Positions 1 to 64,000 of a stretch of DNA of 64,000 bases are shown piece after piece (within the stretch, counting starts at the first letter, position 1; each line of letters begins with the position of its first letter). The DNA comes from a bacterium (GTDB lineage: Bacteria; UBA8248). The translations under genes were made by a program, and so were the position numbers. Location: the NCBI GenBank assembly GCA_965203325.1, contig OZ241875.1, forward strand, positions 1,184,001 through 1,248,000, in the 5' to 3' direction. The notes beneath the pieces were generated by a model. The model ran no database searches. It was not told the origin of the DNA and saw nothing but the letters and a program-made list of their open reading frames with translations.

Positions 1-1250
1 CGGAACCACTCCTCGGGCGGGTGGGCGAACAGGCCCAGCACATCGCCCACCTCCTCGAATACGCCGCGCGCAAGGGCGGCTGCGGATTCCGGCAGCGCGC
101 CCGCCTCGTTGATGAAGCCGTTGATGCGGCGCGCGAAGTCGAAGAGATACCCCAAGGCGCGCGCGGTGTTGAAGTCATCGTCCATCGCTTCGGTGAACTG
201 GGCGCGGAAAGCGGCGGCTTCCTCCTCTACCCGCTCGCGCCAGCCACCCGTATCCTCCCCGCCGCTTCGCGCGAGCCTGAGCCGCACGTTGTAGAGCCTG
301 TCCAGCCCTTTCCTCGCCTCACCCACCACCTGATCCGAATAATCCACCGGGTGCCTGTAGTGCGTCCCCAGCAGGAAATAGCGGATCACCTCGGCGGGGT
401 AGTCTTCCAGAATCGCCTTGATGGTGAAGAAGTTGCCCTTCGATTTGCTCATCTTCTCGTGGTTGATCTGCACGAAGCCGTTGTGCACCCAGTAGCGCAC
501 CCACTCGTGCCCGAAACAGCCCTCGCTCTGCGCAATCTCGTTTTCATGGTGGGGGAACACCAGATCCTCACCCCCGCCGTGGATGTCGAAACGAGCGCCC
601 AGATATCGGCTCGACATGACGGAGCACTCGATGTGCCAGCCGGGACGGCCAGGCCCCCAGGGACTCTCCCATTCGGGCTCGCCGGGCTTCGCCGTCTTCC
701 AGAGGGTGAAGTCGAGCGGGTTGCGCTTGCCCTCGCCCGGTTCGATGCGGTGGCCGGCTTCGAGTTCCTCGGTGTTGCGGCCCGAGAGCTTGCCGTAGTC
801 TGCGAATTTCTCGATGTCGTAGTAGACGTTCCCCTCGACCTCGTAGGCGATTCCCTTCTCGATGAGTTTTTCGATCATCTCGATCATGCCCTCGATGTTC
901 TCCGTGGCGCGCGGGGCGATGTCCGCCCGCCGAACGCCGAGCGCATCCATGTCGGCGTAGTATTCGCCGATGAACTTCTCTGTCAGCTCATTGATGGGAA
1001 TCTTGAGACGCCTGGCGCGGGCGATGATCTTGTCGTCCACGTCGGTGAAGTTGCACACGAATAGAACATCGTAGCCGCGGTATTCGAAATAGCGGTGAAT
1101 CACGTCGAAAACGATGGCGGCGCGCGCGTGGCCGAGATGGCAGTGGTCGTACACCGTCACCCCGCACACATACATCTTCACGCGACCTTCTTCCAAGGGC
1201 ACGAAAGGTTCCTTCGTCTTCGTCAAAGTGTTGTATAGCTGCAGACTCAA
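1..1250 (-). CDS. cysS: Cysteinyl-tRNA synthetase (3' end outside window)
   Basis: Not in the ORF track because it runs off the edge. Manual translation from TTG at 1250 gives LSLQLYNTLTKTKEPF...YVCGVTVYDHCHLGHAR (HIGH-like), later GRPGWHIEC and KMSKS; GGAG RBS upstream. Confidence 0.96.
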   Translation of the reverse strand, partial: MSLQLYNTLTKTKEPFVPLEEGRVKMYVCGVTVYDHCHLGHARAAIVFDVIHRYFEYRGYDVLFVCNFTDVDDKIIARARRLKIPINELTEKFIGEYYADMDALGVRRADIAPRATENIEGMIEMIEKLIEKGIAYEVEGNVYYDIEKFADYGKLSGRNTEELEAGHRIEPGEGKRNPLDFTLWKTAKPGEPEWESPWGPGRPGWHIECSVMSSRYLGARFDIHGGGEDLVFPHHENEIAQSEGCFGHEWVRYWVHNGFVQINHEKMSKSKGNFFTIKAILEDYPAEVIRYFLLGTHYRHPVDYSDQVVGEARKGLDRLYNVRLRLARSGGEDTGGWRERVEEEAAAFRAQFTEAMDDDFNTARALGYLFDFARRINGFINEAGALPESAAALARGVFEEVGDVLGLFAHPPEEWF

Positions 1251-1340
1251 TGACTCTCTCCGGAAAATCCGTGAATTCAGGCGTGAAAATGCGCTTCAGG
1301 TCGTATCCGGGGGGAATTTGTCATGCCCCGCCGATGGGCG

Positions 1341-1823
1341 TCAAGGAGACTCCACGCTTATGGTGCAAACTGCGTGCGCCGCGACGCCCTCCTCGCGTCC
1401 CGCGAAGCCGAGCCCCTCGCCCGTCGTCGCCTTGATACCCACCCGATCGGGCGGAATTCCCAGAACGGAAGAGATAGCCTCTCGCATCTCGGGGATATGG
1501 GGAGCGAGTTTCGGCCTTTCCGCCACGACCACGGAATCCACGTTCCCCGGCCTCATGCCGCGCTCGGCGAGAAGCGCCACGGCGCGCGCGAGGAGTTCCC
1601 GGCTGTCCGCGCCGCGATACGCTTCGTCCGTGTCGGGAAAGTGACTGCCGATGTCGCCCAGGGCCGCCGCGCCCAGAAGCGCGTCGATGATCGCGTGGAT
1701 GAGCGCATCGGCATCGGAATGTCCGGCGAGACCCCGCTCAAAGGGAATTTCCACGCCGCCTAGAATGAGCTTGCGACCCGCCTCGAAGCGGTGGACGTCG
1801 TAGCCTACCCCGACGCGTATCAT
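1341..1823 (-). CDS. ispF: 2-C-methyl-D-erythritol 2,4-cyclodiphosphate synthase
   Basis: [26 protein letters not shown] and [10 protein letters not shown] motifs; ispD-ispF-cysS synteny. Confidence 0.97.
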
Positions 1824-2584
1824 GTGGAAGCCTCCGCTTCAACATATTTTTCAAGTTCCATCAGCCGCGCCGCGCGCTCGACGTCGCCCGGCGTGGTCAC
1901 CTTGATGTTCTGCGCGCTGCCCTCTACCAGTTTCACCCGAACGCCGACAGCCTCGAGCAGGGCCGCCTCGTCGGTTCCCTCGAAATCATTCTCGTCCGCC
2001 CATTCCATCGCGCGGACGAGCAGTTCGCGCCGCGCCGCCTGGGGCGTCTGGGCGAGCCAGAGGCCCTCGCGCGGGCGCGTCGCCTCGATGAATCCCTCGG
2101 CGTCGCCCGTCTTCACCGTATCCACCACGGGCAGGGCCGCGATGGCGGCGCCCGTCTCCGCCGCGCCGATGAGGCACCTCTCTATCAGATCGGGCGTCAC
2201 CAGAGGACGCGCCCCGTCGTGCACGACGACCCAGGAAACGTCTTCTCCCAGGAGGTCGAGCCCGTTTCGCACCGAATCCTGGCGGCGCGCGCCGCCTTCG
2301 GCGACCTGAACCTCTACGCCAATTCCCTCAGGAAGCTCGGGCGGGTCCGCGCCGGGGGGAAGCGCCATGACGACTCGCCCCACGAGGCCCGCCCGCGCGA
2401 TTCGCAATAGAGCATGATGGAACAGGGGTTTTCCGGCGAGGATTTGGAACTGTTTCGCTACTGCGCCGGGCAGGCGCAAGCCCTTGCCTGCGGCGGGTAC
2501 GATGGCCGCCGTCTCGTCGGGATCCGGCAAAGCAGAAGAAGAGAGCGCGCGCTCAGGCGCCGGTTTGCGATAGTTCGGCTTCAT
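1820..2584 (-). CDS. ispD: 2-C-methyl-D-erythritol 4-phosphate cytidylyltransferase (start uncertain)
   Basis: [23 protein letters not shown] and NIKVTTP motifs. Confidence 0.95.
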
Positions 2585-3632
2585 CTCGTATTTTCGTAAA
2601 AATCATCCGCCCGGCGGTGGTCTGCAGGACGCTCGTCACGGAGACGGCGATCTGGTCGCCGATTCGGTTCTTGGCGTTATCCACCACCACCATCGTCCCG
2701 TCATCCAGATAGCCGACGCCCTGGTTGTGCTCCTTGCCCTCCTTGATGACGAACACGCTCATGTCCTCGCCGGGCAGGACGACCGGCTTCACCGCGTTCG
2801 CCAGCTCGTTGATGTTGAGAACGCGCACCCCCTGAAGTTCGGCCACCTTGTTCAGGTTGAAATCGTTGGTCATCACCTTACCGCATATCTCCTTGCCCAG
2901 GAGCACGAGCTTGGTGTCCACCTCCTTCACGCGGGGGAAGTCCGTTTCGACAATGTCGATGTCGAGGTCCTGGTTCTGCTGAATCCGCTGGAGGACGTCG
3001 AGGCCGCGGCGGCCGCGGTTGCGTTTCAGGGAATCAGAGGAATCGGCGATCTGCTGCAATTCCTTGAGCACGAACTGGGGCACCACCATGGGACCTTCGA
3101 CGAAGCCCGCCTCGCAGATGTCGGCGATGCGCCCGTCGATGATGACGCTGGTGTCGAGAATCTTGGCGTGATGGTGTTTCTTGGCGTTTGCCTCTTTTCC
3201 CTGGGCGGGAAGAGACGGTGAATACAGGCTTCCCGCCACCGAGCCGAGAAATACGCCCATACAACTGAAAAGCAGGCCGATGAATGCGCCGGCCAGGGGA
3301 CGGACGTTTTGCGGAAACGCCTCCCCGATAAGAGCGCACAGCAGCAGGGCGGCCAGCAGGCCGAAGAGCAGGCCTGCGGCCCCGCCAGCCAGAACGCCGA
3401 CCTTGAGCTTGCCGAGTTCCCTCGCGAGCGCCAGCAGCAAAACGCCCGTCAAAGCGCCTCCGGCCAGGCCGGCCGCGCGGCCCGCCACGCCCAAAGCTTC
3501 TGTGAGCGCAGCGCCCAGGACGCCGCACAGGACGATGAAGAAAACGCCCAGAATCAAGCCCAGGCGGTTTGGGCCCGCCTTTTTCTCCTTCGGTATCGTC
3601 TCTATCGAGATCTTCTTCGTGGATTCATTCAT
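2553..3632 (-). CDS. Membrane PIN/TRAM domain protein (YacL-like)
   Basis: Four N-terminal TM segments, [14 protein letters not shown] motif, [18 protein letters not shown] motif; conserved neighbour of ispD. Confidence 0.92.
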
Positions 3633-3832
3633 GTATATTTCCCCCGGAATATCTTATTACGATAAATATTGCCGTGGCATATTATAATAACCTTGTTACG
3701 TAATGATTTCGGACGGAATCCATTCCGCCTTCGATGATGAAGCGCCGGGCTTCCGGTCTGATTCCGGCAGGTCGAGTGGAGGGCGAAGCGGGGCAGGCGT
3801 ATCGTCTCCCCAAAATAAGAAGCGAAAAATGG

Positions 3833-4318
3833 CTATTCTTCATCCAGCATGAAATCTCCGCTCTTTCCTCCCGTTTTTCTCACCAGCCGAACATCCGAGA
3901 GCACCATGCCCTTATCCACCGCCTTGCACATGTCGTAGACGGTAAGACCCGCCACGCTCACGGCGGTCAGAGCCTCCATCTCCACACCCGTTCTGTCCTG
4001 CGCGCGCACGGCAGCCTCGATGCTCAATTCGCCGGGCGGCTCATCGGCCGAGAAGTCTATTTCCACGCTCGTTAAACGCAGCGGATGACACATCGGGATG
4101 AGGTTCGCACACTGCTTCGCCGCCATGACGCCGGCGATTCGCGCCGTGCCCAGTACGTCGCCCTTGGGCAGACCGCCTTCGAGAATCAGCCGCAGGGTTT
4201 CGGGCGCCATCTCGAGGCGGCCGCGCGCCACGGCCTCGCGGCGGGTGACTTCCTTATCCCCCACGTCCACCATGCGGGCGCGGCCCTGCTCGTCGATATG
4301 AGAGAGTTCCTGGGGCAC
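3833..4318 (-). CDS. moaC: Cyclic pyranopterin monophosphate synthase
   Basis: [41 protein letters not shown] start chosen at 4318. Confidence 0.95.
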
Positions 4319-4480
4319 GGACGACGCCTCCCGAGCAAACCGAAGAAGCGGGAGATTTCGCTTCACGGGCGGAATGTATGGGATCATCATACAACAGGAG
4401 CGCGAAACATCAAAGGGAAAAGAAAAACAAGGGGTTTGGGGAGGGGGCAGGTACAGGCCGCGCTACAAAAACAACATGGC

Positions 4481-5035
4481 CTACAGCTTCGCCAGCGTGA
4501 GGCCCTTTTGTTTCTGGTATTTGCCCTTCTTGTCGGCGTAGGAGGTCTCGCACTCCTCGTCGCTCTCGAAGAACAGCACCTGCGCGATGCCCTCGTTCGC
4601 GTATATCTTGGCGGGCAGGGGCGTGGTGTTCGACACTTCGAGGGTGACGAAGCCCTCCCACTCGGGTTCGAAGGGCGTGACGTTGACGATGATGCCGCAG
4701 CGCGCGTAAGTGCTCTTGCCGACGCAGACGGTGAGCACGCTCCTGGGGATGCGGAAATACTCCACCGTCTTGGCGAGGGCGAAGGAATTGGGCGGGATGA
4801 TGCAGGTGTCGTCCTTGACGTGGACGAGCGAGCGCTCGTCGAAATTCTTGGGATCCACGATGGTGGAGTTCACGTTCGTGAAAATCATGAACTCATCGGC
4901 GATGCGGATGTCGTAGCCGTAGGAGGAGACGCCGTAGGAGATGGCGCCCTCGCGCACCTGCTTGTCCTCGAAGGGCTCGATCATCCCGTGCTCGCGCGCC
5001 ATCTTCGATATCCACCTGTCCGACTTGATCGACAT
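4481..5035 (-). CDS. dcd: dCTP deaminase
   Basis: MSIKSDRWI start; [19 protein letters not shown] and TPFEPEWEG motifs. Confidence 0.96.
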
Positions 5036-5299
5036 CGCGTGAACCTCGTCTCCCGGGACGCTTCGTGAAAACCCGGATTCCACCCGGAAACGAAAACGAC
5101 CGATGCGCGAAATCCCGGGGGTGAAATTCCCGAGCACATAATATCTGGGGGCGAGAGGAGACCAACTCCCCCCACCCCCAGACGACCTCCCCTGTCCGCC
5201 CGAAACGGGGGAGACCTGACAAGCGCTTCTCCGGTCCGAAGCCCGAGAGACGCGCTTGGGATTCGCTGTAGTCATCATGCTTCGAGGAAAATCATATAA

Positions 5300-5357
5300 C
5301 CACAAGATATAGTGGCGCGTCAACGATTTTTTTGCCCAAAACCACAATTTCTTGTGG
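5300..5357. promoter_or_regulatory. Tandem NrdR-box-like operators upstream of dcd
   Basis: CCACAAGATATAGTGG (5300-5315) and CCACAATTTCTTGTGG (5342-5357): 16-bp palindromes 42 bp apart, resembling acaCwAtATaTwGtgt. Confidence 0.7.
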
Positions 5358-5441
5358 ATAGGCCGTGGAATATCCGGGGGTATCCGGGGGAGAAGCTGTG
5401 GAAAAAATGTGAATAAAACGCGATGCCGGTCGTGCGACGGA

Positions 5442-6296
5442 CTATTGGAACCGATCTGCGTGAACCTTGACTTTCGCTCCCTCGCGCAAGCGCCTGAGCA
5501 GCGCCTCGTACCTCTCGTTTCGCTTGATCTCCGAATAAACGAGCTTTACGTCGTCTTTCACGTCTTCAAACTTCGCATCCGCAGCCCCCACGCGCTCGAG
5601 CACACGTATCACCTGCCAGCCGGCGGACGTTCGAATCGGGTCGCTCGGCTGGCCGATGGGCAGTTTGAACGCCACATCCTCAATCGCTTTATCCAATGCG
5701 CCCCGCTCGGCGGTTCCCATCATCCCGCCCGCATCGCGCGTACCCTCGAATATCGAGCGCTGCTTCGCCACCTGCGCGAAAGGCGTCCCTTTTCTGAGTT
5801 CGGCGACGGCATCCCAGGCCTCCTGTTCGGTTTTGAGCACGATGTGGGCGAGGGTGACCGCTTCCCTGCGGCGAAACCGCTCCTTGTTGGCGAGGAAGAA
5901 ATCGCGCAACTGCTGCTCGGACGCACTCGACGTCTCGGCGTCGCGTCTCAGGAATTCCTCGATGACGAGCCTTCGCTTCAACCGCGCTATCCTTTTGCTG
6001 ATCTCGGGAGATTCGTCGATTTTTTGGCGAATCGCTTCCTGGTAGAGAAGTTCCCCCTGTACGATACCTTCGAGAAACCGTTCCTTGCTCTTGCGGATGC
6101 GGATGCGCACGGCGGGCGCCAATTGTCTGAGTCTCGCTTCAATTTCCCCCAGGGTGATTTTCTTCTCGTTCACCTCGATGACGACCCGGCCCAATTCCTT
6201 CACCGCGGGGCCGGCTTTCCTGCTCGCCCCTTCGGCGCCCAGGCCGCATGACAATGCAATTGCTGCGATCAACGCGAATATCTTTTTCATGCCCAT
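5442..6296 (-). CDS. Parvulin/PpiC-type peptidyl-prolyl isomerase (PrsA/SurA-like)
   Basis: Signal peptide; [18 protein letters not shown] and [13 protein letters not shown] parvulin motifs. Confidence 0.88.
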
Positions 6297-6401
6297 CTCA
6301 TTCCCTTTCCCTGCGAACCTCTGGAACTATCCGGAACCATCGACCCTTAATATACCGGCAAAAGGCGCCGAGCGAAAATTAAAATTTTCGTATGAAGGTC
6401 T

Positions 6402-7364
6402 TCAAACGAAATAAGCGAAAATGAGCGCCAGGTAGCATACATATCCGGTCAGGAACATGATCCCTGCCCTGCGCCCCATGCCGCGCTTCAACAAGGCGAG
6501 AAGCAAGAACATCAGCATCAGCAAGAGCATGAACGGGAAATCCAGAACGAACGATTGATGCTCTATCCCCAAAGGCGCGATGAGAGACGCCCCGCCCAGC
6601 ACCCATGCGATGTTCAGGACGTTCGCCCCCAGCACGTTGCCGACGGCCATGTCCCCATGACCGCTCAAGGATGCGGAGACGGCCGTGATCAGTTCGGGCA
6701 GCGAGGTGCCGACGGCCACGAGCGTAAGGCCGACGATGAGTTCGGGAACGCCCATGGCGCGGGCGAGATGCACCGCGTTCTGAACGAGCAGAACGCTGCC
6801 GAAAACGACCGCCAGCGAGCCGGCGATGAAACGCAGCCCGATATGCTGCTGTTCCCGGTCCGTCACGGCGCTCCCGATATCGAAATCCGTCCACGTGGCC
6901 CGCTTCATGGTGAACCACAGATAAACGGGCACGAAAACGAACAAGACCACGCCCTCGACGCGTGCGATTTCTCCGTCCCAGCCCAAGGTGAGGAGCAACA
7001 CGCCCATCATCAGCATGAAGAGGCCTTTCGGCAAAACGTCCGCCCGGGCGAGGGACACGGGCTCGAGCAGGAACGCCACCGCCAGGATGAGTCCGATGTT
7101 GCAGATGGTGGAGCCGACCGCGTTTCCCACGGACGTGGCGGGATGGTCCAGCCAGGCCGCGATGACCGAGACGCTGAACTCGGGCGCCGTCGTCGCCAGA
7201 CTCACCAGAGTGGCGCCGATGATCACCTTGGGAATTCCCGTGATTTCGGCGACTCCCACCGCGCCGTCGGTAAACCAGTCGGCGCCTTTCGTGACGATGA
7301 GCAGGCCCGCGGCGAAGAAGATGAGATTCGCCCAGATGGGAAAACTTGCGAAATATGCTTCCAT
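6402..7364 (-). CDS. Ca2+/Na+ antiporter (YrbG/CaCA family)
   Basis: Duplicated alpha repeats ATTAPE...GNAVGS and GTSLPE...GNVLGAN. Confidence 0.93.
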   Translation of the reverse strand: MEAYFASFPIWANLIFFAAGLLIVTKGADWFTDGAVGVAEITGIPKVIIGATLVSLATTAPEFSVSVIAAWLDHPATSVGNAVGSTICNIGLILAVAFLLEPVSLARADVLPKGLFMLMMGVLLLTLGWDGEIARVEGVVLFVFVPVYLWFTMKRATWTDFDIGSAVTDREQQHIGLRFIAGSLAVVFGSVLLVQNAVHLARAMGVPELIVGLTLVAVGTSLPELITAVSASLSGHGDMAVGNVLGANVLNIAWVLGGASLIAPLGIEHQSFVLDFPFMLLLMLMFLLLALLKRGMGRRAGIMFLTGYVCYLALIFAYFV

Positions 7365-7423
7365 CCTCGAGAAGCGTCCTTTATATGGCTATACGGCGCC
7401 GGTTCCGAATCGCCGGGGAACGG

Positions 7424-8209
7424 TCACTTGGCCTGGAACCTGGGTTCTCGCTTCTCCAGAAAGGCGGCGATTCCTTCCTGAAAATCCCGGCTGGCGACCG
7501 TCTCGGCCTGCGCGCTCGCCTCTGCGCGCAGCGCCGTCGCCACGTCCAGGCCGCCTGAGGCGCGAATCAGCTTCTTCGCCGCGCGAAGCGCAATCGAAGG
7601 CCCCTCGGCGAGCCTTCGCCCAAGTGCTATCGCCTCCTCCATGAGCGCGTCGTCATGATGAACCGAGCGGACGAGGCCGATGGCGAGCGCCGCCTCCGCG
7701 TCGATGACGTCGCCCGTCAAAATCAACTCCAGGGCCTTCGCGCTGCCCACGACGCGGGGCAGGAAAAACGTGCCCCCGCAATCGGGGACGAGTCCGACCC
7801 TGGAGTACACCTGCCCGAACGACGCGCCCGCGCCCGCCAAGCGGATGTCGCAGGCCAAAGCGATATCACATCCCGCGCCTACGGCGAAACCGTGGACGGC
7901 GGCTATCGTCGGGCAGCGGGCCTCATGGAGTTTCGCCAGCGCTTTTTGATAATCCGGCCAGAGGAACTCCTCCATCCGCTCGCCCGCCCGGATGCGCGCC
8001 TCGATTTCCTTCAGGTCCCCGCCCGCGCAGAAGGCGCGCCCCGCCCCGCTCAGAACCATCGCGCGGATGTCGGGCTCGCTGCATCGCTCGCACACCTCGT
8101 ATAAGTCTTTCGCCATCTGCCGGTCGAGCGCATTCAGCGCTTCGGGGCGATTGAGCCGCACGAGGGCCAAGCCGCCCTCTTGCTCGAAACCGATTGTCTC
8201 CCACGCCAT
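7424..8209 (-). CDS. Enoyl-CoA hydratase/isomerase
   Basis: LNRPEALNAL, AFCAGGDL, AVHGFAVGAG and DFQEGIAAFLEKREP crotonase motifs. Confidence 0.93.
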   Translation of the reverse strand: MAWETIGFEQEGGLALVRLNRPEALNALDRQMAKDLYEVCERCSEPDIRAMVLSGAGRAFCAGGDLKEIEARIRAGERMEEFLWPDYQKALAKLHEARCPTIAAVHGFAVGAGCDIALACDIRLAGAGASFGQVYSRVGLVPDCGGTFFLPRVVGSAKALELILTGDVIDAEAALAIGLVRSVHHDDALMEEAIALGRRLAEGPSIALRAAKKLIRASGGLDVATALRAEASAQAETVASRDFQEGIAAFLEKREPRFQAK

Positions 8210-8414
8210 GTCCTGTTCCCCCGTAATCACCATTGCCGATTGGTATGGAAAAAATTTTTATTTTTTCTTACAATATGGCATCTCTTCCGAAGTTGGAAGG
8301 AAGAGAGTTGGTACAATCCGGGAAGTATACTGGATATATTCGCGGTTGGTATGCCCGTCGCCCACCGGATTCGCGTGCAGTTGCGAGCGCGGGAGCTTTA
8401 TTGAGGGGTGCAAA

Positions 8415-9038
8415 GTGGAATCACCGGACGCTGTCATCAAGATATACGATCGCTGGGGGAAATTCTACGACCTGGTCTTCAAGCACGTGTTCAGTGAAGG
8501 CAGGAACGTCGGCGTCGACCTGCTCGATCTCCAGCCGGGCGAGAAACTGCTCGAAGTGGGCGTGGGCACGGGTCTCTCCCTGCCGCTCTACCCGTCGACG
8601 TCGGAGATCATCGCCATCGACCTCTCTTCGAAAATGCTCGAGAAGGCGAAGGAGAAGGTCGAGAAGATGCGCCTTCAAAACGTCGAACTCTCCGTGATGG
8701 ACGCGCAGAACATGGCGTATGCGGACAACACCTTCGACTGCGTCACCGCCTGCTATGTGGTGAGCGCCGCCCCCGATCCGCACAAGGTCGTCTCGGAGAT
8801 CTGCCGCGTGTGCAAGCCGGGCGGGCGCATCGTCTTCATCAACCATTTCAAGAGCCAGAAACTTCTGCTGGCCAAGTTCGAAGAACTCATCAACGGGGTC
8901 TGCAAGAAATTCGGATGGGAGACCACCCTGGACCTCGAACCCCTGCTCGAGGCGAACAATCTGACCCTCGAACGCCAGGAGCGCGTGAACATCTTCGACT
9001 ACTGGCGCGCGGTGCTCTGCATCAATACCGACAAATAA
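8415..9038 (+). CDS. Class I SAM methyltransferase (PmtA-like phospholipid N-methyltransferase)
   Basis: LEVGVGTG SAM motif, YDLVF, RVCKPGG, INHF; GTG start after GAGG. Confidence 0.82.
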   Translation: MESPDAVIKIYDRWGKFYDLVFKHVFSEGRNVGVDLLDLQPGEKLLEVGVGTGLSLPLYPSTSEIIAIDLSSKMLEKAKEKVEKMRLQNVELSVMDAQNMAYADNTFDCVTACYVVSAAPDPHKVVSEICRVCKPGGRIVFINHFKSQKLLLAKFEELINGVCKKFGWETTLDLEPLLEANNLTLERQERVNIFDYWRAVLCINTDK

Positions 9039-9100
9039 CCCCTTTGGCCACGCTCCGAAGGTCTCGACGCGCGGCGCACCCGCCCGCGCGGTAAGCCGAG

Positions 9101-10009
9101 ATGAACCCCGAATCGAACGCCTACGGCGTGCTTCTGGCCTCGGTCGCCTCGGCCGCATGGGCGGTGTTCGTCTATTTCATCAAGCGCGCGCTCATGAACG
9201 CGCCCGTCCTCAAGGTCACCGCCGCCGTCACGAGCGTGAACGCCGCTCTCGTGACGCTCATCGCCATCGGCTTCATCTCGAAAAACGATTTTCAGGGCGT
9301 CACGACAGCCACTCTTGCGTTCGCCTTCCTGGCGGGTTTTTTCCACATCGGCATATCGCGCACCTTCTATTACCGCGCCATTCACCGCATCGGGCCGAAC
9401 CGCTCCATCCCCATCGCGCTGACGTATCCCGTCGTCACGGCGATCAGCGCGTCGTTCATGCTGGGAGAGACGCCGACGCTCTCCATCTTCACCGGCCTCG
9501 CGATCCTCCTCATCGGCATCACCCTCATCGTTCAGGCCGAACCATCCCGGGAGGCGGAAGCCGAAGCCCACGGCGCGAGGTGGAAGCTGTTCGGATGGTT
9601 TTCCGCCGGCGTCACCTCGCTGCTCTGGGGCGTGGCCGCGGTTTTCTTCAAAAAAGCGTCCCTGAATCTCCATCCGCTCGCCACCGCCGCGATAGCGATG
9701 TGGGTGGGGGCCGCCACGGCCATGCTTCTCATGGCGCTCGACAAGGGCGAGGAATCGCGCGGCCCCATCCCCGCCTCGGCCTGGAGGTGGATTTTCGCCG
9801 CAGCCGTCTGCCAGACGATCGCCGTTCCGTTCTATAACTTCGCGTTCGTCCACACGCTGGCCGTGCGCGTCACGGCCATCATCTCCGCCCAGCCGCTCAT
9901 CGTCCTGGTGCTGGGCTGGCTCTTCCTGCGCGAGATGGAAAACATCACGCCCCGGCTCGTCCTCGGCGCGCTCCTGACCGTGGCGGGCACCATCGTCGTC
10001 ATCACGTAA
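9101..10009 (+). CDS. DMT/EamA family transporter
   Basis: About 10 TM helices in two repeats; LGETP and FLREM ends. Confidence 0.85.
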   Translation: MNPESNAYGVLLASVASAAWAVFVYFIKRALMNAPVLKVTAAVTSVNAALVTLIAIGFISKNDFQGVTTATLAFAFLAGFFHIGISRTFYYRAIHRIGPNRSIPIALTYPVVTAISASFMLGETPTLSIFTGLAILLIGITLIVQAEPSREAEAEAHGARWKLFGWFSAGVTSLLWGVAAVFFKKASLNLHPLATAAIAMWVGAATAMLLMALDKGEESRGPIPASAWRWIFAAAVCQTIAVPFYNFAFVHTLAVRVTAIISAQPLIVLVLGWLFLREMENITPRLVLGALLTVAGTIVVIT

Positions 10010-10108
10010 AGCCGGCATAGAGTTCCCCTCGCCTCATGAGGGTGCTACCCTTGAACGCCTAATCATTCAGTGAATTTTTTGAAACCCTATTTCAACAAGG
10101 AGACCGAC

Positions 10109-10585
10109 ATGGGCGAAGTCATTCACGTCACCAAGGCCCGCATCGTCAAGGAACCCGGCAGGGGAATGAAAACGGGCTATCTCGACGCCTTCCCGGACGA
10201 GCCGATTCCCTACGGCATCCACGGGGGCATCAAGAACTTCTACAAGGCGGAACCCGAAGAAGAGCGGCCGGCCACGCTGGATCACCTGGCCGCCGCCGTC
10301 GCCGGCTGACTGACGGGCAACATGGGAGGCGCGCTGGATGCGCGCGGGATAAAGAGCAGCCCCGACAACCTGGTGGCGGAAGTGGAAGGCATCATCGAGA
10401 ACGTGGACGGCATGGCCCTGGTCACGAAGATCAAGGTCAATTACAAGTGCCGCATCCCCAGAGGAAAGCGAGAAGACGCCGAGCGCGCACTCGCCGTGCA
10501 CGAGAAGGGCTGCCCGGCGAGCCAGAGCGTGCAGCGGGGGATTCAGGTGGAGTATACGGCGGAGTTCGAGGAGGTGGACGAGTAG
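10109..10585 (+). CDS. OsmC/Ohr-family protein with in-frame UGA (probable selenocysteine at codon 67)
   Basis: Track ORFs 10070-10309 and 10322-10585 share a frame and are separated only by TGA 10307-10309 in AAAVAG-U-LTG. A second Cys lies in GCPAS; AAGGAG RBS before ATG 10109. Confidence 0.85.
10310..10345 (+). promoter_or_regulatory. Bacterial SECIS-like hairpin
   Basis: GCGCGC-TGGAT-GCGCGC at 10329-10345; the loop starts 25 nt after the UGA and has G in its second position. Confidence 0.65.
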
Positions 10586-10652
10586 GGAGTTCGCAGGGCA
10601 ACGGTTTCGCAGTGGCGGACCCATGTGTCCGCCCGCATCAAGGATGAAAGGC

Positions 10653-10680
10653 GCAGGGACAGGTCGCGACCTGTCCCTGC
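10653..10680. repeat. GTAG-type REP-like palindrome
   Basis: GCAGGGACAGGTCGCGACCTGTCCCTGC; near-identical copies at 11213-11240 and 14842-14869. Confidence 0.8.
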
Positions 10681-10797
10681 CATTTTTTGCGCTTTCATTT
10701 CCCCCAGGAAACGCATAAATGTAGGCGCAAGCATTCCCCAAGGCAGGGTGTTTCTATAAAATTTTAACGAAAAAGCGATTGCTGGTTGAAGAACCGG

Positions 10798-10959
10798 CTA
10801 GTCCGCAGACTTGCGCTGCGAAGCCATGAAACCCTCGAACGTCCCCTCCAGTTTCGCCATGCGCTCCCGGAGTTCGGCGATGTCCCTGTGAAGCCAGGTG
10901 TGGGAGCCGACGATCGTGATGACAACCACGATGAAGCCTATCCAGATGTTGCTTTCCAT
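10798..10959 (-). CDS. 53-aa small membrane protein (TM helix plus short coiled coil)
   Basis: MESNIWIGFIVVVITIVGSHTWLHRDIAELRERMAKLEG...; purine-rich RBS upstream. Confidence 0.6.
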   Translation of the reverse strand: MESNIWIGFIVVVITIVGSHTWLHRDIAELRERMAKLEGTFEGFMASQRKSAD

Positions 10960-11114
10960 TGTTCCATCCCCCCATCCCGAAGCAGGGATTTTCTCTTCCG
11001 CCGTCCAAAAGCGGTCGTGACAACTTACCCCACTTGCCGATGACCTTGACGCATAGGCGGCATCACAAAACCATTTTATCCCATATCCCGGCCATAGGTT
11101 CAAACGTGAATTCT

Positions 11115-11240
11115 GTAGGGACAGGCCCCCGTGCCTGTCCGTGGCCTCCGCGCCGGTTCGACAAAGGACAACCAAGGAGGGTTGTCCCTACGAATCAATA
11201 TCCGTTCGCCACGTAGGGACAGGTCGCGACCTGTCCCTGC
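11115..11240. repeat. REP-like cluster (GTAG...CTAC doublet plus palindrome)
   Basis: GTAGGGACAGGCCCCCGTGCCTGTCC...GGACAACC-N-GGTTGTCCCTAC; the same doublet recurs at 21948-22017. Confidence 0.8.
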
Positions 11241-11280
11241 AAAACCCTCGCGCCTGTGTTTCTCCGTATGGGCAGCCCCC

Positions 11281-13110
11281 CTACACGAACAAAATGCCGT
11301 AGCGATACCTCCGGTCGATCCACCACGCCGTGCAGAGGGAGAACCCCGCCAGGAGCGCGAGCCCGCCCGACTGTGTCCAGGTGCCCACGAGCAGCGCCCC
11401 GACCAGGAACATCAAGGCGAAGACGAATACGCTCAAAGCCAGCCACAGACCCGCGAGCGCTGATATGGGCGCCGAACGCGCGTCCGGCCCTCGCACCCGG
11501 CCCCATGCGCCCGGCGGATGCACCCTCGTCCAGAAATTTCGCAAAACCTCCGCCCGCGCGGGCCTCGTGATGAAGGTGACTATCAGCATCGCCGCGAAGC
11601 CGACGCCCACCTCCGCGGCCAGCAATACGGGAAATGCGGGCGGTACCCCATCCCAGTGGAGATAGAGGGCGGTCGCGCCCGCGGCCAGCATTCCCGAGAT
11701 TTCCGTCCAGGCGTTCGCGCGCCACCACAGCCAGCGCAGGATCACCGGAAGCCCCAGCCCCGCACCGAGCGAGATGTGGAACTTCCACGCTACCTCGATG
11801 CTTTTGATTTGCCCCGCCACGGCGAAGGCGCCGAGCGCCATGATCAACACGCCCAGGCGGCTGACGAAGACGACTTCGCGCGCGCCCGCTCCTTTTCTGA
11901 TGAAGCGCGCATAAACGTCGTTCACCAGATAGCTCATCCCCCAGTTCAGGTGCGTGTCCACCGTGCTCATGAACGCGCCCAAAAGACCCACCAACACGAG
12001 GCCGAGAACCCCCGCCGGCAGAAGTTTCTCCATCAGGAGGGGATAGACCGCCTCGCGGTCAGCGAGAATTTTCGCCTCCATCGTGCCTGGGAGAACGTCC
12101 ATGCCCTTTGGCACGAGGATCAGGCTCACCAGACCGATGAGTATCCACGGCCAGGGCCTCAGGACGTAGTTCCCGACCGTGAAGAGGAAAGCGCCCGCCT
12201 GGGCGTCCCTCGGCGTGCGCGCCGAGCACAGCCTCTGGCCGATGTAGCCCCCGCCGTCGGCGTTGTTGTGCGCCCACCAGACCACGAACAGATAGATGAG
12301 GATCACCTGTGCCCCCGCCCATCCCGCGCCCTCGGGCGGCAGGAAGGAGAGAACAGCCGCCGCGCCCTCCGCGCCGTAAATCTCGCCCAGCTTCGCGCTC
12401 ATGCCCGAGAGCCCGCCCACCGCTTCGACGGCGTACCACGCGAACAGGCAGCTTCCGGCCATCGCGATGACGAACTGGAACAAGTCGGTGAGCATGACGC
12501 CGCGGATCCCGCCCGCGCTCGCATACGCCGCTATCATCAAGACGAGCAGGGCGACCGTTACGCTCTCGTTCACGCTTCCCATCGTGAGGACGGCGGGCCA
12601 GTACGCCTCGACGGCCGTCCACAGGTTTTGGGGCAGAATCTCCTCCCATCTCAAGAAGGGCTCGGCGATCTTCGCCATGGCGCGGAACACCCAGCCCAGG
12701 ACGATCAGGTTCACGATGAGGGAGGAATAGACGGCCTTGAAGCCGCGCAGGAATGCGCCGGGGCCGCTCCCGTAGCGCAGTTCGATGAGTTCGGCGTCGG
12801 TCACCACGCTCGCGCGCCGCCAAAGAGGGGCGAAGAAGACCGCGACGCCCACGTTCCCGATGACCCACGCCCACCAGAACCAGTTTCCCGAAATCCCGCG
12901 CTTGGCGACGATGCCGGCCACGACGAGGGGTGTGTCCGAGGCGAACGTGGTCGCCACCATCGAGGTGCCTATCCACCACCAGGGCAGGCTGCGCCCGGCC
13001 ACGAAGTATGAGGCCAGGCTCTTAGACGCCACTCGCGAGGTGAGAACACCGACGAGCAAGGCGAAAACGATGTAGCCGAGAATGAGCGACCAGTCCAGAG
13101 TCGAGAGCAT
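11281..13110 (-). CDS. Sodium:solute symporter family protein
   Basis: MLSTLDW start; YFVAGRSLPWW, SMVATTFASDTP and AFMSTVDTHLNWG motifs. Confidence 0.93.
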   Translation of the reverse strand: MLSTLDWSLILGYIVFALLVGVLTSRVASKSLASYFVAGRSLPWWWIGTSMVATTFASDTPLVVAGIVAKRGISGNWFWWAWVIGNVGVAVFFAPLWRRASVVTDAELIELRYGSGPGAFLRGFKAVYSSLIVNLIVLGWVFRAMAKIAEPFLRWEEILPQNLWTAVEAYWPAVLTMGSVNESVTVALLVLMIAAYASAGGIRGVMLTDLFQFVIAMAGSCLFAWYAVEAVGGLSGMSAKLGEIYGAEGAAAVLSFLPPEGAGWAGAQVILIYLFVVWWAHNNADGGGYIGQRLCSARTPRDAQAGAFLFTVGNYVLRPWPWILIGLVSLILVPKGMDVLPGTMEAKILADREAVYPLLMEKLLPAGVLGLVLVGLLGAFMSTVDTHLNWGMSYLVNDVYARFIRKGAGAREVVFVSRLGVLIMALGAFAVAGQIKSIEVAWKFHISLGAGLGLPVILRWLWWRANAWTEISGMLAAGATALYLHWDGVPPAFPVLLAAEVGVGFAAMLIVTFITRPARAEVLRNFWTRVHPPGAWGRVRGPDARSAPISALAGLWLALSVFVFALMFLVGALLVGTWTQSGGLALLAGFSLCTAWWIDRRYRYGILFV

Positions 13111-13240
13111 GCGCACGTCTCTACGAATGGGCGGGCTTCGGGCGCATCCTACAGGGAAAGACAAGAAGATGCGATACGGCAGGCCTTGCGTCCCGACGCA
13201 GAAACGTCCCGCAGCGCGTGCGGGGCGCTTCACCCAAAAG

Positions 13241-13389
13241 AAAAACCTCCTCCCGTCTCCGGGAGGAGGCTCTCGCAGGGAGTAGATGCGAGATGTATGA
13301 TTGCGTGGCGGAGGAGCGCCGACCCAATCAGCGCTCCTCGCGCCGGCCGGTCGGGGCGTGCCGCCTAAGAACGCCCCGACCGGCATTTC
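13241..13389 (-). ncRNA. Putative structured RNA, copy 1 (sRNA or attenuating leader)
   Basis: Four hairpins ending in CCTCCTCCCG-GAGA-CGGGAGGAGG-TTTTT; paralogue at 18661-18810. Confidence 0.7.
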
Positions 13390-13399
13390 CTGTATCCAA

Positions 13400-13415
13400 G
13401 GCAAGCGCCGCGCCG
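13400..13415 (-). promoter_or_regulatory. Sigma-54-like -24/-12 promoter
   Basis: Minus strand CGGCGCGGCGCTTGCC (GG-N10-GC), at nearly the same distance from the RNA as in copy 2. Confidence 0.55.
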
Positions 13416-13492
13416 TGTTGCTCAAAAGATGCGCGCGCCTGCTTCTCGGCCCGCCGGGCACCGCCCGCCCAACCGGGTCGGCGGGCGCCGGT

Positions 13493-14626
13493 TTAGCGGG
13501 CGACGAAGTTCCGGTGCACCCAGCGGTCGTTCCCGCGCCGGACTTCCATGTAGAACGACTCGCTCGCCTTGCGCGTCTCCAGGTTCAAGCCGCCCGGCAT
13601 CGCTCTCAAAGCGGGCTTCGCGGCGCGCGCGGAATCGATGAACGCGGCGACCTCGGCGAGTGTGGGCCGTATGCGTCTGTGCGCGCCTTTTTCGGCAATG
13701 GCCTCCGTCGCCGCCGCCTTGAGCTGCCGCTGCCACAGCTTGCGGAACAGGCCGGTGCTCTCGAATTCATCGCCGCTGTTGATCCGGCCGTTCACCGCGA
13801 AGACATAGCCCACGGCATCCGGATGCTTTGCCGACAGTCCACCCAGGGCTTTTTCATAGTCCGCCACGGCGGACGCGAGGCGCTTGTTCTCCAATGACAA
13901 CTGGAGGCTCGAACGCGAGCGTTCGTCGGCGACGCGCGCACGCACGGCCCGGCCCAACCCCTGCTGTGTCATCGCGACCGAGCGCCACACTTCGCCCTGA
14001 AGAGATGCGCCTCTTCGCCGCCGTATCCTCCCCAACCTTCCGCTCCAAACGGCTTCGGGAGCGGTCTCGCGCCCCATGCTTTTCATCATCGCAATCTTGC
14101 CGGCTCTCGAAGGCATGCGGTATGCGGAGGTCGAAAACGCCATCACATTCTCCAGGCCGCGCCTGGCCCACCTGCCCTGCTCCACGCAAAACGCGCCGAT
14201 GGGGATGTAGCCCGACTTCGGGGGGACGAGCAGGCTGGTGAGCAGGACACGGTCCTGCTTGCCTCCCTTGACGATGTCCCCCGACTGGATGAAGACCTCG
14301 CGATCGCCCAGGTTGCGGACCTTGAGGCGGCCGACGCTGCCGGTTTCGACGACCTTGACGAGGCCCCGCCTCATCGCCTCGCCCAGGGTGATCGGCGCGG
14401 GGCCTTCGCTTCGGCCTTCGCGGTGAATCAGATAGATGGAGAGATTGTTCTGCGTGTAGGGGCCGCTCAGGCGGTAGTCCTTCCCCGCTGTAGCATTGGC
14501 AGTCGCCGGCGGTAGCCCGATTGCGACCGCGCAGGCGAGGAGAACGGCGACGCCACACGCCCGGAACATTCTCGATGCAACCCGCGCCCTGCGGGCCGGA
14601 CGCCCTTCTAAAGATCTGATGTGCAT
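13493..14626 (-). CDS. Exported ARPP-1/DUF6569-like protein
   Basis: Signal-like segment; GDIVKGGKQDRVL and FCVEQGRW motifs; family assigned from recall. Confidence 0.65.
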   Translation of the reverse strand: MHIRSLEGRPARRARVASRMFRACGVAVLLACAVAIGLPPATANATAGKDYRLSGPYTQNNLSIYLIHREGRSEGPAPITLGEAMRRGLVKVVETGSVGRLKVRNLGDREVFIQSGDIVKGGKQDRVLLTSLLVPPKSGYIPIGAFCVEQGRWARRGLENVMAFSTSAYRMPSRAGKIAMMKSMGRETAPEAVWSGRLGRIRRRRGASLQGEVWRSVAMTQQGLGRAVRARVADERSRSSLQLSLENKRLASAVADYEKALGGLSAKHPDAVGYVFAVNGRINSGDEFESTGLFRKLWQRQLKAAATEAIAEKGAHRRIRPTLAEVAAFIDSARAAKPALRAMPGGLNLETRKASESFYMEVRRGNDRWVHRNFVAR

Positions 14627-14952
14627 GATTTTCCCTCCCCGATCGCTCAATCCCGGCAGCGCAATCTCTTCCATATCGCTCAACAAGCGGCGTTGCCGTA
14701 CATTCTCGTACGGCAGCCGCTTCTCGTATTTCTTTATTTCAGCCTATCTAGGAGTTATGACGGGGCCGGGTTCCACCTGTGGAAATTACGGGTTGCGACG
14801 GAATGACGAGCATAGGCAAAAGGGAACGGGGGTTTTGTTTTGTAGGGACAGGTCGCGACCTGTCCCTACGGTGGAATCCCGACCGAGAGGAGAATTGTCG
14901 AAAAAGCCCCCTTGTCAGGGGGTAGAGGAAACACCCCTCTCGACTGGAAAAG

Positions 14953-15101
14953 CAACCCCCCCCCTACCCCCCCCTTGTCAGGGGTCAAACGCGAGTGATG
15001 AACGAGCGTTTGCATAAGCCATTGACGAGAAACACATCGTCTTGCAAAACCTCCCTCTTCGGTCGGTTTTGACCCCTGACAAGGGGGGGTAGGGGGGGTT
15101 G
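14953..15101. mobile_element. MITE-like element with ~35-bp terminal inverted repeats
   Basis: TIR CAACCCCCCCTACCCCCCTTGTCAGGGGTCAAA; near-identical inverted copy at 23027-23172; related TIRs with a different core at 21744-21855. Confidence 0.8.
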
Positions 15102-15245
15102 TCTTTATGGGATTTCCCTCTCAGGGGGTTTTTCAACAACCCCATGAGGGGAAGTATTTTTCTATCGCAACCGTCGACGCAAAAACGCCCCGCAGCGCGT
15201 GCGGGGCGTTTCAGATGGAAGGATATTGTGCTCGGTGCCAGTCGT

Positions 15246-17492
15246 CTAGCCCTGGCTTCCGTTCGTCTTGAGGCGTCCCAGCACCTCCAGGACGTGGTCC
15301 GGCGTGATGGGGATGCGCGTGAGGCGCGCGCCTATCGCCTGTCCCGCCGCGCAGGCCACCGCCGCGGCCGCCGCCGTGCAGGGGGGTTCGCCGATGCCCT
15401 TGGCCCCGTAGGGCCCCAGGCCCTCGCCGGATTCCAGGATGACGTTGTCCCATTCGGGCGTGTCCACCGAGGTGGGGATGAGGTAGCCGTGGAACTCGTT
15501 GTTCAGGAGCGCGCCCTTTTGCGTGAGGACCTCTTCGGTCAGGGCGTGGCCGACGCCCATCATCGCGCCGCCCTCGAACTGGCCTTCCACGTGCTGCACG
15601 TTGATGGACTGGCCCACGTCGTGGCCCGACCAGTAGTTGAGCACGCGGAGTTCGCCCGTATCGACGTTCACCTCGACTTCCGCCGCGTGGATGCCGAACA
15701 CGTAATCCATCCAGCCGCCCGCGTCGCCGTACTGCTCGTTACCCTCGTATTCGTGGACGCCGAGCTTCGTCTTGCCCACGGCGTGGAGGTCGATACCCAT
15801 CTTCCTTGACTGCGTCACGGCTTCGGCGAAGGAGACATCGCGCTCTTCGGCCGCTTTCACGTACACCCGGCCCTCGCGGATATCCAGGTCCTCAGGGTTC
15901 GCTTCGAGAAGTTCGGCGGCGCCCTTCAGAATTCTGTTCTTGAGTTCCGCCGACGCCCGGTAACACGCGCCGCCCGAGATCATCGTCTGGCGCGATCCTG
16001 CAGTGACCCCTACCAGCGGGGTGACGTGGGAGTCCGACATCGTCACCGTCACGTCCTCGAGCGCTATTCCTAAGGCTTCCGCCGCAATCTGGCGGTTCGT
16101 CTGTGTCTGGCCCGCGCCGACGTCCGAAGCGCCGGTGCGCACGCTCACGCTGCCGTCCTCATCAATGCCCACATAGACTTCGCCCTCGTTCCTCGGCCTT
16201 CCGTATCCGCCGACGTTCCCGATGATCCCGACGCCGACGCGCCAGGGGCCGTGGTCTTTTTCGGGGACGCGGCCCGCCGAGCGGCCGATGAGCTTTTTCG
16301 TTTCCTCCGCCAGTTCGGGCAGCATCACGCGCGTGGGCACGGGCTGATTCTGGATGAGGGTCTGGCCCTTCGCGATGAAGTTTCTCTCGCGGAACTCGAG
16401 CGGGTCCATCCCCAGCCGCTCCGCGAGTTCATCCATCTGCGCTTCGTAGGCGAAACACACCTGGTTCGCGCCCACGCCGCGCATCGCCTCGGTGAAGGGG
16501 TTGTTCGTCCGGACGGCGCGCGAGCGGCCCCGCGCGTTGGGTATCTCATAGGGTCCCGCGCTCACCACGAGCGCGCCCAGCAACAAACCCTTGCTGTTGG
16601 CCGTGTAGCCACCCGCATCGCCGATGATGTCGACTTCTATGGCGGTGAGTTTCCCGTCCTTCGTCGCGCCCGTCCTGTACTTCATGACGAAGGGATGCTT
16701 CTTGCTGCCAGTGTTCATGGTCTCCTCGCGCGAGTAGGCCATGCGCACGGGCCGCCCCGTCCGGATCGACAGGAGCGCCATGAAGGCGCCGAGCAGCGGG
16801 TGCTCCTTGCCCCCGAACGCTCCGCCCAGCATCGGGCAGTCATACCGCACGCGGCTGAGGGGGAGGCCCAGCGTCCGCGCCACGTTCTGGTAGTTCTCTA
16901 TCATCTGCGTGGGCACGCGGATGTTCACCACCCCCCGCTCGTCCACCCAGGCGACGCCGCCTTCGGGCTCGATGAAGGCGTGATCCAGACAGGCGGAGAA
17001 ATAGGTCTTCTCGACGATAACGTCCGCCCCGGCGAAGCCCGCCTCCACGTCGCCCTTGTCCGCCTTCCAGTCGCAGACCACCTCGCCCTCTTCGAGTGTG
17101 GCGAAGTCGTAAGCGCCCGGCAGCGGCTCGTAGACGACGCGCACGAGCGAGGCCGCCTCTTCAGCCAGGTCCCGCGTGTCGGCGGCCACGAGGGCGACCG
17201 CGTCGCCGATGTCGACCACGAGGTCTTCGGCCAGCACCGGGTAATCGGGATAGCGGCCCGCGTTCAGGCCGGGAATGTCCTTCGCCGTCAGGACGCAGTG
17301 CACGCCGGGCAGAGCGAGCGCTTCCGTCGCATCAATCTCCACGATCTTCGCCGGCGTCATCGTGGCGCGGACGGCTTTCCCGTAAATCTCGCCCGGCATG
17401 TGGAAGTCATCGCCGTAGACCGTGTCGCCGACCGCCTTCGCCAGGGCGTCTTCTTTCGTCGGCGACGCGCCGACATGCGTCATCTGAGCCAT
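15246..17492 (-). CDS. Xanthine dehydrogenase-family molybdopterin-binding subunit
   Basis: GGAFGGK, AMRGVG, GAGQ, TAGSR, GQFEGG and GAKGIGEP motifs. Confidence 0.93.
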   Translation of the reverse strand: MAQMTHVGASPTKEDALAKAVGDTVYGDDFHMPGEIYGKAVRATMTPAKIVEIDATEALALPGVHCVLTAKDIPGLNAGRYPDYPVLAEDLVVDIGDAVALVAADTRDLAEEAASLVRVVYEPLPGAYDFATLEEGEVVCDWKADKGDVEAGFAGADVIVEKTYFSACLDHAFIEPEGGVAWVDERGVVNIRVPTQMIENYQNVARTLGLPLSRVRYDCPMLGGAFGGKEHPLLGAFMALLSIRTGRPVRMAYSREETMNTGSKKHPFVMKYRTGATKDGKLTAIEVDIIGDAGGYTANSKGLLLGALVVSAGPYEIPNARGRSRAVRTNNPFTEAMRGVGANQVCFAYEAQMDELAERLGMDPLEFRERNFIAKGQTLIQNQPVPTRVMLPELAEETKKLIGRSAGRVPEKDHGPWRVGVGIIGNVGGYGRPRNEGEVYVGIDEDGSVSVRTGASDVGAGQTQTNRQIAAEALGIALEDVTVTMSDSHVTPLVGVTAGSRQTMISGGACYRASAELKNRILKGAAELLEANPEDLDIREGRVYVKAAEERDVSFAEAVTQSRKMGIDLHAVGKTKLGVHEYEGNEQYGDAGGWMDYVFGIHAAEVEVNVDTGELRVLNYWSGHDVGQSINVQHVEGQFEGGAMMGVGHALTEEVLTQKGALLNNEFHGYLIPTSVDTPEWDNVILESGEGLGPYGAKGIGEPPCTAAAAAVACAAGQAIGARLTRIPITPDHVLEVLGRLKTNGSQG

Positions 17493-17518
17493 CGTATCCT
17501 CCTGAATATCCCCAAAAG

Positions 17519-18517
17519 CTATCCGCGCAGGGCCGCCACGTCCACCACCTGACCCGTCGTTGCGCTCTGGACGACCGCCTCGAGTACGGCGACCACTTCA
17601 ATGCCCTCGGGCCCGCCGGTCTCGGGCGTCGCCTCGCCCCGGATGCACTTGCAGAACTCGTCCATCTCATCCGCCAGGGCGTCTCCGCCCACGACCTCGA
17701 CTTCCGTTCGGGCTTCCTCGCCCACCTTGGCCACGTAGAGCTTTCCGCCTTCCTCTTCGCTGTAGGCCCTCATCTTCGTGCCGAAGGCCGCCGTGTCGCA
17801 TATCTTGGGAACCACGAAGGAAGAACCGATGTGGCCGAGCGGGCCGCTCTCGTATTCGATGATGATGCTCGTCGCATCATCCAAATTCGTCTTGCCGAGC
17901 AGCTTCTTGCTGAAGGCGGCCACCCGCTTCGCGGGTCCGGCCAGGTATTGCAGGTTGTCGATCATGTGGACGCCCAGGCCCGTCATGGAACCGGCGGGAC
18001 ATTCGGCGGGGTCGTTGCGCCAGCCCGGCCTGGATTCGAAGCCCATGGGAAGCGAGAGGTTCGCCTCCACCTGATGCACCACACCCAGTTCGTCATTATC
18101 TATCATCTCGCGCATCTTGCGGTTCGCGCCGAAGCGGCGGCGGTGATGGCCGACTTGCAAGGTGACGTTCGCGCTTGAGGTCGCTTCGTGCGCCTTTTTG
18201 GCCTCATCGACGGTGAGCGTGAGCGGCTTTTCGACGAAGACGTGCTTTCCGGCCGATGCGGCCGAAGAAATCATGTCCAGGTGCGTGGAGTGGGGCGTCG
18301 CGACGATGACGCCCTCCACCTCGGGGTCGTTCAATAATTCGTCGAGGCTGCCCGCCGTCCGGCAACCGTGTTTCTCGGAAAACGCCTTGCGGGCGTCCTC
18401 GCTGCGCGCAAAACCCGTGACCACCTCGCCCGAACCGCTCCGGTTGAGCGCCTCCACCAGAACGCCGCCCCACCAGCCCAGCCCGATAGAGGCGAGGCGC
18501 ACCTTGTCCGTAGCCAT
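17519..18517 (-). CDS. Gfo/Idh/MocA oxidoreductase
   Basis: IGLGWWG, VATPHSTH, GKHVFVEKP, GVHMID. Confidence 0.93.
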   Translation of the reverse strand: MATDKVRLASIGLGWWGGVLVEALNRSGSGEVVTGFARSEDARKAFSEKHGCRTAGSLDELLNDPEVEGVIVATPHSTHLDMISSAASAGKHVFVEKPLTLTVDEAKKAHEATSSANVTLQVGHHRRRFGANRKMREMIDNDELGVVHQVEANLSLPMGFESRPGWRNDPAECPAGSMTGLGVHMIDNLQYLAGPAKRVAAFSKKLLGKTNLDDATSIIIEYESGPLGHIGSSFVVPKICDTAAFGTKMRAYSEEEGGKLYVAKVGEEARTEVEVVGGDALADEMDEFCKCIRGEATPETGGPEGIEVVAVLEAVVQSATTGQVVDVAALRG

Positions 18518-18660
18518 TTTTCGACTCCTTAATCACTGAATGGATGAATTTTCAACATCGAATATACGCCGAGTGATTTCACTTGGGCCGCACCATAACC
18601 CAACATCGCCCGCTTGAAAACCGCGCCGGAAGAAATTGGTCCGAATAAAAGCCCGCCAAT

Positions 18661-18810
18661 AAAAAACCTCCTCCCGTCTCCGGGAGGAGGCTCTCGCAGG
18701 GGGTAGATGCGAGATGTATGATTGCGTGGCGGAGGAGCGCCGACCCAATCAGCTACTCCTCTCGCCGGCTAACCGGGGCGTGCCGCCTATGAACGCCCCA
18801 ATCAGCTTGC
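18661..18810 (-). ncRNA. Putative structured RNA, copy 2
   Basis: Same four-hairpin layout and terminator as 13241-13389, with pairing-preserving changes in stem 1. Confidence 0.7.
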
Positions 18811-18820
18811 TCTTATAATA

Positions 18821-18836
18821 TGCAATAGCTGTGCCA
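18821..18836 (-). promoter_or_regulatory. Sigma-54 promoter
   Basis: Minus strand TGGCACAGCTATTGCA matches TGGCAC-N5-TTGCA; AT-rich tract upstream. Confidence 0.8.
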
Positions 18837-18982
18837 TTTGCATGGAATTAGAATATGCCTTATTTTTCAATCAGATAATAATATATACGTTCGGTCAAAT
18901 TGTCATTTTGTCACGATATGTCCGGCGAAAACGACAAATCGTCATGGCGGAGAATCATATTTCAGGTGGAAATTTCCTGTTT

Positions 18983-19615
18983 TTACCTCGAAGTGGGCGA
19001 TTTTTCGGGAAAGACGTCGAACGCCTCGGACACGGCGGCCTTCATCTCATCCCCCTGGGAGAGGGCCGTCGTCGCGCGGGCCCCCGATACCCACAACGCC
19101 TCCAGGGAGCCCAGGTCGATCAGGCGTATTTCCACACTGGCGACGCACACTTCGACGTCTTCGCAGGTGCGCTCTCCTCCGGCGATCACCACCGCCTGCG
19201 CGCCCGAACGCTTAAGCGCCCCCAGATGGACTTCGGCGATTCCACCCGCAGCGTCCAGCAGATCCTCCGCCTTCGTTTTTGCCAGCTTCTCCGGCCAGCG
19301 AAGCGCCAGATAGCCCTTGGCGGCAAGGGCGTCGCGTAGCAAGAAGGCGCCCTCCACCATCTCGATTTTTTTCACATCGGGCGCCTTGAGCCCCGCCTGC
19401 GCGTAGACGTCGCGGAAGAGGCCCGTCCAGTCGCTCGGGTAGCGAAACGGAGCGACGACGACCCGCTCGAGCGCCCGTATCCGCCCCGGCCTGACGACGC
19501 CTTGCATCGTCGACACCTCATAGGCGCAGGCCGGAATCATCAGGAGCATAAAAACGATCAGAGAGGATCGAACCCGCGATGCGAAGGCGTTTTGTTTCAC
19601 GATCCGAGGCTCCAT
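18983..19615 (-). CDS. Hypothetical lipoprotein
   Basis: Hydrophobic segment ending IPAC; host-like codon use; start uncertain. Confidence 0.55.
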   Translation of the reverse strand: MEPRIVKQNAFASRVRSSLIVFMLLMIPACAYEVSTMQGVVRPGRIRALERVVVAPFRYPSDWTGLFRDVYAQAGLKAPDVKKIEMVEGAFLLRDALAAKGYLALRWPEKLAKTKAEDLLDAAGGIAEVHLGALKRSGAQAVVIAGGERTCEDVEVCVASVEIRLIDLGSLEALWVSGARATTALSQGDEMKAAVSEAFDVFPEKSPTSR

Positions 19616-20310
19616 GCGATTCGCTCCACCAGGCCGAACAGCGTCACATACGCGCCCCAACTCTCATACCAAATCGACGCGCCGTAGGAAGCCGCCACTC
19701 CCCATCCTCCCACCGAGACGAGCGCGGCGCCGCCGATGAATACGAGGCCGAAGAAAAAGATGAAGGCCCAGGAGAAAATCCGCCCGCCCCGCGCGATGTC
19801 GGGCTGCGACGCGCCCAGCGCGCGGAGCGTCATGAGCACGTGCAGGCATAGCGTGAGGCCGGCGAGGAACGCCGCCGCCCAGCGAATCTCCTCGTATCCG
19901 AAAGTCCAGTCGAGCAACGCGCCCAGAATCAACACCACTATCGTCGGCAGCGGGAAGAAATAAGGCGCGAGCGTGATGATTGGGTTCGTGCCGCTCAAGC
20001 CCACCTTCCCGCTTCCCTGATTCACCTCGAACGAACGCACCTTCTTCCCCGTGAGCAGGGCGAAGGCCATGTGCGTGAACTCGTGCACGAAGGCGTAGAG
20101 GAACTCCGGCGGACGCAAGCGATGCCAGACGGCGTATGCGCAGGCGCCCGCGATGAAGGCCCAGCCCTCGGGCGCAGGCATATATGAACCGCCGTCTGCG
20201 AGAAAAGCGGCCGGGAGATTCTTGCCGAACGCGAGCGCCGCGCCCCAGCAGGCGGGCAGGAGGAGGACAGCGACCATCCAGGCCAGGGGTCTCAAGAGAA
20301 ACGATTTCAT
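19597..20310 (-). CDS. Membrane metallopeptidase (M50-like)
   Basis: HEFTH (HExxH), LAPYFFP, multiple TM helices. Confidence 0.7.
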   Translation of the reverse strand: MKSFLLRPLAWMVAVLLLPACWGAALAFGKNLPAAFLADGGSYMPAPEGWAFIAGACAYAVWHRLRPPEFLYAFVHEFTHMAFALLTGKKVRSFEVNQGSGKVGLSGTNPIITLAPYFFPLPTIVVLILGALLDWTFGYEEIRWAAAFLAGLTLCLHVLMTLRALGASQPDIARGGRIFSWAFIFFFGLVFIGGAALVSVGGWGVAASYGASIWYESWGAYVTLFGLVERIAWSLGS

Positions 20311-20419
20311 GAACTCACCCGTCTCGGTCCTCGGGCGGCGAGGCGAACACCACGCAAGCATGGCCCATATCCCGCTCCCCGACAAGACGGACGGTCACAA
20401 ATCCTGTCCCGGCGGCAAG

Positions 20420-20463
20420 TTGACCGGAAGACCGGAGCGCTATATAGTTAACCATATGGTTAA
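20420..20463 (+). promoter_or_regulatory. Sigma-70 promoter with overlapping palindromic operator
   Basis: TTGACC (20420)-17 bp-TATAGT (20443); perfect palindrome TTAACCATATGGTTAA at 20448-20463. Confidence 0.75.
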
Positions 20464-20636
20464 TCATTAAATGGTTTCAGGACTACCCAAAAACAGGAGC
20501 TTCCCATGAGCGGCGCAAGAATCATTTCCGGCATACCGGGCCGAACCATCGAAGCGGGAGACGGCCCGGAGAGGAGGTCCCCCTGCGCGGATTCAACAGC
20601 GGACATGGCATCCCCCTTACATCCTGGCATGGGAGC

Positions 20637-21053
20637 GTGATGATGGACACCAGGAAGCTGATCCTGGGAACCGCCGCTTATACGATCTGCACCTTCTCCC
20701 TTGCCGTGATCTGGCATGTGCTCCTTTTCAAGGAGAGATACGAATCGTTCGGCTACTTCGAGGGGGAACCGAACTTTCTGCTCGGTCTGCTCACCATCGT
20801 GCTCCAGGGCGTTCTGCTCTGCGCCCTGTTCCCGATGTTGAAGACCGAGGGAAGCAGCTTTCGTCGAGGGTTCAGGTTCGCTCTCATCACCGGCGCCTTC
20901 TTCTGGACTTCTCACGTGCTCGCCTTCGTCGCCAAGCAGGAGGTGACGGGGGCGTCTGCGTTCATCTGGATGGAAACGCTCTATCTGCTGCTCCAATTCG
21001 GCGTGTTCGGCCTTTGCATCGGCTTCATCCACCGCGAAGAGAAACTCATCTGA
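20637..21053 (+). CDS. Four-TM hypothetical membrane protein
   Basis: Four hydrophobic segments; GGGAG RBS. Confidence 0.75.
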   Translation: MMMDTRKLILGTAAYTICTFSLAVIWHVLLFKERYESFGYFEGEPNFLLGLLTIVLQGVLLCALFPMLKTEGSSFRRGFRFALITGAFFWTSHVLAFVAKQEVTGASAFIWMETLYLLLQFGVFGLCIGFIHREEKLI

Positions 21054-21142
21054 CAGGCAGACATCGGCATCCAGGAGACATAAAGCAAACCATATCGTGA
21101 ATCACGAAATCATTTCACGCACTACTAAAAAGGGGAGTTCCC

Positions 21143-21661
21143 ATGAACGGAGCGCAGATGATCGCCTTCACTTTCGAGATGAGCGACGGACTCGTGAAAC
21201 GGGCCCTGAAGGGCCTCACGGACGAGGACCTCATGAAGCGGCCCAGCGACCAGGACAACCCCATCGGCTGGCTGATGTGGCACAAGACGAGGGTCGAGGA
21301 TTGCGCGATGGCGGCCGTCGCCGGTGAAGAGCAGGTCTGGATCGCCGGGAAATGGCACGAGAAATTCGATATGCCCCCCGAGCCCAAACAAATCGGTTTC
21401 GGTGATTCGCTCGAGCAGGTGATGCGCCTCAAATTCACGAAACAGGACCTGATCGGCTACGCCAACGCCACCCGGGCGAGGACGCTTTCCACCCTGGAAG
21501 CGCTTTCGGCGGAGGACCTCGAAAAAGAGATGACCGACATCGGGGGCAACGCCGCCAAGACGGGAGAATACCTGGGGAGAGTGGCCACCGACTATCACCA
21601 GCACTGCGGGCAGATCTGCTACCTCCGGGGATTCATTACCGGGTTCGGCTGGGCGTTTTAG
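21143..21661 (+). CDS. DinB-family protein
   Basis: NPIGWLMWH and HQHCGQICYLRG metal-ligand pattern. Confidence 0.85.
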   Translation: MNGAQMIAFTFEMSDGLVKRALKGLTDEDLMKRPSDQDNPIGWLMWHKTRVEDCAMAAVAGEEQVWIAGKWHEKFDMPPEPKQIGFGDSLEQVMRLKFTKQDLIGYANATRARTLSTLEALSAEDLEKEMTDIGGNAAKTGEYLGRVATDYHQHCGQICYLRGFITGFGWAF

Positions 21662-21703
21662 AAGCAACCCGACCGAGGAGGGAGGGGTTGGAGCCGATCG
21701 AGA

Positions 21704-22072
21704 AGGGGTTGTTGAAAAAGTCCTCTCCCTCAAGGGATAAAGGCAACCCCCCCTACCCCCCCTTGTCAGGGGGGCAAGAAAAAACAAAAGCCCCTCTACC
21801 GGCGGCGGGTTTCGCCTTTTTATACCCCCCTGACAAGGGGGGGTAGGGGGGGTTGGTTTTCAAGGCGAGAGCCTGCGGCACCGCCCGGTTTCAGGTTCTG
21901 TCCGTCATTCCGGCCTTCGCCGGAATGACGATCAAAACGCAAGAACTGTAGGGGCAGGCCCCCGTGCCTGTCCGGTGCCCTGTTCTACAAAGGACAACCA
22001 CAGGGGGTTGTCCCTACAAACGGCCAGCTCCATACGCCGAATCGCGAAAACGAAACTTTTTCAACACCCCCC
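21704..22072. mobile_element. Non-autonomous IS-end element with nested repeats
   Basis: Ends AGGGGTTGTTGAAAAAG and CTTTTTCAACACCCCCC flanked by AGA on both sides; three other repeat families inside. Confidence 0.7.
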
Positions 22073-22094
22073 AGAAAGGAGGGTATGCCGACCC

Positions 22095-22436
22095 ATGAAC
22101 GCAGGAGCCGACCTGGACGCCACCTTCTCCGCGCTCTCGGACCCGACGAGGCGGGCCATTCTCTCGCGCCTCTCCCGGGGGGAAGCCACCGTCACCGGCG
22201 TGGCCGCCCCTTTTGATATTTCCCTGCCGGCGATCTCGAAACACCTGCGCGTTTTGGAGCGCGCCGGCCTCATCCGCAGGGAAAAGAAAGGCCGCGTCCA
22301 TCGCCTGAGACTCGAAGCCGAACCGATGCGCGAGGCGTCCGAATGGCTCGAATTCCACCAACGGTTCTGGGAGGAGGGATTCGATGCCCTCGCCCGCTAT
22401 CTCGATGAAACTACAGACACGGAGACTTCGAAATGA
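22095..22436 (+). CDS. ArsR/SmtB transcriptional regulator
   Basis: FSALSDPTRRAIL, SLPAISKHLRVLERAGL. Confidence 0.93.
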   Translation: MNAGADLDATFSALSDPTRRAILSRLSRGEATVTGVAAPFDISLPAISKHLRVLERAGLIRREKKGRVHRLRLEAEPMREASEWLEFHQRFWEEGFDALARYLDETTDTETSK

Positions 22437-22876
22437 TTGAAACAACAATGACGCTCATCATCAAACGAACCTTCCAGGCACCGAGGGAGAAAGTATTCGC
22501 CGCGTGGACGCAGGCCGAGGCGTTAAAGAAATGGTGGGGAACGGAGGGGCACACCGTGCCCTCGGTGGAGATGGACTTAAGCCCAGGCGGAAAATACCGC
22601 GTCGAGATGCGGACGGATGAGGGAGAGTCTTTCTACCTGAACGGGACGTTCGTCGAAATCAGTCCGCCCGAGCGGCTCGTCTTCACCTTCCGGTGGGAGC
22701 GGGGGGATTGGGATTACCCCGAGACCCTGGCGAGCATCGATTTCACCGGAGAGGGCGATGAGACCACGGTCGTCCTCACGCACGAGGGATTCCCGGACGA
22801 GAACATGCGCGACGAGCACCAGGGAGGCTGGGTCGAGTGCCTGGAGAATCTCGGCGCGTATCTGGGAGGGGGATAA
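22433..22876 (+). CDS. SRPBCC/AHSA1 domain protein
   Basis: APREKVFAAWT, PERLVFTFRW, HQGGW; overlaps the arsR stop. Confidence 0.9.
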   Translation: MIETTMTLIIKRTFQAPREKVFAAWTQAEALKKWWGTEGHTVPSVEMDLSPGGKYRVEMRTDEGESFYLNGTFVEISPPERLVFTFRWERGDWDYPETLASIDFTGEGDETTVVLTHEGFPDENMRDEHQGGWVECLENLGAYLGGG

Positions 22877-23026
22877 CTTCTCATCACGTCCGGTTCGTTT
22901 CAGGAAACCCGGGCGGTTCACGAACCGCCCCTACGGAACCCCCGAATCGAATTGATGGACTCTCGGGAATCACTCCCCCTTGAACTCGGGAATCACTCCC
23001 CCTTGAAAAAGCCTTTGTCAAAGGAG

Positions 23027-23172
23027 CAACCCCCCCTACCCCCCCTTGACAGGGGTCAAAACCGACCGAAGAGGGAGGTTTTGCAAGACGATGTGTTTCT
23101 CGTCAATGGCTCATGCAAACGCTCGTTCATCACTCGCGTTTGACCCCTGTCAAGGGGGGGTAGGGGGGGTTG
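23027..23172. mobile_element. MITE-like element (inverted copy of 14953-15101)
   Basis: Reverse-complement match including the internal core. Confidence 0.8.
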
Positions 23173-23450
23173 ATTTTCAAGACGAGAGGCGAGCGGGGGT
23201 CTCGGACAGGCATGGAGGCCTTGTCCCTACGGATGAGAGAGGTTTCGTTCGTCATTCCTGTGCATGCGCCGCAAGGCCGGCAATCTCGATCGGAGTCGCA
23301 AATCTCACCCAATAGCGACCCGCGCGCCGTTTTGCTATACTCCCGAAAACTAAAGACAATCCGCATGGAAGAGTTTTTTCGATCCTGAGTCAGGAGACAT
23401 ACCGGGGGCGGCTTGTTTCCCGCATCTCCTGCAGCATGGAGGAAAACGTC

Positions 23451-24419
23451 ATGCCTCGTCGTTCGCTGTTTCTCCTGTTCGTCGTTGCGCTGATCTGCCT
23501 GCCGATTACGAGCGCGCATTCGGCCAATTATCCAAGCTACCCCGTGCAGTTCATCATCTCCTTCCCGCCGGGAGGGCCCGGGGACACCACGATCCGGATC
23601 ATCCATCCCGCGCTCCAGAAAAATTTCGGGGGCGCCATCCAGCTCGTCAACAAGCCCGGCGCCGGCGGCGCCATCGCCTACACCTACGTCAAGAAGGCCA
23701 AGCCGGACGGCTACACCATCCTCTCCACCATGTCCGCGCCCTTGACCGTGGGAACGGCGCTGCGCACCCTGCAATTCGCACTGGATGATTACGAGTACAT
23801 CGGCGCGTACGCCTTCGGCGCCACGGGGGTCGTCTCCAAGCCCGACAAGCGCTGGAAGGACCTCGACGGCCTTCTCGCCTACATCAAGAAAAACCCCGGA
23901 AAGCTGAACTACGGCACGAGCGGGGCGCCGACCGCGCCGTATCTCACCATGGCGGCGGTTCTCGCCATACGGGGCCTGAAAGCCACCCCCGTGCATTACA
24001 AGGGCTCCGGCCCGGCGCGCAACGCCGCCCTGGGCGGCCACGTGGACTTCTCCGCGGGCGGATTCGGCGCGATGCAGGCGCTCCTGCGGGCGGGCAAGCT
24101 GGTGGGCCTCGCCATCACGGACAACGCGCGGGATCCCAAGTTCCCCGACATCCCGACCCTGAAGGAGAAGGGACTCGGACGGGCGAGCATCGGTCTCTGG
24201 GCCGGGCTGTGGGCGCCGAAGGGAACGCCCAAGGCCGTTCTCGACAAGCTCTCCGCAGCCCTCAAGAAGACGGCAGGCGACCCGGCGGTGGTGAAAAAAC
24301 TGAACAAGGCGGGCTTCCGTGTGGAATTCGTGGACGGGCCGGGGGCGAAGAAGCTCGCCCGGCAGGACCACGAGACTTCCAAGGAGATCATGAAGGCCGT
24401 CGGCATCAAGAAAAAATAG
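23451..24419 (+). CDS. tctC: Tripartite tricarboxylate transporter substrate-binding protein
   Basis: PPGGPGD, NKPGAGG, KPDGYT, YKGSGP, PDIPTLKE. Confidence 0.92.
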   Translation: MPRRSLFLLFVVALICLPITSAHSANYPSYPVQFIISFPPGGPGDTTIRIIHPALQKNFGGAIQLVNKPGAGGAIAYTYVKKAKPDGYTILSTMSAPLTVGTALRTLQFALDDYEYIGAYAFGATGVVSKPDKRWKDLDGLLAYIKKNPGKLNYGTSGAPTAPYLTMAAVLAIRGLKATPVHYKGSGPARNAALGGHVDFSAGGFGAMQALLRAGKLVGLAITDNARDPKFPDIPTLKEKGLGRASIGLWAGLWAPKGTPKAVLDKLSAALKKTAGDPAVVKKLNKAGFRVEFVDGPGAKKLARQDHETSKEIMKAVGIKKK

Positions 24420-24429
24420 CGGGGGCGAC

Positions 24430-24891
24430 GTGCGCAAATTCGCCCCTCCCGCGGCGTTGCTCGTCGTCTCGATGCTTATGGGCTGGTTCGCCCACCGGCT
24501 AGGGATGGGGAGCATCAACCGGCCCGAACCGGGATTTTTCCCTTTCTGGATATGCGCAGGGCTTGCGGCCACATCGCTCTACCTGATGACGCAACGCTTG
24601 CGTCAAAGCCCGGAAGATGAGGCGTCCCCGGAGTCCGAGTCCGTATTCACGCTCGACCGGTTCCGGCGGGTTCTCTCCGTCATGGCGGGGACGGCGCTCT
24701 TCGGCCTCCTGCTCGAATTTTCGGGATTTTTGGCCACGACTTTCATCTTCATGGCGTTCTGCTGGCTCGTCATCGACCGCCAGTCTCTCCTCCGGGGTCT
24801 CCTGATCTCGGCGGTCGCATCCGCGGCGGCCTTCGTCCTCTTCGTCAAGCTGTTGAACGTGCACTTCCCCCGCGGTCTGCTGGGATTTTGA
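24430..24891 (+). CDS. tctB: Tripartite tricarboxylate transporter small permease
   Basis: PGFFP motif, four TM helices, position between tctC and tctA. Confidence 0.88.
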   Translation: MRKFAPPAALLVVSMLMGWFAHRLGMGSINRPEPGFFPFWICAGLAATSLYLMTQRLRQSPEDEASPESESVFTLDRFRRVLSVMAGTALFGLLLEFSGFLATTFIFMAFCWLVIDRQSLLRGLLISAVASAAAFVLFVKLLNVHFPRGLLGF

Positions 24892-26399
24892 TGGGCGATC
24901 TTTTCTCCAACCTCTATTTCGGCTTCTCGGTGAGCCTCGCCCCGTACAACCTCCTCGCCTGCTTCATGGGCGTTTTCGTGGGGACGGCCATCGGGGTGCT
25001 GCCGGGTCTCGGCCCGGTCGCCACCATGTCCCTCCTGCTCCCGATCACCATCAAGATGGAGCCGACGGCCGCCATCATCATCATGGCGGGAGTGTTTTAC
25101 GGGGCGATGTACGGCGGCTCCACCACGTCCATTCTGCTCAACCTGCCCGGCGAGGCGTCCTCGGTCGTGACCACCCTGGACGGCTACCAGATGGCGCGGA
25201 AAGGGAGAGCCGGACCCGCGCTCGCCATCTGCGCCTGGGGCTCGTTCATCGCGGGAACGCTGGGCGTTCTGGGCATCACGCTCATGGCGCCCGCCCTGGC
25301 CGAAATGGCCGTGAAGATCGGCCCGCCGGAGCTTGTCGCGCTCCTGTGCCTGAGCTTTCTGCTGGTGGTCCAGTTCAGCGGCGGCTCGCGCCCGCGCGCA
25401 GCAGCTTCGGCCCTGCTCGGATTCCTCCTCTCCACTATCGGCCTGGACCCGGTGGAATCCACGCCGCGCTATGACTTCGGCACCTTCACCCTGATGGACG
25501 GGGTGGGCTTCGCTCCCCTGGTGATCGGCCTGTTCGGCATCTCGGAGGTGCTGATCAACCTCGAGAAATCAGAGAAGCTGGAAGTGTTCAAGGGCCGCAT
25601 CAAGGGGTTGTGGCCCACGCGCCAGGACTGGCGCGACTCCGCTCCGGCCATCGGGCGGGGAAGCATGGTCGGTTTTTTCATGGGGATCCTGCCGGGCATG
25701 GGCACCATCGTGCCTCCATTCCTCTCCTATTCCCTGGAGCGGCGCATCTCGAAGCGCCCCGAGAAGTTCGGCACGGGCGTGATCGAGGGCGTGGCGGGGC
25801 CCGAGGCGGCCAACAACTCCGCCACGGCGGGCAGCATGATTCCCCTCCTCACGCTGGGCATCGCCCCGAGTGCCGCGGTGGCCGTTCTCACGGCGGCCTT
25901 CCTCACCCACGGCGTGCAGCCGGGACCGCTGCTGATCACCGAGCACCCCGCCATCTTCTGGGGGGTGGTGACGAGCATGTACACCGGAAACGCGCTGCTC
26001 CTGCTGCTCAACCTGCCGCTCGTGGGCATGTGGGCGCGCCTGCTCACCGTGCCCTATCGCTACCTCTGGCCCCTGATTCTTCTGTTCTGCGGCATCGGCG
26101 CCTACAGCGTGAGCAACAATCCGGCCGACGTCCTGCTCATGGCGGTCTTCGGGCTGTTGGGCTACATGATGCGCAAGTTGAACTATCCGGGCGCGCCGCT
26201 GGTGCTCGCGTTCGTCCTCGGCAGGCTTTTCGAGGAAAAGGTGCGCCAGTCGCTCGTCATCTCGCGGGGGAGCTATGAAACCTTCATCGCGCACCCGCTC
26301 GCCCTGCTCGCTTGGATCGCCTCGGCGATCCTGCTCCTTTATCCGTTTTTCCTGCGGGGCAAGAGCGCCCCGCACTTCCCGCCGGAGGAGGAAGAATGA
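24891..26399 (+). CDS. tctA: Tripartite tricarboxylate transporter large permease
   Basis: GVLPGLGP, YGGSTTSILLNLPG, GPEAANNS. Confidence 0.95.
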   Translation: MGDLFSNLYFGFSVSLAPYNLLACFMGVFVGTAIGVLPGLGPVATMSLLLPITIKMEPTAAIIIMAGVFYGAMYGGSTTSILLNLPGEASSVVTTLDGYQMARKGRAGPALAICAWGSFIAGTLGVLGITLMAPALAEMAVKIGPPELVALLCLSFLLVVQFSGGSRPRAAASALLGFLLSTIGLDPVESTPRYDFGTFTLMDGVGFAPLVIGLFGISEVLINLEKSEKLEVFKGRIKGLWPTRQDWRDSAPAIGRGSMVGFFMGILPGMGTIVPPFLSYSLERRISKRPEKFGTGVIEGVAGPEAANNSATAGSMIPLLTLGIAPSAAVAVLTAAFLTHGVQPGPLLITEHPAIFWGVVTSMYTGNALLLLLNLPLVGMWARLLTVPYRYLWPLILLFCGIGAYSVSNNPADVLLMAVFGLLGYMMRKLNYPGAPLVLAFVLGRLFEEKVRQSLVISRGSYETFIAHPLALLAWIASAILLLYPFFLRGKSAPHFPPEEEE

Positions 26400-27232
26400 A
26401 GATCACCCTGCTAGGCACGGGCGGCCCCCGGCCGGACCCGGCGCGCCAGGGTTCCTCTCTCGTGGTCAACGTGGGCGAGGAGCGGCTGCTCTTCGACTGC
26501 GGCAGAGGCGCGGTCACCCAACTCGTCCGCGCGGGCGTGCCCCTCGCGAAGGTGAATCCCGTCTTCATCACGCACCACCACTACGACCACATCAGCGATC
26601 TGGGCGACGTGATCCTGAGCACATGGCTCCAGGGGCGTCCGGGCGCCCTGCGCGTATATGGGCCGGCGGGAACGGCGGAGATCGTAACCGCCTTGCTCGA
26701 TCGGGTCTACGCGAAGGACATCCGCTTCCGGGCGGAGGGAGAGCCCGCGGTCGGGAGGTGGAAACCGGTGGAGGTCGAAGAAACCGGCGCGGGCCTGGTC
26801 TGTGACGGCGGGGGCTGGAAGGTGTATGCGGAGTTCGTCGAGCACGGCCAGGACCTCGGAATCCCCGATTTCGACTGGACGACGCTGGGCTACCGCCTGG
26901 AGGCGGAGGGAAAAACCCTCGCCATCAGCGGAGACACGATCCCGTGTGCGGGACTGGATCGTCTGGCGCAGGGGGCGGACGCCCTCGTGCTGTGCTGCTA
27001 TCTGGCCGCTGCGGAGGTCGTCGACGCGCATACCGAACGCCTGACCCGGCACCTTTTTCCCTCATCAGAACAGGCGGGGAAGATCGCCGCGAGCGCGGGC
27101 ATCAAGAAACTCGTCCTGACCCACTTCCGCGAGAAGCCGGAAAGCCTCATGCGCGAAATCCAAGAAGACGTCCGGCGGGATTTTGACGGCGAAGTGATTC
27201 TGGGGCGTGATTTGCTGGAGATCGAGGTGTGA
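26396..27232 (+). CDS. MBL-fold hydrolase (RNase Z/arylsulfatase-like)
   Basis: LLGTGGP, FDCG, THHHYDH, SGDT, LTHF. Confidence 0.88.
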   Translation: MKITLLGTGGPRPDPARQGSSLVVNVGEERLLFDCGRGAVTQLVRAGVPLAKVNPVFITHHHYDHISDLGDVILSTWLQGRPGALRVYGPAGTAEIVTALLDRVYAKDIRFRAEGEPAVGRWKPVEVEETGAGLVCDGGGWKVYAEFVEHGQDLGIPDFDWTTLGYRLEAEGKTLAISGDTIPCAGLDRLAQGADALVLCCYLAAAEVVDAHTERLTRHLFPSSEQAGKIAASAGIKKLVLTHFREKPESLMREIQEDVRRDFDGEVILGRDLLEIEV

Positions 27233-27303
27233 GGGGGGTTGAATAAGTTCTCGGGAAACGATTTTGAGTTTCGCGCACATTTTGAAGTTCACTCCCCCCT
27301 TGA

Positions 27304-27477
27304 GGGGGTTGTTGATAAACCCTCGAGAGGAAAATTCGTTTGTATGTAGGGGTCGCATATATGCGACCCCGATTTTTTTTTGCCCACTACAAGGGCCGCA
27401 TGTATGCGGCCCCTACAAAACCGCCCCTCCTCGGTCGCGCAAAACCCGCGTTCATCAGGGCTTTATCAACAGCTCCT
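27304..27477. mobile_element. Non-autonomous IS-end element containing a REP doublet
   Basis: GGGGGTTGTTGATAAACCCT and AGGGCTTTATCAACAGCTCCT ends flanked by TGA on both sides; GTAG..CTAC doublet at 27346-27416. Confidence 0.7.
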
Positions 27478-27604
27478 TGAGAGGACGCTGGCGCTGAAGA
27501 ACCCCTCCGGGCTCCGGTGGCGCCGGCCACGTGCATGACCCTCTCCTTTGCGGATAGAATGCGCTTGTTCGCCTTTCTCGCCGCCGTTTCCGCTGAGGCC
27601 GCCC

Positions 27605-28939
27605 GTGCTGGAAATCCTCGCCGATCGCACTTATCGCCATCTATTCGCAGCGCAGGTCACGGCCCTTGCGGGCACGGGGCTCGCCACGATTGCGCTGGGC
27701 CTTCTCGCCTACGACCTCGCGGAAGAGGACGCGGCGATGGTGCTCGGCGCCGTCTTCACCATCAAGATGGCGGCCTACGTCGGGGTCGCGCCCATCGCCG
27801 GCGCCTTCGCCGACCGTATCCCGCGCCGGGCGCTGCTCGTAGCGCTCGACATCGTGCGCGCCGCCGCGGCGCTGGCATTGCCCTTCGTGACGCAGATCTG
27901 GCAGCTCTACCTCTTGATCTTCGTGCTCCAATCGGCCTCGGCGGCCTTCACCCCGACCTTCCAGGCGACGATACCGGACGTGCTGCCCGAAGAATCCCGC
28001 TACACCCGCGCGCTGTCGCTCTCACGCCTGGCTTATGACCTCGAGAACATCTTCAGCCCGACCCTCGCGGCGCTGCTTCTGGCGGTGATGTCCTACGACG
28101 CCCTGTTCCTCGGCACGGCGGCCGGCTTTCTCGCCTCCGCTTTGCTCGTGGTTTCGGTATTTCTGCCGAGCACAGCGCCTGCGGCCCCGCGAAGCGTCTA
28201 CGAGCGCACGACCCGCGGGCTCCGCATCTACCTCGCCACGCCCCGGCTCCGCGGGCTCCTGGCGCTCAATCTCGCGGCGGCGGCGGCCGGCGCGATGGTG
28301 CTGGTCAACACCGTCGTGCTCGTGCGGGGCGTGCTGGGGCTCGGCGAGAGCGCCGTGGCATGGGCGATGGCCGCATTCGGGGGAGGTTCGATGCTGGCCG
28401 CGCTCGCCCTGCCGCGCCTGCTGGACCGGGCGCCAGAGCGGGCGGTGATGCTGACGAGCGCTGCGCTGATGATCGCGGGTCTGTGCGCGCTCGCCGCGTT
28501 CATCCCGGGCGCCGGGCTCTCCTGGCCCCTCCTTCTCGGCGCATGGGTCGCGGTGGGGATCGGCTATTCCGGGGTACTCACGCCATCGGGACGCCTGCTG
28601 CGGCGCTCCTCGAACCCCGAGGACAGGCCCGCGCTCTTCGCGGCGCAGTTCGCGCTCAGCCATGCCTGCTGGCTGGCGACCTATCCGCTGTCGGGCTGGT
28701 TGATGACCGCCTATGGCGCGTTCGCCGCGCTCGCCGGACTGAGCGCGCTGGCTCTCTTCGGCGCGGCGCTCGCGCTATTGGTGTGGCCGGGCTCCGATCC
28801 GGTCGCGATCGCGCATCGTCACGACGACCTCCCTCCCCATCACCCGCACCTGCGCGGCGCGGGCGAACACGTTCATCCTTACATGATCGATGACTTGCAC
28901 AGGCGCTGGCCGCCGGCGGACCCGCGTTCACCCGACTAG
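27605..28939 (+). CDS. MFS transporter, NreB-like (possible Ni/Co efflux)
   Basis: 12-TM MFS with a His-rich C-terminus HRHDDLPPHHPHL...HVHPY. Confidence 0.8.
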   Translation: MLEILADRTYRHLFAAQVTALAGTGLATIALGLLAYDLAEEDAAMVLGAVFTIKMAAYVGVAPIAGAFADRIPRRALLVALDIVRAAAALALPFVTQIWQLYLLIFVLQSASAAFTPTFQATIPDVLPEESRYTRALSLSRLAYDLENIFSPTLAALLLAVMSYDALFLGTAAGFLASALLVVSVFLPSTAPAAPRSVYERTTRGLRIYLATPRLRGLLALNLAAAAAGAMVLVNTVVLVRGVLGLGESAVAWAMAAFGGGSMLAALALPRLLDRAPERAVMLTSAALMIAGLCALAAFIPGAGLSWPLLLGAWVAVGIGYSGVLTPSGRLLRRSSNPEDRPALFAAQFALSHACWLATYPLSGWLMTAYGAFAALAGLSALALFGAALALLVWPGSDPVAIAHRHDDLPPHHPHLRGAGEHVHPYMIDDLHRRWPPADPRSPD

Positions 28940-29080
28940 CGCGTCGTGCGCGGCGCGGGGGGCGGACGCGCTCCAGCCGCTCCGTTATCGGGCCAAGCGG
29001 AGGGGGCCGAGCGAAAAATCCTGCGATGCCGGAATGAGAAGCAAAAAGAATTCCGGGGGGAAGCGTCTGTCTCTGTGAAT

Positions 29081-29108
29081 GTAGGGGCGGTTCGCGAACC
29101 GCCCCTAC
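29081..29108. repeat. GTAG-type REP-like palindrome
   Basis: GTAGGGGCGGTTCGCGAACCGCCCCTAC; relatives near 22910, 31476 and 35480. Confidence 0.8.
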
Positions 29109-29169
29109 TAAAGAACTTATCGGAATAAACGCAACTCGGATACGGTTTCTGTGAAAGCCATTCACCAAC

Positions 29170-29640
29170 TTACTCGTAACCGATTCCGAGCGTCTGGCTC
29201 TCTTCCGTAAGCCGGTCCAGGGCTTTCAGGCGCGCCCGCTTGGTTCGCTCCTCGTAGGCCTTCAAGTCGTTGAACATAACGCGCCTGTGCGTCCCGACCA
29301 TTCGACAGGGTATCTCCCGGTTATCGAGAAGTTTGACGATGAATCCCCGCGATACGTTGAGCAAATCCGCAGCTTGCTGGGTCGTCAGTTCCGCGTTCAT
29401 GGGTATCAGCGATACGGCGTTGCCCTTGGACATCTCGTCCAGCAGTTCGATAAGCAGGCGAACCGCCGCAAAGGGCAATTCGATAACATCGCGTTCATCC
29501 TCGGCGAGCCGAATAGCCACTTTATCGGGACTATCCGCGAGTTTGTCCGCAAGCGCACGAGCAGACGCTTTCGCAATACTCGCCTCCCGGGAACTGGGAA
29601 ACGCCGATGGGAATTGCATTATCGTGCCTGTCATATTCAA
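29170..29640 (-). CDS. Excisionase-like HTH protein (antitoxin-type)
   Basis: ELTTQQAADLLNVSR...VGTHRRV motif. Confidence 0.85.
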   Translation of the reverse strand: MNMTGTIMQFPSAFPSSREASIAKASARALADKLADSPDKVAIRLAEDERDVIELPFAAVRLLIELLDEMSKGNAVSLIPMNAELTTQQAADLLNVSRGFIVKLLDNREIPCRMVGTHRRVMFNDLKAYEERTKRARLKALDRLTEESQTLGIGYE

Positions 29641-29863
29641 TCTCCCCTTCAGCCTCGGATTCTCGACACATCGTCAATGTAAATCATATTCGATATAAAT
29701 GCAATAATCGATATAAACGACGTGACTCCGGTTTCAGTGGCTCTTGCCTGGCGAGCGAGCTTAGGCTGGAGGCAGGGGCAATTGCCATCTCGCACGACAT
29801 CACGAAGAAACGCCGGAGGTGGGGACTAGCAGGTCGGGGGTTATTTACGTTTCGCCCAGGCGA

Positions 29864-31318
29864 TCATACGGCGATCATCTTCTGCTCTTTCAACTTGGCG
29901 AGCAGTTCCTCCATGGTTCCCGCGCCCTTCATGGAATTGCAGGCGCCGCAGAGTAGCTGAAGGTTTTCTATGTGATCCTGCCCGCCTCTCGCCTGCGGCA
30001 CGATATGGTCAATGGTGAAGTTCCTGAACGGGAAATGAACCTTGCAGCCATTGCACCGCCCTTCCTGTAGCCCATAGAGCGTGTGCTTGTGGGTTTTGTA
30101 AATCGGGAAGTCAACAATATCGGTTCGCCTGGGGATGTCCGTGCGGTGGTTTACATTTCCGAAAAGACCCAGCTCTTTAGTCATGCGAAGTTGAACCAAA
30201 TCCACCGCTTTGGGCGATATGTCTATCCCCACCCATTCACGGACGTTTTTCTCCGCCGCGATGAGCGCTGTAGCGCACCCACAGAATGGGTCCAGTATAG
30301 TATCTTCCGGGTTCGATGACGCTTTGATGATGCGCTCCAAAAGCGCAAGTGGTTTTTGCGTGGGATAGCCCAAGCGCTCTTTCCCTATGACTGGCGCAAT
30401 ATCGTTCCAATTGTTTTGTATGGGTACGCCGGGCATTTCATCCAAGTATCGCTTGTAGTTAGGAAATCCTGTTTTCGCATGATAAATTCGACCTTCGCGT
30501 GCGATTTTTCGCATATTGTCTTGAGAATATGCCCAAAATCTTCCCTTATACGGTGGCACTCCCTTGTACTCCCAATTCTCTTTCGGGTTTATATGCTCGT
30601 TATCCAGATCAGCTTCCCATTTTCCTCCTATCGGACGTTTAACTCTCCATTCATAGCTCACGTCTCCACCCGGTTTCGCGGCCGTCAAGTTGTCGACGCG
30701 GTATCGTCTACCGGTACTTTCCTCTATATGGCGATAAAATTGATTTGTATAACTTTCGTCGTACCCAGTGAATACCTGATTCCATTTCCATTTTTTACCC
30801 TTGGTATAGAAGAGGATGACATCTCTTATTTTTCCATGGATCCGGCGCCCTTGTTTCCCGTCATTGTGTGCGCTGGAACGCTTCCAGCTAATCTCAGAGC
30901 GATAATTCTTTGCCCCGAAAATCGCGTCCATGACGAGCTTGAGATAATGGCTCATCGTGGGGTCGCAGTGGAGATAGATTGAACCCGTGGATTTCAGGAT
31001 GCGCCTCATCTCAAGAAGGCGGATCGCCATGTAGATGATGTAGGCCCGATCCGATTTCGTCATGGTGGCGTCGATGACTTTGTAGAGTTCCGGGTTTTCC
31101 TCCGCGATGAGGCCGTGCCACTCCACCGCGATGTCGCTGAGCGTCCACGTATCCTTGAACTCCGCGCCTGCCGCCTCGCTTCCTATCGGCGCGGCGTAAT
31201 TGTGTTTGCTGTTGAATGGCGGGTCGAGATAGATGAGGTCGACGGATTCTGAGTTCATGCCGCGCATGATGTCGAGGTTGTCCCCCGTCCACATCGTGCG
31301 GTTCTTCCAGTTGGTCAT
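29864..31318 (-). CDS. Beta-class N6/N4 DNA methyltransferase with C-terminal HNH nuclease
   Basis: DPPF near the N-terminus, YPTQKP, LDPFCGC, then CNGC...DHIVP...GG..H..NLQLLCGACN. Confidence 0.9.
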   Translation of the reverse strand: MTNWKNRTMWTGDNLDIMRGMNSESVDLIYLDPPFNSKHNYAAPIGSEAAGAEFKDTWTLSDIAVEWHGLIAEENPELYKVIDATMTKSDRAYIIYMAIRLLEMRRILKSTGSIYLHCDPTMSHYLKLVMDAIFGAKNYRSEISWKRSSAHNDGKQGRRIHGKIRDVILFYTKGKKWKWNQVFTGYDESYTNQFYRHIEESTGRRYRVDNLTAAKPGGDVSYEWRVKRPIGGKWEADLDNEHINPKENWEYKGVPPYKGRFWAYSQDNMRKIAREGRIYHAKTGFPNYKRYLDEMPGVPIQNNWNDIAPVIGKERLGYPTQKPLALLERIIKASSNPEDTILDPFCGCATALIAAEKNVREWVGIDISPKAVDLVQLRMTKELGLFGNVNHRTDIPRRTDIVDFPIYKTHKHTLYGLQEGRCNGCKVHFPFRNFTIDHIVPQARGGQDHIENLQLLCGACNSMKGAGTMEELLAKLKEQKMIAV

Positions 31319-31835
31319 ACCAAGCCTCGTGGAACCCACGTCGTCATGGGCCGTTGGTATTGGGTCGCAATGTCTGGATATTGCTTTCGCCACGTATGGG
31401 CTGTCAAGGCCGCTGAGGGCTTCGCCGCCTGCCCGCTCCAAGCGAGGCTCGGCCGTTCCTGCACTTGAAAAGTGCGGGCGGACACGCGGGTCCGCCCCTA
31501 CAGGTTCAAAACCTCGAGCAACCCCTTCCTCATCGGCCGGAATTGATCTCACGACCCGTCATTCCGGCGCATGCCGGAATCCATTTTCGCCTTCGCCTCG
31601 CCGCTCCACCTCCTGAGCACCGCGAGGGATTGCTCGCCGCCGCCTTGCTGGAGCAACTGGTTCCAAGGGACTACATCTTGGGCCAGATGGACTGTATTCT
31701 GGACCAAAGTCGGATGCGCGAGGTAGGTTCGCTTTTCGCCGTTTCATAAGCTTAGTAGGAGGCGATGGAAGTGCCGTGGCACGTGTTTTCTGATAAGTTG
31801 CGGATATGTAACGTTTCCGTGGAGGTGGTCTAACA

Positions 31836-33773
31836 ATGGTGGCAAATAGTAAACGTCGTTATAAAATGACCGTTGCCGGCCAGCTTTTTAAGCATCTTGG
31901 TTTGCAGATGTATTCCGGGGCGGTTCCTGCCATTTCCGAGCTAATCTCGAACGCTTACGACGCTATGGCGAGGAACGTGTGGGTCACCATACCCACGGGA
32001 CGTCCGATCTCCCAGAGTGACGAGATTGTAGTCAAGGACGATGGGCATGGGATGTCTTATGAAGACTGCAATTCTCTTTACCTGTTTGTGGGTAGAGATC
32101 GACGTGGACACCAAAATGAGTGGGCTGAAGAATACAACGAGCTACCTTCTCGAAAAGTTCAGGGAAGAAAAGGTATAGGTAAGCTGGCTGGCTTTGGCAT
32201 CGCTGATTTAATTGGTGTCCGGACTGTCAAAAAAAAAGAAATCTCGCATTTTGAGATGAATTATGGCGAATTAACCAAGAGTTCGAAATTCGCGGACGCA
32301 GAAGGGCATGCACTTGATCCGTTGCCGGGAGACGGCACAAAAACAAAAGAAAAGCCTAGTACAACGATCATTTTGTCACGGTTGAAAATTAGTCGATCTA
32401 TTAACGAAGAAGAATTCAAAAAGAGTATAGCCAGAAGATTATTGGTGTTAGATGAAAACTTTACGGTTCATGTAAACGGAACGCCAATATCAAGGCAAGA
32501 AATTCCGTTTCAGTTCCGATATCCCGAAAATGAGGGTAGCTGGGAAACAGGTGAGCTTAGTAACGGGCAAGAGTTTCAATGGTGGGCGGGTTTTTGTAAG
32601 GATACAATTCCGGATGAAGAGCAACGCGGCTTTGTGGTTTATGCACATGGTAAATTGGCTCAAACCCCATGGTTTTTTGACCTTAGCGGCGGATTGTGGG
32701 GACAACATGGTATGCAGTATCTCACGGGTGAAGTTAAGGCGAATTTCATTGATGAAAGTATAGATTTGATTGCCACCGACAGAGGCACCGTTCGCTGGGA
32801 AAATCCCACCGCTGCGCCCTTGAAAGATTGGGGACAAAAGAAGATTAGAGAGCTACTGGAAAGGTGGGTTGATAGAAGACGCGAAAAAAAGATTAAAAGC
32901 CCCAAAGTAACAAGTTATCTGGAACAGGCCGAAAAACTGCCAGAAAAAGAACGCGAAATTTTCAAAAGAGTAGTTAATCGTATTTGCGACATACCCCAAC
33001 TAGACACGGATCAAGATGGCAAGGATATTGCGGATGAACTCGTGGAGTTCGCTTATAATGCATTAACGAATCGGAGCTTCTTTGACGCGATACGACGATT
33101 GAATGCAGCTTCTCCAGATGACGTTGCCCAATTCACGGAAGTTCTTTCTGATTGGGATATCATCGAAGCCATAAACACTGCCCATCTCGTCAAGGGACGC
33201 GTTGAGATCATTCGCACATTTAAGCAAATGATCAAAGATAAAGTACCAGAAAAACCGGATATGCAAGACTATATCCGAAGACGTCCATGGCTAATTGATC
33301 CGAAGTGGACCGTACTATTTCATGAGAGGTCCCTCGATACAGTAATCAGCGAACAGTTCGAGATAGAGAAATCTGGTGAAATCGAGGGAGGGCAACGGCT
33401 TGATTTCTTTTGCCTTGGAGATGGTTACAAAACTGCGTACATCGTTGAAACAAAGCGACCGGGAGACTTGGTTGGGCGCAAGGAATTTGATCAGCTACGT
33501 GACTATGTTTTGTTCTTACAGGAGAAACTTCAGACTGAGGCTGATGAAGATAACCGGAGAACCACGGTGGGAGGTTTGTTGATAGCGGATAGAATCAGAG
33601 AAGGAGACAAAGGGCATGCGCAATACCATCAAGGAACAGGAACTTTCGATATCCGGTCATGGAATAATCTTCTGACTTCAGCCGAGACGTTGCATAGAGA
33701 GTTCTTCGATGTTGTCATGGAACGTGCCCCCGCTGATGATCCGAGAATGAAAAACTTATCGGAAAGTTCATAA
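31836..33773 (+). CDS. GHKL (MORC/HATPase-like) ATPase fused to a PD-(D/E)XK-like nuclease
   Basis: [23 protein letters not shown]-terminal RLDF...VETKRP...QLRDY. Confidence 0.82.
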
Positions 33774-33811
33774 GGAAAATGAGGAGCACAAAAGGAAAAC
33801 GAAGATTGAAC

Positions 33812-34918
33812 ATGAAAACGAAGAAACCCATTGCGATTGATTTGTTTGCGGGATGCGGGGGTCTGACCAAGGGGATGCGGGACGCTGGTTTCAGAGTTGC
33901 CGCTGCGGTAGAAATCGATCCTATAGCGGCGCAAACGTATAAGTGGAACAACCGACGAACTCAACTGATCCAAAAAGATATCCGTGATGTTTCTGCCGAG
34001 GAACTTATCCAAGCGGCCGGTAATGCACAAATCTCTCTTTTGGCGGGTTGCGCGCCCTGCCAAGGATTTTGCTCTCTAACGCAGAAGTACCAAGAACCTG
34101 ATCCTCGCAATGAGCTTCTTCTCACGATGGCCGAAATTATTAAGGGGATTTTGCCTCGTGCGATAATGATGGAGAATGTTCCTGGTGTATTAAGACGTGG
34201 TAAGCCGATATTTGATCAATTTGTCGAAGTAATTTCTAACCTCGGATACCACTGCTCGTGGCGTATCGAGCAAATGGCCAATTTCGGAATTCCACAATCC
34301 CGTCGGCGGCTGGTTTTTTTGGCCGGGCTTGGATTCAAAATCCCTTTTCCCGAGCAGACGCACGCGCAACCCTCGGAGCAAGAAACCGATTTGCCTCCAT
34401 GGAAAACTGTCAGGGAAACAATCGGTCACATGAAAGCACCAATTAGATTAAAAGCCGCTCGTCGCAACAGAGGGTCACAAGTCTATAACTGGCACGTAGT
34501 TCGAGACATTCAACCGCATGTGAAGGCGCGACTGTCAGCAGCGAAGCCTGGCCATACCTGGTTGGCGGTTCATGAATCAGTGCGTCCTCAGTGTCACCGA
34601 AACGGTTATAAGGGATTCACGAACACGTACGGCAGAATGGCGTGGGATCAAGTATCTCCGACTATAACCGGGGGTTGTACTACTCCCTCAAAAGGCCGAT
34701 TCGGACATCCTGACAAACGTAGATTTACTATTTCTGTGCGAGAAGCTGCGTTGCTCCAGAGCTTTCCTGAGAATTACAAATTTCGCACGGAGCGGATGGA
34801 TGCCGTGTGTAACTTTATCGGTAACGCGGTACCTCCTCTTTATGGAAAGTTGGTTGCCAAGAAAATCCTGACGGCGCTTGCTGACAACCCCCCACGAGAG
34901 ATAGTCACAGAGCAATGA
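33812..34918 (+). CDS. dcm: C5 DNA cytosine methyltransferase
   Basis: [37 protein letters not shown]. Confidence 0.95.
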
Positions 34919-35361
34919 GCCGATGGCCTGGAAATGCAAAACGAGAACAAACGACGTTTGGGGGGTTAAGCCGTAGCGAGCTAATGTCTCGCGTTCGCAG
35001 CACGAAGAATCAAACGACGGAAATGAAACTCGCAAGCTTGTTAAGAGTGGCGGGCCTAACTGGTTGGCGTAGACACCAATCCCTTCCGGGGCGACCGGAT
35101 TTCGTCTGGCCCAAGGCGAAACTCGCCGTGTTCGTTGATGGATGTTTTTGGCACGGCCACGATTGCAGGAGTCTCGTTCCAAAGACGAACACGGAAATTT
35201 GGAGAGACAAGATTGAAAAGACTAGGGCTAGGGATCGACGCGCAAATCGCCTATTGCGACAAAAGGGCTGGAAAGTTATACGCATTTGGGAGTGCAGGCT
35301 GAATAAATTTCCTGATCGATGCTTGCTGAGAATAAAACGTAAACTTGAAGAAAGTTCTTAA
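34915..35361 (+). CDS. vsr: Very short patch repair endonuclease
   Basis: [30 protein letters not shown]. Confidence 0.95.
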
Positions 35362-35997
35362 ATTAGGGAAAAATAACGGAATCCAACACTGTTGCGAAAT
35401 TCATCCGCCTGGATTCCGGCAATCCCTCCCTCCTCGGTCGGCATTGATTGCCGGAATGACGGCGTTCTCCAAGAAGAATGGGCGGCTCGCGAGCCGCCCC
35501 TACGGAATCGTTATTCTATAACGCCATAGGGCGGCCACTCTCGAACTTCCCCTCCTCGGGGAAATTCGACACCCCTACAACCCCCGAAAATCTGCTTGAC
35601 CTCGCATTTCCCCGCAATTGCCGTTCTGCCTGACATCACGAAACCCGCTATCGTGCGCGCGGCGCAGAAAAGCGGTGATTGCCGCCCACGCGCCGTCTTC
35701 AGGAAGGAACGGAAATCGTTTTGAGGAGAGAAATCATGTTCATGGGTTTTTTAAGGATAACGGCGATAATGAAAGTAATGATATTTTCCGTAAAATACGA
35801 TTAATCATTGTCATAAACCCGGTGTCGGCGCGATAGTATGATTGACTACGTATGTCTACGATAACTGATTGTTTATAATACTATATTTCTGTTATTTCGT
35901 ACCCAGCTACCCCTTGCATTTTCGCCATACATATGCTTGAATACCCTCCAGTTTGATGCCGCACGTATGCGATTTGATTACAGATTCAGGAGGCGGG

Positions 35998-37182
35998 ATG
36001 CCGAAGCGAAGCGAACTGAAACTCACGAAGCGCACCGTCGACGCGCTCGAGGCCGACGGGAAGGACGCGATCTTCTGGGACCGGGAGCTGGCGGGCTTCG
36101 GGGTGCGCGTCCACGCCACGGGCAGGAAGACCTGGGTGGTGCAGTCCCGGGGACCCGGGGGGCCGAAGCGCGTGACGCTCGGCCGTCACGGGGAGCTGCC
36201 CGTCGATGAGGCCAGGAAACAGGCCGCCCTCATTATCGACCGCATCAAGCGCGGCGAGGATTTCAGCGCCGCGGCGCCCGAGGCGGAGACCACCGTGGCG
36301 GGACTTGCCGAACGCTTCATGCGCACCCACGTGGAGCGGCATCTGAAGCCGGCCACCGTCGCGTCGTACCGCTCGGTGCTCGACAAACACATCCTGCCGG
36401 TCCTGGGCGGGATGGGCATGGACGAGATCGGCGGGGCGGAAGTCACGGCGCTCCATCACGGCCTTCGCGATACGCCGGTCCTGGCGAACCAGGCGGTCCA
36501 TCTGCTCTCGCGCATGTTCGTACTTGCCGAAGCGTGGGAGCTGGTACCGCCCGGGCGGAACCCCTGCCTCGCCGTGCGCCGCTACAGGACGCAGGCGCGC
36601 GAGCGGTTCCTGGCGCCTGAGGAATACTGGAGGCTGGGCCTTGCGCTCAGGCAAGCCGAGGCGGAGGGCGGGATATGGCCGCCCGCTATAGCGGCCATCC
36701 GGCTGCTCGTACTTACCGGATGCCGCAGGGGCGAGATACTGAACTTGCGCTGGGACGACGTGGACCGCACGGCGGGGGACCTCAGACTCAGGGACGCCAA
36801 GGCGGGTCCCCGGATGGTGCCCCTGACGAAGCCCGTGCTCAGGGTGCTGGACGGGGTTCCCCATCAGCCGGAGGTTCCCTGGGTGATCGCGGGCCAAAGG
36901 CCGGGGAGGCGCCTCACGGGCCTGCAATACTACTGGCGGTCCGTCCGGGCGCGGGCGGGGCTTCATGACGTGCGCATTCATGACCTCCGGCATTCTTACG
37001 CCAGCCGGGCGCTGGCGCTGGGCGAGAGCCTCTACACGATCGGGAAACTCCTGGGGCACACGAGCGTGGCGACGAGCGCGCGCTACGCGCACCTGATGCG
37101 CGAGGCCGAGAGGGAGGCGGCGGTGCGGGTGGGCGGGAGCATCGGCGCCCACGTCGCGAACGGGAGGGTCGAGCACAGATGA
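35998..37182 (+). CDS. Tyrosine integrase 1 with arm-DNA-binding domain
   Basis: FWDRELAGFGVRV arm domain; TGCRRGE, K, HDLRHSYAS, LLGH, RYAH. Confidence 0.95.
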   Translation: MPKRSELKLTKRTVDALEADGKDAIFWDRELAGFGVRVHATGRKTWVVQSRGPGGPKRVTLGRHGELPVDEARKQAALIIDRIKRGEDFSAAAPEAETTVAGLAERFMRTHVERHLKPATVASYRSVLDKHILPVLGGMGMDEIGGAEVTALHHGLRDTPVLANQAVHLLSRMFVLAEAWELVPPGRNPCLAVRRYRTQARERFLAPEEYWRLGLALRQAEAEGGIWPPAIAAIRLLVLTGCRRGEILNLRWDDVDRTAGDLRLRDAKAGPRMVPLTKPVLRVLDGVPHQPEVPWVIAGQRPGRRLTGLQYYWRSVRARAGLHDVRIHDLRHSYASRALALGESLYTIGKLLGHTSVATSARYAHLMREAEREAAVRVGGSIGAHVANGRVEHR

Positions 37183-38348
37183 AGCAGCCCGTCATGAAAA
37201 CGCTTTCCAACCGCGCGGTCGGGAAGCTCGAAGTTGAGAAGGACACGGTGTTCTGGGACCGGGAGCTCACGGGCTTCGGCGTGAGGGTCTATCCCACCGG
37301 GAGCAAGGTCTACGTCGCCCAGGCGCGGGGTCCCGAGGGTCCCAAACGCGTGGCGGTGGGCCGCCACGGCGTGATCAACGCCGATGAGGCCAGGAAACGC
37401 GCCGCCCACATCATCGCGCGCATCAAGGCGGGCGAGGAGGCGGTTCCCGAACCGATGAAGCCCGCGGGAGGCCCCACGGTGGCCGAGCTGTGCGCGCGCT
37501 ATCTCACGGAATACGTCTCTGTGCGGTGCAAGCCGGGCACCGCCGCGCTCTACCGCTCGGTGATCGACCGCCACGTCCTGCCCGCCCTGGGCAGGCTGCC
37601 GCTGGCCGCGCTCTCGCGCGCGCAGGTGGCGGAATTCCACGAGAGCCTCTACGAGACGCCCGCGGTGGCGAACACGGCGCTCCGCGTCCTGTCCTCGATG
37701 TACCGCCTGGCCGCGGGCTGGGGAATGGTCCCCGAAGGGACATCAAACCCCTGCCGCGCCCTCGTGAAATACCCCGAGCGCAGGCGCGAGCGGTTCCTGA
37801 CGGATTCGGAGTTCACCCGCCTGGGAGAGGCGCTCGAGGAGGCGGAGGCCCGGGGCGGCGTTTCCGCGTCCGCGGTGGCGGCCATCCGACTCCTGGCGCT
37901 TACCGGGTGCCGCAGGAGCGAGATACTCAAACTGCGCCGCGAGGACGTGGCGCTCGAAGCTGCAGAGCTCAGGCTGCCCGATTCCAAGACGGGCGCGCGG
38001 GCGATCCCGCTGCCGCCCCAGGCGGTCGAGCTTCTCTCGGGTCTCCTCGGCGCCCACGACGGCCCCTGGGTCATACCGGGCAGGAAGCCGGGGACGCCCT
38101 TGAGGAACGTCGACGAGGCCTGGCGAATGATAAGGGAGCGCGCGGGACTTCATGACGTCAGGCTTCATGACCTCAGGCACTCGTATGCATCGAGGGCGCT
38201 TGCGCTCGGCGAAGCGCTCCCCGTGATCGGGAAGCTCCTGGGCCACAGCAAGATGGAGACGACGGCGCGCTACGCGCACCTCGCGCGCGACTCGGCGCAG
38301 GAGGCCGCGGAGCGGGTCGCGCAGAGCATCGCCGAAGACATGCTGTAG
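37179..38348 (+). CDS. Tyrosine integrase 2 with arm-DNA-binding domain
   Basis: Paralogue of integrase 1 with all catalytic motifs; ATGA overlap. Confidence 0.95.
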   Translation: MKQPVMKTLSNRAVGKLEVEKDTVFWDRELTGFGVRVYPTGSKVYVAQARGPEGPKRVAVGRHGVINADEARKRAAHIIARIKAGEEAVPEPMKPAGGPTVAELCARYLTEYVSVRCKPGTAALYRSVIDRHVLPALGRLPLAALSRAQVAEFHESLYETPAVANTALRVLSSMYRLAAGWGMVPEGTSNPCRALVKYPERRRERFLTDSEFTRLGEALEEAEARGGVSASAVAAIRLLALTGCRRSEILKLRREDVALEAAELRLPDSKTGARAIPLPPQAVELLSGLLGAHDGPWVIPGRKPGTPLRNVDEAWRMIRERAGLHDVRLHDLRHSYASRALALGEALPVIGKLLGHSKMETTARYAHLARDSAQEAAERVAQSIAEDML

Positions 38349-38378
38349 GTCACCGGGCGCAACTCCCGGGGAATCGGT

Positions 38379-41216
38379 CTATAGCTCCAACCCCCGATCC
38401 GATCGTGTCTTCTCCATCGCCGGCGTCCGCCTCTCCATTGCCTGGGTCGCCTCGTTCGGCTTCTCCGCCCCGATGCTCTCCGCCTTGCCCGCTCCTATCG
38501 CCTCCAGAGCCGCGATCCGCTCGCCCGTCGCGGCTTCGAGCCGCTCGCACAGGGCCTTCGCGTCGTCGGTCACGAGTTCCGCCCTGTCCCGGGCGCGGCT
38601 GATCTCCACATAAAGCGTCTTCTGGTTGGTGAGCTCGGGGTGGTTCGCCTCCATGGCCGCGATGACGGTATCGACCGTCCGGCCCTGGAAGGCGTACACT
38701 GTCGAGGCCCATGCGCGGTCGATATGGCGAAGCTGCGGAACGCCTGCGGTCATGCCGATCGTGCGCCCGCCCTCGACCCGGAAGGTGACGCGGCCGTTCA
38801 TGACGCGCGTCACCTCGGCGGCCTGGCTGTTGACCAGGCCGAGTTCCTTGTCGTTGCGTGTCCAGCGGACCTTGTCGCCGATGCGCAGTTCCATCCGCTC
38901 GACCTTGTAGACCTCGACACCGCCGCTTCGCGCCGCGAGACGGCGGGGCTCCCAGCGGATTTCCCGTCCGTGCCCGCCTTGCAGGATGACTGCGCCGCCT
39001 TCGTGGTCGACGCCTTTCACGCGCAGCTCGTCCCCCTTCTCGACGCCGAGGCGCTTGTAGCGGCGGTGGAAGGCGACGACGTCGCCGGGTGAATAGTTCG
39101 CAGCGAGCGATTTCTCGGGGTTCGTGTAGCCGCGCGAGACGAGGCGATTCGTGAGGAAGGCCGGGCCGCAGACGGCGCCCTCCCGGACCAGGCGCTCGCG
39201 GACGATGGCGTTGATCTGTTCACGAATCGCGTGGCTCGGCGCCATGAGTCCGGCGTTTGCGCGTTCTTCAGGGGAAAGCGCCAGCCAGCGCGCCGCTGCT
39301 GCGCCCGCGAGGTTGTCGGGTTTGACCTCGGCCACGTTCGAGCCGAGCTTGTCGAAGGCGCGCTTCACGTCACCCGCGAGCGTGGCCTCGACGGCGGCTT
39401 TGAGGTCCTGGTCGCGCTGGCGCATGATCTCGTTCATGGTCGCCGTCTTCATGCCCGCCGCCTGCAGCTGCGCGAAGGGTTTGCCGGCGTCGACGGCGTC
39501 CAGTTGTTTCGCATCGCCCACGATCACGACCCGCGGCAGGCGCAGGACCTCCGAGATGCGGAGCAGTTCGCGCATCTCGCGCGTGGAAGCCAGGGAACCC
39601 TCGTCCACGACGAGGGCGGTCTTCGCGTAGCCCGCGCGCAAGTGTTTTCGGGCGCTTCTCTTGAGGCGGCCCTGTGCGACGTCCGCGTATCGCGTGAGGA
39701 AGCGCTGGAGCGTCTCGCTCTCGATCCCGGCTTCCGCTTCGAGCGTCCGCGCGGCCGAGGCCGAGGGCGCGAGGCCCCGGACCTCGTAGCCGCGTTTTTC
39801 AAAAAGCGCGCGGGCGCGCTTCAGCATCTTCGTCTTGCCTGTCCCGGCGTAGCCCTGCACCCCCACCACGCGGTCCTTCTCCGCGAGGATGAGCTTGACG
39901 GCCTCGCGCTGGCCATGCGTCAGCGGTCCCTTGCGCAGGTGCGCGCTCACCATCCAGCCCCGCATGGCGGGCGCGCCCCGCCCGCGTCCCGCTTCCACCA
40001 GGGCGATGGTCTCGCGCTCCGCCGCCGCGGCCTTCTCCGTCGTGAGCATGTCCTTCGCTCCTGGCAGGTCCGCCGCGTGCAGGACGCCGGTCTCCTCCAG
40101 CCTCTTGACCTCGCGCTCCGCGCCCGCCATCGACACGGCGCCGGGCCGCCAGGCGAGCGCGCCCGCGAGCAGGGCCGCGCGGTCGAAGACGGCCTCCCGC
40201 TCCGCCAGGTGCGCCACGGCCCATTCCACGGCCTCCCGGGCGGGTTCGACGACAGCAGCACTCCGGCCGGCGTCGCGGGATACGGCGCTCCTCGCCTTCG
40301 CCCGGTCCTTGAGGCCGGCGGCGTCGAAGCCGAGATCGGCGGCCTGCTTCTCCCAGGCGGCCATGAGGGTCCCCTTGTCGGCCTCCCGCTTGGGGTCCCG
40401 CGTCATGAGCGTGACCCGCTGGGCCGCGCGCTGGTTCCCCGCCGTCTTGCCCAGACCCCGCTCTTCCATGGCCCTCTCGATCTCCGCCCGCCTGGTCGAG
40501 AACGCCTCGATCACATCCCTGGGCACACCTTCGATCTCGAAGCGCCCGTCCGCGTGGGTCTTCTCCACCCGGTAGCCGAACCCTTCGAGACCGCGGGCGA
40601 GTTCGGTCCGGTATATCGCGCCGATCAGCATCTTGTTCGCATAGAGCTTTTCGTTGGACATGGTGCGCCATTTATCGTCGGCGCCACGGACCATGTTGGC
40701 GATAACCGCGTGCGTGTGGAGCAGGGGGTCGAGGTTGCGCGAGGTGTCGTGCCGGAAGGTCGCGACCACGCTCTTCTGATCGCCTGCGCGGACCATGCGC
40801 CCGGTCCCGGGCTCGCTCATCCTGGTCTCGGCGACGTTTCGTTCCACCCATTCCAGGGTGCGCGCGACAGCCATCTGGTGGGCCCACATCGCGCGTCCGT
40901 CGCCGCCGAGGTAGGCCAGCAGCGAGACGGACTTGGGCGCCGAGAGGGTGAGGTCGCGTCCCGGGCGGTGATGGATCACGCCGTCCTTGCCCCTCTTCCC
41001 GAGCCTGCGCCCCGACCCGTCGGGCACCACGCCCTCGAGCACCGTGCGGAGGGTGTCGGGGTCAACCGGCCCTGTGAGTCCCAGGTCTTCGGCGCCCCTG
41101 CCGCGCCAGGCGCTCGCCTCCCGGTGGTTCGGGTCGTCCTTCGCGTAGTAGTCGTCGCGCTCGAAGTAGGACACGCACTGCGCGGGGGAGACTACGGCGC
41201 CGATCGATGCGACCAT
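38379..41216 (-). CDS. trwC: MOBF conjugative relaxase-helicase
   Basis: N-terminal YFERDDYY, DLTLSAPKSVS, HDTSRNLDPLLHTH; helicase GYAGTGKT, DEGSL, QGRT. Confidence 0.95.
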   Translation of the reverse strand: MVASIGAVVSPAQCVSYFERDDYYAKDDPNHREASAWRGRGAEDLGLTGPVDPDTLRTVLEGVVPDGSGRRLGKRGKDGVIHHRPGRDLTLSAPKSVSLLAYLGGDGRAMWAHQMAVARTLEWVERNVAETRMSEPGTGRMVRAGDQKSVVATFRHDTSRNLDPLLHTHAVIANMVRGADDKWRTMSNEKLYANKMLIGAIYRTELARGLEGFGYRVEKTHADGRFEIEGVPRDVIEAFSTRRAEIERAMEERGLGKTAGNQRAAQRVTLMTRDPKREADKGTLMAAWEKQAADLGFDAAGLKDRAKARSAVSRDAGRSAAVVEPAREAVEWAVAHLAEREAVFDRAALLAGALAWRPGAVSMAGAEREVKRLEETGVLHAADLPGAKDMLTTEKAAAAERETIALVEAGRGRGAPAMRGWMVSAHLRKGPLTHGQREAVKLILAEKDRVVGVQGYAGTGKTKMLKRARALFEKRGYEVRGLAPSASAARTLEAEAGIESETLQRFLTRYADVAQGRLKRSARKHLRAGYAKTALVVDEGSLASTREMRELLRISEVLRLPRVVIVGDAKQLDAVDAGKPFAQLQAAGMKTATMNEIMRQRDQDLKAAVEATLAGDVKRAFDKLGSNVAEVKPDNLAGAAAARWLALSPEERANAGLMAPSHAIREQINAIVRERLVREGAVCGPAFLTNRLVSRGYTNPEKSLAANYSPGDVVAFHRRYKRLGVEKGDELRVKGVDHEGGAVILQGGHGREIRWEPRRLAARSGGVEVYKVERMELRIGDKVRWTRNDKELGLVNSQAAEVTRVMNGRVTFRVEGGRTIGMTAGVPQLRHIDRAWASTVYAFQGRTVDTVIAAMEANHPELTNQKTLYVEISRARDRAELVTDDAKALCERLEAATGERIAALEAIGAGKAESIGAEKPNEATQAMERRTPAMEKTRSDRGLEL

Positions 41217-41463
41217 ATCAGCAGCTCCTCAGTCGATTGCCTTGCGGACCCGCGCGTCCGGCCGCATCGCTCGCGCGGCGGCGCTCCCGTACACCCGGGC
41301 GGCATTCACTGTTTCCCTTCATATGCATCTCTCCTTCGCGTTCGAACCTCCCGCCCCGATCCTCCGGCGTCTTGCGGGCGGGGGCGCCCATCGCCCGCAT
41401 GCAGAGCGTAAATAAAGCAAAAACAACTCGTCTGCAAGAGTTTTCGATAGCGTATTTCCAACG

Positions 41464-41515
41464 CCTGCGCGCCGTACGCGGTCACGCATGCGACCGGCTG
41501 CGCAGGGGTATGACA
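41464..41515 (+). other. Candidate oriT
   Basis: Nested inverted repeat upstream of the relaxase followed by TGCGCAGGGGTAT, loosely like the F nic region. Confidence 0.35.
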
Positions 41516-41659
41516 AAAAAATTTTCCGCATCGCGCCTCACCCAGGCCCCGCGCCGGCGAGAGGCCGAGCCGGGCCGGGAGGCGGGCGCGGGAGCCGGGG
41601 CCGGAGAGGCCAAGCGGCGCCCGCGACCCCTTCACCCGCTGACCCTGGAGGCGCGACTC

Positions 41660-42001
41660 ATGAGTAACCGGAAACCATCCCAATACACCCGTGCCCTCGT
41701 CCTCGCGGGACCCGCTCTGGCGCTCCTCGCCACAATCCTCTCTCTCGCGGCAGGTAGCGGCCTCCGCCCCCTGTGGGCTGTCTGGGCCTGTGCGGCCCTC
41801 TGGTGCCTCCTCACGGCCCTCTCCTGCGTCCTGTGGCGGGGGTTCCGCCGCGGGGACTGGACGGCCTTTCATCGCTACGAGCTGCCCGACGGGAAAGAAG
41901 AGGACTTCGAGTGGTCCGCCCGGACCGGACGCTACGCCTGGCGCCGCGATGTCGAGGAGGAGGAACTGTTCGGCCAGGACCCGGACGCACCCTTCCCGTA
42001 G
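41660..42001 (+). CDS. Hypothetical two-TM protein
   Basis: GGAGG RBS, two hydrophobic segments, acidic tail. Confidence 0.65.
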   Translation: MSNRKPSQYTRALVLAGPALALLATILSLAAGSGLRPLWAVWACAALWCLLTALSCVLWRGFRRGDWTAFHRYELPDGKEEDFEWSARTGRYAWRRDVEEEELFGQDPDAPFP

Positions 42002-42190
42002 AAGGCCCCCAAGCCGAACGAAGACTCCCCTGAACGAACGGACCGCCTTCTTTCCCGCCGGCGGCGGCTCTGCGCCCCGAAGAGGCGGAGTCCGGCCGGG
42101 AGGGGGCGGCGGAGGGGAGCCGGGAGGGAGTCTTCTCGCGTTCGTGGCTCGCCTCCGCCGCCATCATCCACCCACCCAAGGAGGCGCGCG

Positions 42191-42487
42191 ATGCGGAAAC
42201 CCGGACCTGAAGCGGACACCTTCCTCACCCATCTCTTCACCCGCGGCCTGGCGGACGAGCGCTACGAAGTGAAACGCTACAAGTCCGCCGATGGCGACAT
42301 CAGGCCCGTGCCCGACAGGGAGAGCGGGAGGCGCAAGAAGAAGAGAGCTACGGCCTCGCGGAAAGCGGTCCGCGAGATGCGTCCCGCACGGGACGAGCTC
42401 ATCGTCTGCACGGGGCTCCGGGTCCCCGGCAGCGGCCTGCAGCTGTGGGGCGAGCACCTCGTGTGGGCCCGGATGCTCACCCGGTGA
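42191..42487 (+). CDS. Hypothetical protein
   Basis: AAGGAGG RBS directly upstream. Confidence 0.6.
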   Translation: MRKPGPEADTFLTHLFTRGLADERYEVKRYKSADGDIRPVPDRESGRRKKKRATASRKAVREMRPARDELIVCTGLRVPGSGLQLWGEHLVWARMLTR

Positions 42488-42581
42488 GGAACTCCCCCCG
42501 GGGAGGACTTCCGCCCGCAAGACGTCTCGCCGGCCCGGCGCCGGCCGCACGGATTCCATCCACCCCAGGGAGGGAGGCGGG

Positions 42582-43391
42582 ATGCCCTACAAGGACCTGG
42601 AAAAAGCCCGAGCTTACGAGCGCGAGCGCCACCGCAAACGCACCGCCGACCGACTCGCACGGGGCATGTGTCCCCGGTGCGGAAAGATTCCTCCCGCGCC
42701 CGGGCGCAGTCTGTGCGAGCCCTGCCTCGAGAGGGACCGGGAGACCCGACGCGCCCGATACGCCGAAGCCCGAGCGGGGGGAGCCCCATATGGTGGACGC
42801 GACCCCGAGAGCCGCCGGCGCATGGCGCGCGAGAGGAGCAAACGCCGCAGGCGCGAGCGCACCGAAGCCGGGTTGTGCCCGCGCTGCGGACGCGAGCCCG
42901 TCGAGGACGGCGCCGTCTGCGAACCCTGCCGGGAGGCGAGGCGCGCTGAAGAACGAAAGCTCTACGCCGCCAGGAGAGCGAAAGGGCTTTGCGGACGGTG
43001 CGGTGCGGAAGTCGTCGATGAGGCTTCGACGTGCGCTTCGTGCGCCGCAAAAGAAGAAAAACGCCGTCCGCGCAAGAACGCCGCCAGCATGAAACGCTAT
43101 CACGACAGGCGAGCCCTCGGACTTTGCGTCGACTGCGGCGTCCATACGGACACAGGTGTGAGATGTACTCCCTGCGCGCGCCGATCGTACCACTCCTCGG
43201 CAGAGCACAAGGGGATGCCCGTCTATCCGCCGCGCTTCACCGTGGTCGAACTAGCCACGGGCATCGAACACGGACCCTGGGACTCCTGGGAGGAGGTGGC
43301 GATGTGCCTCGCCTTCGAGAAGCTCTCCCGAGATGAGGTCGAGATCGTGGCCGATGAGCCCCTCATCTCGACCCTCACTGCGTGGGAGTGA
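42582..43391 (+). CDS. Arg-rich protein with four CxxC..CxxC zinc-ribbon repeats
   Basis: GGAGG RBS; CPRCG..CEPC twice, CGRCG..CASC, CVDCG..CTPC. Confidence 0.8.
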   Translation: MPYKDLEKARAYERERHRKRTADRLARGMCPRCGKIPPAPGRSLCEPCLERDRETRRARYAEARAGGAPYGGRDPESRRRMARERSKRRRRERTEAGLCPRCGREPVEDGAVCEPCREARRAEERKLYAARRAKGLCGRCGAEVVDEASTCASCAAKEEKRRPRKNAASMKRYHDRRALGLCVDCGVHTDTGVRCTPCARRSYHSSAEHKGMPVYPPRFTVVELATGIEHGPWDSWEEVAMCLAFEKLSRDEVEIVADEPLISTLTAWE

Positions 43392-43414
43392 ATGCCGGCG
43401 GCCGCGCCTGCATG
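43175..43414 (+). repeat. Left copy of imperfect direct repeat
   Basis: Aligns with 56117-56350. Confidence 0.85.
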
Positions 43415-43544
43415 CACCGCCGTGGCGCACGAGAGCGTGAGCAGCGCGCAAAGAGGGATGAGCCATGCCAAAGAACGGTTCAGTTCCGGTTATTCCCTCT
43501 CAAAAAGAAATCATCATCGTGGTTTTCAGTATCCGGGGCGCGAT

Positions 43545-43862
43545 TCACTTCATCAAAATTTTGTAGTGCAGTCTTGCACTCCTTATCTCTCCATTATAGA
43601 AACGTATATTGCTGTTTCTACACCCGCTCCTTCCGTCTTTCAGCCTGTTGAACCCGGCTAACGTCCGCTTGAGTTTTTTCCGCAAACTGGCGATTTTCCG
43701 GTCGCGCTCGCGCGACTGGCGCGTCAGCCTCTCCCGTCGTTCCCTTTCCTTTTGTTGCTCCCTTCGCTGCCGCTCAAGCTGCTCGCGCCTTTGCTGTTCG
43801 GCCCTGCGCTGCCACGCCAATTTTTCCCGCTGTCGGCGTAACCTTCGAGACAGAGCCTGCAA
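43545..43862 (-). pseudogene. Orphan coiled-coil plus tip fragment
   Basis: R/Q/E-rich coil like the C-terminus of 43968-48035, followed by a different tip; no clear start. Confidence 0.45.
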
Positions 43863-43967
43863 TGATCTTTGTGCGACGCTGCTTGAAATCCATCACAACT
43901 CCCGAGTCCCTATTAAAAACAAGCATAAATGCTCCCGTTCGCCGAGGTCAGATATCGCCTGGGCGAG

Positions 43968-46900
43968 TCAGTGGGTGCATCTCGCTTCCCATTGCTGACC
44001 CTCGATTCCTTTGAGGAATCCTCGCACGGCACCCAGACCATGGAAGTGGTTGCCGGCCCTGAGCGCCCGTTCCATGAATGCGCGCTTTCTGCCGAGGCAA
44101 CTCAAGATATTATCTTTGCACCAGGTGACGAGTCGTCTGCGGTTTTCCCGTACGATGCGACACTTTCGGGGATCTCTTGTTCCGGAAGTGCAAACGAATT
44201 GCACGGTGCGATCCGCTTTTTCCGCGATTTTATTGCAGTCATTCCTGTCCCATTTCAATATCCGCGTGATGTCCGCCTGGATTTTGACCTCCTTTTGCCG
44301 TTGCAGTTGCTGTCTTTGTCGCGCCCGTTCCTGCTGGACCCGTCTTTGTCGCGCCATTTGTTCTTGTCGCCGGCGCTGGGCTTGCAATTGCGCCTGTTGT
44401 CTGCGGGCGGCCTGTCTGCGGGCCTCTTCCTGACGTCTTTGGTATTCCGCCTGCCTTCGGGCCTGCTCCTGTCGTCGCTTCGCTTCCTCACGTAGGCGCG
44501 CCTGTTCTCTGCGTCTGGCTTCTTCGGCCCGTCTTTGGGCTTCCGCCCTTCGTCTGCTGTTTTCCTCTTGTTGTGCCCGGTATGCCGCCTGTCTGCGGGC
44601 CTCCTCCTGCCGTCTTCTGTATTCCGCCTGTCTCCGGGCCTCCTCGCGCTGTCTTCTGGCCTCCGCCCGTCTGCGAGTCTGCTCTTGGCGCCTTCTGTAT
44701 TCGGCCCGTCTGCGTCTGTTCTCCGCACGGATTCTCGCGTTCTCACGCTCCTGCGCCCTGCGCTGCCGCCGTATGCGCTCCAGCGCCCTCATGCCCCCGG
44801 TGGACTGGAAAAGCCCTCCCGAACTCGAAGAGGAGCGCCGCCTGGACGAGTAGGAGCGGCTGGAGCCGGACGAGTAGGATGACGAGGAACTGTACGAGCG
44901 CGCTCGCTGTGCGGCTCTTCTGCGCGCCAGCTCTCTTTTCTTCTCGGCTCTTCTGCGCGCCAGTTCTCTTTTCTTTTCGGCCCTTCTTCTCGCCAACTCT
45001 CTTTTTTCCTCGGCCTTTCTTCTCGCCAACTCTCTTTTCTTCTTCTCCGATCCGTATGCGCGCCCCAGTGAACCAGCCTTGGCCAGGGCCTGCCTGACGT
45101 CCGCGCGCCTTGCGATGCCCTTTTTGTCCTTGTCCTCCGCCCTGTCCCCGTCGCGGTTTTTGATGTTGGGGTCCGCCCCGGCCTGAAGCAGGGCGATGGC
45201 GACAGCGGCTTCTCCCTTCTGAAAGGCGTCGTGCAACGAGGTATCCCCGTTCTTGTCCCGATCGTTCGGATCTGCGCCGGCCTTTACCAGGGCAGCGAAG
45301 ACAGCGGGGTTCTTGTTCCACCGGGCTGCGCCGTACAAGGGGGTATTGCCCCGTTTGTCGCGCGCGTTGAGGTCTGCGCCCGCTTTGAGCAGGACGGCGA
45401 CGGCGGCGGGGTTCTTGTTCCACCGGGCTGCCGTGTGCAAGGGGGTATCGCCCTGTTTATTGCGCGCGTTGAGGTCCGCGCCCGCTTTGAGCAGGGCGGC
45501 GAAGACGGCGGGGTTCTTGTTCCAAGCTGCGTCGTGCAAGGGGGTATTGCCCCGTTTATCACGCGCATTGGGGTCCGCGCCCGCTTTGAGCAGGGTGGCG
45601 AAGACGGCGGGGTTCTTGTTCGAGACTGCGTAGTGCAAGAGGGTATTCCCCTTTTTATCGCGCGCGTTGAGGTCTGCGCCCGCTTTGCGCAGGGCGGCGA
45701 AGACGGCGGGGTTCTTGTTCATGGCTGTGCCGTGCAAGGGGGTAGCGCCCTGTTTATTGCGCGCGTTGAGGTCTGCGCCCGCTTTTAACAGAGCAGCGAC
45801 GGTGGCAGGGTTCTTGTTCCGCCCGGCTGCCTCGTGCAAGGGGGTATCGCCCCGTTTATCGCGCGCATTGAGGTCTGCGCCCGCTTTTAACAAGGCGGCG
45901 ACGACGGCGGGGTTCTTATTCCCGGCTGCCTCGTGCAAGGGGGTATCGCCCCACTTGTCGCGCGCATTGAGGTCTGCGCCCGCTTTGAGCAGGGCGGCGA
46001 CGACGGCGGGGTTCTTGTTCCAGGCTGCCTTGTGCAAGGGGGTATCGCCCCACTTGTCGCGCGCATTGAGGTCTGCGCCCGCTTTTAACAGGGCGGCGAC
46101 GACGTCGGGGTTCTTGTTCCAGACTGCCCTGTGCAAGGGGGTAGCGTCCCGTTTATTGCGCGCGTTGGGGTTTGCGCCCGCTTTTGCCAGGGTGGCGACG
46201 ACGGCGGGGTTCTTGTTCGAGGCTGCGTAGTGCAAGGGGGTAGCGTCCTGTTTATCGCGCGCGTTGGGGTTTGCGCCCGCTTTCAACAACATGTTGGCGA
46301 CGGCGGCGTTTTGATTGAAAATCGCCGCCCAGTGCAGAGGGGTCCTGTTGTTTTTATCCGGCGTCTTCGGGTCTGCGCCCGCCTTGAGCAAGTCGGAAAC
46401 GACGGCAGGGTTTTGATTGAAAGTAGCTTCATGCAGACGGGTAACGCCGTATTCCTTTCGTTGCGGTTCGGTGAGAGCATTGAGCAAGATAGATGTGATT
46501 TTGTTCTCTTGCGAAAACGCCATATCCAGCGGGATGCTACCGAATTTATTCTGCGCGTTCGGGTCTGCGCCCGCTTCGAGCAGCGCGGCGGCGACTGCGG
46601 GGTTTTTGTTGTAACGCGCGGCCCAGTGCAGGGGGGTATCGCCCCACTTGTCGCGTGCTTTCGGGTCGGCGCCGGCTTTGATGCATTCATTCACTTTCTC
46701 GGGCGTTGCGGTTTTGAAGAAATCCGGCGTGTTCCATCCCGGGCAATTCGCGTCGGCGGTTTTTTCTTTTCCCGAAGCCGTCGGTGCGCGGCTCGCCTTC
46801 GCTTTCGTTTCTTTCGCCGGAGCCTCGGCGGCGCGCGCCGCGCTCTTTGCGGAGGTCGCCTTCGCGGGCTCGGATTTGCTCGCCTGCGCGGACTCGCCGG

Positions 46901-48035
46901 CGGCTTTATGCGTCTCCCTGCTCGATGCCGCGTCGCTGCTCATCACCTTCTTCGCGGTGGTCGCTTTCTCGGGCTTGCTTATCGCCATGCGAACCACGCC
47001 GTCGTCGCCGCCCAGGGCCTTGAGGGCCGCTTCATAGCCGGCATGGCCCTCCTGGTTGCCGTCCTCATCCACGCCCGAAAGCGTGGCTTCCCCGGCCGCG
47101 TTTTTGGGCCGAGATTCGTCGGAGGCGAAACCATGCGCCGGTATCTCCTCGCCGCCCTGCCGGCCATATTCGAAATCCGCCACGTAATACCTGCCGTCCT
47201 CGCCCAGAAAGGTCCCCCTGCCGTGCGGAACCTCGTCTCTGTAGCCGCCCTGGTACAGAATTTGTCCGCTCACGGACGTAACGGTTCCGTAGCCGTGCGG
47301 TTTTCCGTCTTTCGCCGAACCGGTGTAGATCATTCCGTCGGAGGTGGTCGCTCGTCCGTTTCCGCTCGCCTTGCCGTCCTTGCACGGCCCCGACCAGTCG
47401 AGGGATTCGTTGCCGACCTCCAAGCTGCACTTGCGGGCGACGGGCGCCGCGCGGGCGGTAGCGGCGCCGGGAGGGCTTACCTCCCTGCCCGGAGGATCCG
47501 AAGTATCGGGGGCGGCAGATTCGACTTGTCTCGCGGGCTCGCCGCCGGCCGCGCCCGGAGGCACGGCTTCCCCCGCTGCGGCGTTCGCATCAGCCGCCTT
47601 TCCGGGCAGAGACTCGCCGGAGGCGGTGTCTTGCGCAGGCTTCTTCTCGTCGGCCTGCCGGTCATCGCTGAAAAATATAAGGCGCCGCTGGCCGTCATCT
47701 TCCATTAGGAGTTCGCCAATGATGCGATTTCCATCGGCGTCTTTCCCCGTATGTCGGCCGTGGATTTCGCCATTTCGGAATTCGCCCTCGAGATGAATGC
47801 CGTCCTGGAAGCGTATTTTCCCCCGTCCGTGCGCGTGGCCGTCTTTCGCCGAACCCGAGTAGGTACCATTGGGAAAAGTTGCAAAGCCGGTTCCATACGC
47901 CTCGCCGTCCTTGCACGGTCCCTTCCAATTGCCTACGCCTCCCCTGAGTTCCAGGTAGCACTCTTCGGCCTGCGCGTTGTTTCCCGTCAGGAAGATGAAT
48001 ACGATCAGCGCGCATAACAGGATGGCGTTTTTCAT
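43968..48035 (-). CDS. Secreted MORN-like plus ankyrin-repeat (about 15) plus coiled-coil protein
   Basis: Signal peptide; two WxGPCKDG..G modules; ADLNARDKxGxTPLHxAA repeats; R/E/Q coil; Cys-containing tip. Confidence 0.92.
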   Translation of the reverse strand: MKNAILLCALIVFIFLTGNNAQAEECYLELRGGVGNWKGPCKDGEAYGTGFATFPNGTYSGSAKDGHAHGRGKIRFQDGIHLEGEFRNGEIHGRHTGKDADGNRIIGELLMEDDGQRRLIFFSDDRQADEKKPAQDTASGESLPGKAADANAAAGEAVPPGAAGGEPARQVESAAPDTSDPPGREVSPPGAATARAAPVARKCSLEVGNESLDWSGPCKDGKASGNGRATTSDGMIYTGSAKDGKPHGYGTVTSVSGQILYQGGYRDEVPHGRGTFLGEDGRYYVADFEYGRQGGEEIPAHGFASDESRPKNAAGEATLSGVDEDGNQEGHAGYEAALKALGGDDGVVRMAISKPEKATTAKKVMSSDAASSRETHKAAGESAQASKSEPAKATSAKSAARAAEAPAKETKAKASRAPTASGKEKTADANCPGWNTPDFFKTATPEKVNECIKAGADPKARDKWGDTPLHWAARYNKNPAVAAALLEAGADPNAQNKFGSIPLDMAFSQENKITSILLNALTEPQRKEYGVTRLHEATFNQNPAVVSDLLKAGADPKTPDKNNRTPLHWAAIFNQNAAVANMLLKAGANPNARDKQDATPLHYAASNKNPAVVATLAKAGANPNARNKRDATPLHRAVWNKNPDVVAALLKAGADLNARDKWGDTPLHKAAWNKNPAVVAALLKAGADLNARDKWGDTPLHEAAGNKNPAVVAALLKAGADLNARDKRGDTPLHEAAGRNKNPATVAALLKAGADLNARNKQGATPLHGTAMNKNPAVFAALRKAGADLNARDKKGNTLLHYAVSNKNPAVFATLLKAGADPNARDKRGNTPLHDAAWNKNPAVFAALLKAGADLNARNKQGDTPLHTAARWNKNPAAVAVLLKAGADLNARDKRGNTPLYGAARWNKNPAVFAALVKAGADPNDRDKNGDTSLHDAFQKGEAAVAIALLQAGADPNIKNRDGDRAEDKDKKGIARRADVRQALAKAGSLGRAYGSEKKKRELARRKAEEKRELARRRAEKKRELARRRAEKKRELARRRAAQRARSYSSSSSYSSGSSRSYSSRRRSSSSSGGLFQSTGGMRALERIRRQRRAQERENARIRAENRRRRAEYRRRQEQTRRRAEARRQREEARRQAEYRRRQEEARRQAAYRAQQEENSRRRAEAQRRAEEARRREQARLREEAKRRQEQARRQAEYQRRQEEARRQAARRQQAQLQAQRRRQEQMARQRRVQQERARQRQQLQRQKEVKIQADITRILKWDRNDCNKIAEKADRTVQFVCTSGTRDPRKCRIVRENRRRLVTWCKDNILSCLGRKRAFMERALRAGNHFHGLGAVRGFLKGIEGQQWEARCTH

Positions 48036-48474
48036 GGCGTGTCCCTCCTGGCAACCGACGCGGCGACCGCCACCCCCCGGAGCATGAACTCACGGCGGGA
48101 GCGCGCCGCCCTCAAGATGTTCACTCTGAACGATACTCGATTATAACCGAGTGCATCACTTCTCCAATCAGTATAGCAATCTCTTGCTATTGCTCAATTG
48201 CCGAATCAGATCTTCGCCTGCCAATTCAAGCCTAATTCCTCCACGGGGAGGACAGGGCGCCGTGAGAGTCTCAAACGGTATTTTGGACGAAGAATAGAAG
48301 TCGGCTCGATATCTTTCTCCTTACATCGGGGAGAGGGAAGCCGGGGCAAAGGCCAATCGTGCTTCCTCCACCGATCGGTTTCGACCTGCCGGCGGAGCGA
48401 GCCTTACACCGTCTCGCAACGCTCTGGTTTCTCTTCTGCTCGCCGCTTCATGAACCGGGTGTGTTCAATTTCAT

Positions 48475-48607
48475 TCTAGGTTCTTTCGGTACAACGCGGG
48501 CCAAGCGAATGCGTTATCAAACTTTGGCGTTGCGCCGTGTTGACAATCATCGCGGGAGTTTCGCCCTTTTCGTTCAGGGCGTTCACATCGGCGTTCCTGA
48601 TTTCATT
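48475..48607 (-). pseudogene. Ankyrin remnant
   Basis: Manual translation gives NADVNALNEKGETP in a short closed frame. Confidence 0.45.
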
Positions 48608-48656
48608 GCGAACTTCGTATAATCAAAGAGATTAAAAATTGCCTTATCTGTATAGA

Positions 48657-49079
48657 TTACCTTTTACGAATACTTGGGCATCCTTTCTTGGTATCACAAT
48701 GACAATTGAATTTTTTTGTTCGGATAACCCACTTCGGTATAAAACCCTCCTGACACACTCCGAACAAAAACTTTTGTAAATCATCCATGTTAGGCCGCCC
48801 ATATTCCCGTCCATGCTTCTCCTCGTTGGGACCGAGAGATACAAACCTGTGCTCTGTCCCGTTTACACAACCGCGTGAGTTAGAGAATAAACTACCTCTC
48901 AAACGAGCGTCGCGTGCATTCATGTGACCGTAGCAGTAACTTACAACCACGGGCTTATCGCAAACATTCCTTATGTGTCTTTCAAATATAGTGAACCAAT
49001 CGGTGTCATATAATGACCACGACTTATCGTAGCGGTAACGCTTGTGTTGGGCGTCCCTGAACTTAATGCAGTGGGACAT
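48657..49079 (-). CDS. Low-GC Cys-rich hypothetical protein
   Basis: GGAGGG RBS; same frame as the upstream gene; several Cys. Confidence 0.55.
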   Translation of the reverse strand: MSHCIKFRDAQHKRYRYDKSWSLYDTDWFTIFERHIRNVCDKPVVVSYCYGHMNARDARLRGSLFSNSRGCVNGTEHRFVSLGPNEEKHGREYGRPNMDDLQKFLFGVCQEGFIPKWVIRTKKFNCHCDTKKGCPSIRKR

Positions 49080-49100
49080 ATCCTGCCCTCCGGCCTGGCC

Positions 49101-51572
49101 TTAGGGAATAGTCTCGATCAACCCGATAGCCTTGATGAGGGCCATTTTCTTGCTGGCACGGGCCAGACCCTCCGCCGTCCTTCCCTTCGGCCCCTTGATC
49201 TTGGGGTCGGCTCCCGCCTTCATCAGCAACTTGATGATCTCGGAACGCCCGCGCAAGGCGGCGATGAACAGCGCCGTCGCGCCGTCCGCCGCCCGCAGGT
49301 TCGGTTTCGCGCCCGCCTTGAGGAGCGGGGGCACGAGCAGCGAGTAGCCCTTGTTTGCCGCGTACATGAGCGGTGTCCAGCCGCGCCTGCCGCGTGCGTT
49401 GGGATCGGCACCTGCCGCCAGCGCCTTCTTGAGGGCGGAGAGATCCCCCGTAGCTGCTGCGCGCAGGGCCGCTTTCGCTCGCGCTAACGCAAAGCCGATT
49501 GCGGGTCGCGCCTGCTCTCTTGTGGGTTTCCTGCTTATTTTCCGGCGCGGGGGTATCGCGGTGATCCTCCGCCTGCCGGCGGCCCGCCATGCCCGGGCCA
49601 GCTTGTGCGCTTCGGCCTGTTCTTCAATCGTCATCCGCTTCGCCAGCGCGTCACGCTCCGCCGCTGCCTTGGCGTCGCCCCGCGCCGCCGCTAGATTGAG
49701 CCACTTGTGCGCCTCAACGAAGTTCTGCGAAACGCCCAGCCCCTTCACGAAGGCCCTACCCAGCGCCAGCATCGCGCGCCGGTCGCCCGCCCGCGCTGCA
49801 GCATGCAAAGGAGTAAGGCCCAATTTGTCGCGCGCCATACTCTTTGGGATGGCCTCTTGGGACGCAGGCTCGGGTTTGTTCGCCTGCGCGGACTCGCGGT
49901 CGGCTTTTCTGATCAATCCGGACCGCTTGCCGCCCTTATAAGTCCCTTCAGCGACGGTTCCGTCGTCATATCGATCGATCCAGTGGCCGTGCCTAATACC
50001 TTTGCGCAGCTCTCCCTCGCCCGAGGAGGATTTCCACACGCCCTGCCGCCGGAATCGCCAAACCAGCTTGCCCTTGCCGGACGCTCTGCCGTCCACGCAG
50101 CGGCCCGACCAGGTGACCGTATTTTCAGGTTGAGGATTCGGATTCCACGTATAGCATCCGCGCCTGTTGGCGAGTTCCATCCAGCACCCCGAGCCCGTCT
50201 GCCCCGTACAGAGGGGTTCGGGTCTGGCGGGCCTGCAGGCAACTGATGCCAGGAGAGCATCCGGCTCGCCGCTCGCCAGATACCCGGCCGCCCTGGAGCC
50301 TTTCTTGCCTTTTCTCTTCTGCCACGTGCGTATCGCCTCTCGCGTGCGGGGGCCGAACTCGTCACCTGGTTTTCCCTGGTCGAGCTTCAGTTCCACGAGA
50401 CACGCCTGGATTTCACGTTTCACAGCGCGGCTCAGGTTCAGTTTCTTCTCCCGCGCCCTGGCTTTCAGCAGGTCGGTCGCGCAAATGCCGGTATCCCTGT
50501 CCACGTAGCCACCCGCCTTGTACAGGAGAACCCGGCCCGATGAGCCTTTCGCCGTATGGTCGTAGGCCACTTTCCCGGTCTTATCGCGCAGGCACGGATC
50601 GGCCCCGCCCGCCAGGAGCACCTCCATCTCCTTCACGATGTTGTCCTTGTGCTTCGCCGCCCGGATGAGAGGGGTGTCGCCCCTGGCGTCCCGCAGGTCG
50701 GGGCCGGCGCCGTGTTTTATCAAAAGAATGATCAGATTTTTCATGTCGTAATCGTAGGATATTGAATTGCCGGGCAGCGACAGCGCCTCGAACAGGGGCG
50801 TTTCGCCCTCCTCGTTTCGCGTATTCGGATCGGCGCCGTGCCTGAGAAGCATGGTGGCGTGCCCGGTCTTGGTGAACACCGGGTGACCTCGCCTGATAAG
50901 CAGCATCAACGGCGTGTCTCCTTTTGCGTTCTTGATGTTCGGATCGGCCTTGGCTTCCTGCAACAAAGCCTTGAGGACATCGGTTCGCGCGCCCGCCGTT
51001 CCCGATGATCTTGGGAGTTCGCGGATCGGGAACGCGCCTTGTTGCTCCACGTAATCATAGAGGACATGAAGCGGCGTATTCCCCCGCCTGTCCCGGGCGT
51101 TCGGATCGGCCCGGCACGACTTCCCCGACTTGTCACCCTGGGCGCACTCTCTTTGCACACCCTCTCTCGCTTCGCACCGCACCAGTATCCGGATCGATTC
51201 AGCGCCGGGGCCGAGGGCCTCCTGCGTAGCGGCGAAATGAAGCGGCGTGGCGCCGAATCTGTTCTTGCGGTTGCAGTCTCCACCGAGCCGCACCGCCTCG
51301 CGAAGGATGTCCAACCGGTTCGCCGACGCGTAGTGGATGAACGTATTCTGGTCCGAGTCCAGAGCGCGATTGGGATCGGGAGCGCCCCATTCGCCTCGAA
51401 GCCATTCCCAGACCTTCTCCGCCGCGGAGCCGATGGTTGGGGCCCTATGCAATTCCTCTGTGAGAACGTGGGCCTCTTGTTTTTTCTGGGCCGCAGCCGG
51501 GGCAATCGAGGCGACGAGAAGGAAAGAACACAGAACAAGCGCGAGGGTTCTCATGAAAAGCCTCCATCGCAA
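49101..51572 (-). CDS. Secreted ankyrin plus PG-binding-like plus MORN-like plus Sel1 protein
   Basis: Signal peptide, TPL ankyrin repeats, FGPRTREAIRTWQ, WSGRCVDG, AHKWLNLAAARG. Confidence 0.9.
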   Translation of the reverse strand: MRWRLFMRTLALVLCSFLLVASIAPAAAQKKQEAHVLTEELHRAPTIGSAAEKVWEWLRGEWGAPDPNRALDSDQNTFIHYASANRLDILREAVRLGGDCNRKNRFGATPLHFAATQEALGPGAESIRILVRCEAREGVQRECAQGDKSGKSCRADPNARDRRGNTPLHVLYDYVEQQGAFPIRELPRSSGTAGARTDVLKALLQEAKADPNIKNAKGDTPLMLLIRRGHPVFTKTGHATMLLRHGADPNTRNEEGETPLFEALSLPGNSISYDYDMKNLIILLIKHGAGPDLRDARGDTPLIRAAKHKDNIVKEMEVLLAGGADPCLRDKTGKVAYDHTAKGSSGRVLLYKAGGYVDRDTGICATDLLKARAREKKLNLSRAVKREIQACLVELKLDQGKPGDEFGPRTREAIRTWQKRKGKKGSRAAGYLASGEPDALLASVACRPARPEPLCTGQTGSGCWMELANRRGCYTWNPNPQPENTVTWSGRCVDGRASGKGKLVWRFRRQGVWKSSSGEGELRKGIRHGHWIDRYDDGTVAEGTYKGGKRSGLIRKADRESAQANKPEPASQEAIPKSMARDKLGLTPLHAAARAGDRRAMLALGRAFVKGLGVSQNFVEAHKWLNLAAARGDAKAAAERDALAKRMTIEEQAEAHKLARAWRAAGRRRITAIPPRRKISRKPTREQARPAIGFALARAKAALRAAATGDLSALKKALAAGADPNARGRRGWTPLMYAANKGYSLLVPPLLKAGAKPNLRAADGATALFIAALRGRSEIIKLLMKAGADPKIKGPKGRTAEGLARASKKMALIKAIGLIETIP

Positions 51573-51660
51573 TGTGACGGTGCAATGATATTGTTTATTA
51601 TCGAATCGAGCATCGAGTCAATTTCTTCTCTCCGCTCCCCCGAGGCGAAACGGTACATCC

Positions 51661-54570
51661 TCAAGGGGTGAGCGTCCGGACCACCCGAAACCCGATGATG
51701 TTGTCCCGGTTTCCGGCCGGATTTCTCTCGCGGTTCGCGTCGCGCAGGAACTTCGGCTCGTCGTACCAGGAACCGCCGCGCACGACGCGGTGCGAACACT
51801 CGCCGCTCATCCGGGCGTTCCCGTTCAGGGGCGCTCCCGCATGGCTCGGGTTCCAGCAGTCCTCCACCCACTCCCGGGCGTTGCCGCGCATGTCGTAAAG
51901 ACCGAATCGTATCGCCTGAAACGAACCGACGGGAGACGTCCGCTCCCCGCCCCAGAAGCTGATGCAGCCATAGCAATTCGCACGGTAGTCGGCATCGAGT
52001 ATCTTGTCCTCCCCCCAACTCGCCGCGAAGTATTCGGTCAGCGGATTGCGCTTCGTCTTCGGACCCACGCGCGCGGCGTATTCCCATTCCGCCTCGCTCG
52101 GCAATCGGTATTCCCGGTTCGTCTTTTGGGATAACCACTTGACGTACGCCTTCGCGTCGTCCCAGCTCACGCACACAACGGGGTCCGACTCCGATTGTTC
52201 GAACCCGGGACTTTGCCACGAGACGTCTTCGCCCGGCTTCCATTTCCGCGACCATGAATCATACAAATTGCAATTGCCAGGAACGGAGCGCCCGCTCTCG
52301 CTTACGAAGGCTTCGTATTCGCTTCTCGTCACCTCGTACTTGCCCACGGCAAAGGGTCTTGCGATCGTCACGCGGCGAGGAGGCCCCTCATCGGCATTCC
52401 CGCCTTTCGCATCCGAAGGCGAGCCCATCATGAACGAACCGGCGGGATACGCTACCATCTCGGGGCAATCGGGGCAGTCGCGGAATGCCTCGCCGGCCGG
52501 CCACTTGCGTATCAGCAATTCGATTTGCGCCTTGAGACGCCGCGCCTTTTCGGCGTGCCGACCTTTCGGGTACGCAGACAAATAAGCGTCATACGCGGCA
52601 GGCGTACCGCCCAAGTCCGCTTTCGCGTACGCCGCATCGTCCGCATCCTCCTGTGCTTTCAACTGAGCATACTTGCGCCGCGCTTCACCGGCATGCCGAC
52701 CATCCGGGTATTTCTTTATGGAAAAGTATTCCTTCAGCGCCTCCGACGTCCCCGACTTGCGCGCCTGCGCGTACGCCGCATCGTCGGCATCTTCCCGGGC
52801 TTTCGCCTGCACCTTCATGCGCCGCGCCTCTTCCGCATGCCGACCCTGCGGGTAGGCAGAGAGGTACTTCGCATACGCCACGGACGTCCCCGCCTTGCGC
52901 GCCTGCGCATAGGCCGCATCGTCCGCATCCTCGCGGGCTTTCGCCTGTTCTTTCATACGCCGCGCCTCTTCCGCGTGGCGGCCCTGCGGGTATGAAGAGA
53001 GGTATTCGGCATACGCGGCCGACGTCCCCTCCTTGCGGGCCTGCGCGTACGCCGCATCGTCCGCCTCCTCCCGGGCTTTCGCCTGCGCCTCGAGACGCAG
53101 CGCGTCCTCCCTGTGACGGCCCCGCGAGCGGGAAGAGAGGTATTCCGCGAGCGCCGCCTGCGTCCCCGCCTTGCGGGCCTGCGCGTACGCCGCATCGTCC
53201 GCCTTCTCTTCGACTTGTGCCTGCGCCTTGAGACGGTGCGCCAGTTTGGCGTGACGGCCCTTCGGGTATTTGGTGAGGTATTCGGCGAACGCCGCCGACG
53301 TACCCGCCGTGAGCGCCCGCCCGTACGCCAGATCATCCATTCTCGCTTCGAATCCGCTCTTCAGACGCCGCGCCTTTCCGGTATGACGGCCCTTCGGGTA
53401 TTTGGTGAGGTATTTGGCGAACGCCGCCGGCGTCCCCTCCAGGCTCGCCCGCTCGAACACAGAATCTTCCGCCTCTTCTGCGGTTCGCTGCGCCTTGAGC
53501 CGTAGCGCTTCCTCTGCATGACGACCCCGCGGACGTGAAGCCAGGTACTCGGCATACGCCGACGACGTATTCTCCGTGCGCGCCCTCTTGAACGCCGCAT
53601 CGTCTTCCCCGACGACTTTCGCCCACGTCTTGCCTTCCAGCAGGGCGAGCACGCCGGGACCCTCATTCTTCTTTCGCGCCGCCTCCACGGTCCCGTATCT
53701 CTTGCGCGCCACGTCCACCGGCGTTTCTCCCTTCGGTCCCTTGACCGAGGGGTCGGCTCCCGCCTTCATCAGCAACTCGATAATCTGCGAGTTGCCCTTG
53801 TCGGCCGCATGCATCAGCGCCGTCCAGCCACGCGCATCGCGCGCGTTCACGTCCGCCCCCACCTTTAGCGCCGCCTTGAGTGCGTCTATATTTTTCGCCA
53901 GAACCGCGCGGTGTAAGGCATCGGGACGTACCTTCGGACGGGAGGGAACCTGCTTGGCAGGCGCAGGCCGCCTGCCTGTCGCAGCGGACCGCATGGCTCT
54001 CATTGCTTCGGGCGTCAACTTATTCACCGCCGGCAGACCCGCATCGCGCAGGAACCTCCCGTATGCCCGCGCCGTGCGGGCGCCCCAGAGGCCGTCGGCA
54101 GGGCCCGGTTTGTAGCCCAGCCTGGCCAGCAACTGCTGCGCCTCGCGGACCGGGCTCGCGGTCGGTGAAGAGGGAGTCTTCTCTCTCTTCTCTCTCTTTC
54201 CTTCGACCGGTCGCCACGAACGCGCCCGTTCCTGCGCCGAAGCGACCTGCTGCGGCGTCATCTTCTCTGCCAGCGTGTCGCGTTCTTTTACCGCCGCCAT
54301 CTCGCCCCGGGCGGCCGCCAGGTTGAACCACATGTGCGCCTCGATGTAATCCTGGGGAGCGCCCAGACCCCGCATGTGCAGACGCCCCAGCGCCAGCATC
54401 GAACGCCTGTCACCCGCATTCGCGGCGGCGCGCCACTCCTTGAGCGCTTCGGCAGGACGCATCGCGTCCCACGCGCGCTTGCCCGCTTCGTAGTCCGCCT
54501 GTGCGGGCAATGCGCACGAAAGCGCGAGCGCCGCGCAAAGAAAGGTTGGCCATACGACGTGACGATACAT
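51661..54570 (-). CDS. Secreted Sel1, PG-binding, ankyrin, 8x ~46-aa repeat and FGE-sulfatase (SUMF1-like) domain protein
   Basis: AHMWFNLAAARG, GPADGLWGART, YLxxYPxGRH repeats, FRDCPDCPEMV, RLPSEAEWEYAAR, RGGSW...GFRVVR. Confidence 0.92.
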   Translation of the reverse strand: MYRHVVWPTFLCAALALSCALPAQADYEAGKRAWDAMRPAEALKEWRAAANAGDRRSMLALGRLHMRGLGAPQDYIEAHMWFNLAAARGEMAAVKERDTLAEKMTPQQVASAQERARSWRPVEGKREKREKTPSSPTASPVREAQQLLARLGYKPGPADGLWGARTARAYGRFLRDAGLPAVNKLTPEAMRAMRSAATGRRPAPAKQVPSRPKVRPDALHRAVLAKNIDALKAALKVGADVNARDARGWTALMHAADKGNSQIIELLMKAGADPSVKGPKGETPVDVARKRYGTVEAARKKNEGPGVLALLEGKTWAKVVGEDDAAFKRARTENTSSAYAEYLASRPRGRHAEEALRLKAQRTAEEAEDSVFERASLEGTPAAFAKYLTKYPKGRHTGKARRLKSGFEARMDDLAYGRALTAGTSAAFAEYLTKYPKGRHAKLAHRLKAQAQVEEKADDAAYAQARKAGTQAALAEYLSSRSRGRHREDALRLEAQAKAREEADDAAYAQARKEGTSAAYAEYLSSYPQGRHAEEARRMKEQAKAREDADDAAYAQARKAGTSVAYAKYLSAYPQGRHAEEARRMKVQAKAREDADDAAYAQARKSGTSEALKEYFSIKKYPDGRHAGEARRKYAQLKAQEDADDAAYAKADLGGTPAAYDAYLSAYPKGRHAEKARRLKAQIELLIRKWPAGEAFRDCPDCPEMVAYPAGSFMMGSPSDAKGGNADEGPPRRVTIARPFAVGKYEVTRSEYEAFVSESGRSVPGNCNLYDSWSRKWKPGEDVSWQSPGFEQSESDPVVCVSWDDAKAYVKWLSQKTNREYRLPSEAEWEYAARVGPKTKRNPLTEYFAASWGEDKILDADYRANCYGCISFWGGERTSPVGSFQAIRFGLYDMRGNAREWVEDCWNPSHAGAPLNGNARMSGECSHRVVRGGSWYDEPKFLRDANRERNPAGNRDNIIGFRVVRTLTP

Positions 54571-54844
54571 TTTCGGTTTCGCTCCTCTGGAAAGACCTAG
54601 TTTGTTCGCTCAAGGATTCCAACTTGCGGAGGTTCAGCCGTTGGCGGGCCAGGGGAGTGCTACCGGACTCTGCACGAGCCACCGGTTATCCGGGTGCTGA
54701 TTCGGATCCCGGCTCGACGGTAGCTTTCTCCGCCGCATTCCCCGCCGGAGCGGAGCGTATAACGGCCTTTCCGCCGTGAGACTGCTTGATAGCACAGGTC
54801 CGCCTCTATCGTCCGATCCTCCGTTGCCGCGCCAAATTTACCCG

Positions 54845-55302
54845 CTACTGCCGTAACCTTCGATACAAATACTTCAACGATTTCTGAGCGCCACCGCTAC
54901 CTCCAAACAGGTTCGTGCCGGAACGCCAGCACTGCGTGCGGGCCCGGATCGGTCGGATATCTTCGTTCAATTCCGCGCTCAAGAACACCTCGCCGTCAGA
55001 TGCGGCGTGGCCGGGTGGGCTTATCCCGCTCAGAAAAGCCGAAAGGTCGGGGGTGGCGGATTCGACCTGCCTCACGGGCTCGCCAACGTCTTCCACGTCC
55101 GTGCGCACGACCGTCCTTTGCAGAACCCAGGCCCCGGCAGGAAAGGTTCCAACGCCGGCTCCATACGCCTTGCCGTCCTTGCAAAACCTCTTCCTCTCGC
55201 CTACGCCTCCCCTTGGTTCCAGGTAACATTTTCGGCCCGCACGTTGTCCCCCGTGAGGAAGATGAATACGTTCAGCGCGCAAAACAAGACGGCGTTTTTC
55301 AT
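54845..55302 (-). pseudogene. Frameshifted, internally deleted copy of the 5' end of 43968-48035
   Basis: MKNAVLFCALNVFIFLTG at 55302; CYLEPRGGVG..CKDG in another frame; upstream DNA to ~55430 matches 48035-48170. Confidence 0.8.
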
Positions 55303-56116
55303 GGCGTGGCCCTCCCGGCAACCGCCGCCTCACAGAGCGGAGGCTCACGGCGGGACCGCGCTGCCCTCAAGGTGTTCATTTCCAACGAGACTCGATTGTA
55401 ACCGAGCACACCACTTTTCTAACCAGGATATCAGCTTGTCACAAAGCTCAACCGACCGAATCCGGCATTCAGAGGCAGAACCATCGTGAGAATCGTGGCC
55501 GATGCTCTGGACTGTGACCAAGTCCCATGAAGCGCCTCCAGGCCAATACGCGGGCACAGGAAAACACTTCCATTCATCGTTTCCAGGGAGTCGTTTGATT
55601 GCTGCGCCAGACTCGATGCCCCCAAGGCCTATCGGCCATACCTGGATACCAAACGCTTCTCGAACAACTCGGAACATTTCAGCACTTCCACTCCAGGCGA
55701 TGCGTGTCGCTCGCTTGTGAATCAAGGACGCACAGACCTGATTTTTTCGAGAAGACATAGGTTCCGTTCGCGCCCCAGTTGTCTGGAAAACCGTCGATGG
55801 AATCCTTGTTCTCGCCCGCGGAAGTCACGCTCGCCGTTTCGAAACTGGCGCCTTCCACCTCCCATCCGTCGCCTGATTTCCTGAACGTCCACTCATGTCC
55901 GTCCCCGTTGTCCAACCCCCCATCTTCGAGATGGAGGTCATTATTCCATTCCTCTCTCGTGATTGAAGGGAAATAAAGTAGTGAATACGGTTCACATTTT
56001 ATCGGATGTTGAAATACATGAAAATGCACAATTGGGCGGCATGTTCAAGACAACTTCGGTTGTTTTTGGATTTTATTGATACGAGGCGTTATGTTGAGCG
56101 GCAATAATGAGGCTTA

Positions 56117-56350
56117 CGCGCGCCGATCGTATTACTACTCGGGTGAGCACAGGGGGATGCCCGTCTATCCGCCGCGCCTCACCGTGGTCGAACTAGGCAC
56201 GGGCATCGAGCACGGACCTCTCGACTCCTGGGAGGAAGTCGCCATGTGCCTCGCCTTCGTCAGGCTCTCGCCTGATGAAGTGGAAATTATCACGGCCGCA
56301 TCCGTGATGACTATCTTGGCGGGGTATTAGGCGGGGTCACCGCCTGCATG
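56117..56350 (+). repeat. Right copy of direct repeat (3' remnant of the zinc-ribbon gene)
   Basis: ARRSY..EHRGMPVYPPRLTVVELGTGIEHGP.DSWEEVAMCLAF, followed by the shared CGCCTGCATG. Confidence 0.85.
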
Positions 56351-57117
56351 TGCAGCCGTCCCTCCGCCGACGGAGGTCAGACCCGACCGGGGAGGGTTTA
56401 ACAGCCCGGCCCTGCTGCGCAGCCGGCCTGCAGCCGGTAGTACGTACTGCCGTCAGACCGCCGGCGGGGGGCAGACCCGGCCGGGGGGAGGGTTTACGCC
56501 GCCCGGCTGCGCAGCCGGCCGGAAGCCGTACGGGTTCCTTCCCGCCGGGGGCGGAGGGAAGGCCAGCCCGCTACGCCGCCAACCGGACCCGGGCGCGTTG
56601 CGCAGGATGGCGGGCGGGGGCCTGGCCGCGAGTCCGGATACGACCACGCGGGGCGGCCGCGACCCGGCAGAGCAGTCCCGCCACCGGTGACGAAGGCGCC
56701 GAGCACAATCCCGACCCGCCAGGCGGCGCGGAGCTAACCCGGCAGTCCTGCCCCGGCAGCATCAACGCCGATACCCCGGTCTGTGTCGCGGGATCAACGA
56801 CGACAAACCTCACCGGCGGTGACAGGAACGTCGCCGCCCCGAACCCCGCCCCACCCGATGCGTTTCCATTTCTCCACCCCTCATCTCATCCGAACCCCGT
56901 ACCAGGGGCGCGCTCGCTTGGTTCCCGGTCCCGTTCCACCTCCGGGACTACCCGGTCGGGACGGAGGCCGCTCACGGCCCACGAAAGTTCCGACACCGGT
57001 GGAATCCCTCCTCCCAAGAGGAAGAGCGAAGCGGGGAGCCGGGCAAAGGCCCGGCAGGGGAGAGGGAGACGGTCTCCCGCTCCCGCCGCCGGGGACAACC
57101 CGATAGGAGGCTTGGCC

Positions 57118-57249
57118 ATGTACGAGAACGACTTCGACGTCGATGTTCCCACCACGGACGAACTGCTCGCAGAACTCGGACTCGACGCGTACACGATCCG
57201 CAAGATTCGCGACGAGGCGGGGGGCGAGGAGGAGTTCAGGAGGGAATAG
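57118..57249 (+). CDS. 43-aa acidic small protein
   Basis: AGGAGG RBS; MYENDFDVDVPTTDELLAELG. Confidence 0.6.
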   Translation: MYENDFDVDVPTTDELLAELGLDAYTIRKIRDEAGGEEEFRRE

Positions 57250-57329
57250 GGCAGATCGGGGGATCGGGGAGAGAGGCTCCCCGGCCCTTCCACTTCATCA
57301 TCCACACCACACCATGAAGGAGTATTACA

Positions 57330-57770
57330 ATGGCATTCGGACTCAACAGAGCGGAACTGATCGGGCGTCTCGGCGCCGACGTCACCGTCAACCACCTCGC
57401 GAGCGGCGGACGCGTCGCGAATCTGTCCATCGCGACCGATGAGGGCTACGTCGACAAGCAGTCCGGCGAGCGGGTGGACAAGACCGAGTGGCACCGGGTC
57501 GTGACCTTCCAGCCCGGACTGGTCGACATGTTCGAAAAGCACGCGAAGAAGGGCCGCCTGGTCTACGTCGCGGGCAAGCTCCAGACCCGCCGCTGGAAGA
57601 AGGACGATGAGGACTCGGACCGGTTCTCGACCGAGATCCTGATCGCCCCGGGCGGGCGCGTGCAGTTCCTCGACAAGGTGAACGGGAACGGCAATGGGAA
57701 CGGCAACGGCGCGCACCCCGAGACGACGGCGGTGGCGGCTGGCGTAGCCGGGGAAGAGATCCCGTTCTAG
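57330..57770 (+). CDS. ssb: Single-stranded DNA-binding protein (mobile-element type)
   Basis: LNRAELIGRLG, TEWHRVV, GKLQTRRW, C-terminal EEIPF. Confidence 0.96.
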   Translation: MAFGLNRAELIGRLGADVTVNHLASGGRVANLSIATDEGYVDKQSGERVDKTEWHRVVTFQPGLVDMFEKHAKKGRLVYVAGKLQTRRWKKDDEDSDRFSTEILIAPGGRVQFLDKVNGNGNGNGNGAHPETTAVAAGVAGEEIPF

Positions 57771-57777
57771 GCTCACC

Positions 57778-57810
57778 AGGGGTCGGCGCTTCGGCGTCGA
57801 CCCCTTTTTC
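57778..57810 (+). terminator. Intrinsic terminator
   Basis: AGGGGTCGGCGC-TTCG-GCGTCGACCCCT-TTTT. Confidence 0.85.
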
Positions 57811-58374
57811 TTTGCTCCTTATCCAGAGGAAGTCCGCCCTGTCTGCCCTCTCATCTACCGGGAGCACCCGGTAAATCTCCGGTTCCGTGAACGATGAACC
57901 GTGTTCCCGGAAGATCGGCTTGCACCTGCAATCATCCCATAATTCCAGACAGTGGCTCGGTCCACCCCCCGCTGCGGGAATTTCGGGCCGGAAAAGACGG
58001 CCCGAAATGACCCTTTCCGCAGCATGAGAGACTGTTTCCCGATGAGCTTCGCCTTCATCGTGAAACACCAAAGGCTCTTGTGTCCCGGTGGCGGTACTAC
58101 CCTCTCTCTCTTAGCGTCCTCATTTTAGCACGAACGCCGAGCGAATAAAGGGTGGCCGCAGGCGGCCATCATTTGCCGGTGCCCCCCAAAAAACGTCGAG
58201 CGGCGAAAAACAGGAGCGCCGCTCTATGAAGCGTGTTTTTCGGGAACCCCCCGGAAAATGACAAGCCCTTGATTCGCCCGTCTACGGGCATCGGTAACAC
58301 CGCCCGATGCCCTTACGTGCTGAAAATGGGGCGCTAAGAAGCGCATCCGTTAACTCTCTGGAAAGGAGAAAGGC

Positions 58375-58746
58375 ATGGAAACCACCGTGGTGAACCTGAA
58401 CGACTATGTCGAAGAGCAAGGCAGCGGCTTCCTGGTCAGGATCGACCGCATGACGAAGTGGGGAAACCCCTTCCGCATCGGCAAGGACGGCGAGCGCGCC
58501 GACGTGATCGAGAAATACCGGCGATGGCTCTGGGAAAGAATCCGGCGCAAGGAGCAGGACCTCTACGAACTCGCCGACCTTCAAGGCTGCGAGCTCGGCT
58601 GCCACTGCCATCCCCTCCCGTGCCACGGCGATGTACTCGCGCGCGCCGCCGAGTGGGCCGCCAGGTATCTCGACGAGATGCCGAAAGAAGTGGGGCGCAA
58701 CGAGCGTGGCTACGCTCTTCCCGAATTCAACCATCCCCTCGCCTGA
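58375..58746 (+). CDS. DUF4326-family protein
   Basis: TKWGNPF and LGCHCHPLPCHGDVL motifs. Confidence 0.85.
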   Translation: METTVVNLNDYVEEQGSGFLVRIDRMTKWGNPFRIGKDGERADVIEKYRRWLWERIRRKEQDLYELADLQGCELGCHCHPLPCHGDVLARAAEWAARYLDEMPKEVGRNERGYALPEFNHPLA

Positions 58747-58767
58747 GGACAACGAAAGGAGTGAACG

Positions 58768-59727
58768 ATGACTGCCACCGCGACACACGACCACAAGGAG
58801 AGCATCATGCACGAGTACGCAGAACACGAAGCGCAGAATGAAACCTTCACCGCCATGGTATGCGAGCAGGCGCAGCTCTTCGGCGCCACCCCGGGACCGG
58901 ACGAGTTCGACAACCGGCCCGTCTGGGGCGAGGCCGAGTCCACCGCCGCCGTCCTCAAGGCATTCCACCTGCTCGCCGAGGCAGCACCCGACGGCACGCA
59001 ACTCGCCAACGAGCGTAGAAACCTCCTGTGGGGCTTCGTCAACACCCTGGACGCCCAGACACAGCGGCTCGACCGCGCCGCAGACAAGCTCATCCCCGGC
59101 ATCCGTGAACTGCAGCGCGAGCAGGACGGCTCCGAGATCCGCTCCCGCGAACTCGAACTCGCCACCGACCGAGCCGAGAATCTCACCGCCCGCCGCGACG
59201 CGTTCGAAGGACTGCGCGACACGGCCGCAGAGGCCTACCGCTCAGAGACCGGCGAGGTATGGCGGCCCCGGCGAGGATCGCACGTCTCGCAGACCGGCAA
59301 GCTCACGTCTGCGGTGATCGAGGCCCGTGACTTCCAGCGCGCGAAAAAGGACCGCGAGAACACGGCCCACCTCCCCCAGGGAACCCTCGTCGCCGTCGCG
59401 GGCGGCAAGGAGGCCAGCGACGCGGGCAAAATCATCGCGCATCTCGACAAGGTCAAGGCCAAGTACGCCGACGTCGTCCTCGTCCACGGCGGCGGCCCCG
59501 GTGCCGAGAAGGTTGCAGCCGGCTGGGCCGAGCGCAACGGCGTCCACCAGATCGTCTGCAAGCCCGACTGGGACGCCCACGGCAGGGCCGCTCCCTTCAG
59601 GCGCAACGACGAGCTGCTCAACCTCCTCCCCAAGGGCGTGATCGCGTTCCCCGGCTCGGGCATCACCGACAACCTCGTCGACAAGGCCCGAAGCCTCGGC
59701 ATCCCCGTCCAGAAAATCGCCGCCTGA
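58768..59727 (+). CDS. DUF2493 (YspA-like SLOG) domain protein
   Basis: LVHGGGPGAE, PDW..HGRAAPFRRND, FPGSGIT. Confidence 0.85.
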   Translation: MTATATHDHKESIMHEYAEHEAQNETFTAMVCEQAQLFGATPGPDEFDNRPVWGEAESTAAVLKAFHLLAEAAPDGTQLANERRNLLWGFVNTLDAQTQRLDRAADKLIPGIRELQREQDGSEIRSRELELATDRAENLTARRDAFEGLRDTAAEAYRSETGEVWRPRRGSHVSQTGKLTSAVIEARDFQRAKKDRENTAHLPQGTLVAVAGGKEASDAGKIIAHLDKVKAKYADVVLVHGGGPGAEKVAAGWAERNGVHQIVCKPDWDAHGRAAPFRRNDELLNLLPKGVIAFPGSGITDNLVDKARSLGIPVQKIAA

Positions 59728-60349
59728 CGTGAACGATCAACGGGTCGCGTCGTCGTCGCCCGGCGGCGGCGCGGCCCGTCGCCTCTCTCTCCTCGATCAC
59801 TCCACCGCTCCTCTCCTGGTTGCTCTCCTCTCGTCTTCTCCGCTCAATCGCCGCGGCGGCTCCCGCTCGCCATCCTCTCCGGCGAAAGTTCCCCCGACTC
59901 GTGTTCCATAAAATCCCTGCGCTTGTCGCCCTGCGGCGTTTCGTTCAGTACACCGGACGCAGCGGGCTGCTGGTGCAAACCAATCGTGCGCCAGGCATGC
60001 AGTTCTTTCCTCAATCGACGACAAAGACCGCCTCCTGTACGTCGGAAAAAGAAATACCAATCTGGTATCATGCTATCCTTTTGAAATCACTGCACTTAAA
60101 AATGGCGCATGTCATATGCAATGCGGCGTAATACGGTGTAACACGGGGATTTCCGGCCGCGTATGCCATGAGCATACGGACGGAGGTGCGCTGCGCTATG
60201 ATGGCTACCATTTTGGTAGTTCGTGAAACGGCGTCGCGGGCATGATTTTGGGAGCGCGGCGGATGCGTTTGGTGCAAGAAATAAGAATTTTTGCGTTCGT
60301 TTTGCGACCGGAACGGATGAAAATCTTCACGACAGGAGCGGCGAAACGG

Positions 60350-60690
60350 ATGGTTCAGACGATACAGAAGAACATCAGAGTCACTCCGGAGCAGTGGAAG
60401 CGAATTGAAAGTGAGGCTGAAAAGCGCGAAATCTCGTCCAACCGACTGGTGGTAAAGCTCGTGGTGGAAGCCCTGAAGCACCGCGAATGGCCCCGCACGG
60501 AAGCGGAAATCCACCTGCTTTGCTCCGCCATGTTCACCGCACAGGCCATCATTCGCGACATGAGAAGGCTGGACGTGAGGAGGAAATCAAGCAAATCAGG
60601 CGGACTATCTCCGAAGCCGCACCGGAATTCCCGGACAGGTCGGCGAATAATCCGCAATATTTAGCGGATTCGAGGAGTGGCAACTTGTGA
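60350..60690 (+). pseudogene. RHH-like protein with a 1-nt frameshift near 60562
   Basis: QKNIRVTPEQWKRI..AEKREISSNRLV (RHH-like); continues EKAGREEEIKQIRR in another frame; could be a sequencing error. Confidence 0.55.
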
Positions 60691-61163
60691 GTCGACTTCC
60701 CTGGATCGAGTGATTCAGTCGATTAAATCGATGATATAGGCAGCGTTAGTATGCCGATGGGTTGGTGATCTGATGTTGTTGGTGGAAGTGTTTTGGCATT
60801 TACTCGAGTTTGATTTCAGTTCCAAGCCGGGATTTTCTGGTTGGATTCAATTTCAATTGCCCAACCACGAGCTTTTCTGAGAAATACTGGAGAGTCCAGG
60901 GCAATCCAAGCAAGCGCATGAAGTTACTTGTTGGTGGAGAGCCGGATCGGATTAATAACCAGTTCAGCGATAAGAAGAGCATATCGCAAAATGTTTGCCA
61001 ACTTTCTCATATTGTTCCAGAATGAGAGGTTCGTATTTGGAACCGCCAGACTCTTCGAAAAGTTAATCTCGCCCGCGTAATTCTGCTCATGAAGCATCTT
61101 ATGGCTACACATTACGAGTCATTATAAGAGAGCCTGTTAGAGGATACTTTCAAACTAGGTAGG

Positions 61164-64000
61164 ATGTTTTCCAGTATGCCAGAAAATGATCATATTCCCG
61201 TCGAACGTAAATTCGCGGAGCCTCCGGTCGATCAGTTGATGGATCAAGGACACCAAAGATGGCTGGACAGCTATTATACATCTTCAAATATAGGGTGGTC
61301 CGACGTTTTGCCCGGTATGCGAACTGTCGTGCTCGGAGAAGCGAAATGCGGTAAGACGTATGAATTCAGGCATCAAGTCGAGAGCTTCAAGCAAAAAGGT
61401 GAATTCGCGTTTTTCCTGCCCCTGGAGCAACTTCACGATCAAGACATAGAAGTGGTGCTCACCGCTAAGGATGAGGATTCCCTCTCCACTTGGTTGCAAC
61501 AAACAGAAAAAGAGGCTTGGTTCTTTCTGGACGCGGTCGATGAATTGAGGCTGCGAGATGGCAGTTTCAAGATAGCGCTAAGAAAGCTACAAAGAGTGAT
61601 CGGCAAAAAAGCCCCTTTAGCACATATATTCGTGTCCTGTCGGCCCGCGGATTGGAACCTACATCTTGATGGCTCGGATTTCTTGCAGTATTTCCCAATG
61701 CCTATTCCGCGAAAGGCAGAAAAACCGGAGGTACCGCAAGAAGAAGGTTTTTGGGCCCCCATACAACGTGAAAGAATCATTACAACCGAACGAGTGAATA
61801 AGAGTGATGAACAATCCAAGGAAGAAACCAAACCCAGGGTCCTAGTGATGCAACCGTTGACTCAGGAGCAAACAATCGAGTTCGCGAATCAACACGATCC
61901 GAAAAGAGCCCAAGGGCTCAGAGAAAAAATCGAAAAACGAGAAGTGTGGCATTTGTTTCAAACGCCAGCCGACATCATGGATGGAATGGCCCTGATGACG
62001 GAAAACGGCGAACTTGGAACACTGGAGGAGCAGATTTCATCGGGCATTAACTACAAACTCCGCGACCGTCATGACAGAACTGGCGAGCAGCTCCTTTCTT
62101 TGGACAAGGCTCGCTCCGGCGCGGAGAGGCTCGCCCTGGCGTTGTCTCTGATGAAACGTCGATCTCTGGCACTGCAAAAAGCGGCACCTGACAACGAGCA
62201 ACTCGTTGCGGGAGATATCCTGAGTGACTGGACAACGCCAGAGCAGCGGGAACTTCTCGGGCGGGGGATTTTCGACCTTTCAGGCATCAACGCCGTTCGA
62301 TTCCACCACCGCTCCACGCACGAATTCCTGGCGGCCAAGCGCTTGATGACGCTTATGTCGAAAGGTTTCCGGCGTGAAGAGGTCATGCAACTGCTGTTTT
62401 GCGATACCTTCGGTGAGCAGATCGTCATTCCCTCGATGGAACCTGTGGCCGCGTGGCTAGCCCTATGGAATCAGGACATCCTGGCCGAGGTAAAAAAACG
62501 CAAGCCAGAACTACTCTTCAGAGAGGGTTTTCCCGCATCGCTGCCGATAGATGTACGAAAAGAGATTTTACGGTGTTTCGTGTCATCCTACCAAGGAGAC
62601 GATTGGCGAGGGATAGACGTAACCTACAACTACAACGATGTGGCTAGGCTCGGACACAGTGGACTTGGGCCGATTGTTGAAGAATTATGGCACACTGCAT
62701 ATTCTGGTTATGATACTCGCGAGTTACTCTTGCAATTGATTTGGCTTACCCCTTTACCTGCTTGCACATACCTTTCATTTGACGCAGCGTTCGACACCAA
62801 ACTATCGATCGATCATCGGATTTATGCCTGTCGTGGAGTTCTTGCGGCTGGCGCTTCAGAGCAGAAACAGGGCTTGGGGCAGGTATTATTGAATGAAGAA
62901 TGGGATGCACAGTTGGTCTATCGAATAATTCCAGATCTATATCCAGGCAGTCTTAGAACAGACGAGATTGTCGCACTCGCGAAGAAAACCAAAGAAACCC
63001 CGAATACCGTGGACGGATTGGGCTTTGCACTGTATTCGCTCATTCATCGTGAGGAAGTTGGAATTGAACAAGTGCGCTTGCTTCGAGCGGCTTTTGCCAA
63101 AGAGGTGTGGGAGAACAGAAGAGACGATTGCGACACATATGAGAGCCATTCCGCATTTGACCATTTCACCGATGCGATATTGGCGGCATGCGCGCGGGAT
63201 ACGGATATCGCCTCACCAGGAGAACTCTCGGATTGGGCCTGGTCGGCCGCAATCGCGTTGCGTTTCGGAGAACGACAGGAATCCATCATTGCGAGGAAAG
63301 ACACTGAAAGAATCTGCTCTCGCATCAAAGAGGATGTCCGACTTCGCGAAGCATATTTCTGGGCGTCATTATCCATAGCAGATGAGTTGGAGCCGGGGAG
63401 GGACCCATGGTCCCGATATGCGTGGGAGGTTAAGCTGCATGACAGTGTCTTGGGTGAAATGTCGGTAGCGGATATCCCTTGGCTATTTAAGGCCTTAGAA
63501 GAGACAACGCAGGAGGACCGGCGTCCTGTCGCTTTCTTCACATTGATGGATGTTTGGCGGGCGACTCGCGACGACGGGATTTCGGAAGGTGTTCGCTCTC
63601 GGATTTCCGACATGCCGGAACTCATCAAAGAATATGAAAAATACATGAATCCACCGACCTCAAGCCAACCCGGCGAATGGGTTCGTGAACACAAAAAACG
63701 CAAGCAGGAGCAAGACGAAAAAGAAAAAGAGAGACTTGCCGATTGGGAATCATGGCGTCTGAAAATTCAGCGTGATCCCAAAGGTATGCTGGATGAAGAA
63801 AGAAAGAAAAATACCCTTTGGAATCTTTTCAAATGGCTTCGTCTAAATAGAGATCCTGGTAATTCTTGGAATTGTTGGAATGCGAACAAAATCCTAGAGG
63901 CATTCTCTCGTGAATTTATGCAACTTCTAAAACCAGTGCTTGGTGAATTTTGGCGGGAAACGAATCCGAGACTTTGGAGTGAACGAGAAGCAGAAAATAG
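61164..64000 (+). CDS. Large STAND/NACHT NTPase (Avs/NLR-like), truncated by the window edge
   Basis: Manual translation: GEAKCGKT (Walker A), FFLDAVDE (Walker B), VSCRP, RFHHRSTHEFLAA; frame still open at the window end. Confidence 0.85.
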   Translation, partial: MFSSMPENDHIPVERKFAEPPVDQLMDQGHQRWLDSYYTSSNIGWSDVLPGMRTVVLGEAKCGKTYEFRHQVESFKQKGEFAFFLPLEQLHDQDIEVVLTAKDEDSLSTWLQQTEKEAWFFLDAVDELRLRDGSFKIALRKLQRVIGKKAPLAHIFVSCRPADWNLHLDGSDFLQYFPMPIPRKAEKPEVPQEEGFWAPIQRERIITTERVNKSDEQSKEETKPRVLVMQPLTQEQTIEFANQHDPKRAQGLREKIEKREVWHLFQTPADIMDGMALMTENGELGTLEEQISSGINYKLRDRHDRTGEQLLSLDKARSGAERLALALSLMKRRSLALQKAAPDNEQLVAGDILSDWTTPEQRELLGRGIFDLSGINAVRFHHRSTHEFLAAKRLMTLMSKGFRREEVMQLLFCDTFGEQIVIPSMEPVAAWLALWNQDILAEVKKRKPELLFREGFPASLPIDVRKEILRCFVSSYQGDDWRGIDVTYNYNDVARLGHSGLGPIVEELWHTAYSGYDTRELLLQLIWLTPLPACTYLSFDAAFDTKLSIDHRIYACRGVLAAGASEQKQGLGQVLLNEEWDAQLVYRIIPDLYPGSLRTDEIVALAKKTKETPNTVDGLGFALYSLIHREEVGIEQVRLLRAAFAKEVWENRRDDCDTYESHSAFDHFTDAILAACARDTDIASPGELSDWAWSAAIALRFGERQESIIARKDTERICSRIKEDVRLREAYFWASLSIADELEPGRDPWSRYAWEVKLHDSVLGEMSVADIPWLFKALEETTQEDRRPVAFFTLMDVWRATRDDGISEGVRSRISDMPELIKEYEKYMNPPTSSQPGEWVREHKKRKQEQDEKEKERLADWESWRLKIQRDPKGMLDEERKKNTLWNLFKWLRLNRDPGNSWNCWNANKILEAFSREFMQLLKPVLGEFWRETNPRLWSEREAEN

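Follow-up and report, generated by a model that had tools for sequence, protein, structure and literature searches.

Several described systems bear on the locus studied here. In enterobacteria, the paralogous small RNAs (sRNAs) GlmY and GlmZ are under the control of sigma-54 and the NtrC-family activator GlrR, and they bind the adaptor RapZ; both combine a conserved, structured 5' module with a divergent, single-stranded 3' part, and one of the two paralogues acts via protein and not by pairing. 6S RNA likewise binds a protein, RNA polymerase. C-rich, Hfq-independent sRNAs directed against Shine-Dalgarno sequences include RsaE/RoxS in Firmicutes and the CcsR or 'cuckoo' RNAs, with their CCUCCUCCC motifs, in alpha-proteobacteria. 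In the nasF leader of Klebsiella, a sigma-54/NtrC promoter is followed by a NasR-controlled terminator. The Qrr RNAs of Vibrio are Hfq-dependent. Abstracts on Qrr1-5 and LuxO, their NtrC-family activator (10.1101/2021.07.01.450815, PMC3730234, PMC11407668), together with general knowledge, present sRNAs that have their own sigma-54 promoters, upstream activator sites, intrinsic terminators and one to several paralogues, features that recur at the locus described below.

In the window (the whole stretch of DNA analysed, 64 kb long), two look-alike stretches are copies of an undescribed structured RNA gene of about 150 bases (Table 1). Copies A and B could be aligned without gaps (~13377-13241 with 18798-18661) at 93% identity over ~140 nt, and their flanks are unrelated in sequence. 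Four hairpins, namely P1, P2, P3 and a terminator with a U-tract, were predicted in both, with minimum free energies of -102.1 kcal/mol for copy A and -85.8 kcal/mol for copy B (z = -9.9 and -6.4, respectively, against 200 shuffles, none of which folds as well). The strings quoted in the original prediction were all recovered at their places on the minus strand, as was its observation that the base of P1 differs between the copies and yet pairs (GCCGGUC/GACCGGC versus GCUGAUU/GGUUAGC). The 5' module, P1-P2, is nearly invariant: the P1 loop is an invariant 13 nt, and P2 is 17 bp long. The 3' part is variable and pyrimidine-rich, and consists of the linker and a C-rich P3 loop or, in other genera, of an unstructured CU-rich stretch; the segment between P2 and the terminator is pyrimidine-rich in every case, even where P3 has been lost. 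Conservation is highest in P1-P2, which is base-paired and does not look like a seed, a point against the trans-acting sRNA favoured below.

Table 1. Features of the two RNA loci and their surroundings (window positions)
Feature	Positions	Strand	Basis and remarks
RNA copy B (ancestral)	18661..18810	-	~150 nt; fold, covariation, conservation
P1, copy B	18806-18768	-	fold
P2, copy B	18766-18728	-	fold
Linker, copy B	18727-18715	-	fold
P3, copy B	18714-18692	-	fold
Terminator, copy B	18691-18667	-	fold
U-tract, copy B	18666-18661	-	fold
Sigma-54 promoter of copy B, TGGCACAGCTATTGCA (-24 GG / -12 GC)	18821..18836	-	canonical TGGCAC-N5-TTGC, conserved
AT-rich block, TATCTGATTGAAAAATAAGG	18858..18877	-	between enhancer sites and promoter; candidate DNA-bending/IHF-like region
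Enhancer site 2, TGACAAAATGACA (most relatives: TGACAAAATGTCA)	18901..18913	-	putative; 31 nt from site 1
Enhancer site 1, TGACGATTTGTCG	18932..18944	-	palindrome TGAC-N5-GTCR; ~110 nt upstream of -24; putative activator site
Sigma-70-like promoter, TTTTCA-N17-TATGGT	18592..18620	-	between RNA terminator and Gfo gene
Gfo/Idh/MocA oxidoreductase (Gfo)	17519-18517	-	Pfam
Xanthine-dehydrogenase-family molybdopterin subunit (XDH)	15246-17492	-	Pfam
Gfo-XDH operon	15246..18517	-	conserved; ends at intrinsic terminator near 15185-15205
RNA copy A (derived)	13241..13384	-	sequence, alignment, fold
P1, copy A	13384-13346	-	fold
P2, copy A	13344-13307	-	fold
Linker, copy A	13306-13294	-	fold
P3, copy A	13293-13271	-	fold
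Terminator, copy A	13270-13246	-	fold
U-tract, copy A	13245-13241	-	fold
GG-N10-GC of copy A, CGGCGCGGCGCTTGCC	13400..13415	-	string present; not kept in the four orthologous loci
ARPP-1 terminator hairpin, CGCCCCGCA-CGCG-CUGCGGGACG	13194..13232	-	pre-existing; directly after copy A
Sodium:solute symporter (SSS) gene	11281..13110	-	downstream of copy A; Pfam SSF, E = 1.5e-31

The RNA had been predicted to be undescribed, and the Rfam search agrees: none of the Rfam 15 families (including Qrr RF00378, GlmY/GlmZ, RsmY/Z and ar14) matched the 64-kb window at gathering thresholds, nor did any at E-value thresholds. The best sub-threshold score, for anti-hemB, was 25.7 bits against a threshold of 49.5, and it spans P3 and the terminator only. 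In the 4.39-Mb genome of the host, BLAST gave two strong matches, the other 37 matches listed all having E >= 0.18, and a covariance model search likewise found two copies. The element is therefore not a dispersed repeat, and a REP or MITE was rejected; with one or two copies per genome in the host and its relatives, the dozens of promoter-less copies that a simple repeat would give were not seen.

The distribution of the RNA was established in a sample of 51 genomes of the phylum, 37 of which contain it: 22 of the 22 others of the genus, 36 of the 41 others of the family, and none of the nine outside the family. The hosts form one family of uncultivated marine bacteria, for which named records give the label Nitrospinota. 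One syntenic position is kept across seven genera, with a 225-amino-acid lipoprotein-like protein, an M50B-like peptidase and the Gfo-XDH operon as conserved neighbours (all NCBIfam scores for the operon are under the cut-offs). Among 35 distinct sequences, 96.4% of cells pair and 10 of 30 pairs have changed on both sides, values reached by 0 of 500 shuffles. Compensatory pairs amount to 9 of 13 in P1 for this set and, within the genus, to 6 of 13 in P1, 2 of 7 in P3 and 1 of 10 in the terminator; P2 is almost invariant (0-1 of 17), and 37 of 99 alignment columns, in the P1-P2 module, are invariant across the seven genera. A second copy in one genome (G030) has retained P1-P2 and diverged in its 3' part, and in another genome (G014) the 5' half of P1 is partly duplicated in tandem.

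A sigma-54 promoter had been proposed for each copy, and for copy B this is supported. By regular expression, TGG[CT]A[CT]-N5-TTGC was found 12 to 20 nt before P1 in 31 of the 32 loci other than copy A; in the 32nd (G014), the motif lies ~75 nt further upstream, behind the partial duplication. The promoter of copy B is one of just three strict sigma-54 matches in the 4.39-Mb genome. Of the two putative activator sites upstream of it, site 1 is kept as (C)ATGACGATTTGTCG in all genera aligned, including the second copy of G030, and site 2, at about -75 from the -24 element, falls within a block, GTGACAAAATGTCAATTT, conserved in the alignment of upstream regions. The two form the sole genome-wide pair of such sites 25 to 45 nt apart. 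The AT-rich block is kept within the genus, and to some extent outside it, as TATCnnnTTGA(T/A)AAATAAGG; a role like that of IHF sites is suggested by the usual layout of sigma-54 promoters. In its elements, its spacing and its putative activator sites, the region thus reads as an enhancer-dependent sigma-54 promoter.

For copy A, the proposal did not hold. Of the 23 genomes of the genus, just five have this copy (G000, G010, G011, G012 and G016); it follows the ARPP-1 stop codon (13493) and precedes ARPP-1's own terminator. The terminator hairpin is 92% identical to the one that follows XDH (15175-15213), these being its only two places genome-wide, and in G020 and G007, two single-copy genomes that lack the RNA at this place, the same hairpin follows ARPP-1. 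Judged from these sequence comparisons, copy A is a recent, lineage-specific insertion into the ARPP-1 3' UTR. The inserted segment spans only ~-16 to the U-tract, so that the -24 element and the enhancer were left behind. At four orthologous copy-A loci CGGCGCGGCGCTTGCC is lost, by a 3-nt deletion in three and as ACGGCGCTTGTC in one; no TGAC-N5-GTCA pair was found upstream of copy A, a genome-wide scan yielding such a pair at copy B only. The string is probably not a working sigma-54 promoter, and copy A, if made at all, would be produced as the tail of the ARPP-1 mRNA.

Because two metatranscriptome runs, kept as contigs only, gave zero cover over either RNA, we infer the start, the end and the expression of the transcripts: the putative +1 of copy B, at 18810, was placed from the -12 element (C at 18822), and its probable 3' end from the terminator. 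A metatranscriptome contig that begins in the SSS gene ends at 13264, having entered the repeat by about 24 nt, a place at which any unitig has to break.

As predicted, both copies lie 130 to 145 nt before same-strand genes: the last U of copy A is 131 nt from the SSS ATG (13110), and that of copy B 144 nt from the Gfo ATG (18517). In 32 of the 33 loci other than copy A, a same-strand Gfo gene follows the RNA at a distance of 116 to 314 nt, and all six metagenome homologues have the same operon behind them in the same orientation. This counts against a free-standing sRNA, as does the same-strand gene behind copy A, and a cis-acting leader predicts likewise. The sigma-54 promoter would then drive Gfo-XDH, and a ligand or RNA-binding protein at P1-P2 would set the terminator, with copy A doing the same for the symporter; a transporter together with catabolic enzymes is the classical pattern for riboswitches. 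That P2 hardly varies would be expected if it had to fit a binding partner or to form two alternative pairings, its GAGGAG is formally complementary to the CUCCUC of the terminator, and the contig ending at 13264 could reflect read-through (or DNA). However, no antiterminator was found: whether the terminator's 3' arm is held open or the nascent prefix is folded, P1-P2-P3 keep their fold and the 5' arm of the terminator finds no partner, the gap being 19.1 kcal/mol in both copies. Moreover, a conserved structured 5' UTR is located 3' of the RNA terminator, and TT[TG]NCN-N16-18-TATNNT, a sigma-70-like pattern defined post hoc from the alignment already seen, occurs in 28 of the 31 terminator-Gfo spacers (200 shuffles: mean 0.8, maximum 4); the promoter itself scores below the consensus scanner threshold (8 of 12). 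The second copy of G030 (L055) has the promoter, both enhancer sites and the terminator, and then a convergent gene (GC3 = 0.91), and is the one locus independent of a downstream same-strand gene. Copy A precedes another terminator hairpin, and the region upstream of the symporter is the same without the RNA in G020 and G007; in single-copy genomes, the symporter gene follows XDH or ARPP-1, with no RNA in front. A similar arrangement of enhancer and sigma-54 promoter recurs at just one further locus of the genome, likewise a non-coding unit that faces a convergent gene. An attenuator or riboswitch is not supported, given the lack of an exclusive antiterminator, the convergent gene and the spacer promoters; neither is the termination switch of the original prediction, and we regard a cis-acting leader as unlikely.

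Alternatively, the invariant P1 loop and P2 could be a platform for a dedicated protein, the output passing via that protein and not via base pairing, as precedented by the RapZ-binding RNAs and 6S RNA. The conservation of paired and loop positions in P1-P2 exceeds what folding needs, and paralogues keep this module while their 3' part diverges. Target scans, whose outcome also counts against an sRNA that acts by pairing, gave no convincing mRNA: among 2997 crude translation-start regions of the host genome, the best z values (-3.8 to -5.0) are within chance extremes and no enrichment of complementary ribosome-binding sites was seen, and the neighbouring Gfo 5' UTR shows no conserved complementarity to the RNA (median z = +0.38, 31 loci). 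Searches of the 95%-complete genome turned up no gene for Hfq, CsrA or ProQ; none of the known RNA partner proteins can therefore be named, which likewise counts against the pairing sRNA, and a partner would be something else. None of the linked genes (lipoprotein-like protein, M50B-like peptidase, Gfo-XDH) is a candidate partner, however, and the repeated binding motifs usual in sequestering RNAs are missing, which makes this reading quite unlikely. That the element is a non-functional repeat or mobile-element remnant folding by chance is hardly credible: copy A did come by insertion of a discrete segment, and G014 has its partial duplication, but inverted terminal repeats or a transposase were not found nearby, the promoter and enhancer are conserved, as is the one syntenic position, and the copy number together with compensatory changes in three helices effectively refutes it.

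We hold, with moderate confidence, that the RNA represents a new family of sRNA genes, each a separate transcription unit, free-standing and enhancer-controlled, and not a switch for the neighbouring genes. What was originally envisaged as an enhancer-controlled sRNA pair or a termination switch would thus be retained as an enhancer-controlled sRNA for copy B, without the switch and without sigma-54 drive for copy A. The ancestral copy B would be transcribed by sigma-54 RNA polymerase, an activator on the two TGAC-N5-GTCA palindromes ~75 to 110 bp upstream reaching the polymerase across the AT-rich bend; transcription would start ~5 nt before P1 and stop at the strong intrinsic terminator, giving an RNA of ~150 nt. 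This RNA may act in trans, its CU-rich part pairing with G-rich ribosome-binding regions of mRNAs, and the P1-P2 module could confer stability or bind a dedicated protein.

Compared with the described systems, the RNA shares with GlmY/GlmZ the conserved 5' module and variable 3' part, and differs in its phylum, in having no Rfam match and no link to glmS, and in that copy A has no sigma-54 promoter of its own. Like the C-rich sRNAs it carries C/U-rich motifs: UCUACCCCC is part of the P3 loop, one arm of the terminator has CCUCCUCCC, and other genera show CU-rich stretches without structure; its host has no detectable Hfq. Unlike in those sRNAs, CCUCCUCCC is here in a stem and not in a loop, no Rfam family matches, and the promoter type is different. 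With nasF it has in common that a catabolic or assimilatory operon is preceded by a sigma-54 promoter and a structured leader with its intrinsic terminator, whereas the two-hairpin hexaloop ANTAR motif over the terminator and an antiterminator are absent and a separate promoter lies 3' of the terminator. From Qrr RNAs (~100 nt) it differs by its ~150 nt, its four hairpins without sequence or structure match in Rfam, an enhancer motif (TGAC-N5-GTCA) that is probably distinct from the LuxO box, a host in which no hfq gene was found, and its distance from the activator gene, to which it is not adjacent (20 to 190 kb, by position).

RNA-based regulation in Nitrospinota, or in uncultivated symbiont lineages so labelled, is almost unexplored. 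The element described here would be a clearly bounded sRNA gene, shared across the family, whose control region (two enhancer sites, bend, -24/-12) is complete and readable. Current Rfam-based annotation misses it, and an alignment and a covariance model for it are now available. It may also be an entry point to what replaces Hfq-type chaperones in the host lineage.

The machinery for such control is present in the host. Its genome encodes RpoN (one Sigma54_DBD match, 202.9 bits), as do 49 of the 51 genomes of the phylum sample counted for rpoN, and two strong enhancer-binding proteins (Sigma54_activat, 238.8 and 234.2 bits, plus HTH_8), one a REC-AAA-HTH protein beside a PAS histidine kinase and one a GAF-AAA-HTH protein. 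The other enhancer/sigma-54 locus, at ~2,929.8 kb, precedes a conserved non-coding stretch of ~175 nt with a terminator, which faces a convergent HAD hydrolase gene. To the extent that the abstracts describe the LuxO regulon, this is a likeness, the regulon there appearing to consist largely of sRNA genes. It is a speculative possibility that the main outputs of the two-component NtrC-family system (or of the GAF-type activator) are two unrelated sRNAs, the four-hairpin RNA and the ~175-nt RNA, in an independently evolved, LuxO/Qrr-like circuit that works only through sRNAs, with P1-P2 docking an RNA-binding protein that replaces Hfq. Sigma-54 promoters number only a handful in this genome; with two enhancer-binding proteins, the circuit is therefore small enough for reconstruction in a heterologous host.

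The sequence strings that the original prediction attributed to two RNA copies were all recovered, on the minus strand. We designated the copies 'copy A' and 'copy B', copy B being the ancestral one. The two share 93% identity in a gapless alignment of about 137 nt, to either side of which their sequences are unrelated. Four hairpins are predicted for each: P1, P2, P3 and, ahead of a U5-6 tract, a terminator. The fold energies are -102.1 kcal/mol (z = -9.9) and -85.8 kcal/mol (z = -6.4), and none of 200 shuffles equalled them. Coordinates are collected in the table.

Features of the two RNA loci in the window
Feature	Position	Strand	Sequence or remark
Copy A	13384-13241	minus	contains strings quoted in the original prediction
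Copy B	18806-18661 (start predicted 18810)	minus	contains strings quoted in the original prediction
Sigma-54 promoter of copy B	18836-18821	minus	TGGCACAGCTATTGCA
Conserved upstream block, putative enhancer site 1	18944-18932	minus	CATGACGATTTGTCG; alignment, all genera
Conserved upstream block, putative enhancer site 2	18913-18901	minus	GTGACAAAATGTCAATTT; alignment, all genera
Conserved upstream AT-rich block	18877-18858	minus	TATCnnnTTGATAAATAAGG; alignment, all genera
Sigma-70-like element	18620-18592	minus	TTTTCA-N17-TATGGT; conserved; followed by 5' UTR hairpins, also conserved

Not dozens of promoter-less copies but two were found in the single-contig genome of 4.39 Mb by BLAST, the other 37 matches listed having E-values of at least 0.18. 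A covariance model, R1, likewise gave two; it was built after 38 sequences had been aligned (alignment A2) and the P1-P2 part excised from them (A3). No known Rfam family matched the RNA: at gathering thresholds there was no match in the whole window, and in E-value mode all matches in the window were sub-threshold, the best being anti-hemB (25.7 versus 49.5 bits), on P3 and the terminator. We conclude that this is a genuine conserved RNA gene family, matched by no Rfam model.

Of 60 relatives searched by BLAST, 36 belong to the same family. The element is present in 30 of these, including all 22 of the genus, and in none of the 24 relatives outside the family. With R1, 37 of 51 genomes of the phylum matched, own genome counted; these included 36 of the 41 other genomes of the family and none of the nine from other families. 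Also devoid of matches were a genus of small, 2.1-Mb genomes (0 of 4) and a single genome that is 87% complete. Public records bearing the element are MAGs titled Nitrospinota, Nitrospinaceae or 'Candidatus Tectomicrobia'. Scanning 185,579 species genomes for a 19-base pattern returned 46 stretches, of which the 23 with a title more specific than 'MAG: bacterium' were examined. Ten of them proved to be genuine homologues and carried the labels Nitrospinota, Nitrospinaceae or 'Tectomicrobia'; the other 13 (Emticicia, actinobacteria and others) were chance matches in coding sequence. A metagenome scan yielded 23 stretches, six of which fit the model, all six in the same context. Among the papers listed by full-text searches, none dealt with an sRNA from Nitrospina or Nitrospinota.

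The predicted structure was confronted with sequence variation. Across 35 distinct P1-P2 sequences, 96.4% of cells held standard pairs, compared to 35 to 56% when the partner was shifted by one to three columns, and 10 of 30 pairs had changed on both sides; the observed values were reached by none of 500 shuffles. The signal resides almost wholly in P1 (9 of 13 pairs), P2 being nearly invariant (1 of 17). For the genus alignment (A5, 28 sequences), where 97.9% of cells were paired, compensatory pairs amounted to 6 of 13 in P1, 0 of 17 in P2, 2 of 7 in P3 and 1 of 10 in the terminator, and terminator covariation was also seen across genera. The 13-nt loop of P1, UUCWUAGGCGGCA, and most of P2 are invariant over seven genera. 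The stretch between P2 and the terminator is variable in length and structure, with P3 confined to the genus, and is pyrimidine-rich throughout (for example CAUCCUCCUCCUUAC, CUCUCUCUCU and UCUCCCCCC). A small ORF within the RNA was rejected on inspection of the homologues, because their length variants are not multiples of three.

A site matching TGG[CT]A[CT]-N5-TTGC was found 12 to 20 nt before P1 at 31 of the 32 loci other than copy A, once a duplicate contig had been removed. At the 32nd, in the relative G014, the sigma-54 site lies about 75 nt further upstream, with a second, partial copy of P1's 5' half in between. The order at the G014 loci (L064 and L042) is sigma-54 promoter, truncated P1-like hairpin (GCAAGCCGGCCGGAGCGUUCAUGAGAAAGAUGAACGC), about 50 unrelated bases and complete RNA; given this partial tandem duplication downstream of the promoter, a 5'-extended transcript is expected in that species. 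For copy B, transcription is predicted to start at 18810, counting from the C of the -12 element at 18822, which is the start assumed originally. Two palindromic sites (TGAC-N5-GTC(A/G)), 31 bp apart, lie at a distance of 75 to 110 bp from the promoter, and an AT-rich region separates them from it. Paired upstream sites with an intervening AT-rich region are the standard layout of an enhancer-dependent sigma-54 promoter, and with this textbook layout the region upstream of copy B is an unusually clear putative enhancer-dependent sigma-54 control region. The strict sigma-54 consensus has three matches genome-wide, the copy B promoter among them.

Of the 'pair of sigma-54 RNAs' originally proposed, one sigma-54 gene is left, that of copy B; copy A is a recent, promoter-less insertion. 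Five of the genus's 23 genomes carry it, always between the ARPP-1-domain and solute symporter genes, on the same strand, 5.4 to 7.3 kb downstream of copy B. The single-copy genomes G020 and G007 possess the same spacer without the RNA, and comparison with them places the insertion point downstream of the ARPP-1 stop codon but ahead of the terminator hairpin that belongs to ARPP-1, with an inserted segment running roughly from -16 through the end of the U-tract. Copy A has neither the -24 element nor the two enhancer sites, and the string CGGCGCGGCGCTTGCC seen there in the own genome is unconserved at the four orthologous loci. All helices are retained, partly via G-U and compensatory changes. 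Copy A may have kept a function, in which case it would most plausibly form the 3' end of the ARPP-1 mRNA.

For the ancestral copy, the main argument for a cis-acting leader, or attenuator, of the downstream Gfo-XDH operon is synteny. The gene order is invariable (M50B-like peptidase, 225-aa lipoprotein-like protein, RNA, Gfo/Idh/MocA oxidoreductase or Gfo, xanthine-dehydrogenase-family or XDH molybdopterin subunit), and Gfo lies downstream on the same strand at 32 of 33 loci other than copy A, and for all six metagenome homologues. However, the termination switch by GAGGAG/CUCCUC pairing that had been proposed finds no counterpart in the folds. When the 3' arm of the terminator was barred from pairing, P1, P2 and P3 stayed unchanged and the 5' arm remained free, and folding the nascent prefix alone gave the same result, again with a free 5' arm; the energy gap in this test was 19.1 kcal/mol for both copies. 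Such a pairing would moreover require the opening of the 17-bp P2. The spacer between the terminator and the Gfo start codon also contains a conserved sigma-70-like promoter of its own: the motif TT[TG]NCN-N16-18-TATNNT, a pattern set post hoc and below the threshold of a generic scanner, was present in 28 of 31 spacers, against a shuffle mean of 0.8.

Two further loci speak against a leader. The relative G030 has a second copy, complete with perfect promoter, terminator and the two enhancer sites, that has no same-strand gene behind it: its neighbours are a thiamine-pyrophosphate enzyme gene on one side and, on the other, a convergent gene (GC3 = 0.91), which leaves nothing for it to regulate in cis. 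The enhancer layout recurs, in similar form, at only one other place in the genome, and what is driven from there is again conserved, non-coding and opposed by a convergent gene. Taking together the missing antiterminator, the downstream promoter, the second copy in G030 and this second sigma-54 locus, we regard action as an independent sRNA as the probable reading, with some reserve, and a leader of Gfo-XDH as rather unlikely.

The second sigma-54-type unit lies outside the window, at approximately 2,929,584-2,929,990 of the genome's contig C1 (L151:3085-3490), with its layout near C1:2,929,597: an enhancer-like TGACATTTTGTCA is followed at 33 bp by a degenerate second site, CGAAAAATCGTCA, and then come an AT-rich block and TGGCACGATTTATGCT. 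Behind these lie about 175 nt of highly conserved non-coding sequence, with hairpins and, at the end, a terminator-like GGGGCAUG...CGUGCCCC; the convergent gene encodes a HAD hydrolase. Elsewhere in the genus the locus is conserved in 21 of 22 genomes, and it is also present in one genus beyond; Rfam contains no match to its RNA. It is probably another sRNA of the same regulon as the copy B RNA.

As to the activator, a single RpoN is encoded in the genome, along with two strong enhancer-binding proteins: an NtrC-type REC-AAA+-HTH response regulator (C1:1337395-1338771), whose gene adjoins that of a PAS histidine kinase, and a GAF-AAA+-HTH protein (C1:2847529-2849085). Neither reaches any NCBIfam equivalog cut-off. 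In the phylum sample, 49 of the 51 genomes have rpoN. The four small genomes without the RNA also have no orthologue (at least 71% identity) of the NtrC-type protein, but do have the GAF-type one. This co-absence represents a single lineage, and has two exceptions, G024 and G034. The third of the strict sigma-54 promoters, TGGCACGCATTTTGCT (C1, approximately 2,852,253-2,852,388; L144:6754-6889), is a neighbour of the GAF-type activator gene, 3.3 kb downstream of it. About 115 bp upstream of this promoter stands the 11-mer CGACAAATCGT, which recurs, inverted, in enhancer site 1 of the RNA gene. The promoter is followed by an ORF of 73 aa that reads as a small membrane protein, by another of 180 aa and by a RimK-like gene, the Pfam check covering RimK alone.

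By kind, the RNA belongs with Qrr, GlmY/Z and the other sigma-54-dependent sRNAs already known, and therefore implies no new mechanism. It consists of an invariant structured 5' module and a variable, CU-rich, accessible 3' part, and its paralogues keep the P1-P2 module while the 3' part is altered. This resembles the division of labour known between module and variable part in GlmY/GlmZ. The CU-rich part also resembles the C-rich seeds that are known in Hfq-independent sRNAs; searches of the own genome (95% complete) turned up neither hfq nor csrA nor proQ. The 3' part could pair with G-rich ribosome-binding regions of mRNAs, and the P1-P2 module would confer stability or dock a protein. CsrA-type sequestration was discarded, there being no csrA and the sole GGA in a loop, that of the terminator, being unconserved. 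A target search with the P1 loop, the linker, the P3 loop and linker plus P3 against 2997 crude start regions of the own genome gave top z values of -3.8 to -5.0 and no clear outlier. The Gfo mRNA was rejected as a target, because pairing of the 3' part with the own Gfo 5' UTR gave a median z of +0.38 over 31 loci.

Two metatranscriptome runs contain 6% of the words sampled, and with them small parts of the region. Their assembled contigs do not cover 13314-13727 or 18696-19100, which decides nothing either way, since small RNAs and repeats drop out of contigs. Two contig ends offer a hint only: one contig stops at 13264, about 24 nt into the repeat, where a unitig has to break, and another follows the Gfo 5' UTR as far as 18550, then continues with 44 unaligned bases.

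The Gfo 5' UTR (18520-18590, minus strand) contains conserved, covarying hairpins of its own (for example CCGCAU-GCGAUC-AUGCGG versus CCAAGUG-AAAU-CACUCGG), and a conserved AAUUCAUCCAUUCAG ahead of the ribosome-binding site. The loop of the first hairpin (GMRAUCA) is similar, in the same sense, to the RNA linker GCAAUCAU.

Other observations concern the genes around copy A. The spacer between XDH and ARPP-1 (14700-15180, both strands) is rich in short palindromes (CCCCCTGACAAGGGGG, CCCCTTGTCAGGGG); its summed contig depth was very high, at 536 and 285, in two metatranscriptomes, and loose ends were numerous, which is what a widespread repeat or a highly expressed element would give. The terminators of ARPP-1 (13194-13232) and XDH (15175-15213), both on the minus strand, are 92% identical over 39 nt and have no other match in the genome, which suggests that the ARPP-1 gene inserted behind XDH, bringing a copy of the XDH terminator. 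In G006 (locus L147), between the XDH and p224 homologues, the symporter is reduced to its last 58 or so codons (64% identity to residues 552-609), while the RNA and Gfo-XDH are both preserved intact. G001 has no ARPP-1 between XDH and the symporter, which follows directly.
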